From a virus, in UHGV virus genome UHGV-0123951: DNA of 36,881 bases; one strand, 5' to 3'. The stretch's first letter is position 1. The number at the start of each line of letters is the position of its first letter. The notes under the pieces were generated by a model. The model worked only from the letters and a program-made list of their open reading frames with translations, had not been told where the DNA came from and made no database searches. This document shows positions 1-36,881 of this stretch, one piece after another. Both the position numbers and the translations under genes were made by a program.

Positions 1-20
1 GAAGAGTTACTTCTGCCATC

Positions 21-581
21 TCACTCACCCTTCACGCCAAAGCCAGCGGCGGCACATGCCTGATGCAATACGCTTTCACAGTGAACTACAGCGCTGTTAT
101 AGCCAGCCCCAAACATATACGGGTGCTTTTTACCGTCTCGACGGTTGCCTAGTTCTTCCATAGGTATTGGCTCAAACTTCACGGTTATAGTCCGCGTCTC
201 CAGTTCTGCTATGCGCTGCCGAGCAGACTGATAAGCATCGATAACCACGTCCAACAATTGCCCGTCACACAGCAGTTTGCTAAGTTCAGGCTTCCACGCT
301 ACGCAGTCATCATCCGGGTCCTGCATGTTGTAGACGTAAGTATCAAAGGCACCAATAAAGCGCCCGAATCCACCTTTGTCGTCTACAAGCACTTGCCAGG
401 CGCGGAGAAGAAACAGTTTTTGGTTACGATCTAAATCCGTTCGGGATAGCTCATCAGCGATAATGCTGCTTTCACTACCGTGCCAGCGAGCGTCATTGCG
501 TTGTGCCGCATGAAACAACTTCCAGAAATACTCGGTTTCTTTCTGGTCAGGACGGCATTGCTTAATTGTATGCACTGTCAT
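21..581 (-). CDS. hypothetical early-operon phage protein (186 aa)
   Basis: Complete track ORF; AGGAG-like RBS about 7 nt upstream of the ATG at 581; family not recognised by eye. Confidence 0.55.
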   Translation of the reverse strand: MTVHTIKQCRPDQKETEYFWKLFHAAQRNDARWHGSESSIIADELSRTDLDRNQKLFLLRAWQVLVDDKGGFGRFIGAFDTYVYNMQDPDDDCVAWKPELSKLLCDGQLLDVVIDAYQSARQRIAELETRTITVKFEPIPMEELGNRRDGKKHPYMFGAGYNSAVVHCESVLHQACAAAGFGVKGE

Positions 582-609
582 GCTGCACGCTCCTGTTTGT
601 TAAGTTCGG

Positions 610-864
610 TCATTGGACTGTTCCTTTTCTGACTCTGCTCAATAACTGGTTAAACATCATGGTTAGGCTGTTACTGCACCCAAACGGCATATCGTTAACA
701 CGGTATGTTGGAATGCCCTTGCGAACACCAGACTTCACGATCCGGCCGGTGCCATAGAGTTGCGATAATGCGCCAGCGACCGCGGGCGTCGTTTTGTTCA
801 TACCTTTGGCGATTTCACCGCTGGTGGTATTCGGATGAGCCTGGAGATATTCAAATACGGTCAT
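610..864 (-). CDS. small putative DNA-binding (winged-helix-like) phage protein, 84 aa
   Basis: Track ORF; start overlaps stop of upstream minus-strand ORF (ATGA, translational coupling); basic C-terminus. Confidence 0.5.
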   Translation of the reverse strand: MTVFEYLQAHPNTTSGEIAKGMNKTTPAVAGALSQLYGTGRIVKSGVRKGIPTYRVNDMPFGCSNSLTMMFNQLLSRVRKGTVQ

Positions 865-1037
865 GGCGTTTTACCTTTACGTTCCTGTTCCAGTTGCACC
901 AGAGACTCTTTTAATGCTGCGAACGTAGCTTCCAGTCTGGTGGCGACTTCGCGCATAAGCGGTGCATGCTTTGGTGGCAATTCAGCAACGGAGGCAAAAG
1001 CCTCCGCAACGAGTTCTTTTACCTTCATGCGGCGCAT
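861..1037 (-). CDS. small hypothetical protein (58 aa, below track cutoff)
   Basis: Own translation of minus strand: MRRMKVKELVAEAFASVAELPPKHAPLMREVATRLEATFAALKESLVQLEQERKGKTP; stop overlaps next ATG. Confidence 0.3.
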   Translation of the reverse strand: MRRMKVKELVAEAFASVAELPPKHAPLMREVATRLEATFAALKESLVQLEQERKGKTP

Positions 1038-1564
1038 TGGCGCAGCTCCACCAGTTCGTTAAAGCGGTTCATGAATAGGCCATAGGCTTGACCAGGACGG
1101 AGAGGGATAACCTGAACGAGATCAGAGCAGGGAATACCTTCGAGAATTTCCCACTTTGAACCGTCATCGATTTCCAGATCACGGCGCTCGGTAGCTAACA
1201 TGGTTAGATCGGCATATTTCACGACAGCAGCTTGTTCAAGCGAGATACCGAATTTAAAGCGGATAAGACCATCAATATAAGTTTCCATGCGCTGGTAGTC
1301 AGGCAGCAAGGCTTTGAGCGGGGCTGGAATATCCTGGCAATATGCCTCCGCAGCGTCGTGCATCAGCGCTTCAAAGGCGAACTCTGGCGGCACTATCTGG
1401 CTTACAAGCACAGAGTGCTGGGCCACGCTGTAGAACTCTGGCAGATGCCCAGCGAATCGACAGATGTTGGAAAGAGCAGTCGCGATATCCTCAACATCGA
1501 TATCGTCGATTGTGGCGGTCAGGTAGTTAAATTTTTTACCGGATAATGTCTGAATGTAGCTCAT
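1025..1564 (-). CDS. HD-domain phosphohydrolase (179 aa)
   Basis: His...HD motif (QHSVL ... ALMHDAAEAY); start moved to ATG at 1564 (MSYIQTL) which has GGAG 7-10 nt upstream, rather than the track start at 1708. Confidence 0.7.
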   Translation of the reverse strand: MSYIQTLSGKKFNYLTATIDDIDVEDIATALSNICRFAGHLPEFYSVAQHSVLVSQIVPPEFAFEALMHDAAEAYCQDIPAPLKALLPDYQRMETYIDGLIRFKFGISLEQAAVVKYADLTMLATERRDLEIDDGSKWEILEGIPCSDLVQVIPLRPGQAYGLFMNRFNELVELRQCAA

Positions 1565-1616
1565 GGTTTTCTCCATATTGGCGCGCTGCACCGCGCAAAT
1601 TTCTTGGCCTGAATAT

Positions 1617-1871
1617 TTAAAACAGGCCACCTTGGTTTTTAGGTTGATTGCGTTTACTTTTCGTGACTTCAGTTTTCGAAACCTGTTTATCTGCCCATGC
1701 TTTCGCATGCCTCATCACGTCATCAAAAATTGCACCCTTTTTACTGGCTTGTGACATGCGCTTATATAAATCAAGCGCTTGCCACGCCCCCCCCTGCGCT
1801 ACTGAAGAGGAAAAGCCTTGTTTAATAAGGATTTCCCTGACGTTCTTCTCAATAAATTCGAGGTGATTCAT
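1617..1871 (-). CDS. hypothetical protein (84 aa)
   Basis: Track ORF with GGAGG just upstream of the ATG. Confidence 0.5.
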   Translation of the reverse strand: MNHLEFIEKNVREILIKQGFSSSVAQGGAWQALDLYKRMSQASKKGAIFDDVMRHAKAWADKQVSKTEVTKSKRNQPKNQGGLF

Positions 1872-1950
1872 TTAACCTCCGAACCAGATATCGCCAGATT
1901 TGGCGTACAGCAACCCAACCCATTGCCATGGGGTAATTTCGATAGGTTTG

Positions 1951-2868
1951 TTATGCTGCTGGTTTTTGTGGCTGTTCTTCTTTGTATGAAAGAAGGTCAC
2001 ACATCAAATTAACTACCTTGCTGAATTGGAAAAGGTCAGCGCCTGCCTGATGACGCCACTGGAATGCTTTGTCATCTTCATCATTAAATGTCTGAGATTG
2101 GGTATTGATGCGCGAAAAATGGAAATTTTCGGTCAGAATGAAGGTCACACCGCAACCGGATAACTCCATTTTATCAGCAGTGAAACTACTACTAAGGCTA
2201 TCGGCCAGTTCGCTTTGAATTGACTCATGCTCAGCTGAGTAGCGAATAACTTCCTTTTGATCTGCGTAGCGTGATAGCTGAATATAATTCCCGACAGTGA
2301 ATCCTTCGAATGCATTGGCTGCACCATTGATGTAGTTCTTCAGGCGTGTAGTCAGTCCATTCTTGATATCACTAATGTTGATTGTTTCTGTTTTCACTGA
2401 ACCGACAACCTTAATCAGCATTGCGCACACCATGCTGGCGATTTGCTTGTTGGTCGTGTTAATCACCAGTAATTTTTCATCAGTGCTATACAGCGCCAGG
2501 ATCAGCGTCGACTTCACAAATGCTTTTTTGCATAACTCCGCCAGAACACTATCAATAATGGCTAAACGCTCGGCACGTTTTAATTTATGCCCGGACATGT
2601 TCTCAATATTTTGAATACGTGCCGTGGCTTCTTTCATAAGCACATGCTGCGGAATAATTTTCTGATCGCGACGTACAACTATGGCGTAACCGCCAGTAAT
2701 AGGGGTAACCAGTTCGCCGGTGATTGGATTAGGCACAAAAGATGTTCGCGACAATTCAGTCTCACCTATCTCAGAATAGGGGAGTTCGAGAAGATGGCCT
2801 TCAATTGCTTCAATGCCAGGTAGTGTGGCGCGGTACACGATTGCGTTACGGAACTTAGGTAATTTCAT
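1951..2868 (-). CDS. rdgC: RdgC-like recombination-associated protein (305 aa)
   Basis: Length and N-/C-terminal sequence pattern resemble the RdgC family as recalled from memory; GAGGAAAG RBS. Confidence 0.6.
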   Translation of the reverse strand: MKLPKFRNAIVYRATLPGIEAIEGHLLELPYSEIGETELSRTSFVPNPITGELVTPITGGYAIVVRRDQKIIPQHVLMKEATARIQNIENMSGHKLKRAERLAIIDSVLAELCKKAFVKSTLILALYSTDEKLLVINTTNKQIASMVCAMLIKVVGSVKTETINISDIKNGLTTRLKNYINGAANAFEGFTVGNYIQLSRYADQKEVIRYSAEHESIQSELADSLSSSFTADKMELSGCGVTFILTENFHFSRINTQSQTFNDEDDKAFQWRHQAGADLFQFSKVVNLMCDLLSYKEEQPQKPAA

Positions 2869-3286
2869 TTAACTTTCCTCTGCACAAGGTTTTAGTCCAT
2901 ACACGAAGTTGTGGCGGCTGCCACCGCCGAACTTTCTCCATACACAACAGAGAAGGGCACCTGCATTGGTCGGCGGCTTGCAGATACCGCTTTCTTTTTG
3001 CCCGGGTGGATTGGGTTATGAGCCCGTCGCCCGGTGATGCCCTTTTCTGTTGCGTAAAAAGGGCGGTACCGAGGTAGAACATTATCTTCGTCCCCCTTGC
3101 ATAAGGTTGAAGACCCTGGTACCGCCAAGACTACTCACAGCAATACTGGAACTACGGTTATCACGGTCCTAAGCGTGATTTGGTTGTGGTGGCCGGTACT
3201 GCGATATTCCGGCATGGGTTGATTACCAGTGACGCACCCTTTCGGGACACTCCCTCACGGTTTAGCGCATCAGCCTGCGCATTCAC

Positions 3287-3417
3287 CACAACGAAGAGAG
3301 CACTGCCGGTGTTCGAATCGAACGAACCTTTTCCCTGCCCAACCCTCCCAACTGAATGGGACTGTCTGGAATCGAACCAGCACTTATGCCTTGCTCGTCA
3401 ATGCTCTCGTCGTTGTG
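3287..3417. ncRNA. candidate structured RNA domain: 16-bp closing helix enclosing three hairpins, two with identical 7-nt loops
   Basis: 3287-3302 pairs with 3402-3417 (15/16); hairpins at 3311-3327 and 3366-3380 share loop AATCGAA (+) / UUCGAUU (-); third hairpin 3346-3361; no plausible ORF. Confidence 0.3.
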
Positions 3418-3420
3418 CCC

Positions 3421-3470
3421 TGAAAAAGGCTGGCGGTGACCGGACAAACGGGAAAACACCGGGCCGCCAG
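3421..3470 (-). terminator. intrinsic terminator downstream of the N-like gene (tL-like)
   Basis: Minus-strand hairpin CUGGCGG...CCGCCAG followed by CCUUUUUCA. Confidence 0.55.
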
Positions 3471-3699
3471 AACAGGGAGTTACTTGTTATTGCTTTGGCC
3501 TGCTTTTAACCACATCAGGCGCGGTGGTAGGTATCTTCGGGCGGGGTGCTAAGGGGGGGGATTGACCCTGTTCCCTAACACTCCTGCTGGTTTTGGTATT
3601 CCTGGCTTGGGTATCGCCACCAGCTATAGGAATTTGACTATGAGTTGCGGTTAATCAGGCCGCGCCTCTGTTACCCCTCCCGAAGACACCTGTCTGCTG

Positions 3700-3912
3700 T
3701 TAAAACGTCAAATTGCGTATCAGTGGAGCAGCTGTAGAACCGCCAGTCATTTGTACCTTGACGCGGTTCACTGATGGCTTGCTGCGTTCTTCGCCGGTAA
3801 AGATATTGAACATGCACGGTCCCAGAACTGTGCGAGGAACCCCACGTAAAACCACCACTTCCCCAGCCTTGGGGTGCTTGCGATAAGCCTTGCGCCGTTG
3901 TGCTGCATTCAT
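3700..3912 (-). CDS. putative N-like antitermination protein (70 aa, arginine-rich N-terminus)
   Basis: First gene downstream of PL/OL; N-terminus MNAAQRRKAYRKHPK resembles an arginine-rich RNA-binding motif; GAGGG RBS. Confidence 0.35.
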   Translation of the reverse strand: MNAAQRRKAYRKHPKAGEVVVLRGVPRTVLGPCMFNIFTGEERSKPSVNRVKVQMTGGSTAAPLIRNLTF

Positions 3913-4017
3913 CGTGTAACCCTCAGTTTTTAGTCATGCTCAGCGAATCATCCGGTTATTCATACGCCACCGGCGGCTACTTCGTGGGCGTCCTGCCCGT
4001 TCGCTGTTAATGTTATT

Positions 4018-4047
4018 AATGTAGGATAACTTACTATTTGGGGTCAA
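4018..4047 (-). promoter_or_regulatory. PL-like promoter (-35 TTGACC, 18-nt spacer, -10 TACATT on minus strand)
   Basis: Hexamers read on the minus strand, overlapping operator repeats. Confidence 0.4.
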
Positions 4048-4069
4048 GTGGAAATGTTGGATAACTTAC
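4021..4069. promoter_or_regulatory. OL operator repeats (GTAGGATAACTTAC at 4021-4034; GTTGGATAACTTAC at 4056-4069)
   Basis: Two copies of a 14-bp near-palindrome, same consensus as the cI-cro intergenic sites. Confidence 0.55.
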
Positions 4070-4078
4070 ATTGAGGGG

Positions 4079-4104
4079 CGAAAAAAAACCGGGTATTCCC
4101 GGTT
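4079..4104 (-). terminator. intrinsic terminator after cI (possibly bidirectional)
   Basis: Hairpin AACCGGG-tatt-CCCGGTT flanked by an A8/T8 run immediately 3' of the cI stop. Confidence 0.6.
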
Positions 4105-4107
4105 TTC

Positions 4108-4764
4108 TTATAAATCCATTATTACTTGTCTTACTAATCCTACCAATCGGCAGTTGCCATTGACTTCTAAAGTCCTGTAATTGGGGTTAAGAGGTACTAG
4201 GTATTTCAGCGGCCCATCGATGACGAACTTTTTAATAGTGGCTTCATCACTGCCCATAAGCTGTGCAATAACAATTTTACCATTAGCTTGACTGGCATCA
4301 CCAAAATCAGGTTCTACAACGACAATAGAACCTTCGGGAATACTTGGTGCACCTGTAGGGTTGGTCATCGAGTCGCCGCGAACAATGAGTGCAAATGCAC
4401 TTTCAGAAACGGCAGCCGAAGTATAGACCCAGTCATGAATGTCCCGCTCTGTGATCGCTACGCAATTGGCCGTCCATTCCCCGGCCTGTACCCATGTGAG
4501 AACGGGAACTGACCTAATTCCGAATCTTTGCTCCGGGTCCATAGTTGGTGGCTGCTGACTTCCATCATCCTTTCCATCCAGTAACCACTGCGGTGTCTTT
4601 TCTAATGCAGCCGCAAGCGCCTGGAGGTTTTCACCACCCGGTTTGTAGTCACCGGATTCCCAACCGGTGATAGTGACGCGATTAACCCCGACGAGCTTTG
4701 CCAGGACGGATTGCGTCATCTTTAGCTCTTTTCGTCTGCTTCGGATTCGATCATTCATTTTCAT
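4108..4764 (-). CDS. cI: cI-type prophage repressor, HTH plus S24 LexA-like autopeptidase domain
   Basis: HTH (MTQSVLAKLVGVNRVTITGWESG), candidate Ala-Gly cleavage site (VQAGEW), Ser/Lys dyad (GDSM ... KKF); start set at MKMND (4764) because the track extension to 4842 runs through the operators. Confidence 0.8.
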   Translation of the reverse strand: MKMNDRIRSRRKELKMTQSVLAKLVGVNRVTITGWESGDYKPGGENLQALAAALEKTPQWLLDGKDDGSQQPPTMDPEQRFGIRSVPVLTWVQAGEWTANCVAITERDIHDWVYTSAAVSESAFALIVRGDSMTNPTGAPSIPEGSIVVVEPDFGDASQANGKIVIAQLMGSDEATIKKFVIDGPLKYLVPLNPNYRTLEVNGNCRLVGLVRQVIMDL

Positions 4765-4826
4765 GTAGGTAATCCTACCATTATCTGATGTAGGAGTGCT
4801 TGACCAATCAATGTAAGATATCCTAC
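4765..4826. promoter_or_regulatory. OR operator cluster (GTAGGTAATCCTAC 4765-4778; GTAGGAGTGCTTGA 4790-4803; GTAAGATATCCTAC 4813-4826)
   Basis: Near-palindromes with consensus GTAGG-N4-CCTAC between divergent cI and cro. Confidence 0.55.
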
Positions 4827-4829
4827 TAT
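4800..4829 (+). promoter_or_regulatory. PR-like promoter (-35 TTGACC, 18-nt spacer, -10 TACTAT)
   Basis: Hexamers overlap operator 4813-4826; cro RBS GAGGG and ATG follow. Confidence 0.45.
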
Positions 4830-4863
4830 CAGTGCACTGCATTACTTAACTCCAGAGGGAAAA

Positions 4864-5061
4864 ATGAAAAAGAATGACGTTATTTCTTACTTCGGTGGCG
4901 TAGGGAAAACCGCTAAGGCTTTGAATATCTCTCATGCGTCCGTGTCGGGATGGGATGAAATTATTCCAAAGGGACGAGCTTTTGAGATCCAAGCGCTGAC
5001 CAAAGGTGTATTGAAAGTTGACCAATCACTTTATGAAAAGCGTAGCCACTCGGCTGCGTGA
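4864..5061 (+). CDS. cro: Cro-like HTH regulator (65 aa)
   Basis: Divergent from cI across the operator region; small HTH-like protein. Confidence 0.7.
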   Translation: MKKNDVISYFGGVGKTAKALNISHASVSGWDEIIPKGRAFEIQALTKGVLKVDQSLYEKRSHSAA

Positions 5062-5089
5062 TTAAAACCACAGAATTAAGGGGTTAACC

Positions 5090-5641
5090 GTGGGTAACGA
5101 ACCTGTTTGGAAAGTCGAACGTCAGCCAGCCTGGCTGGTGGCCGCGATAAAAAAAACGATCACCGATCTACCTGGTGGTTATGCCGAGGCGGCGGAATGG
5201 TTGGGTGTGACAGAGAACGCATTGTTTAACCGCCTTCGTGTTGACGGCGATCAGATCTTCCCGCTGGGCTGGGCAATGGTTTTACAACGTGCTGGTGGTT
5301 CAACTCATATCGCTGATGCCGTTGCGCGCCATTCTCAGGGCGTATTTGTACCGCTGGCAGATGTTGATGATCTGGATAACGCCGATATCAACCAGCGCCT
5401 GATGGAGTCCATCGAATGGATAGGCCGTCATTCTAATTTTGTACGTAAAGCCACGGCTGATGGGGTGATTGACGCAGATGAGCGCGCTCAGATTGAGGAA
5501 AACAGCTATCAGGTTATCGCGAAGTTCCAGGAGCACGTAGCGCTTCTTTATCGAGTTTTTTGTGTCGCTGAAAAGAGTGACGCCCGCGAGTGTGCAGCTC
5601 CGGGCGCCTTGGCGAACAACTCTTCGAGTATGGAGAAATAA
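5090..5641 (+). CDS. CII-like / phage early regulatory protein (183 aa)
   Basis: Track ORF with GTG start, immediately after cro; family assignment by position and size only. Confidence 0.4.
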   Translation: MGNEPVWKVERQPAWLVAAIKKTITDLPGGYAEAAEWLGVTENALFNRLRVDGDQIFPLGWAMVLQRAGGSTHIADAVARHSQGVFVPLADVDDLDNADINQRLMESIEWIGRHSNFVRKATADGVIDADERAQIEENSYQVIAKFQEHVALLYRVFCVAEKSDARECAAPGALANNSSSMEK

Positions 5642-5982
5642 TCCGCATGAGCAGTTTAACGGCTTTTAACCGTCTACCGCAACTCAGGATGATCCCGGTT
5701 TCGGGTACTCCGTTGTTTCGGTATGAACGCAGATTATCAAACCGCTGGGTTCCGTGTAACCACAGTAGGGCGGTTTCAATTGTGGGGGTCTACAACCGGA
5801 GGGCAAAACGCCTGTGCGCGAACTTAACCGAAGGTTCAAAGATCATCGCGGAGTGCCAGTTCGTGTTATCCGCTGGGAGCCAGAAACACAGCGCGTTATC
5901 TACCTGCGTGATGGATATCCACACGAATGCTTCAGCCCACTTGAGCATTTCAGGCAAAAGTTCAGGGAGATAACGGACGATC

Positions 5983-6849
5983 ATGAGCACTAAATTAACC
6001 GGCTACGTATGGGATGGTTGCGCGGCGTCGGGCATGAAGTTGTCTAGTGTCGCGATCATGGCCCGTCTCGCTGATTTCAGCAGCGATGAGGGTGTGTGCT
6101 GGCCGTCCATTGAAACTATTGCTCGCCAGCTTGGCGCAGGGCCGAGCACTATCAGAACGGCAATCGCAAAGCTTGAAAAAGATGGCTGGCTCACGCGTAC
6201 ACAGCGCCGTAATGGTAACCGTAATGCTTCGAACGTGTACCGCCTGAATGTGGCGAAACTTCAGGCTGCCGCATTTTCTCAACTGTCAGATTCTGACACG
6301 TCAAAATCTGACGCATCAAATTTTGACGCCTCAAAAACTGACCCGTCGAAATCTGGCAAAAAAGGCGGTTTTGACCCGTCAGAATCTGGCGGGGATCCGT
6401 CAGTAAAATCAAAACAAGATCCACAAGTAACTTCAAAACCCTCTTGTCCGGTTGCGGCGCAACCCGACCCTGAGGTTGTGATTACTGATCAGGCCAGACA
6501 GGTTTTGTCTTACCTGAACCAGACAACTGGTTCACGCTACCAGGTATGCAGCACGTCGCTGGAGAACATTCGCGCCCGTCTGCGGGAACAGTTCACTGTT
6601 GATGATCTGTGCCTTGTGGTGGATTACAAAAACGCTGATTGGCGTGATAGCGAGCAGGCTCAATACCTCCGCCCGGCAACTCTGTTTATTCCAAAAAACT
6701 TCCCCGGTTACCTGCAAAGCGCGACCAAATGGTCTGCCGCTGGGCGACCTGAACGCGTTAACGGTAAATGGGCGACTAACTCAGCCAGCCGCGCCAACTT
6801 CCAAAATGTTGACTATTCACTGCCAGAAAATTCGGGGTTCCGCTCATGA
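5983..6849 (+). CDS. replication initiator (lambda O-like), origin iterons embedded
   Basis: N-terminal HTH-like region; tandem repeats inside the ORF; GGGAGA RBS. Confidence 0.65.
   Translation: MSTKLTGYVWDGCAASGMKLSSVAIMARLADFSSDEGVCWPSIETIARQLGAGPSTIRTAIAKLEKDGWLTRTQRRNGNRNASNVYRLNVAKLQAAAFSQLSDSDTSKSDASNFDASKTDPSKSGKKGGFDPSESGGDPSVKSKQDPQVTSKPSCPVAAQPDPEVVITDQARQVLSYLNQTTGSRYQVCSTSLENIRARLREQFTVDDLCLVVDYKNADWRDSEQAQYLRPATLFIPKNFPGYLQSATKWSAAGRPERVNGKWATNSASRANFQNVDYSLPENSGFRS
6283..6405. repeat. tandem ~15-bp iterons (TCAAAATCTGACGCA-like): candidate phage origin
   Basis: At least 5 direct repeats with inverted-repeat cores (CGTCA...TGACG) encoding an S/D/K-rich linker. Confidence 0.55.
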
Positions 6850-8168
6850 TGCCAAATAAATATTGCCAGGCGCTGGCAGAACTGCGCAGTAAACCAGCTC
6901 ACGAATTGAAAGAAGTTGGAGATCAGTGGAGGACACCTGATCTGCTTTTCTGGGGGATCAACGCGTTATTTGGCCCATTAGTTCTGGACTTGTTTGCTGA
7001 CGACGACAACGCGAAATGCCCGGCATGGTACACCGCCGAAGATAACGCGCTGACCCAGGACTGGTCTGAACGTCTGGCAGAACTGGGTGGTGCAGGTTAT
7101 GGCAACCCACCGTATAGCCGTTCGCAGTACCACGAGAAACAGGCGATCACTGGTATGACGCACATCATGAAGTACGCAGCAGCCCAGCGCGAGAAGGGCG
7201 GTCGCTATGTATTCCTGATAAAAGCCGCGCCAAGTGAAACGTGGTGGCCGGAAGATGCCGATCACATTGTATTCATTCGCGGGCGCATTGGGTTCGATCT
7301 GCCAGTGTGGTTTGTACCTGCTGACGAAAAACAGAAGCCCACCAGCGCGTTTTTTGCCGGTGCCATAGCTGTATTCGATAACTCATGGCGTGGTGAGCGG
7401 TTCAGCTATATCAACCGTACTGAACTGGAGGCAAAAGGGCGGGCGTTTATGACTTTGGCGCAATTTGCTGCCAGCAAGTCTCAACCTGCAACTGCCATAC
7501 CATCTGTAGCTGACAAGCCAGAAGCAGAGTTGCCACTTACCCAGAAAGATATTTTTGATATCAGCGGTGTCGAGGCGTGGGCATGCGTTAGAGCTGCGTT
7601 CGGCGATAAAGAAGAATACACATTCAGTGAATCGAAGTTTGGGCATACCTGGGCGGCGGATTCTGTCGAAGCACCGGAATTCACTCAGGTATCACCATTA
7701 ACGATCGACAAAGCGAAGCTGCTTATTCGTGAGAGTATTTTGTTCGGTGTGGATGAGTGGCTGTTGTCGATTGAATTCGATGACGCTGCTGCGCGCCTGG
7801 ATATGTCGGAACGTATTCGTACTGTTGCCCTCGAAGCATCTGGTGAATATGGCATGAACAGTACTGATTTCATTGCAGCTATGGGAAGCCTGGATGTTTC
7901 CAGTTGGTCCAATATTCGCCAGATCCGCATGCACATCCGTGAGAAAGCTAAACCAGTATCGGATCCGCTTCCCGAGTCCCGTATCTGGCCGCTGGAGGTT
8001 GGAATTGTATTCGACCAGGTAGACGGCGCTGACATGCTGGATGAATCACAGCAGAACAAGCTGAAAGCCAACATCAATCAACTCTGGCTGGAACGAACGG
8101 CCACCAGCGAAATCATCACAATTGCGCGTGGTCTTGTCGGCAGCATGCAGGGGGTAACCCATGCGTGA
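6846..8168 (+). CDS. phage Dam-family N6-adenine DNA methyltransferase with ~250-aa C-terminal extension (440 aa)
   Basis: N-terminal domain with NPPY motif (GYGNPPYS); long extension of unknown function. Confidence 0.75.
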   Translation: MMPNKYCQALAELRSKPAHELKEVGDQWRTPDLLFWGINALFGPLVLDLFADDDNAKCPAWYTAEDNALTQDWSERLAELGGAGYGNPPYSRSQYHEKQAITGMTHIMKYAAAQREKGGRYVFLIKAAPSETWWPEDADHIVFIRGRIGFDLPVWFVPADEKQKPTSAFFAGAIAVFDNSWRGERFSYINRTELEAKGRAFMTLAQFAASKSQPATAIPSVADKPEAELPLTQKDIFDISGVEAWACVRAAFGDKEEYTFSESKFGHTWAADSVEAPEFTQVSPLTIDKAKLLIRESILFGVDEWLLSIEFDDAAARLDMSERIRTVALEASGEYGMNSTDFIAAMGSLDVSSWSNIRQIRMHIREKAKPVSDPLPESRIWPLEVGIVFDQVDGADMLDESQQNKLKANINQLWLERTATSEIITIARGLVGSMQGVTHA

Positions 8169-9978
8169 GATTATTGTTGATAACTTTGCTGGTGGCGGTG
8201 GCGCATCAACGGGTATTGAACTGGCGATCGGGCGCAGCGTGGATATTGCGATCAACCACGACGAAAACGCCATTGCGATGCACAAGACGAACCACCCGGA
8301 CACACTGCATTATTGTGAATCCGTTTTTGACGTGGATCCGGTAGCTGCCACCGGCGGTAATCCTGTCGGCCTGGCATGGTTTAGCCCGGACTGCCGACAC
8401 TTCTCGAAGGCAAAAGGCGCAAAGCCAGTGAAAAAAGAGATACGCGGTCTGGCCTGGATTGTTCTGCGTTGGGCACTGGCAAAGCGACCGCGCGTGATGA
8501 TGCTGGAGAACGTGGAAGAGTTCAAAACGTGGGGACCGCTGCTGGCCGATGAAATGCGTCCGGATCCTGCCCGCACTGGCGAAACATTCAATGCATTTGT
8601 CGGCATGCTGTCCACTGGCATTCCTGCTGATCACCCGGCACTGGCTGAGGTTTGTGAGTTTCTGTCTATCGAAAGAGGTAGCGAGCAGGCGCAAAAGCTG
8701 GTGGATGGGCTCGGATATGATGTTGATTATCGCGAACTACGCGCGTGTGATTACGGCGCGCCGACGATCCGCAAACGCTTCTTCATGGTTATGCGTTGCG
8801 ATGGTTGCCCAATCCAGTGGCCTGCTGTTAGCCATGGGGATCCTAAGTCGCTGGAGGTGCAAAGTGGCAGGCTGATGCCATGGCGTACCGCTGCGGAATG
8901 TATCGACTGGAATGTTCCGGCCCTGTCCATCTTCGACCGCAAAAAACCGCTGGCGGAGAACACTCTGAAGCGGATCGCGCGCGGCATACAGCGCTTTGTT
9001 ATCGAAAGTGCGTCGCCGTTTATCGTGAAGTGCAATCACACCAGCACCAAAACGAGTTACGACTGTTTCCGCGGTCAGAAGCTGGACGAGCCTTTGCAAA
9101 CTATTACTAAAACCCACGGTTACGCGTTAGCTGTTCCACATCTGACAAAATTCCGCACTGGCGCAACCGGGCAGCCCGTTACCGAACCTGTCCCGACGGT
9201 AACCGCTGGCACATCAAAACGTCCGGGTGGGAATGGGCATGCTCTCGGGATTGTTGAGGCTGCACTAACACCATTTCTGGCGGGTAATGGTGGTAGTGAA
9301 TACCAGGCTAAACCGCGCCCGCTGGATAAACCTGCTCATACCATTCTGAAGCAATCCCGCGCCTGTCTTGTTGCGCCAGTGATAGCCCGCCAGTTTGGGG
9401 CCAGCGTCGGCCACCGGGCAGACGAACCGAGCGCCACAATTACAGCTGGTGGTGGCGGTAAATCACAATTGGTGGGCGCGTTCCTGGCGAAACACTACGG
9501 CGGTAACTATACGGGGCCGGGTGTCAGTATGGATGAACCCGCGCATTCAGTGACCACTGTCGACCATCATGCGGTAGTTGCCTCTCATCTGGTGAAACTG
9601 CGTGGAACATGCCGCGACGGGCAACGCCTTGATGTGCCAATGCCAACAATCACCGCTGGTGGCCAACACGTGGGTGAGGTACGCACATTTCTCGAGACGT
9701 ATTGCGGGGAAAGTGACGATGAATGGCTGGTAACGATCGATGGGGTTAAATACCAGATCGTTGATATCGGAATGCGCATGTTGCAGCCGCATGAACTCTA
9801 CAAAGCGCAGGGCTTCCCGGATGGTTACGTTATTGATCAGGACTACCGTGGAAATCTCTATGCAAAAGATAAGCAGGTAGCCCGCTGCGGTAATGCGGTA
9901 CCACCACCATTCGCCAGGGCGCTGGTGGAGGCAAATCTTCCGGAACTGTGTGCAGTGCAACAGCAGGAGGTGGCATGA
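8161..9978 (+). CDS. DNA cytosine-5 methyltransferase (605 aa)
   Basis: Motif I DNFAGGGG, Cys motif SPDCRHFS, ENV motif MMLENVEEF, C-terminal GNAVPPP; overlaps the Dam gene by 8 nt. Confidence 0.75.
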   Translation: MREIIVDNFAGGGGASTGIELAIGRSVDIAINHDENAIAMHKTNHPDTLHYCESVFDVDPVAATGGNPVGLAWFSPDCRHFSKAKGAKPVKKEIRGLAWIVLRWALAKRPRVMMLENVEEFKTWGPLLADEMRPDPARTGETFNAFVGMLSTGIPADHPALAEVCEFLSIERGSEQAQKLVDGLGYDVDYRELRACDYGAPTIRKRFFMVMRCDGCPIQWPAVSHGDPKSLEVQSGRLMPWRTAAECIDWNVPALSIFDRKKPLAENTLKRIARGIQRFVIESASPFIVKCNHTSTKTSYDCFRGQKLDEPLQTITKTHGYALAVPHLTKFRTGATGQPVTEPVPTVTAGTSKRPGGNGHALGIVEAALTPFLAGNGGSEYQAKPRPLDKPAHTILKQSRACLVAPVIARQFGASVGHRADEPSATITAGGGGKSQLVGAFLAKHYGGNYTGPGVSMDEPAHSVTTVDHHAVVASHLVKLRGTCRDGQRLDVPMPTITAGGQHVGEVRTFLETYCGESDDEWLVTIDGVKYQIVDIGMRMLQPHELYKAQGFPDGYVIDQDYRGNLYAKDKQVARCGNAVPPPFARALVEANLPELCAVQQQEVA

Positions 9979-10361
9979 AACTTGTGCTCCCGTTCCCTCC
10001 GAGCGTGAACACGTACTGGCGCGCCCCTAATAAGGGGCCGCTGGCCGGTCGTCACCTCATTAGCGCTGATGGTCGTAAATACCAGAGCGCTGCCTGCGTG
10101 GCGATCATTGAGCAATTACGACGTCTCCCGAAGCCATCGACTGAACTGGCAGCGGTAGAAATCACTCTGTACCCGCCGGATGCGCGCCGCCGGGATATCG
10201 ATAATTACAACAAAGCCCTGTTTGACGCGCTGACGCATGCGGGTGTCTGGGAAGACGACAGCCAGATTAAGCGCATGCTGGTGGAATGGGGACCCGTAGT
10301 GCCGAAAGGTCGGGTAGAGATAACGATCAGCAGATATGAACCGGCGGGTGCAGCCGCCTGA
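9975..10361 (+). CDS. rusA: RusA-family Holliday junction resolvase
   Basis: MKLVLPFPPSVNTYW ... RRDIDNYNKALFDALT pattern typical of RusA; ATGA overlap with the methyltransferase stop. Confidence 0.8.
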   Translation: MKLVLPFPPSVNTYWRAPNKGPLAGRHLISADGRKYQSAACVAIIEQLRRLPKPSTELAAVEITLYPPDARRRDIDNYNKALFDALTHAGVWEDDSQIKRMLVEWGPVVPKGRVEITISRYEPAGAAA

Positions 10362-10374
10362 TATGGAGAAAAGT

Positions 10375-11058
10375 ATGAGCCAGTTAGCAACAACAGCATT
10401 AACCATGTCCAGCAGCGATATTGCTGAGCTGGTGGAATCACGACATGACCATGTTAAACGGTCCATTGAACGCCTGGCAGAGCGCGGTGTTATTGAACTC
10501 CCCCCAATGGGGGAAGTTAAAAATCACCTCAATCAGTCGGTATCGGTTTATCTGATAGGGAAGCGGGACAGTTATATCGTTGTCGCGCAGCTGTCGCCGG
10601 AGTTTACCGCGCGTCTGGTTGATCGCTGGCAGGAGCTTGAGCAGGCACAGCAGCAGACGATTCCTCAATCATTCTCTGAAGCCCTACGTCTTGCAGCTGA
10701 CCTTGCAGAACAAAAACAGCAGTTGACTAACGAACTGGCTGCCGCGGCGCCGAAGGTAGCGTTTGTTGATCGGTACTGTACAGCCAGTGGGTCAATGTCA
10801 TTCCGCCAGGTGGCAAAACTGCTTAAGGCCAAAGAGCCAGATCTGCGGTTATTCCTCCTTGAGAACGACATTATGTATCGCCTTGGCGGAACGATGACCC
10901 CACGGCATCAGCATATTGATGCGGGCCGTTTTGAAGTGAAAACCGGCACATCCGTAACCTCAAATCATGCATTCAGCCAGGCACGTTTCACGGCGAAAGG
11001 CGTGCGCTGGATTGGTGGACTGTGGGCAGAACACATTGCCAGGGGGCAGGTCGCGTGA
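10375..11058 (+). CDS. Rha-family regulator with KilA-C/antirepressor-like C-terminal domain
   Basis: N-terminal Rha-like segment (SSSDIAELVESRHDHVKRSIERL); start moved to ATG 10375 with GGAG RBS. Confidence 0.65.
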   Translation: MSQLATTALTMSSSDIAELVESRHDHVKRSIERLAERGVIELPPMGEVKNHLNQSVSVYLIGKRDSYIVVAQLSPEFTARLVDRWQELEQAQQQTIPQSFSEALRLAADLAEQKQQLTNELAAAAPKVAFVDRYCTASGSMSFRQVAKLLKAKEPDLRLFLLENDIMYRLGGTMTPRHQHIDAGRFEVKTGTSVTSNHAFSQARFTAKGVRWIGGLWAEHIARGQVA

Positions 11059-12050
11059 GAGCTCTGCTTACCCCCGAGATCGCCCATCGTATGGGGATTG
11101 TGTTGTTCCGTCCTGGTGCGGAACTGATGCACCTCTTCATGCGTGGTCGCGTTCTGCTCGAGCCTGAACCAGAAGAAATGGCGTCATTCAGTACCGGGGC
11201 TGTTCCGGCAGCCATTCAGCCGCTGACTGATGATCCGGTAATGCGTCAGGTCTTCGAGAATGAGAGGGTTATTCAGCGTGCCGGTGGGATTTCTTCCCTT
11301 GAGCAATGGTTGAGTAATCGGTTTGAATGCCAGTGGCCACATTCATCGTGGCACGACAAGAACTTCACAACAATGCGGCACCCACCAGGAAGTATTCGCC
11401 TGTGCTGGCATTGCGATCACACTTTGTCGGGGCAGCATACCGAACAGCTTGCAGGTATAGCGGCCGGAAACCTGGTATCCTGGATTCTGGAAGTCATTCG
11501 GCGTGATTCTGGTTTTCCCGAGTCGCATATCCTGACGCTTCCGGAACTGTGCTGGTGGATGGTCAGAAACGACCTGGCTGATATTATTCCGGAAAGCGTT
11601 GCGCACAAAGGGCTGCGCCTTCCGGATGAGAAGATCCGTTCTGTCATGAGGGAAAGCGACATAGTGCCTTCCTCGTCAGCAACCAGACTCGTTCAGGAGA
11701 AGGCGAAGAAGATCCTCACGCTCTCTGTTGATCCAGAGTCGCCAGAGTCTTTCATGCTCAGGCCAAAGCGACGCCGCTGGATAAATGAGACGTACACCCG
11801 CTGGGTTAAAACACAACCCTGTGAGTGTTGCCGACGGCCAGCAGATGATCCGCACCATATCGTAGGGCACGGTATGGGTGGTACAGCAACAAAAGCCCAT
11901 GACCTCTTCGTGATCCCTCTGTGCAGAGAGTGCCACGATGAGTTACACGCCGATGTACCGGCATTCGAGCAAAAGCATGGTACGCAGCTTGAGCTGCTAC
12001 TGCGTTTTATGGATCGGGCGCTGGCGATCGGCGTAATTGCGACAGCTTAA
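11055..12050 (+). CDS. DUF968-like phage protein with Cys/His cluster (YdfU-like)
   Basis: C-terminal CECCRRPADDPHHIV ... CRECHDELH motif; GTGA overlap with upstream stop. Confidence 0.55.
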   Translation: MRALLTPEIAHRMGIVLFRPGAELMHLFMRGRVLLEPEPEEMASFSTGAVPAAIQPLTDDPVMRQVFENERVIQRAGGISSLEQWLSNRFECQWPHSSWHDKNFTTMRHPPGSIRLCWHCDHTLSGQHTEQLAGIAAGNLVSWILEVIRRDSGFPESHILTLPELCWWMVRNDLADIIPESVAHKGLRLPDEKIRSVMRESDIVPSSSATRLVQEKAKKILTLSVDPESPESFMLRPKRRRWINETYTRWVKTQPCECCRRPADDPHHIVGHGMGGTATKAHDLFVIPLCRECHDELHADVPAFEQKHGTQLELLLRFMDRALAIGVIATA

Positions 12051-12066
12051 GAAGTATGGAGACCGT

Positions 12067-12897
12067 ATGAATCTGGACAATGTTTTAAAGTTTTTTGCGC
12101 CTAAAGGCATGCACATCTCAGATACCAGCAGAGCGACAGCAAGTGAGCAACTTACTGTGACTGATGTAATGGCGGCACTGGGGATGACTCAGGCTGATGC
12201 GGGCATCGGGCTGGCAATGTTTCTGGGTAAAGCTTGTATCAGCAGCCAGGACAGGGAGGCGTCAATTGCCTGGCTAACGGAGTACGCGAAAGAGCATGCT
12301 CCCATGGCTATTCGTAAAGCATCAGGGAAAAAGTTTCCCCTCTGCATGCGTATCCTTGCCCGGTTTGCCTATAACGATTATTCCTCATCAGCAGCTGATT
12401 GTGTGGCATGCCCAAAATGTAGTGGTAAAGGGTTGCTTACAACCACTAAAACCGTGACTAAAAGCCATTACACAATGCGATTGCCACAATGGGCAAAAGA
12501 CCTGAGACAGTCACCATCTGACTTTGAGGTTAAGCGCGATGTAACTGACACTGATCATACGTTATGTTCCCGCTGCCATGGCACCGGAAAGTTAAGTAAG
12601 CGATGCCAGTGCGGCGGCACAGGTAAGACTATTGACCGTAAAGCGACAGAACTGCAGGGCGTACCGGTTTACAAAGAATGTAAGCGCTGTGAAGGTCGGG
12701 GATACAGCAGGCCAAAATCATCGGTTGCCTATCGCGGTGTTTTTTCCGAGTTGCCCAGTCTGCCAGACCGGACGTGGCGTTATAGCTGGAAACCATTCTA
12801 TGAAATCTTGGTGACCAAATGTTTCCAGGAGGAGAGTTATTCAAGTTCTCAACTGAACCGGGTGACTAAAAGTGAAGATGTGATAAATATCGCGTAA
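12067..12897 (+). CDS. Q-like late-gene antitermination protein
   Basis: Multiple CxxC zinc-finger-like motifs; sits directly upstream of the late promoter/terminator and lysis cassette; start at MNLDNV with GGAGAC RBS. Confidence 0.65.
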   Translation: MNLDNVLKFFAPKGMHISDTSRATASEQLTVTDVMAALGMTQADAGIGLAMFLGKACISSQDREASIAWLTEYAKEHAPMAIRKASGKKFPLCMRILARFAYNDYSSSAADCVACPKCSGKGLLTTTKTVTKSHYTMRLPQWAKDLRQSPSDFEVKRDVTDTDHTLCSRCHGTGKLSKRCQCGGTGKTIDRKATELQGVPVYKECKRCEGRGYSRPKSSVAYRGVFSELPSLPDRTWRYSWKPFYEILVTKCFQEESYSSSQLNRVTKSEDVINIA

Positions 12898-12913
12898 TTT
12901 AGCGTCACGATGT

Positions 12914-12968
12914 TTGCAATGTTGCCGTTTTTGTGTATATTTGACATTAACGATGGGCATTGTATGTT
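12914..12968 (+). promoter_or_regulatory. late promoter region (PR'-like); two overlapping -35/-10 candidates
   Basis: TTGCAA/16/TATATT and TTGACA/16/TATGTT immediately downstream of the Q gene. Confidence 0.45.
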
Positions 12969-12981
12969 CAGAGTTAAGAAG

Positions 12982-13004
12982 CCCGCCACCGAGCGGGTTT
13001 TTTT
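12982..13004 (+). terminator. tR'-like intrinsic terminator (presumed target of Q antitermination)
   Basis: CCCGC-caccga-GCGGG hairpin followed by T7. Confidence 0.65.
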
Positions 13005-13084
13005 GGGTGCTAGGCCATTCAATCTACGTCAAAATCAATGTGTTACAATAGCCGCAAGCAAAACGACAACACAAAGGCGGCATA

Positions 13085-13327
13085 ATGAAATTAACATCTG
13101 TTCATATCGAAATTCTGCGTCGCGCAAGCGCTCTTGGACCACATGAAGTAATTCAATCTTTAAATCTGCCTCACATACCAGCGGAAGCGGTAAATTTTGC
13201 TATTTCTGATCTCGCTGAGTTGGGACTGGTAAATGCTGTGCAGAGTACGTCTGAACGTGACGACAGCTGGATAGTGAATAGAATCACGTCAAAGGGTCAT
13301 CGCTATTTAAATGAACTAGAGGCTTAA
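13085..13327 (+). CDS. small AT-rich hypothetical protein (80 aa), moron-like
   Basis: Track ORF; TGTTACAAT extended -10-like element upstream and a hairpin plus T-run downstream. Confidence 0.5.
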   Translation: MKLTSVHIEILRRASALGPHEVIQSLNLPHIPAEAVNFAISDLAELGLVNAVQSTSERDDSWIVNRITSKGHRYLNELEA

Positions 13328-13362
13328 TTCACTCTCTAGTAAAACGCGGGACATAATCTATA

Positions 13363-13390
13363 GGCTGCCATTTGGCGGCCTTTTCTATTT
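13363..13390 (+). terminator. intrinsic terminator after the small moron ORF
   Basis: GGCTGCC-attt-GGCGGCC hairpin then TTTTCTATTT. Confidence 0.45.
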
Positions 13391-13494
13391 CAGGCTCTGG
13401 GAATCACCATTACTTTCACCTTTGCATAAGAGCCCAGAAGCCTGATCCTCCTTTCATCACACAGCGCCATCCGAAGAATCGGAGGTGAGAGACC

Positions 13495-13830
13495 ATGAAA
13501 ATGCACAACGACCCTCACTCCTGGACGGAGTTAATTGAGTTACTTCATAGCTGGTGGCGCGGTGATACGCCAATTGGCGCAGTTCTTTTATCGGTAGCGA
13601 TGGCTGTACTGCGGATTGCATATGGTGGCGGCGGCTGGAAAAAGATGGTGCTGGAAGGGTTGATGTGTGGCGCCATGACACTGACGGCTGTTTCCGCACT
13701 CGAGTATTTCAGTCTTCCGCAGTCACTTTCCATTGCTATCGGTGGCGCGCTGGGGTTCGTTGGCGTTGAGCAGGTGCGCTCGGTGGCCACACGCGTTTTC
13801 AATGTTCGCTTTGGTGGCGACGCCAAGTAA
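13495..13830 (+). CDS. class I holin, lambda S-like, dual-start MKM motif
   Basis: MKM start, hydrophobic segments, resemblance to lambda S (LRIAYGGGGWKK, GLMCGAMT); GGAGGTGA RBS. Confidence 0.75.
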   Translation: MKMHNDPHSWTELIELLHSWWRGDTPIGAVLLSVAMAVLRIAYGGGGWKKMVLEGLMCGAMTLTAVSALEYFSLPQSLSIAIGGALGFVGVEQVRSVATRVFNVRFGGDAK

Positions 13831-13839
13831 AGGATCCCC

Positions 13840-14457
13840 ATGAACCAACAACAATTTCAGCAGGCGGCTGGTATCAGCGCCGGGCTTTCTGCACGCTGGT
13901 TTCCGCACATTGATGCGGCAATGAAAGAGTTTGGAATCACAGCAGTAAACGATCTGGCTATGTTCATTGCACAAATTGGGCATGAATCTGCTGGTTTTAC
14001 CTCGCTGGTCGAGAGCTTCAACTACTCGGTAGACGGGCTAAAGAAAACCTTTGGTAAACGCCTGACACCGTATCAGTGTGAAATGCTGGGGCGAGTAGAT
14101 GGTAAGCAAGTGGCCCACCAGCCGCAAATAGCCAATCTGGTTTATGGTGACCGCATGGGAAATAACAGCCCGGGTGATGGCTGGAAATATCGCGGTCGTG
14201 GCCTGCTTCAAATCACCGGCCGCGAGAACTACACCAAATGCGGTTTGGCGCTGAAGCTTGACCTTGTCAGTACGCCAGAACTTCTGACGCAAGAGCGACA
14301 TGCGGCTCGTTCGGCGGCATGGTACTTCACCTTACGTGGTTGCCTTATGTATTCAGGTGATGTTGTTCGTGTCACGCAGATCATCAACGGTGGCCAGAAC
14401 GGGCTGGCTGACAGAAATAGTCGTTATAACAAAGCGCGGGCGGCGTTGCTGGTATGA
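13840..14457 (+). CDS. endolysin, glycoside hydrolase family 19 (chitinase-like lysozyme)
   Basis: GH19-like motifs ([27 protein letters not shown]); position after holin. Confidence 0.8.
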
Positions 14458-14987
14458 CAGCGGTCTTTGCTTTTGTTAAGGCGCGGTGGAATACAATCAT
14501 TGTTTTGCTGATGTTAGCTGGCGCGTTTCTTGCCGGGAATGTCTGGAGTGAGCGGGGCTGGCAAAAGAAGTGGGCTGACCGCAATAGCGTGGAATCTTCA
14601 CAGGAAGCGAACGCCCAGACCGCCGCCCGCATGATTGAACAAGGGCGAATTATTGCCCGTGATGAGGCTGTTAAAGATGCACAAGCACAAGCCGCTAAAT
14701 CTGCTGCCACTGCTGCTGGCCTGTCTGCCATTGTTAGCCAGTTGCGTACCGAAGCAACAAAGCTTGCCGCCCGCCTGGACGCAGCAAAGCACACCTCAGA
14801 TCTTGCCGCTGCCGTCAGAAGCAAAACAGGCGGAGCCAACGCAGGATTGCTTGCCAACATGCTCGGACGCCTTGCAGAAGAGGCTAAACGATATGCTGGA
14901 ATCGCTGACGACCGCTACAACGCTGGAATGACGTGTGAGCGTGTTTACGACTCGGTAAGAGAGTCGAATAACAAAAGGGTTGAATGA
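14454..14987 (+). CDS. Rz-like i-spanin
   Basis: N-terminal TM segment, Ala/Gln-rich coiled-coil-like periplasmic part; follows endolysin. Confidence 0.7.
14677..14931 (+). CDS. Rz1-like o-spanin, embedded in +1 frame of Rz
   Basis: Lipoprotein signal with lipobox LLAS-C, proline-rich mature region, fully embedded in the Rz ORF. Confidence 0.65.
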
Positions 14988-15217
14988 TGAATGTCGAAAA
15001 TCTGACCGAAGCATATTACATCAACAACGGGATAAAAGAGCTACAACGACAGAAAGGCATACTGGAAAGTGGTGATGGGCTTGGTGTGACAATTCAGTCT
15101 ACCTATCAGGATAAAGCCTTTGTTGATGCTATTCGCCCACATGCAGTGGCTGAACTTAATCGCCGGATTGAGGAAAAGAAAACCGTCCTGGTTAGTTTTG
15201 GCATCTCTTTCACTTAA
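14984..15217 (+). CDS. hypothetical protein (77 aa)
   Basis: Track ORF; start overlaps Rz stop. Confidence 0.45.
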
Positions 15218-15236
15218 GGAATCCTGTGGAGGATTT

Positions 15237-15464
15237 ATGCGTCTCACTGTATTAGATGACGATCCCGGCAGAAAAATTAATCTCGCTCAGGAACGATACA
15301 CCGTTTATCTCGACGGTGTAGAGGTTAAGCATGTTTTCACTGCTGATGATGAAAAAGGCGAGGTGATTGCCGCTGTACCCGATGAGCGCGGGTATATGAC
15401 GGCAGAGAACGGCGAAGTGAAACGGCGGTCGCTTTACGGGAAGGTCACCATTAAGCGTCAATAA
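15237..15464 (+). CDS. hypothetical protein (75 aa)
   Basis: Start moved to the ATG preceded by GGAGGA; track start at 15120 is an upstream extension. Confidence 0.5.
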   Translation: MRLTVLDDDPGRKINLAQERYTVYLDGVEVKHVFTADDEKGEVIAAVPDERGYMTAENGEVKRRSLYGKVTIKRQ

Positions 15465-15481
15465 ACCCTGATGGAGAAATT

Positions 15482-16939
15482 ATGCAGGTCACTATTGATG
15501 GTGTCCCGTATTTGCCTGCCTGTGCTTCAGCGTCACGGATTGGCATTGCGATTACCACCCACAACCGGGCGGACGTTTTAAAGCGTGCTGTTGAGCAGCA
15601 CCAGAAGCATCTGCCAGCCGGTGCGCTGCTGGTGGTTGTCGATGATGGTTCAAAACCTGCAGCGATAGCACCCGACGGCGTGCAACTGCTTCGCCATGAA
15701 ACATCACTCGGCATTGTTGCCTCGAAGAACGCCAGCCTGTCAGCCCTGATGGATGTCGGGTGCGAGCATCTGTTTTTATGGGATGATGATGCCTGGCCCA
15801 TCGCCGATAACTGGCATCTTCCCTACATCGAATCACCAGAGCCGCACCTGGCTTACCAGTTTCTGGATCTGGCTGGTCGCAATAAGCTGAACGACATGGC
15901 GGAGCTGTACCGTGATGATAAGCATGTTGCTTACACTGGTCAGCGCGGGGTGATGCTTTACTACCACCGCAGCGCCATCAAGAAGGTTGGCGGATTCGAT
16001 CCGGTATACGGTCGCGGCATGTACGAGCATCCCGATCTGGCGCTTCGGATTCACAACGCTGGTTTAACGTCGTGGGCGTTCGCTGATGTAGTTGGCTCTG
16101 AAAAGCTGATTCACTCAATGGACGAGTACGAAGAGGGCGTGCGCTCAATACCACGGCCTGACCGAGAGGCACTGGTAAAAAGAAACGTTGGCATCTTCAA
16201 CGCTCGACGCGACAGCGGTTATACAGGCTTTGCCTCGTACAGCAGAAATCCAAATCTAGTGATTACGACGCTGCTCACAAGCCAGCCAGACCCACAGCGA
16301 GGCAGGAAGATGAAACCCGACCCGCAGGCTCTTCAGGCTTGGGCAGATTCAATATCCGGCGCGCTGCCGATTGTCCTGGCTGACGAATTAAAAGAGTCGC
16401 CAACTGGCGCCGGTCTGTTTGAAGTCCCGCCGTTGGGCATGAGCCCATACTTTGCTCGCTGGCTTCACATCTATCAGTATCTTCGTGCCCACCCTGAATA
16501 CCATCTTGTCTGGTGTACTGACGGGACAGACGTTGAAATGCTGCGTGAGCCTTGGGCAGAGATGGCGCCGGGTAAAATTTACGTTGGCTCCGAGCACAAA
16601 ACCTACTTTGACGAATGGATGAAGGACAATCACCACGGCAAAGCTTATAGCGAGTTCTTCGAACTGCACCGGGATGAGCAACTGCTTAATGCTGGCCTGA
16701 TTGGTGGCTACCGTGAAGATGTAATGGAGTTCGCCCACCGGATCATCCGTCAGCATTACCTTATTGAAAGCCACCGCTTCTGGAAGATGGAAGCAGCTCC
16801 CGCCACGCTGGTGGACATGGGCGCTTTCGGGATGGCTGCAAAGTCATTCGGTAATCGAATCGTTACCGGCCCTCTGGTGCATACCATCTTTAAAACGGAT
16901 GGCTTCGGAAAGGAGACCGCATGGTGGAAACACAAGTGA
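15482..16939 (+). CDS. family 2 glycosyltransferase with ~250-aa C-terminal domain of unknown function (485 aa)
   Basis: GT2 signature (IAITTHNR ... LLVVVDDGS ... WDDDAW); no obvious membrane spans; GGAGAA RBS. Confidence 0.7.
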   Translation: MQVTIDGVPYLPACASASRIGIAITTHNRADVLKRAVEQHQKHLPAGALLVVVDDGSKPAAIAPDGVQLLRHETSLGIVASKNASLSALMDVGCEHLFLWDDDAWPIADNWHLPYIESPEPHLAYQFLDLAGRNKLNDMAELYRDDKHVAYTGQRGVMLYYHRSAIKKVGGFDPVYGRGMYEHPDLALRIHNAGLTSWAFADVVGSEKLIHSMDEYEEGVRSIPRPDREALVKRNVGIFNARRDSGYTGFASYSRNPNLVITTLLTSQPDPQRGRKMKPDPQALQAWADSISGALPIVLADELKESPTGAGLFEVPPLGMSPYFARWLHIYQYLRAHPEYHLVWCTDGTDVEMLREPWAEMAPGKIYVGSEHKTYFDEWMKDNHHGKAYSEFFELHRDEQLLNAGLIGGYREDVMEFAHRIIRQHYLIESHRFWKMEAAPATLVDMGAFGMAAKSFGNRIVTGPLVHTIFKTDGFGKETAWWKHK

Positions 16940-17511
16940 AGTATGTTGTGATTGGTCACCATTCCCGCTATGCCTCAGCTGCATTGCTGGCTGGCGAACT
17001 TGGCGCACACCTGCTTATCGATGAAGGGAATCACGGTGCGAACTGGAATCACCGGCGCGCTATCGAATGGGCTGCTGAGCAACCTTGCCGGGTAGTGGTG
17101 CTGGAAGACGACGCGCTGCCTGTACGTGGATTCAGAGACAAGATTACGGGCTGGCTGGCTCGTTTCCCTGGCGACATGCTTAGTTTTTATCTGGGCACTG
17201 GGCGGCCACCGCAATACCAAATGCAGATAGCTGAACGCCTGATTAATGCGGATAAGGTGAGGTCTGACTTCATTATGCTGCAACGCCTGATACATGGCGT
17301 GTGCTACAGCATACCGCCTCAAAGCATCAGCCGTGTGCTGTCTCAATGGGACTGCAGTAAGCCTGCCGATTATGCCGTGGGCGATGCTTATGGTGGCGTT
17401 GTCGTCTATCCCTGCTGGTCGCTGGTGGACCATGCAGACGGCGAACCGGTTGAGCGTCACCCTGACTCAGCTCCACGAACAGAACGCCGCCGGGCGTGGA
17501 GGTTAGCCTGA
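16921..17511 (+). CDS. hypothetical protein, possibly GT-A-like (196 aa)
   Basis: VVVLEDDALP segment resembles a DxD-type motif; AGGAGA RBS; overlaps the glycosyltransferase stop. Confidence 0.45.
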   Translation: MVETQVKYVVIGHHSRYASAALLAGELGAHLLIDEGNHGANWNHRRAIEWAAEQPCRVVVLEDDALPVRGFRDKITGWLARFPGDMLSFYLGTGRPPQYQMQIAERLINADKVRSDFIMLQRLIHGVCYSIPPQSISRVLSQWDCSKPADYAVGDAYGGVVVYPCWSLVDHADGEPVERHPDSAPRTERRRAWRLA

Positions 17512-17861
17512 TGCCTGCGTTAATACCGAGAGCATGCCGCAAGCGTGGCTGCCCTGGCACAACCACTGACCGCTCAGGCTATTGTCCCAAGCACCTTAAC
17601 GAAGGCTGGCAGCAGCATCAGCGAGGACAGAGCAGGCATCAGCGAGGTTATGGCAGCAAGTGGGACAGGCTGCGCCCAATCGTTCTCGACAGAGATAAAC
17701 ACCTTTGTCAGGAATGCCTGCGAAATGGAAGGTATACACCCGCTGAGACGGTGGACCACATCACCGCCAAAGCAAATGGGGGGACCGATGACCTGTCCAA
17801 CCTCGAAAGCCTCTGCAAGCCCTGCCACAGGGCAAAGACAGCGGTCGATAGGCTCAAATGA
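17511..17861 (+). CDS. HNH endonuclease (terminase-associated)
   Basis: Cys/His HNH pattern (CQECLRNG ... HITAKANGG ... NLESLCKPCH); GGAGG RBS; directly upstream of terminase genes. Confidence 0.8.
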   Translation: MPALIPRACRKRGCPGTTTDRSGYCPKHLNEGWQQHQRGQSRHQRGYGSKWDRLRPIVLDRDKHLCQECLRNGRYTPAETVDHITAKANGGTDDLSNLESLCKPCHRAKTAVDRLK

Positions 17862-18018
17862 TATAAATTCTCACTTGCAACGACAGAGGGGGAGGGCGGG
17901 TTGAAAGTTCAGGAACGACGCGCCAAAGGACCGCCGCCTAACCTCTTTTCACATCGCCGCAGGTTAGAAAACTTTTTTATGGGGTCCCCCATTCGATGAT
18001 TAATAGGAGTTTTCGATT
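17862..18018. other. candidate cos / packaging-site region
   Basis: Non-coding gap between HNH and small terminase with G-rich tract GAGGGGGAGGGCGGG and near-palindrome GGGGTCCCCC. Confidence 0.3.
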
Positions 18019-18516
18019 ATGTCTGGACCACCGAAAACCCCGACACATCTACGTTTGGTGAGGGGTAACCCATCAAAACGACCGATCAATGAAAACGAAC
18101 CAAAGCCTGCTGCTGGGGTACCCCCAACACCGAAGCATTTCGACAAGCAGGGGAAATACTGGTTCAAGCGTATGGCCGAAGAGCTCGATGCGCTTGGCGT
18201 CATGTCGCAGCTGGACGCGAGAGCACTTGAGCTTCTGGTTGAGGTATACACCGAGTACCGGCATCACTGCGATACGCTGGAGAGAGAAGGCTACACCTAC
18301 GCCGTATATAGCGACGAAGATCCAGACGAAGGCAAAGAGCGAGAAATACGCATGATCAAGGCTCACCCGGCCGCCATCATGAAAGCTGACGCCTGGAAAC
18401 GTCTTCGCGCCATGCTCGGTGAGTTTGGCATGACGCCAGCCAGCCGCTCTAAGGTGAATGCAAAAGGTCCTGACGTGGTTGACCCGCTGACCGAGTTTAT
18501 GAAAGCGAGGGATTAA
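18019..18516 (+). CDS. terminase small subunit
   Basis: Position and size; AGGAG RBS; start of next gene overlaps stop. Confidence 0.75.
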   Translation: MSGPPKTPTHLRLVRGNPSKRPINENEPKPAAGVPPTPKHFDKQGKYWFKRMAEELDALGVMSQLDARALELLVEVYTEYRHHCDTLEREGYTYAVYSDEDPDEGKEREIRMIKAHPAAIMKADAWKRLRAMLGEFGMTPASRSKVNAKGPDVVDPLTEFMKARD

Positions 18517-20252
18517 TGGCTAAGGTTGCAGAAGGCATCCGCTACGCCGAGAGGGTAGTGGCGGGGGAAATTATTGCCTGTGAGTATGTGCGCCTTGCCT
18601 GTCAGCGTTTTCTTGACGATCTGGCACATGGCGAAGAGCGTGGAATTTTCTTCAGTGAGCCGCGCGCGCAGCACATTCTGAATTTCTATAATTTTGTGCC
18701 TCACGTAAAAGGCGCGCTGGCAGGCCAGCCTATTGAGCTGATGGACTGGCATGTTTTCATACTGATTAATATTTTTGGTTTTGTTATCCCGCTGGTTAAT
18801 GAGGAAACAGGAGAAACCGTCCTGCGTAATGACGGCAGCGGTCGTCCAGTAATGGTTCGCCGCTTCCGTACAGCTGATGTTGAGGTGGCCCGTAAAAATG
18901 CCAAATCAACACTGTGCTCTGGCGTGGGGTTGTATATGGCTGGTGCCGACGGCGAGGGCGGGGCGGAGGTTTATTCCGCTGCAACCACCCGTGACCAGGC
19001 GCGAATTGTTTTTGAAGACGCGAAGAATATGGTCAAGAAGGCAAAAGCCACTCTTGGGCGGATCTTCGAATTCAACAAGCTCGCTATCTACCAGGAGCAA
19101 ACGGCCTCCAAGTTTGAGCCATTATCATCAGATGCGAACAACCTCGACGGCCTGAACATTCACTGCGCCATCGTTGACGAGCTGCATGCTCACAAAACCC
19201 GCGACGTATGGGACGTTCTGGAGACGGCAACCGGCGCGCGTCTGCAATCTCTGCTTTTTGGTATCACCACCGCTGGCTTCAACAAAGAAGGCATCTGCTA
19301 CGAACTTCGTGATTACGCCATCAAGGTGCTGCGCGGACTGGTAAAAGACGATACGTTTTTTGCCATCATCTACACCTTAGACGAAGGTGACGATCCCTTT
19401 GATGAAAAAGTCTGGCAGAAGGCGAATCCGGGGCTGGGTATCTGTAAGCGCTGGGATGACCTGCGCCGTCTGGCTAAAAAGGCGAAAGAGCAGGTTTCCG
19501 CCAGGATTAACTTTTTCACCAAGCACATGAATATCTGGGTTACCGCTGAGTCTGCCTGGATGGACATGATGAAATGGGAAAAATGCGAGTTTATCGCCCC
19601 GCAGCACGAGCTTAAAACCTATCCCTCTTGGGTAGGCGTTGACCTTTCAAACAAAATTGATATCTGTGCGGCCGCTAAAGTCTGGCGCGCTCCGGATGGT
19701 CATGTCCATGCAGATTTTAAATTCTGGCTGCCGGAGGGACGCCTTGAGAAATGTTCACGCCAGATGGCAGAGCTCTATCGTAAGTGGGCCGGGATGGACA
19801 AGCTGATCCTTACAGACGGGGATGTAATCGACCATGCTCAGATTAAGGAAGAGCTGCAGGTGTGGATTGCTGGCGAGAGTCTGAAAGAAATTGGCTTCGA
19901 TCCCTGGAGTGCTACGCAGTTCAGCCTTGCGCTGGCAGAAGAAGGGTTGCCACTGGTGGAGGTGCCGCAGACGGTTCGCAATTTCTCTGAGGCGATGAAA
20001 GAGGTCGAAGCACTGGTATATGGTGGCCGCTTCCATCACAGCGATCACCCGGTAATGAACTGGATGATGTCCAACGTAACCGTCAAACCTGACCGGAACG
20101 AGAACATTTTCCCGAACAAGTCCACACCAGAGGCCAAGATTGATGGCCCAGCGGCATTGTTCACAGCAATGAGCCGCGTTCTGGTTAACGGTGGCAACGA
20201 CCAGCAGGATCTTTCCGGATTCTTCAATAATCCCATCATGGTAGGTTTCTGA
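18516..20252 (+). CDS. terminase large subunit
   Basis: 578-aa ORF after small terminase with typical ATPase/nuclease layout. Confidence 0.85.
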   Translation: MAKVAEGIRYAERVVAGEIIACEYVRLACQRFLDDLAHGEERGIFFSEPRAQHILNFYNFVPHVKGALAGQPIELMDWHVFILINIFGFVIPLVNEETGETVLRNDGSGRPVMVRRFRTADVEVARKNAKSTLCSGVGLYMAGADGEGGAEVYSAATTRDQARIVFEDAKNMVKKAKATLGRIFEFNKLAIYQEQTASKFEPLSSDANNLDGLNIHCAIVDELHAHKTRDVWDVLETATGARLQSLLFGITTAGFNKEGICYELRDYAIKVLRGLVKDDTFFAIIYTLDEGDDPFDEKVWQKANPGLGICKRWDDLRRLAKKAKEQVSARINFFTKHMNIWVTAESAWMDMMKWEKCEFIAPQHELKTYPSWVGVDLSNKIDICAAAKVWRAPDGHVHADFKFWLPEGRLEKCSRQMAELYRKWAGMDKLILTDGDVIDHAQIKEELQVWIAGESLKEIGFDPWSATQFSLALAEEGLPLVEVPQTVRNFSEAMKEVEALVYGGRFHHSDHPVMNWMMSNVTVKPDRNENIFPNKSTPEAKIDGPAALFTAMSRVLVNGGNDQQDLSGFFNNPIMVGF

Positions 20253-21556
20253 TGAAAAAAAACAAACAGCCAGGCAGGGTGAAAAGCGCTCTGCTTAACT
20301 GGCTCGGTGTGCCTATCAGCCTCACTACCGGCACGTTCTGGGAGGAATGGTTTGGTACCAGCAGCAGCGGAAAGGTGGTAACGGCCGATAAAGCCATCCA
20401 ACTATCGGCTGTGTGGGCATGCGTAAGGCTGTTAAGCGAGTCTATTTCAACCCTTCCGCTGAAAATATACATTCGACAGCCTGACGGTTCACGAAAAGCA
20501 GCAACCGATCACCCGGCCTATTCGATACTGTGCCGCCGTCCCAATTCAGAAATGACGCCATCACGCTTTATGTTGATGGTGGTCGCCAGTATCTGCCTAC
20601 GCGGGAACGCCTTCATTGAGAAGAAATTCATCGCAAATCGCCTGGTTTCGCTGGTACCTTTGCTGCCGCAGAACATGGTGGTTAAACGTCTCACTTCCGG
20701 GGCGCTGGAATACAAATACACTGAAAACGGTAGCGAGCGCGTCATTTCCGTCAAAAACATCATGCACATTCGCGGGTTCGGTCTGGACGGTGTTTGCGGC
20801 ATGATGCCGATGAAAACCGGACGGGATGTGATCGGTTCAGCAATGGCGGTTGAGGAGTCTGCTGCGAAGATATTTGAACAGGGGCTTCAGAGTTCAGGTT
20901 TTCTCTCCGCTGATAATGCGCTGAGTGACGAACAACGTGAAAGACTTCGGAGCTACATGGCTGCATTTACCGGTTCAAAAAACGCCGGGAAAATCATGGT
21001 ACTTGAAGGCGGATTGAAGTATCAGGGCGTTACCATGAATCCGGAAGATGCTCAGATGCTCGAAAGCCGCGCATTTAGCATTGAGGAGATCTGCCGCTGG
21101 TTTCGTGTACCTCCTTTCATGGTTGGCCACACCACGAAACAAAGCAGCTGGGCATCCAGCCTTGAGGGTATGAACCTGCAGTTCCTGACTCATACTCTTC
21201 GACCGCTGCTGGTGAATATTGAGCAGGAAATTGGCCGGTGCTTACTCGACAGCGATGACGAAGTGTTTGCAGAATTCTCTGTTGAAGGTCTACTGCGAGC
21301 AGATAGTGCCGGTCGCGCGGCATACTATACCAGCGCGCTTCAGAATGGCTGGATGTCCCGTAATGACGTTCGTCGTCTTGAGAACATGCCGCCAATTGAA
21401 GGGGGCGATATTTACACCGTTCAGCTCAACCTGACGCAACTGAAAAATCTCGAAAGCAGCAACCCTGCTGTTCAGGCGCTGGCCCTGCGAGAGCTGCATA
21501 ACCACGTATTCCCCGATATTTCCTTTGAACAATCTCCGCTGAAACAGGCCGCTTAG
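20252..21556 (+). CDS. portal protein (HK97-type)
   Basis: 434-aa ORF coupled to the large terminase stop; conserved head-gene order. Confidence 0.85.
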   Translation: MKKNKQPGRVKSALLNWLGVPISLTTGTFWEEWFGTSSSGKVVTADKAIQLSAVWACVRLLSESISTLPLKIYIRQPDGSRKAATDHPAYSILCRRPNSEMTPSRFMLMVVASICLRGNAFIEKKFIANRLVSLVPLLPQNMVVKRLTSGALEYKYTENGSERVISVKNIMHIRGFGLDGVCGMMPMKTGRDVIGSAMAVEESAAKIFEQGLQSSGFLSADNALSDEQRERLRSYMAAFTGSKNAGKIMVLEGGLKYQGVTMNPEDAQMLESRAFSIEEICRWFRVPPFMVGHTTKQSSWASSLEGMNLQFLTHTLRPLLVNIEQEIGRCLLDSDDEVFAEFSVEGLLRADSAGRAAYYTSALQNGWMSRNDVRRLENMPPIEGGDIYTVQLNLTQLKNLESSNPAVQALALRELHNHVFPDISFEQSPLKQAA

Positions 21557-21569
21557 GAGCACTTTCCTG

Positions 21570-22418
21570 ATGAGCAAAAAACAACTTCCGGTAGCACCGG
21601 CGGGTCGCCCCTGCGCGCGCGTTACCTGTGAAACATTACCGTCTGCACTGGACCGCTGGGACGGCGGGATCAAAGCGGCGGCCACCGACGATAACAGCAT
21701 TTCTGTTTTTGATGTTATCGGACAGGACTATTGGGGCGAAGGGGTAACAGCTAAACGTATTGCCGGTGCACTTCGGGCGATGAATGGCGCCGACGTTACG
21801 GTGAATATCAACTCCCCGGGCGGCGACATGTTCGAAGGTCTGGCTATTTATAACCTTCTCCGCGAATACGAAGGCCGTGTAACTGTGAAGGTGCTGGGCA
21901 TTGCCGCCAGTGCCGCCTCGATAATTGCGATGGCCGGGGATGATATTCAGATTGGCCGCGGTGCCTTTCTGATGATCCACAACTGCTGGGTATACGCGAT
22001 GGGAAACCGCCATGACTTTGCTGAACTGGCACAGTCACTGGAGCCCTTCGATACCGCAATGGCTGATATCTACGCGGCGCGCTCCGGCCTTGATATTGCC
22101 GCCGTTCAGAAACTGATGGACGCCGAAAGTTATATCGGTGGCAGTGATGCTGTGGCGAAGGGACTGGCAGACAGCCTGCTTTCTGCTGATGCTGTCAGCG
22201 ACGGCGACGAATCGCCTGCAGCCGCGCTTCGCAAACTTGATGCATTGCTGGCCAAGACCAACACCCCGCGCTCTGAGCGCCGAAAACTCATTAAAGCCTT
22301 ATCCGGTGGCATGCCTGGCGCTGTCACCACCAACGACGGTACGCCGGGCGCTGCCGAAGATATCAAACCTGAAACTATCAATTCACTTGAAAGCGCCCTG
22401 GCGGCGTTAGTCAAATAA
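21570..22418 (+). CDS. prohead maturation protease (ClpP-like)
   Basis: ClpP-like segment VNINSPGGDMFEGLAIYN ... AASAASIIAMAG. Confidence 0.8.
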   Translation: MSKKQLPVAPAGRPCARVTCETLPSALDRWDGGIKAAATDDNSISVFDVIGQDYWGEGVTAKRIAGALRAMNGADVTVNINSPGGDMFEGLAIYNLLREYEGRVTVKVLGIAASAASIIAMAGDDIQIGRGAFLMIHNCWVYAMGNRHDFAELAQSLEPFDTAMADIYAARSGLDIAAVQKLMDAESYIGGSDAVAKGLADSLLSADAVSDGDESPAAALRKLDALLAKTNTPRSERRKLIKALSGGMPGAVTTNDGTPGAAEDIKPETINSLESALAALVK

Positions 22419-22427
22419 GGACCATTT

Positions 22428-23639
22428 ATGTCTGAAGTAAACGATATTCTGAAAAAAGTCACGGCCAGCATTGAAGAGGCAACCGGCAAGTTCAACGCGA
22501 AAGCAGAAGAAGCAGTGAAGGAGGCGCAGAAGTCAGGCAAGTTGTCAGAAGAAACAAAGGCAGCCGTCGATAAAATGGCTTCTGAGTTCAACGCCCTGCG
22601 CGAAGCAGAAAAAACGCTGAAGGCAGCGATGGGCGAACTGGAGCAACATGTCGCCCAGATGCCGCTGGCAAACGCGAAGCATGTTGTGGAATCAATCGGT
22701 CAGCAGGTCATCTCTGCTGAAGCTCTGAAAACCTTTGCCTCCGGCGTGGAAGGTGGCAAACGTATCAGTATCCCGGTTAAGGCCGCACTGACTTCTGCGG
22801 ATGTGCCTGATGGCGTCGTCGAACCCCAGCGAATTCCGGGCATTGATACAGCACCGAAACAGCGCCTGTTCATCCGCGATCTGATTGCGCCTGGCCGCAC
22901 TTCCTCCCCGGCTATTTTCTGGGTGCAACAGACAGGCTTTACCAACAAAGCGAAGGTGGTTCCTGAAAATACTCAGAAACCATACAGCGATATTGAGTTT
23001 ACGCCAAAAATCACGGGCGTCAGCACCATCGCTCACCTGTTCAAAGCCTCAAAGCAGATCCTGGATGACTTCGCACAGCTGCAGTCAACCGTTGATGCCG
23101 AAATGCGCTACGGACTGAAGTACGCGGAAGAGCAGGAAATTCTCTTCGGTGACGGTACCGGTGTACATCTGCATGGCATTGTTCCTCAGGCGTCAGCGTT
23201 TAACCCGGCGTTTACTGTTGAACAGCAGAGCAGTATTGACGATCTGCGTCTGGCAATGCTGCAGGCGCAACTGGCGCGCTTCCCTGCATCCGGTCACGTT
23301 CTTCACTTCATCGACTGGGCGCGGATCGAACTGACAAAAGACAGCCTGGGCCGCTACATCCTGGCTAACCCTGCAGCGCTGACTGGGCCGACGCTGTGGG
23401 GCCTGCCGGTTGTTGCCACTGAAGCGGCAGCCTTCCAGGGTAAATTTTTGACTGGTGCTTTCAACGCTGGCGCGCAAATCTTCGACCGCGAAGATGCGAA
23501 TGTCGTTATCTCCACGGAGAACGCCGACGATTTCGAGAAAAACATGATCACCATCCGTTGCGAGGAACGTCTGGCGCTGGCCGTCAAACGCCCTGAAGCG
23601 TTCGTGTATGGCTCCTTCAGCACCGGCGCAGGTAGCTGA
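22428..23639 (+). CDS. major capsid protein (HK97 fold)
   Basis: 403-aa ORF after the protease; followed by an intrinsic terminator. Confidence 0.85.
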   Translation: MSEVNDILKKVTASIEEATGKFNAKAEEAVKEAQKSGKLSEETKAAVDKMASEFNALREAEKTLKAAMGELEQHVAQMPLANAKHVVESIGQQVISAEALKTFASGVEGGKRISIPVKAALTSADVPDGVVEPQRIPGIDTAPKQRLFIRDLIAPGRTSSPAIFWVQQTGFTNKAKVVPENTQKPYSDIEFTPKITGVSTIAHLFKASKQILDDFAQLQSTVDAEMRYGLKYAEEQEILFGDGTGVHLHGIVPQASAFNPAFTVEQQSSIDDLRLAMLQAQLARFPASGHVLHFIDWARIELTKDSLGRYILANPAALTGPTLWGLPVVATEAAAFQGKFLTGAFNAGAQIFDREDANVVISTENADDFEKNMITIRCEERLALAVKRPEAFVYGSFSTGAGS

Positions 23640-23647
23640 TAAACACT

Positions 23648-23670
23648 GCGGCCTGCGGGCCGCTTTTTTT
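23648..23670 (+). terminator. intrinsic terminator after the major capsid gene
   Basis: GCGGCC-tgcg-GGCCGC hairpin then T7. Confidence 0.65.
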
Positions 23671-23681
23671 AGGTCAGAAAA

Positions 23682-24008
23682 ATGCTTGATCAAAATGTGG
23701 TGAAACAGCACTGCCGCATTGATACCGACTTTACCGGTGATGATGCCTTGTTGACTTTATACACTGGCGCGGCGGCGCGTTACGTTCAGACATGGACGCG
23801 GCGAACGCTCTATGAAAAAGAAGACAGCCCTGGTTACGTAGACGACCCTGCCCCGATTCTACTGAATGATGATGTTAAAGCGGCCATGTTACTGCTGATA
23901 GGTCACTGGTATGCCAACAGAGAATCAGTGGTCGTTGGTCAGACCGTTGCAGAGGTTCCGTTTGCAGTTGAAGCCTTGCTGCAGCCATACCGAATTTACG
24001 GGGTGTAA
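23682..24008 (+). CDS. head-tail connector protein (gp6-like)
   Basis: Size and position after capsid gene. Confidence 0.65.
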   Translation: MLDQNVVKQHCRIDTDFTGDDALLTLYTGAAARYVQTWTRRTLYEKEDSPGYVDDPAPILLNDDVKAAMLLLIGHWYANRESVVVGQTVAEVPFAVEALLQPYRIYGV

Positions 24009-24071
24009 ATATGGCCTGTTCCGGGTGCGCGCAGAGGCGCGAATGGATAAAAAAGTGGGCGAAAATAGCTT

Positions 24072-24284
24072 ATGAACGAGCAACTGGTAAAGGAACTAAT
24101 AGCGGCGCTGCGGGAACAAACCGCAGCTCAGAGAGAACAGACGGAAGCGATAAGCCGCCTGGCTGAATCAAACGCAGCTCTGTGTGATGTCATTATCCAG
24201 TCACTGGCCGAAGATGAAGAAATTGATACTACTTCATTAGGTGATGAGCGACCCGTTTACTTGAGTCAAAAACCCAGGGGGTGA
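24072..24284 (+). CDS. hypothetical protein (70 aa)
   Basis: Track ORF; weak RBS. Confidence 0.4.
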   Translation: MNEQLVKELIAALREQTAAQREQTEAISRLAESNAALCDVIIQSLAEDEEIDTTSLGDERPVYLSQKPRG

Positions 24285-24285
24285 T

Positions 24286-24618
24286 ATGCAAGCCGGGAAA
24301 TTGCGTCACAGGGTTACCCTGCAGGCGCCGGTAAAAGAACAGAACCCTACAACGGGAGCCGTAATTAATACCTGGCGCGATGTCGCAACTATCTGGGCCG
24401 AAATATCCCCCTTATCAGCACGGGAGTTTATAGCGGCCCAGGCATCACAGGGCGAAATAACAACGCGCATAACAATTCGTTACCGTGCAGGTATTACCCG
24501 AAAGCACCGTATTCTCTTTCGTGGCTCAGTATACAACATTGAGGGCGTGCTCCCGGATCCGAAAAGTGGTCGTGAATATCTGACGCTTCCTTGTTCTGAG
24601 GGGGTAAACGATGGCTGA
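24286..24618 (+). CDS. head closure / head-tail adaptor protein
   Basis: Size and position; GGGGGTGA RBS. Confidence 0.65.
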   Translation: MQAGKLRHRVTLQAPVKEQNPTTGAVINTWRDVATIWAEISPLSAREFIAAQASQGEITTRITIRYRAGITRKHRILFRGSVYNIEGVLPDPKSGREYLTLPCSEGVNDG

Positions 24619-25150
24619 TAGTGTTGAAGTAAACCTTACAGGCCTCGAATCACTGCTTGGAAAAATGGAGGCTGTTTCCGACGTTACCCGAAATAAAGCC
24701 GGGCGTTCTGCGCTGCGTAAGGCTGCGAATATAATCAGGGATCGCGCCAGAAGTAACGCAGCCAGAGTTGATGATCCCCTCACCAAAGAGGCGATATATA
24801 AAAATATTGTCGCCAGCTTCAGCAGCAAACAATTCCGCAGGACGGGTGATCTGGCATTTCGTGTTGGGGTAATGGGCGGCGCCAGTCAGTATGCAAACAC
24901 AAAGGCTAACGTCAGGAAAGGCAGGGCTGGGAAAACGTTCAAAACACCGGGCGATAAAAGCAATCCTGGCGGCGATACCTGGTACTGGCGTTTTCTCGAA
25001 TTTGGAACCGAACATGCCGCCGCAAAGCCTGTACTGCGACCAGCGATGAATGGTGTTGATACCGCAGTAATCAGCGTTTTCGCTGAAGAAATGGAAAAAG
25101 CTATCGATCGCGCAGTTAGGCGTGCCGACAAAAAAGGAACGACAGCATGA
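24611..25150 (+). CDS. HK97 gp10-like tail-component protein
   Basis: Size and position in the head-tail joining module. Confidence 0.65.
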   Translation: MADSVEVNLTGLESLLGKMEAVSDVTRNKAGRSALRKAANIIRDRARSNAARVDDPLTKEAIYKNIVASFSSKQFRRTGDLAFRVGVMGGASQYANTKANVRKGRAGKTFKTPGDKSNPGGDTWYWRFLEFGTEHAAAKPVLRPAMNGVDTAVISVFAEEMEKAIDRAVRRADKKGTTA

Positions 25151-25512
25151 TTGCTCCAGTTTTTTCCGTCTGTTCGACAGACCCGAAAGTAAAAGAGCTA
25201 CTTGGTGCCAACCCGGTCAGGCTTTATCCGTTTGGCATGCATGATGATGACCTTGTGTATCCCTACGCGGTCTGGCAGAACGTGGGCGGTGAACCTGAAA
25301 ATTACCTGAGTCAGAACCCTGACATCGACCGTTATTCCATTCAGGTGGATGTGTATGGCGACACCGATGAAGATGCTCTTGCTGTGGCGAGAGCATTGCG
25401 CGATGTCATTCAGCGTAAAGCTTACATTACCCGCTGGGATGCACAGGGCAGAGACTCTGCAACCCTCAAATACCGATATTCCTTTGACGTTGACTGGCTG
25501 GTCAACCGATAG
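25147..25512 (+). CDS. tail completion / terminator-like protein
   Basis: 121-aa ORF coupled to upstream stop, directly before the major tail gene. Confidence 0.55.
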
Positions 25513-25532
25513 CTTAAACCACTCACATCACA

Positions 25533-25554
25533 CCGGCTATAAGCCGGTTTTTTT
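25533..25554 (+). terminator. intrinsic terminator (attenuator) upstream of the major tail gene
   Basis: CCGGCT-ata-AGCCGG hairpin then T7. Confidence 0.5.
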
Positions 25555-25570
25555 ATATCCGGAGATGACT

Positions 25571-26062
25571 ATGTCAGTAGTGACTCAAGGCACTCAACTT
25601 TTTGTGCTCGCGAATGGTGTCGTGAGCGAAATCGAATGTATTACGGCATTTTCACCAGGCGGCAGCCCTGCAGATCAGATTGATGATACGTGCCTCAGTG
25701 AACGCAACACCCGAAAATATAAAAAGGGTCTGCGTACACCGGGGCAGGCGACGGCCACGCTTAACGCTGATCCACAGAATGCCAGCCATCTGATGCTCAG
25801 TAATATGGCTGAATCAAATGATCAGAGTGATGTGACATTTGCGATCGGATGGTCCGATGGCGAGTCTAAACCAACAACGGGGAGTTCCCCTGATGCTGTT
25901 GATGGACTGATTCTACCTTCAGATCGTACCTGGTACGTGTTCAAAGGTTATGTTTCCGACTTCCCGTTTGACTTCCAGGGTAATACCGTCGTGCAGACGT
26001 CTGCTACCATCCAGCGCTCTGGCCAGGGGGCATGGATTCCTAAAGAACAGCCAGGCAGTTAA
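25571..26062 (+). CDS. major tail (tube) protein
   Basis: Start moved to MSVVTQ (GGAG 6 nt upstream); the track start at 25349 overlaps the preceding gene. Confidence 0.65.
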
Positions 26063-26114
26063 TTAAACGCGGGGATCATACCCCGCCTCATTGATGTTTA
26101 TACCGGAAAACTAC

Positions 26115-26495
26115 ATGAAACTGACTCTTGATACGCTGAAAAAAACAGGTGCTTTTACTGGTCGTCCTGTTGAGAAAGAAATTAAATGGAAAGGTGCTGA
26201 CGGGGAAGAACATATTGCCATAACTTATGTTCGCCCTCTGGGTTATCACACTGCCACGTCTGATGTTCTCGCCGGTCTTGGCAAGATTGATGGCGTTGCT
26301 GGTCGTATTGCAGCATCAATCTGTGATGAAGACGGGCATCAGGTGTTTACCGTTGCTGATGTGACCGGCGAGGCTGATCCGGAACGTGGCGCACTGGATG
26401 GCAATCTTACAGTGGCTTTGCTGGTGGCTATTCAGGAAGTTAACGATCTGGGAAAGACGGACTCAGCGCAGAAGACGAAATCTGGTGCGAACTAG
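26115..26495 (+). CDS. tail assembly chaperone (lambda G-like)
   Basis: Small acidic protein before the tape measure gene; contains the slippery heptamer near its 3' end. Confidence 0.65.
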   Translation: MKLTLDTLKKTGAFTGRPVEKEIKWKGADGEEHIAITYVRPLGYHTATSDVLAGLGKIDGVAGRIAASICDEDGHQVFTVADVTGEADPERGALDGNLTVALLVAIQEVNDLGKTDSAQKTKSGAN

Positions 26496-26782
26496 TCCTT
26501 AACGGGATTGGTGGACGTACCATTTCAGAAGCGCAGGAACGCCTTAGCTTTCTTGAGTTTCAGCAGTGGGTTCAGTATCGTCAAAAATACGGAAACCTGA
26601 ACCCTATGATGCGGACGGAATGGGGAGCAGCGTTGATTTCTTCTGTGCTGGCTAATGTTAATCGCGGTTCAAACACACCGGCATTCAGCATTACTGATTT
26701 CGCCCCTCACATAGCAGCGGTAGAGCGCGTCGCCGCTAACGAACCAATCAGCCTGCAGGAAGCGATGAGGACGTGGAATTGA
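26115..26782 (+). CDS. tail assembly chaperone -1 frameshift fusion product (G-T-like)
   Basis: G GGA AAG heptamer at 26450-26456 in the zero-frame register; the -1 frame is open from there to TGA 26780-26782 (110 codons, translated by hand). Confidence 0.55.
26450..26456 (+). promoter_or_regulatory. programmed -1 ribosomal frameshift slippery site GGGAAAG
   Basis: Identical to the lambda G/GT slippery heptamer, in the required register. Confidence 0.6.
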
Positions 26783-26844
26783 AAAGTAGAATTTATTAGA
26801 AACGCTTTCCTTGCTACCCTATCTAAAAACAAGGAGATCAAGGA

Positions 26845-27564
26845 ATGGCTTTAATTAAATGCAAAGAGTGTGGAGAACAGGTATCTGATAAGGCCGCATC
26901 ATGTCCAAAGTGCGGAGCTCCCATAGCAAAAAAAAACAAAGGCCCATCGGGATGTATGATGGTGTTTTTTATTTTTGTAGGGGTTCTTATCCTTCTTTTG
27001 TTTATTGGCAAAGTAAGCAATAAAAAAGAAGCACCTAGCCAAACAGTGGGTAGCACTCAGGTAAGCACTGATAAGTTGAAAAATGATGTCGTAAAAGAAG
27101 TAGAGGTAAAAAAAGAACCAGTTACAGTTATTAACTGGCATAACCAACCCACGAAAGATAGCGTTACTGGTGAGGTTGGGGAGATTTTTTATAATACATC
27201 GAAAAACCATGTTAATTTCCCATTCCCATACAACGTTGATGGTGGTTCTGTACTCAACTTGGTTTTCCGCAAAAGAAAACAAGGTACTGATGCCTATGTC
27301 GTGATATCTAAAGGTCAGATTGTATGTGGTTACTCAGATTGCTCAATAAGAACGAAGGGCGATAACGGAAAGGTAAAAATCTGGACTGCAAGTAGTGAGG
27401 CGTCTGGAAGATCAGATATGATTTTTCTTGATAACCCACAGTCTTTCGAAAAATATATCAAGAGCAATAAAAAAATCACTATTGGAGTGACATTTTATCA
27501 ATCTGGCGAACAGGGGTTCGATTTTGATGTTTCAGATTATCCAGAGCAAGCAAAGAAAAAATAA
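26845..27564 (+). CDS. zinc-ribbon, single-pass membrane protein (239 aa), AT-rich moron
   Basis: N-terminal CxxC-x12-CxxC, hydrophobic helix (MMVFFIFVGVLILLLFIG), ~180-aa Lys-rich C-terminal domain; AGGAGA RBS. Confidence 0.6.
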   Translation: MALIKCKECGEQVSDKAASCPKCGAPIAKKNKGPSGCMMVFFIFVGVLILLLFIGKVSNKKEAPSQTVGSTQVSTDKLKNDVVKEVEVKKEPVTVINWHNQPTKDSVTGEVGEIFYNTSKNHVNFPFPYNVDGGSVLNLVFRKRKQGTDAYVVISKGQIVCGYSDCSIRTKGDNGKVKIWTASSEASGRSDMIFLDNPQSFEKYIKSNKKITIGVTFYQSGEQGFDFDVSDYPEQAKKK

Positions 27565-27599
27565 AAGTAATATTTACACTATTTAATAAGCATTAAAAT

Positions 27600-27624
27600 G
27601 CCTCGCTTTGCGGGGCTTTTTTTT
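27600..27624 (+). terminator. intrinsic terminator after the zinc-ribbon moron
   Basis: GCCTCGC-tttg-CGGGGC hairpin then T8. Confidence 0.6.
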
Positions 27625-27638
27625 ACCTGGAGGACAGC

Positions 27639-30113
27639 GTGGCAAGTAAATCATTAGGTACATTAACGATAGACTTAATTGCCAAAGTTGGCGGCTTTGT
27701 TGGCGGCCTAAGCCAGGCTGAAAGGGCATCGCAGAAATGGCGAAAACAGGTTCAAGAGGATGCAAAATCTGTAGCTGTTGCATTCACAGGGGCAGCAACT
27801 GCAGCAAGCGCCGCTGCTATTGGCGTAGGTGTGGCTGGATACAACCTGTTAAAAAACACCTCCAGGCAAATTACTGAGTCTGACCGTTGGGCTAAGTCGC
27901 TCAACATGTCTACTCAATCATTACTTGCTTGGCAGTATGCTGCAGAAAAAGCAGGTGTTTCAGGCGATCAAATGGCTGATATTTTTAAAGATATCGGAGA
28001 TAAAATTGGTGACTCGGTACTGAATAAATCAGGTGAGGCAGTAGATGCATTGGATGCACTCGGTTTATCAGCTAAAAAATTATCGAGTGAATCGCCGGAT
28101 AAGCAACTTTTAGCCATAAGTGATGCGCTAAGCAAGATTAAAACAAACGCTGAAAAGACTACTATTCTTGAAAGCTTGGGTAACGATCTCTCTAAGTTGC
28201 TTCCTTTGCTTGATCAGGGCGGTGATAAATTACAAAAATATATTAAGGCTGCGAAAGAATTTGGCGTAGCACCAGATGATACCGATATAGAAAGTCTCGT
28301 AAAAGTTAATTCAATCTTTGAGGATATGGAAAACCAAGTTAAAGGGGTTAAGATTGAATTATCAGCTGGATTAGCAAAGGTTGACCTTTCTAACCTGCAG
28401 AAATCAATTAGCGACATGGGTGATGTATTTAAAGACCATGAAGTTATCAAAGGTATCACCAACCTTGTTAGTGGCGTGGTCGACCTCGCTACCTGGCTTG
28501 TTAAGGTTGGAGCGGAAGCAGGAAAACTCATCGATCTTTACAAAGGGGGACAGGCAGTAGGGGAGAATGCATCTATAGAGGAAATTGATCGTCGCATAAG
28601 AAACCTTGATGCAGATTTAAATGACGAAGGTTTTCTTGCAGATTTCAACAGATTAGGAATGGATGTGGAAAGGAAACGGGCTGAACGATCAGAGCTTGAA
28701 CGCCGCCGAGCAATCCTTAAAGCAGGAAATAACCTACCTCTATATCCAGCAACCATAGGTAATTATTCTTCATCTAAAACAGATTATGGTCTTGACGCAG
28801 GAGAATCAAACGGGAAATTAAAAACTGATACTTCAGCAAAAAAAATTGAATCAGCTTTTAAATCAATGGAGACAAGTTACCTCCGTCAGATTGCTCTCAT
28901 CGACACCACTGGAAAGAAAAGCGCAGAAGTTACTGAACAGCAAAAACTACAATTTGATATCGCTGACGGAAAGCTAAATGGACTTAATGAAACACAGAAG
29001 CAACGCCTTGAACAACTGGCTACAGAGGTTGATCGCCTAAATTCCGTAAAAAAGGCAAACGAGGAAAATCTAAAACTGGCTGAATACGTATCGAACCTTC
29101 AGCGTGAAAATGCGAATTCAGCGGCTTCTCTTGATGCAGATGTCATTGGCGCAGGACTCGGTGATAAAGCCCGCGAAAGGATGCGTGAGCAACTCAGCAT
29201 TGAACGCGAATTTCTGGAGAAGCGAGAGGATTTGCAACGGCGGTATCAGAGCGGAGATATTCGTAGCCAAGAGGATTATGACCGTTATAACCAGGAACTG
29301 GACAAAGCGCTTGCTGAGCGACTCGATAAATACCGTTCTCATTATGACCAACTGGATGAGTTACAGGGAAACTGGCTGGCAGGGGCTCAGAATGGTCTGG
29401 CTAACTGGGTAGATACTTCCAGCGATTATTACACTCAGGTATCAGATTTAGTCGGTAACACCCTTGATGGCCTGGTGGATAACATGGCTGATGCCCTCAG
29501 TGGTAATAAAGCTGACTGGGCAAGTTGGGCGAACAGTGTGTTGAATGAGCTGCAGAAAGTCTTGCTCAGGGCAATTATGGTCAACACGCTTAAATCTGCT
29601 GGTGATAGCGGTTGGTTTGGTTCACTTGGTGGGATGTTTGGTAGTTCAGTGGCTGGCGCAGCATCCGCTGGCGGTGCAACACCGTCCGGAGCTTATACAG
29701 GTGCGGCATCTCAATTGAAATTCGCCAAGGGTGGTGTAATGGATTCGCCTGATCTTAGTCGTTTCCGTAATGGCGTCGTGAACAGTCCGACGATGTTTGC
29801 TTTCGCCAAAGGTGCGGGGCTCATGGGAGAAGCTGGTCCTGAAGCTATTATGCCCCTTACGCGTACTGCTGACGGTAACCTCGGTGTTCGTATGGTGGAT
29901 GACACGGTTTCTTCTGTTGGCGGTGGTGGTGCTCAGCTCCAGCAAACTATTCAGCAGCATTTCTCTATTTCCGGTAACGGAGATGCCGCACTGAAGCAGG
30001 CTATGCAGGAAGCTGCACGACAGGGTGCTAATGATGGTGCAAAACAGGCGCGTAAGGATTTGCTTCAGGATTTCTCTAATAGAGGACAGGCAAGGCGATT
30101 ACTTGGCGTGTAA
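27639..30113 (+). CDS. tail tape measure protein (824 aa), GTG start
   Basis: Long coiled-coil-rich ORF after the G/GT chaperone; GGAGGA RBS before GTG. Confidence 0.85.
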   Translation: MASKSLGTLTIDLIAKVGGFVGGLSQAERASQKWRKQVQEDAKSVAVAFTGAATAASAAAIGVGVAGYNLLKNTSRQITESDRWAKSLNMSTQSLLAWQYAAEKAGVSGDQMADIFKDIGDKIGDSVLNKSGEAVDALDALGLSAKKLSSESPDKQLLAISDALSKIKTNAEKTTILESLGNDLSKLLPLLDQGGDKLQKYIKAAKEFGVAPDDTDIESLVKVNSIFEDMENQVKGVKIELSAGLAKVDLSNLQKSISDMGDVFKDHEVIKGITNLVSGVVDLATWLVKVGAEAGKLIDLYKGGQAVGENASIEEIDRRIRNLDADLNDEGFLADFNRLGMDVERKRAERSELERRRAILKAGNNLPLYPATIGNYSSSKTDYGLDAGESNGKLKTDTSAKKIESAFKSMETSYLRQIALIDTTGKKSAEVTEQQKLQFDIADGKLNGLNETQKQRLEQLATEVDRLNSVKKANEENLKLAEYVSNLQRENANSAASLDADVIGAGLGDKARERMREQLSIEREFLEKREDLQRRYQSGDIRSQEDYDRYNQELDKALAERLDKYRSHYDQLDELQGNWLAGAQNGLANWVDTSSDYYTQVSDLVGNTLDGLVDNMADALSGNKADWASWANSVLNELQKVLLRAIMVNTLKSAGDSGWFGSLGGMFGSSVAGAASAGGATPSGAYTGAASQLKFAKGGVMDSPDLSRFRNGVVNSPTMFAFAKGAGLMGEAGPEAIMPLTRTADGNLGVRMVDDTVSSVGGGGAQLQQTIQQHFSISGNGDAALKQAMQEAARQGANDGAKQARKDLLQDFSNRGQARRLLGV

Positions 30114-30154
30114 GCATTATTAATATTCATTAAGCCGAAAGGCGGGAGACTGTT

Positions 30155-30484
30155 ATGACTTTAGAACAACGAATTGAGTCACTTGAATTTAAAGTAGGGT
30201 TTCCGAAAGAAAATGGAGTAAGAATTTCTTTCGGAGAAAATTTGGCCATGTCATCTACGCAGCGCATTGGTAGTAACGTGTCGGTGAAAATTGGCAAAGC
30301 AACCGTAGCTACTATCCAGTACAGCGAAGACTTAACGCCAGAACTTACCCTGGAAGGGTACAATCAGCGGGCGAAAGGGCATGCTCAAAATGTTGTCACG
30401 AAGATTATTGAAGCGGCCACAAATCAGGCCGCGAATGGTTTTTATACCTTAAAATTAGGAATTAAGACTGATGCAGTCCTTTGA
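30155..30484 (+). CDS. hypothetical protein (109 aa), AT-rich
   Basis: Track ORF with GGGAGA RBS; 3' end overlaps a convergent minus-strand ORF. Confidence 0.45.
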   Translation: MTLEQRIESLEFKVGFPKENGVRISFGENLAMSSTQRIGSNVSVKIGKATVATIQYSEDLTPELTLEGYNQRAKGHAQNVVTKIIEAATNQAANGFYTLKLGIKTDAVL

Positions 30485-30677
30485 GATTGCCAACCCATTG
30501 CTGAATCGATGGGGAATCAATCTGTGATAACTCCTTAATGATTTGCTGGCGACCCTCATTGTCTAATTTCAAAGCTACGCTAAGAAGGATCATTTTAATA
30601 TCATTTAATTCATCAGCGACTTCCTTCAGGCTTTCTTTTTTTGAATTAAATTGAACTTTTGCACTTACTTCGTCCAT
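30462..30677 (-). CDS. hypothetical protein (71 aa), AT-rich, antisense to the late operon
   Basis: Track ORF with AGGAAG RBS on the minus strand. Confidence 0.4.
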   Translation of the reverse strand: MDEVSAKVQFNSKKESLKEVADELNDIKMILLSVALKLDNEGRQQIIKELSQIDSPSIQQWVGNLKGLHQS

Positions 30678-30841
30678 ATAACTTCCTTATCCAGAGGTAA
30701 TCAGCCATCCCTCCTAATCAGAAAACGCCAGTGTCCCACCACTGACGGGCTGAGTAACAACCATAACCAGGTATGTAAATCAGTAACATCCTGACAAATG
30801 ATCAGTAGCGCCAACGTGCGCAGAATAATGCAGGAGAATCT

Positions 30842-31435
30842 ATGGCTGTACTCGAATGGCCGGAAGATGTCTGTCCCGCGTCGCTGACCTGGCGACCGGA
30901 GAGTAATACCAAAACTTTTCGTTCCCCCTTCAATGGCTCATCGCAGACAGCTCGCTTTCCCGGCACCCGCTGGGTATGTTCCCTGACCTTTAATAACCTG
31001 ACGGACGAAAAATCCAGGCGTATTGATGCCCTGGTGGCTTCCCTCGATGGTGAGTATGGCAGGGTAAAAGTTCGCGACTGGGGGAGAAGTGGCAGAGCGC
31101 CAGCGGGCGTGCCCGTTGTTGATGGAGCTAATCAGACAGGGACCCAGATTCAAAGCAAGGGCTGGGCGCCGGGAACAGTTGTGCTCAGACAGGGCGATTA
31201 TTTCACAGTTAACGATGAACTGAAGATGGTTACAGCCGACGTGACGAGCGCGGCGAACGGTACCGCAATGATTGCCTTTGCGCCGATGTTACGTAGCTCA
31301 CCACCTGCTAATGCTGCCATTGAAGTTGCGAAACCCTACGGCATTTTCAAACTGAAGGATAACCAGCAGGGCGCCGGTAACCGTGTGCCGGGTGTTTTTA
31401 CCAGTTACACGCTGGAGCTTGAGGAGGCATTTTAA
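30842..31435 (+). CDS. minor/distal tail protein (197 aa)
   Basis: Position after tape measure; AGGAGA RBS. Confidence 0.65.
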   Translation: MAVLEWPEDVCPASLTWRPESNTKTFRSPFNGSSQTARFPGTRWVCSLTFNNLTDEKSRRIDALVASLDGEYGRVKVRDWGRSGRAPAGVPVVDGANQTGTQIQSKGWAPGTVVLRQGDYFTVNDELKMVTADVTSAANGTAMIAFAPMLRSSPPANAAIEVAKPYGIFKLKDNQQGAGNRVPGVFTSYTLELEEAF

Positions 31436-32019
31436 TGCTGTATTCCCCTTTTTCTGACTCGATGGTGGACTGGTTATCCCGCGACAGGGTGACAGTCGCG
31501 ATCGCCGCCAATATTCAGTTTGAATCCGGTACCGTCTATGTGCATTCCGGTACAGGAACGCTGGTTCTTGGTGGCTATGTTTATTACGGCATGGGCCGCA
31601 TGGGTTCTGTTGATGATGCCAGTGAAACCAGCACGACCAGCCCCACGCAGGTCAAAATGACCCTCTCGGGTCTGGATATGGCCCTCTTTGCAACCACGCT
31701 GAATGAGCGATGCGTGGGCAGAAATGCCGAAATCTACCTGGTGGCCATGGATGATAACGGTGTTGTCCATGTTGCTGATCTCCTGTTTAAAGGGCGGGTA
31801 TCCAGTACGGGGGCGACCGCTGGCGGGACGAACGCCCTGCAGTACACCATCAGTAATATTTTTGAAGACTGGCAGCGTCCTTTCCCCGATCGTTATACCG
31901 ATGAATCGCAGCAGGCCGCTTATCCCGGCGACCGCATATTCCGGTATGTGGCGCAGATGTCTGAACGTTCGATTTACTGGGGCAGTAAAAAAGATGCACC
32001 AGGATTTACCTATAAGTGA
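31435..32019 (+). CDS. minor tail protein (194 aa)
   Basis: Translationally coupled to the upstream tail gene. Confidence 0.6.
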   Translation: MLYSPFSDSMVDWLSRDRVTVAIAANIQFESGTVYVHSGTGTLVLGGYVYYGMGRMGSVDDASETSTTSPTQVKMTLSGLDMALFATTLNERCVGRNAEIYLVAMDDNGVVHVADLLFKGRVSSTGATAGGTNALQYTISNIFEDWQRPFPDRYTDESQQAAYPGDRIFRYVAQMSERSIYWGSKKDAPGFTYK

Positions 32020-32025
32020 GGAAGC

Positions 32026-32424
32026 ATGAAGCATCCGGACTGGCATAACAGATTAATCACTGTAATAAGGGCCGCTGAAAAGCGGCCTTTTTTATGGGGC
32101 AGTCATGACTGCTGCCTGTTCGCGGCGGACTGTGCTCAGGCCATGTGCGGCGAGGATTTTGCAGCAGGCTGGCGCGGAACCTACGACAGTGAGCATGGGG
32201 CGAAAAAGGCGATATTGCGCGGTGGCGGTTCGCTTGAAAAGGTGTTGGCCCGTTATCTCGACGAGGTGCCTGTGAAACTGGCGCAGCGTGGGGATATTGC
32301 CGTGATTGAAAATGCCGGGGCGCGATGTGCCGGGGTGGTGTATTCCGGCGTTGTGTGGGTGCCTGGCGAAACTGGTCTTGTCAGTCTGCGGGTTAAACCG
32401 TTGAGTGTCTGGAGGGTACGTTAA
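32026..32424 (+). CDS. small tail-associated protein with Cys/His cluster, possible NlpC/P60-like peptidase (132 aa)
   Basis: WGSHDCCLFAADCAQAM motif; position in tail-tip module. Confidence 0.5.
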   Translation: MKHPDWHNRLITVIRAAEKRPFLWGSHDCCLFAADCAQAMCGEDFAAGWRGTYDSEHGAKKAILRGGGSLEKVLARYLDEVPVKLAQRGDIAVIENAGARCAGVVYSGVVWVPGETGLVSLRVKPLSVWRVR

Positions 32425-35144
32425 TGCCTGCTGCTGTTCCTATAGTTGCCACCATTGCCGCAGGTGTGGCAGCGGCAAATGAAATGTATGCCATTGCGAT
32501 GGTTATCACCGTCGCCGCACAGATTGCCACTCAGGCGCTGACCAAGACCCCATCGCTGAATTCCTACCGTGATACGTCTGAACGCAAACAGGTTCTGCGC
32601 GCAGCGGCCAGTGCCAAAACCGTTGTTTATGGTCGTTCCACATCTGCTGGCACTCTGTTCTTTTCCGAAGAGCAGGCTGGCGAACAGGATGATGGTGAAA
32701 TGTTGCATCTGGCCATTGCTCTGGCGGGGCACCCGTTATCCGGTGTGCAGACTGTCTGGCTGGGTGATGAGCCTATCAGTAGCTATCCTGAGCATGCCTT
32801 TTTCGAGGTGCACACCAACCGCCAGACGGCGGACCCTTACATGCTGGAAAACTGCCCGTCATGGAAAGAAGACATGATCGGGAAAGGGATCACCTGGCTA
32901 CGCGTATCCCTGAAGTTCAACGCTGAAAAATTCCCGGCAGGTATCCCTAACATCAAAGTAGAAAAACAGGGGCGTGCCGTTTATGACCCGCGTACCGGGT
33001 TGGCGGGTTACAGCAACAATGCGGCGCTGGTTATCCTGGACTATTACCGCAATTACCTGAAAGTGCCCGACACCGATATTCTCTGGGACCAGTTTAAGGA
33101 AGCGGCGAATATCTGTGATGAGGATGTGATTACTGGCGGTAATACCGTTGAGAAGCGCTATACCATCAACGGTGAGTTCGACCTCAGTGAAAACAAGGTC
33201 AGTATTCTGGAAGGGATGCTGGCAGCATGCGCCGGGGATGTAACGTATACCGCGGGCAAACATGGCCTTCTGGTCGGGGCTTATTATGGTCCTGCGACAG
33301 AGGTGATCACTGAGAGCCAGCTGGCCGGTGATATCGAAATCATGCCGGAAGTCTCTCAGGCGGAACGTGTTAACACTATCAAGGGGACATTTGTCGATCC
33401 GCAGCAAGGCTATACCGAAGCGGATTTCCCTTCTGTGTCTGTCAGTGAATGGGTGACGGAAGACGGCGTGGAAATATCGCAGGATATGAAGCTGCGATTT
33501 GTGACCTCTGAATTTCAGGCCCAGCGTCTGGCAGATGTGAAGTTAAAGCGCACCCGCATCGCCAGAACCATGAACGTTACGTTAAACCTGAGCGGGTACC
33601 GTTACCGCCCGGGAATGTATGTGAAGGTGAATTTCCCGTCTATCGGTATCATGAATGTTGAGATGCGGGTAACTGACTGGAAGTTCGGCGTTCAGAATGG
33701 CGTGCAACTGACGCTGAAGCAGGAAACCGCAGATGTCTGGGGCGACGCTGTTGGTAAACCGATTGAGCGGCCGCCGTTCACCCAGTTGCCATCAGGCGGA
33801 GTGGCGCAGCCGCAGAATCTGAAGTACACCGTGGAAGAAATTGGCCAGGTCGTGCAGGGCATTCTGTCCTGGCAAAACATCGGTCAGGTGGTCTACAACA
33901 AAGTGGTCATTCGCCGCAATGGTCAGATGGTGATGTCAGTCCAGGTTCCGGGGACGTTCACGCGTCTTACCGGGTTACCGAAAAATACCTACACAGCCCA
34001 CGTTATTGCTGTAAACCAGATGGGGGCAGAGTCGCCAGAAGGGTATCTGGAATTCAGCATTGAAGCCCCGCCAGCACCTTCCCATGTAGATATTGAGCAG
34101 GGCTTCTTTGCCGTCACGCTGATCCCGCGTCTGGCGGCGATCACTAATGTTTCCACGCAGTTTGATTTCTGGACTTCAGGTGAAACGAAACTACCTGATA
34201 CCTCAACAGCGACCGTGGAAGGGAATGCAAGCCGCGAAGGCATGGGAACCACATGGACAAGCAATCAGCTACAGGTTGGACATACCTATTACTGGTACAT
34301 CAGAACGGTTAACGCCTTTGGTGCATCTGGTTTTATCGAAGTTCCGGCGTTGTGCTCTATGGACACGGGCGGGCTGATTGACATCATAGATGATCAGATT
34401 CAGAACTCTGACGCGTTCCAGAATATTAAGGCCGGGGTTGATACTAACCTGGAAGGCATTATGGAAAATGCGCTGGCTAATCATGGCTCCGTTGAGCATC
34501 AGTATCAACAATATGGTGAGGTACGCGCTGATATTCTGGTCGTAAAAACCACGGTGGCTACTGCTGAGCAGGGGCTTGCTGATTTATCCACCTATGTACA
34601 GGCTCAAATAGGACCGGAAGGAAGCCTGACTTCTGCGGTCAACCAGAAAATGACGGCTGAAGTAAAAAGTGACGGAACAGCGAAAGCCTCTTACACCCTG
34701 AATATGGGCATTGTGCGAGACGGTGTTAAATACAATACCGGATTTGGCATGTCTATTGAGCCATCAGGAAACAGCTATAAATCCACAGTTGTATTTGCCG
34801 CCGATCAGTTCGGTATTTACTCCGGTAACAATCCAGGTAACTGGCAGGCTGCATTCTTTGTCTATAACGGGCAGGTATTTATTCGCAGCGCATTAATTCA
34901 GGAAGCATCCATCGATTTTGCGAAAATTACCGACTCACTTCAGTCTGCGAACTTCGTCCCCGGTGGTGGTGGGCGTGGATGGAATTTACCGAAATCTGGT
35001 AGCCCAGAATTCCATGGAAAACTCTATGCCGACAGTGGTGAGTTTGCATTTAACGGAGTGAATAACGTTACTCGCATTGACGGCAACGGGATCACTGTAA
35101 ATCTCTCGGGAGGTGGTCGCGTTGTCGTTGGACGCTGGACATAA
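32424..35144 (+). CDS. host specificity / central tail fibre protein (906 aa)
   Basis: Large ORF in the tail-tip position; start overlaps upstream stop. Confidence 0.75.
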   Translation: MPAAVPIVATIAAGVAAANEMYAIAMVITVAAQIATQALTKTPSLNSYRDTSERKQVLRAAASAKTVVYGRSTSAGTLFFSEEQAGEQDDGEMLHLAIALAGHPLSGVQTVWLGDEPISSYPEHAFFEVHTNRQTADPYMLENCPSWKEDMIGKGITWLRVSLKFNAEKFPAGIPNIKVEKQGRAVYDPRTGLAGYSNNAALVILDYYRNYLKVPDTDILWDQFKEAANICDEDVITGGNTVEKRYTINGEFDLSENKVSILEGMLAACAGDVTYTAGKHGLLVGAYYGPATEVITESQLAGDIEIMPEVSQAERVNTIKGTFVDPQQGYTEADFPSVSVSEWVTEDGVEISQDMKLRFVTSEFQAQRLADVKLKRTRIARTMNVTLNLSGYRYRPGMYVKVNFPSIGIMNVEMRVTDWKFGVQNGVQLTLKQETADVWGDAVGKPIERPPFTQLPSGGVAQPQNLKYTVEEIGQVVQGILSWQNIGQVVYNKVVIRRNGQMVMSVQVPGTFTRLTGLPKNTYTAHVIAVNQMGAESPEGYLEFSIEAPPAPSHVDIEQGFFAVTLIPRLAAITNVSTQFDFWTSGETKLPDTSTATVEGNASREGMGTTWTSNQLQVGHTYYWYIRTVNAFGASGFIEVPALCSMDTGGLIDIIDDQIQNSDAFQNIKAGVDTNLEGIMENALANHGSVEHQYQQYGEVRADILVVKTTVATAEQGLADLSTYVQAQIGPEGSLTSAVNQKMTAEVKSDGTAKASYTLNMGIVRDGVKYNTGFGMSIEPSGNSYKSTVVFAADQFGIYSGNNPGNWQAAFFVYNGQVFIRSALIQEASIDFAKITDSLQSANFVPGGGGRGWNLPKSGSPEFHGKLYADSGEFAFNGVNNVTRIDGNGITVNLSGGGRVVVGRWT

Positions 35145-35152
35145 GGTGAACT

Positions 35153-36097
35153 ATGCCTGAAGGAATTCTGATCGACTACAATGATGGACGCCCGGCAATG
35201 GCAATTACTGCAGGGCTGCGTGCCCCAAGTTTTTGCACATCCTTCTCGGGCTGGTCATCCCAGTCAATGCAGTACCCGGTCAATACGCCACTTGTTCCCG
35301 GCTCACTGGCTATCGTTGTACCCACCAATCCCATTTACATCTATTCCTTCGCTGAATTTGATGTGGCCATTATGACAGGAGTCACCCGAAACGGGGACGC
35401 CGGGGTCATCATTGGTGCTGAGACAATCGGTGGTAAAGCCCTTACTCCGGATTGGTCAGGCTACGTCATGGAGCTGCTGCCCGCGGCGACTTATAACGAA
35501 GGGCTGTTTATTTCAAACTCGACAGACTTTACCGCCATCTCCAACCAGGCCGCCCTGATGACCTGCGCTTATTCCGGGCGCATTACGGTTAGCGGCAGCG
35601 CGCCGCTTCCGGTGGGTGGTATTCCTTTTGGTAAATGGGATAACCCGAATGTGTCTGTGGGGTTTAATGGCAGCGACATCATCGTTCGCGATATTTCCTA
35701 CTACGGGCGGGACGACGTGGCCGGAACGGCGACGATTGACCTGGTGATATTCAATCAGACAGCACCTGTCGGCGGCGACGGTATCACAATGACCAACGCC
35801 GCAGGCCAGGTCACGTTCTCCACGCTGAAACGCCCTTTTGTCTATGACCGGCAAATCCAGATTACCGATGCCTTTCAGGATATTGGGGGCGGGTTCTGCC
35901 AGATAGTCTATACCGGCGTTCAGGTGCGTATGAGTGGTGGATGGGGAAATATCAGAACCAAAGGCGTGGTCATGTCAGGTGGTAGCGTCAGGTCAGCCTA
36001 CAACAAAGTGTTTGCGGACCGCTATTCTGGCGCATGGGATATGACCCGTAACAGAAATATCGCCATGCCCATTCTAATTCTTCCGAACATGTACTGA
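35153..36097 (+). CDS. tail-associated hypothetical protein (314 aa)
   Basis: Track ORF between host-specificity gene and tail fibre gene. Confidence 0.5.
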   Translation: MPEGILIDYNDGRPAMAITAGLRAPSFCTSFSGWSSQSMQYPVNTPLVPGSLAIVVPTNPIYIYSFAEFDVAIMTGVTRNGDAGVIIGAETIGGKALTPDWSGYVMELLPAATYNEGLFISNSTDFTAISNQAALMTCAYSGRITVSGSAPLPVGGIPFGKWDNPNVSVGFNGSDIIVRDISYYGRDDVAGTATIDLVIFNQTAPVGGDGITMTNAAGQVTFSTLKRPFVYDRQIQITDAFQDIGGGFCQIVYTGVQVRMSGGWGNIRTKGVVMSGGSVRSAYNKVFADRYSGAWDMTRNRNIAMPILILPNMY

Positions 36098-36106
36098 GGA
36101 AAAACT

Positions 36107-36881
36107 ATGTCAGCAGGAACCTTAACCCTGACGAATAACTCTGCTGCGGTCGCTGGCAACGGGACCGCGTTTACCACCGAGGTGGCAGCCGGAGATTTTA
36201 TTGTTGTCACTGTCGGCGGCGTCCCCTATACGCTCCCGGTTAAATCAGTGGAAAGCGGTACAGCATTGACGCTGGTAAGTAATTTCACCGGGCCAACACA
36301 ATCTGGCGCGGCCTGGTCAGCGGTTCCTCGTGTGGCGCTGAATATGGTTACCGCGGCGCTGGTGGCACAAAGTGCAGAAGCCCTGCGAGGCCTGAACTAC
36401 GACAAGCAAAACTGGCAGCAGTTTTTCACCGCTGACGGTGATGTAACGATCACGCTGCCTGACACCAGTCAGACAACAGGTCCATCAGCGAAAAAGTTAA
36501 TCAGTAGTGTGGTCAATAAAGCAGATAAGGTTGATGGCGTTGTTCCGAAAGAGCAGGGCGGTACCGGACTTTCTCAACCATTTGGCGATAAAGCGGGACA
36601 ATTTTGTCAGGGCAATGACTCCCGGCTCAATTCTGTTAATGGAAAGGCTGGGGGAAAAATAACATCAACGATATCAGCGTTCGGAGAAATAAAGTCAGTA
36701 AACGAGACAGCTTCTGAACCCGGTAATGGTGTAACGATTAACGGCGCGTCAGTTCTTTCCGTGCATAATATTGCCGGGGTGGACCGGGCTGTAGCGAGCA
36801 TTGAGGCGCGATACCAGTGGGGGCAACCCGTCTCCGACGCATATATCAATTGCGGATTGCTCTCTGCGCAAGGAGGATGGG
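36107..36881 (+). CDS. tail fibre protein, 5' partial (runs past window end)
   Basis: Own translation from ATG 36107 (GAGGA RBS): MSAGTLTLTNNSAAVAGNGTAFTTEV..., open to the window edge. Confidence 0.7.
   Translation, partial: MSAGTLTLTNNSAAVAGNGTAFTTEVAAGDFIVVTVGGVPYTLPVKSVESGTALTLVSNFTGPTQSGAAWSAVPRVALNMVTAALVAQSAEALRGLNYDKQNWQQFFTADGDVTITLPDTSQTTGPSAKKLISSVVNKADKVDGVVPKEQGGTGLSQPFGDKAGQFCQGNDSRLNSVNGKAGGKITSTISAFGEIKSVNETASEPGNGVTINGASVLSVHNIAGVDRAVASIEARYQWGQPVSDAYINCGLLSAQGGW

Follow-up and report, generated by a model that had tools for sequence, protein, structure and literature searches.

The 36,881-nt stretch of virus genome UHGV-0123951 analysed here (the window) carries two small convergent ORFs between its tape-measure and distal-tail genes, one of 109 aa on the plus strand and one of 71 aa on the minus strand, which overlap by 23 nt at their 3′ ends (30462–30484; Table 1). 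Their coordinates, strands, lengths and overlap are exactly as the original prediction, made from the letters of the sequence, had given them. Each ORF also has the recognisable ribosome-binding site claimed for it, GGGAGA 5 nt before the ATG at 30155 and AAGGAAG 4 nt before the ATG at 30677. The pair is AT-rich, as had been noted, with a GC content of 40.2% over 30155–30677 (42.1% for the plus ORF and 37.0% for the minus ORF) whereas the window as a whole has 51.0% and its distal tail genes have 52.8%.

Table 1 Features of the inserted segment and its two genes.
Feature	Position	Strand	Basis or remark
Whole inserted AT-rich cassette	30114..30841	.	Between tape-measure stop and distal-tail start; 728 bp
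Small hairpin GCC-GAAA-GGC and plus-ORF ribosome-binding site GGGAGA	30134..30149	+	Sequence inspection
Plus ORF, 109 aa, MTLEQRVEALE type	30155..30484	+	Late-operon gene of the cassette; PHROG match, homologs, dN/dS
GC hairpin GCGGCC-N8-GGCCGC	30413..30432	.	Presumed to end minus-gene transcripts as an intrinsic terminator; in the plus ORF it codes for AATNQAA
Cargo gene, 71-aa three-helix protein, HK022 gp23 (Srb)/phrog_6806 family	30462..30677	-	PHROG match, alignment, AlphaFold2
Shine-Dalgarno AAGGAAG of the cargo gene	30682..30688	-	AAGGA-type site kept in leader alignment
Leader hairpin 2, stem GGAGG/CCUCU, invariant 12-nt loop GAUGGCUGAUUA	30693..30714	-	Leader alignment, covariation
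UUUUCU run directly 3′ of hairpin 1	30720..30725	-	Only in this window among 106 leaders
Leader hairpin 1, 8-bp stem, loop GUGGGA	30726..30747	-	Covariation
Conserved 5′ box UCAGCCC	30747..30753	-	At or next to predicted transcription start
Predicted -10 element TATGGT (TAnnnT class)	30760..30765	-	Leader alignment
Upstream box ACTGATCATTTGTCAGGATGTTACTGAT (CTG-N9-CAG + CAGGRTGTT)	30779..30805	-	Conserved in leader alignment
Degenerate remnant of a plus-strand intrinsic terminator	30808..30821	.	4-bp stem, no T run here

The segment is an insertion

The pair lies between the tape-measure and distal-tail genes, as predicted, and was inserted there: the tail modules of Serbin and FritzHoffmann have no counterpart of it, and in both the tape-measure gene directly adjoins a homolog of the distal-tail gene. 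The same cassette is found at other gene junctions in other phages. Because Serbin and FritzHoffmann pass directly from the tape-measure gene to the distal-tail homolog, the segment is not a structural tail gene, and the objection named alongside the original prediction, that the segment might be a conserved structural tail gene, fails. The constant position and presence in related tail modules that mark a structural tail protein are likewise not seen for the plus ORF, which is absent from these two modules and varies in position elsewhere.

Antisense ORFs of 90–190 aa are numerous in the window by chance, so that the reality of both ORFs has to be judged by conservation and not by length. By that measure, set out below, both are genuine genes. 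A Salmonella enterica annotation already includes the two as adjacent 'hypothetical protein' genes (LE640_001639 and LE640_001640).

Two conserved protein families

The plus ORF matches phrog_11851 (E 1e-53), has 61 homolog clusters and is under purifying selection, with a median dN/dS of 0.24 over 285 pairs. Its conserved core spans residues 1–93, followed by an unconserved read-through tail of 16 codons (residues 94–109); homologs cover 85% of the query and their tails are variable. The predicted structure is a four-strand sheet followed by a helix (residues 66–93), with pLDDT above 90 for most of residues 10–90 (block means of 91–95 over residues 11–80) and below 50 for residues 96–109, and the tail is predicted to be disordered. 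Most copies that follow a tape-measure gene have CCGAAAGGCGGGAGAC in common in the region upstream of the ORF.

The minus-strand gene, which we refer to as the cargo, encodes a protein that matches phrog_6806 over residues 1–70 of 70 (E 8e-29) and is connected by BLAST through an intermediate (E 4e-4) to gp23 of phage HK022 (E 2e-7). It aligns colinearly with the gp23 family, sharing the motif E-V-x-x-L-K-x-h-h-G-h-h-h-A-K-L-P, and this full-length similarity makes it a member of the HK022 gp23/phrog_6806 family, for which a profile search recovers 79 clusters. The dN/dS in frame is 0.13, a value from only four pairs. AlphaFold2 models the protein as three helices (pLDDT 84), and it has no hydrophobic segment (GRAVY -0.45).

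The original prediction recognised no family for either gene. This holds for Pfam, NCBIfam and PADLOC but not for PHROGs, which has both (phrog_11851 and phrog_6806), and it was too pessimistic since the minus gene belongs to the Srb family of HK022. Pfam, NCBIfam and PADLOC give no significant match for the plus-ORF protein, all Pfam and NCBIfam matches of the 71-aa protein are below cut-offs, and PADLOC returns no families for the plus-ORF protein, the 71-aa protein or HK022 gp23; thus no toxin–antitoxin or known anti-phage defence assignment comes from these three sources. Foldseek finds no match with E <1 for the 71-aa model in the PDB. The top match there, the ring-interacting pore protein Rip1 of HK446 and Pseudomonas prophages, was discarded as not significant (E 1.8, probability 0.06, TM 0.25), and HK446 is not among the phage records that match the leader described below. 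Searching PDB sequences with the Srb profile brought up nothing beyond spurious matches to coiled-coil repeats (DC-SIGNR neck, protein A), also discarded, and hhalign provides no link from the Srb family to P22 Pid or to other cargo clusters. We found no published function or treatment of HK022 srb, whose UniProt entry says only 'Srb protein'.

A structured leader precedes the cargo gene

The cargo gene is preceded by a control region of about 150 nt that recurs in other phages. The window's copy, row 1 of our leader alignment, has exact 19-mer and 16-mer matches at 30694–30747, directly 5′ of the cargo start, and its boxes run in the order UCAGCC, hairpin 1, GGAGG-GAUGGCUGAUUA-CCUCU (hairpin 2) and the Shine-Dalgarno sequence. 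In hairpin 1, 97.5% of alignment cells are paired, all eight of its eight pairs have changed on both sides, and at one position U·G is more frequent than any other pair. In hairpin 2, 94% of cells are paired, with changes from A-U to G·U and from G·U to G-C. None of 500 shuffles reaches the observed value on any of five measures, and slid controls score far lower. The U·G pairs in both hairpins are strand-specific, as they become A·C mismatches when read on the other strand. Covariation and strand asymmetry together show the leader to be under selection as an RNA structure on the strand of the minus gene.

The UCAGCC box finds its complement, GGCUGA, in the hairpin 2 loop. It is pairable in 99.4% of cases and nearly invariant, which leaves no variation for a covariation test; its one-sided changes all yield U·G. 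The invariant core of the leader, lacking covariation, could be constrained at the DNA level. The hairpin 2 stretch GAUUACCUC resembles the 3′ end of 16S rRNA. In the minimum free energy fold the UUUUCU run peculiar to this window pairs with the Shine-Dalgarno sequence, and together with hairpin 1 it resembles a terminator; it could end transcripts early or mask the Shine-Dalgarno sequence, so this copy may be poorly expressed.

Upstream of the leader, TAnnnT is present in 101 of 105 sequences and stands 6–7 nt before TCAGCC in 95, and the twelve variants of this -10-like hexamer all keep T1, A2 and T6. The -35 region matches only 2–4 of 6 consensus positions, and a generic consensus promoter scan reports nothing at the cassette. 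The upstream box ACTGATCATTTGTCAGGATGTTACTGAT has no structural support as RNA and may bind a regulator at a site that overlaps with the -35 region. Beyond it, a strong plus-strand terminator closes the cassette in HK022, ES18, SPN3UB and others; the window retains the remnant listed in Table 1.

Several other readings of the control region were discarded. LexA boxes have N10 spacing, whereas inspection of TACTGT...CAG gives CTG-N9-CAG. The upstream inverted repeats (CAGGGT/ACCCTG and CTGAT/ATCAG) have weak or no support as RNA helices. A five-codon uORF inside hairpin 2 (AUG GCU GAU UAC CUC UGA) keeps neither stop nor frame across leaders, the GGA of the hairpin 1 loop that would form a CsrA site is not conserved, and complementarity to the OmrA/B seed depends on non-conserved bases. 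A preQ1-I-like architecture has no Rfam match. Rfam gives no match at gathering score in the whole window, and in 30000–31000, searched to E 10, only chance matches with E ≥5. We found no published name for the leader, which the original descriptions of HK022 and ES18 may already mention.

A presumed terminator hairpin lies inside the plus ORF

The GC hairpin that presumably terminates the minus transcript lies 29 nt after the stop codon of the cargo gene. A hairpin lies inside the plus ORF in all 28 of 28 distinct pairs, 8–80 nt past the cargo stop, with compensatory stem variants. The tail that follows it is moderately U-rich (UUCAAUAAUCUU here; family median 5 U in 12 nt). The hairpin is also a mosaic junction, at which matches to FSL SP-016-like and SPN3UB-like DNA end and begin, and the plus ORF is conserved only as far as this point, at about residue 93.

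The overlap itself varies among relatives from -9 to +54 nt. Given a plus-ORF tail that beyond the hairpin is unconserved and predicted to be disordered, the comparison indicates that the 23-nt overlap is a by-product and not a designed antisense device. The role in antisense interference originally proposed for it is therefore not supported: the extent of overlap is not maintained, the tail is not conserved, and about half of the cassettes have no plus ORF.

One leader, many cargo families

Copies of the leader with 75–86% DNA identity, most of them unannotated, turn up in 23 phage records and in 117 genomes of E. coli, and at least 119 IMG/VR contigs contain its 19-mer without a mismatch. 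The control region is found in HK022, ES18, SPN3UB, HK633 and mEp213 and spans about 49 Enterobacterales species. Carriers include lambdoid and ES18-like phages and the P22-like SaltyDalty and CharmingMan, as well as prophages of Salmonella, E. coli, Citrobacter, Pantoea and Xenorhabdus. Behind the leader stand 68 distinct cargo proteins from at least 12 unrelated families, DUF1883 proteins among them.

Leader-bearing cassettes in tail operons are almost always accompanied by the plus ORF. The leader motif lies no more than 1 kb away from 78 of the 96 bona fide MTLEQR-type ORFs, and variant leaders are found with most of the remaining ones. Seen from the cassettes, only 65 of 141 include it. 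The same type of ORF sits between gpM and gpL in SPN3UB-type phages, and its long form is found with Srb-like cargo and with cargo of clusters 8, 10 and 17. Near-identical cargo proteins (79% identity) are accompanied by plus ORFs with different middles in the window and in SPN3UB.

Discussion

A moron, as defined by Juhala and Hendrix, is extra DNA between genes that are adjacent in relatives, with deviant base composition, its own promoter and terminator, and expression from the prophage. The segment described here is extra DNA between otherwise adjacent genes, differs from its neighbours in base composition and has its own presumed terminator hairpin, with a U tract that is only moderate. 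Judged from its sequence, the pair would thus be another member of this known kind; the function of its proteins and their expression in the lysogen we infer. The original interpretation is supported in that the minus gene, which runs antisense to the late operon, forms a unit of its own, with the conserved -10-like element, the structured leader, the terminator hairpin and counterparts already annotated as morons.

The closest of these is in HK022, where gp23 is recorded as 'Srb protein' and 'moron gene product' (AF069308; Juhala et al. 2000). As in the window, the tail operon holds a small plus ORF (gp22) whose end overlaps that of a convergent minus gene of about 73 aa; the leaders share 81–86% DNA identity over 95–120 nt, gp23 belongs to the same protein family as the 71-aa protein, and a terminator hairpin again lies inside the plus ORF. 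Unlike the window, HK022 has its cassette between gpI and gpJ, its gp22 is not of the MTLEQRVEALE type, and the strong plus-strand terminator that is degenerate in the window is kept. ES18 gp24/gp25 (Casjens et al. 2005) share the leader and the convergent layout and are annotated as a 'possible moron' with putative terminators, but gp25 is a positional counterpart from a different family (95 aa), located between gpM and gpL. In SPN3UB the same leader precedes a convergent pair, 0032/0033, in which SPN3UB_0033 is 79% identical to the 71-aa protein and the C-terminal part of SPN3UB_0032 matches the tail of the window's plus ORF; this pair stands between gpM and gpL, and the phage carries two cassettes (0032/0033 and 0029).

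Antisense-oriented late-region morons with their own promoter and terminator have precedents in P22 pid (PMC3573128) and HK97 gp15 (PMC3594210). The pid gene encodes an 86-aa helical ORFan read against the late region of P22 and BTP1 from its own promoter to a Rho-independent terminator (PMC3573128, PMC7067206); it is expressed in the carrier state in P22 and in lysogens in BTP1 (PMC3573128, PMC7067206), and Pid derepresses dgo (Cenens et al. 2013, PMC3573128). The window's cargo is likewise a small helical ORFan read against the late region, and in HK633 and mEp213 the cassette described here lies past Rz, broadly where pid is found in the late region. The pid leader differs in having a TTGACA promoter and none of the conserved boxes, and Pid has no detectable homology to any cargo cluster (hhalign probability <10%). 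HK97 gp15 is a prophage-expressed superinfection exclusion protein, encoded by a moron that adjoins the tape-measure gene in the tail operon (Cumby et al. 2012, PMC3594210). It resembles the window's gene in location and in the small size of its product; gp15 is an inner-membrane protein, unlike the 71-aa protein with its lack of a hydrophobic segment, and the two sequences are unrelated. By analogy with HK97 gp15 and P22 Pid, our best guess is that the cargo protein binds a host or incoming-phage protein and thereby causes superinfection exclusion or host modulation.

We consider it likely that the whole segment is a mobile two-gene moron cassette in the tail operon of a mosaic lambdoid Salmonella prophage. 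The minus gene would be its cargo, transcribed in the direction opposite to the late operon from a weak sigma-70-type promoter of its own, with the TATGGT -10 element, no consensus -35 and the conserved upstream box. Transcription would start near 30753 and pass through a structured 5′ leader of about 76 nt, hairpin 1 and then hairpin 2, whose loop may pair with the 5′ end of the leader, and it would end at the GC hairpin. The gene would be expressed in the lysogen or the carrier state and silenced by convergent late transcription. The product of the plus gene, in which a long helix follows a beta sheet, would be a protein of the late operon that accompanies cassettes situated in tail operons. 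Since the terminator hairpin lies within the plus reading frame, ribosomes on the late mRNA would melt it, and the last 16 codons together with the 23-nt overlap would be where the frame closes in cargo-specific DNA. Recombination between conserved arms, one from the plus ORF to the hairpin and the other the leader, would permit cargo to be swapped, and this would account for the number of unrelated cargo families that share one leader.

Could the minus transcript instead act mainly as an antisense RNA against late mRNA of the resident or a related superinfecting phage? As predicted (about 30753 to 30413), it would be fully complementary to late mRNA, with 72 nt of this complementarity falling in the plus ORF. 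BTP1 offers a precedent in STnc6030, a prophage antisense RNA to late genes that blocks superinfection by BTP1 (Owen et al. 2020, PMC7067206). STnc6030 is non-coding, whereas the window encodes a conserved protein, and selection on the cargo ORFs is purifying at the protein level (dN/dS 0.13 from four pairs; 79 clusters). Cargo is moreover replaced by unrelated sequences behind the same leader, so that no antisense target is fixed, the overlap with the plus ORF is variable and is missing in about half of the cassettes, and the covered region contains no ribosome-binding site of any essential late gene; we regard this reading as improbable. A partnership of the two proteins, with the plus ORF as a late antidote or self-immunity factor and the minus ORF as a prophage-expressed toxin or defence protein, is harder still to accept. 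It would account for the tight linkage of plus ORFs to the leader, and the convergent layout would give the two genes opposite expression timing. Against it, one type of plus ORF pairs with unrelated cargo families, nearly the same cargo has different plus-ORF middles in the window and SPN3UB, fewer than half of the cassettes (65 of 141) include the plus ORF, and neither protein has a PADLOC match.

That the plus ORF is an ordinary tail structural or assembly gene and the minus ORF a chance antisense frame is scarcely credible. Its place in the tail operon, its good ribosome-binding site and purifying selection would suit such a gene, and the window is rich in chance antisense ORFs of similar length, but related tail modules are without the whole segment, the same type of plus ORF occupies a different site in SPN3UB-type phages, and the minus ORF belongs to a PHROG family, is represented by 79 clusters and has a low dN/dS (four pairs). 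The control region might, with lower probability than not, be constrained as DNA, as a regulator or recombination site at the cassette boundaries, and not as a functional RNA; this is unlikely, yet less so than the preceding alternatives. Both the 16-nt core GATGGCTGATTACCTC and TCAGCC hardly vary at all and lack covariation, conserved arms around variable cargo suit recombination-driven exchange, and the mosaic joint of the window falls exactly at the shared hairpin. An RNA is favoured by the compensatory changes at every pair of hairpin 1, by U·G pairs in both hairpins that would be A·C mismatches on the other strand, and by one-sided UCAGCC changes that are all U·G. The DNA-level and RNA readings of the leader are not mutually exclusive.

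More speculatively, the leader may be an undescribed cis-regulatory RNA, with a UCAGCC–loop pseudoknot and a GGAGG/CCUCU hairpin that mimics the 16S 3′ end. [quoted passage not shown] We put this forward tentatively, as an idea that is rather doubtful as a whole.

Morons are where prophages keep host-changing genes for exclusion, defence or virulence modulation, and they have mostly been found singly. For the window alone the outcome is modest, a typical moron pair; the wider family is organised and unexplored. One leader signature leads to hundreds of small genes, unannotated or 'hypothetical', in at least 12 families that include HK022 Srb and DUF1883, and the same control element stands before small genes in the model phages HK022, ES18, mEp213 and HK633. 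The leader is thus a cheap handle for mining prophage accessory genes, and in its own right a testable candidate regulatory RNA, with covariation and absent from Rfam. As a specific case, the cassette illustrates how cargo exchange could be driven by conserved flanks. Integron gene cassettes provide an analogy, and no more than that, in that one expression platform serves many unrelated, exchangeable small genes; unlike integrons, the present cassettes have no integrase and no attC, and their exchange is presumed to proceed by homologous recombination at the conserved arms.

Organization of the convergent gene pair

The window is a mosaic lambdoid prophage, with head genes like those of mEp235 and CharmingMan and a tail tip like that of FSL SP-016 and SW-37. 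The pair lies between the tape measure gene (a match to Tape_meas_lam_C) and the distal tail gene (phrog_1302), which is followed in order by genes for a 194-aa tail protein, a DUF6950 protein and a 906-aa J-like protein. Serbin (a Serratia phage) and FritzHoffmann (an E. coli phage) have a homologous distal-tail gene immediately after the tape-measure gene, so the segment carrying the pair is an insertion, here termed the cassette. Elsewhere in the window, an ORF at the HK97 gp15 moron position has weak PHROG matches to families of unknown function, and a 314-aa ORF right after the J-like gene matches phrog_1265 (E 1e-118), labelled 'moron, auxiliary metabolic gene and host takeover: membrane protein'.

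Coordinates of features in the window and in comparison loci
Feature	Sequence	Position	Strand
ORF at HK97 gp15 moron position	window	26845-27564	+
Tape measure gene	window	27639-30113	
Cassette	window	30114-30841	
GCC-GAAA-GGC hairpin	window	30134-30143	+
Plus ORF (109 aa)	window	30155-30484	+
GC hairpin in plus ORF	window	30413-30432	
Minus ORF (71 aa)	window	30462-30677	-
Leader of minus ORF	window	30678-30830	
UUUUCU run after hairpin 1	window	30720-30725	-
Degenerate closing terminator	window	30808-30821	
Distal tail gene	window	30842-31435	
314-aa ORF	window	35153-36097	+
Closing terminator	L001 (SPN3UB)	3895-3925	+
Closing terminator	L003	2625-2655	+
Second cargo gene	L001 (SPN3UB)	476-673	-
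Second leader	L001 (SPN3UB)	669-858	
Annotated gap with leader and predicted cargo gene	L002 (FSL SP-016)	~3864-4085	-

As originally predicted, the two ORFs converge with a 23-nt 3′ overlap, each has a plausible RBS (GGGAGA and AAGGAAG for the plus and minus ORF, respectively), and the pair is AT-rich, with a GC content of 40.2% against 51.0% for the whole window and 52.8% for the distal tail genes. Similar-sized chance ORFs are frequent across the window, so size by itself is no proof of a gene; judged by conservation, both ORFs are real. The plus ORF matches phrog_11851 (E 1e-53) and has homologs in 61 clusters, in Salmonella and Citrobacter, with a median dN/dS of 0.24 across its conserved core (285 pairs). 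The minus-strand RNA might alternatively be read as antisense, for which STnc6030 of BTP1 is a precedent (PMC7067206); the minus ORF itself matches phrog_6806 (E 8e-29), with an in-frame dN/dS of 0.13 from four pairs only, and Salmonella enterica annotation already holds both ORFs as adjoining hypothetical genes. On sequence grounds, the pair is a moron that carries predicted control signals of its own. This part of the earlier interpretation stands, while the overlap, which had been proposed as a device, is incidental.

Among known systems, the pair is closest to HK022 gp22 (+) and gp23 (-, 'srb protein'), both annotated 'moron gene product' and located between gpI and gpJ. In ES18 and Oslo, gp24 and gp25 are annotated 'possible moron' with putative terminators. 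SPN3UB carries a 68-aa plus ORF (0032) convergent with a 71-aa minus ORF (0033), 79% identical to that of the window, between gpM and gpL.

A shared leader precedes diverse cargo genes

The ~150-nt leader upstream of the minus gene recurs at 75-86% identity in other phages (HK022, HK633, mEp213, mEp043, ES18, Oslo, SPN3UB, FSL SP-016, SW-37, Evi, CharmingMan and SaltyDalty) and in 117 complete E. coli genomes, where it is mostly unannotated. In all phages examined, the gene directly downstream of the leader, the cargo, is small and faces against the late operon. The cassette occupies varied sites: tape-measure/distal-tail, gpM/gpL, gpI/gpJ, after Rz, in the holin-lysin gap and after a glycosyltransferase. 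IMG/VR searches for exact core leader motifs gave at least 119 and at least 120 contigs. A 17-mer scan finds the element in ~49 species-representative genomes, all Enterobacterales; its other ~58 matches are in line with chance expectation.

The leader precedes genes for 68 distinct proteins, mostly of 65-98 aa. BLAST and hhalign sort these into at least 12 unrelated families, including Srb, an HK633/mEp213 group, an ES18 gp25 group, beta-rich and DUF1883 proteins, and a few larger ones. A divergent 'type 2' leader (…GGTCAGCCCACTCTAGCC…GGAATGGCTGATTTACTC…) in L215, L217, L219, L246, L250, L252 and L280 stands upstream of the same cargo families, with partner plus ORFs of MTLEQRLAAVEAELE type.

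The window cargo shares only 18% identity with HK022 gp23, yet the alignment is colinear and a BLAST chain through intermediates joins the two (E 4e-4, then 2e-7). A profile of this family (11 members) retrieves 79 clusters, all 'hypothetical' and none with a Pfam domain, nearly all from Enterobacterales with one Pseudomonas plasmid record. The AlphaFold2 model of the 71-aa protein has three helices (mean pLDDT 84) and no Foldseek match in the PDB at E <1, and PADLOC and NCBIfam searches gave no match.

Leader RNA structure is under selection

In gene orientation, the leader comprises a strong intrinsic terminator for the opposite (late) strand, degenerate in the window; a conserved box, ACTGnnnnnnnnTCAGGRTGTT; a TAnnnT hexamer; a UCAGCCC box; hairpin 1; a variable linker; hairpin 2 (GGAGG-GAUGGCUGAUUA-CCUCU, with an invariant loop); and the Shine-Dalgarno sequence and start codon. 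Of 105 leaders, 101 carry TAnnnT, which in 95 of these sits 6-7 nt upstream of TCAGCC, and all 12 of its variants keep T1, A2 and T6. The hexamer thus looks like a -10 element; -35 matches are poor.

We tested the structure on a 106-sequence leader alignment against 500 column shuffles and slid controls. Pairing is kept in 97.5% of cells for hairpin 1, where all eight pairs vary on both sides, and in 94% for hairpin 2, with A-U to G·U changes. These values were reached by 0 of 500 shuffles on any of five measures, and pairing falls to 36-47% in slid controls. At one hairpin 1 position U·G is the commonest pair (66 sequences); such pairs would be A·C mismatches in RNA of the opposite strand, which assigns the selected structure to the minus-gene RNA. 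The hairpin 2 loop contains GGCUGA, the complement of the UCAGCC at the predicted 5′ end; the sole changes seen give U·G, and the boxes are too invariant for a covariation test. Xenorhabdus and Photorhabdus leaders (within L284-L381) lack hairpin 1 and keep UCAGCC and hairpin 2, which points to the latter two as the leader core. Pantoea leaders have a shorter, different hairpin 1. An Rfam search gave no match for the leader, whose GAUUACCUC stretch resembles the 16S rRNA 3′ end, GAUCACCUC.

The UUUUCU run after hairpin 1 is unique to the window among the 106 aligned leaders; together they look like an intrinsic terminator or attenuator, and the run base-pairs with the Shine-Dalgarno AGGAAG in the predicted MFE fold. 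A strong terminator on the plus strand (GCCACC-N4-GGTGGC, then T7) closes the HK022, ES18 and SPN3UB cassettes; it is degenerate in tape-measure/distal-tail copies, the window included. This decay may reflect a different read-through need in that operon.

The plus ORF belongs to the cassette and carries a hairpin

A convergent ORF starting M-x-L-E-x-R-V-x-x-L-E is found 348-606 nt from hairpin 2 in 65 of the 141 cassettes with enough flank. Conversely, when bona fide ORFs of this family (MTLEQR type) were collected by their own start sequence, 78 of 96 had a leader motif within 1 kb, and most of the remainder have an inserted IS, a 'type 2' leader or point variants of the motif. Linkage in both directions indicates that the plus ORF belongs to the cassette when the latter is in a tail operon. 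The ORF is either a short coiled coil (51-78 aa) or long, as in the window, where a four-stranded sheet and a helix (66-93) are modelled. The model's pLDDT is >90 for most of residues 10-90 (block means 91-95 over 11-80) and <50 at 96-109; homologs are conserved over the first ~85% of the protein and diverge beyond. Plus-ORF type does not follow cargo family, which argues against a specific protein partnership.

All 28 distinct pairs have a GC hairpin inside the plus ORF, 8-80 nt beyond the cargo stop, mostly GCGGCC-N8-GGCCGC with compensatory variants and usually coding A-A-x-x-x-A-A. In the window it is the joint of a mosaic, the DNA matching FSL SP-016 (89%) up to 30432 and SPN3UB (80%) from 30411 on. 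A small GCC-GAAA-GGC hairpin just upstream of the plus-ORF RBS is conserved (CCGAAAGGCGGGAGAC) in most copies after a tape-measure gene.

Model of cassette function

The cassette most likely works as follows. With the late operon silent in the prophage, host RNA polymerase would initiate near 30753 at a weak promoter and make a transcript whose structured leader would control stability or translation. The 71-aa protein would be made, and the transcript would end at the GC hairpin. During lytic growth, late transcription from the opposite direction would probably suppress the moron by collision, and translation of the plus ORF through the hairpin would keep it from forming in late mRNA. Recombination between the conserved arms would exchange the cargo. 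Of these elements, the data establish architecture, selection signals and distribution, and expression, timing and function are inferences. Functional precedents are P22 pid (PMC3573128) and HK97 gp15 (PMC3594210).

The organization of this family, with its shared structured leader, exchangeable cargo and adaptor ORF, goes beyond existing annotations; we found no description of it in the accessible literature.

Some genomes hold more than one copy. In SPN3UB a further cassette precedes the tape-measure gene, with a 65-aa cargo (SPN3UB_0029) that likewise belongs to the Srb family, and two copies occur in IMG/VR contig 2558860447_000004 (L077, L081) and in locus L051. In FSL SP-016, the conserved leader lies inside an annotated 310-bp 'gap' after SP016_00105, which would also hold an unannotated 73-aa cargo gene (MDIEVLKRSLDR...), as predicted from an identical plus ORF in IMG/VR locus L018. 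In IMG/VR contig 2875658422_000005 (L099), a 238-aa transposase-like ORF takes the place of the cargo ~350-1070 nt past the plus-ORF start, suggesting that an IS has entered this cassette.
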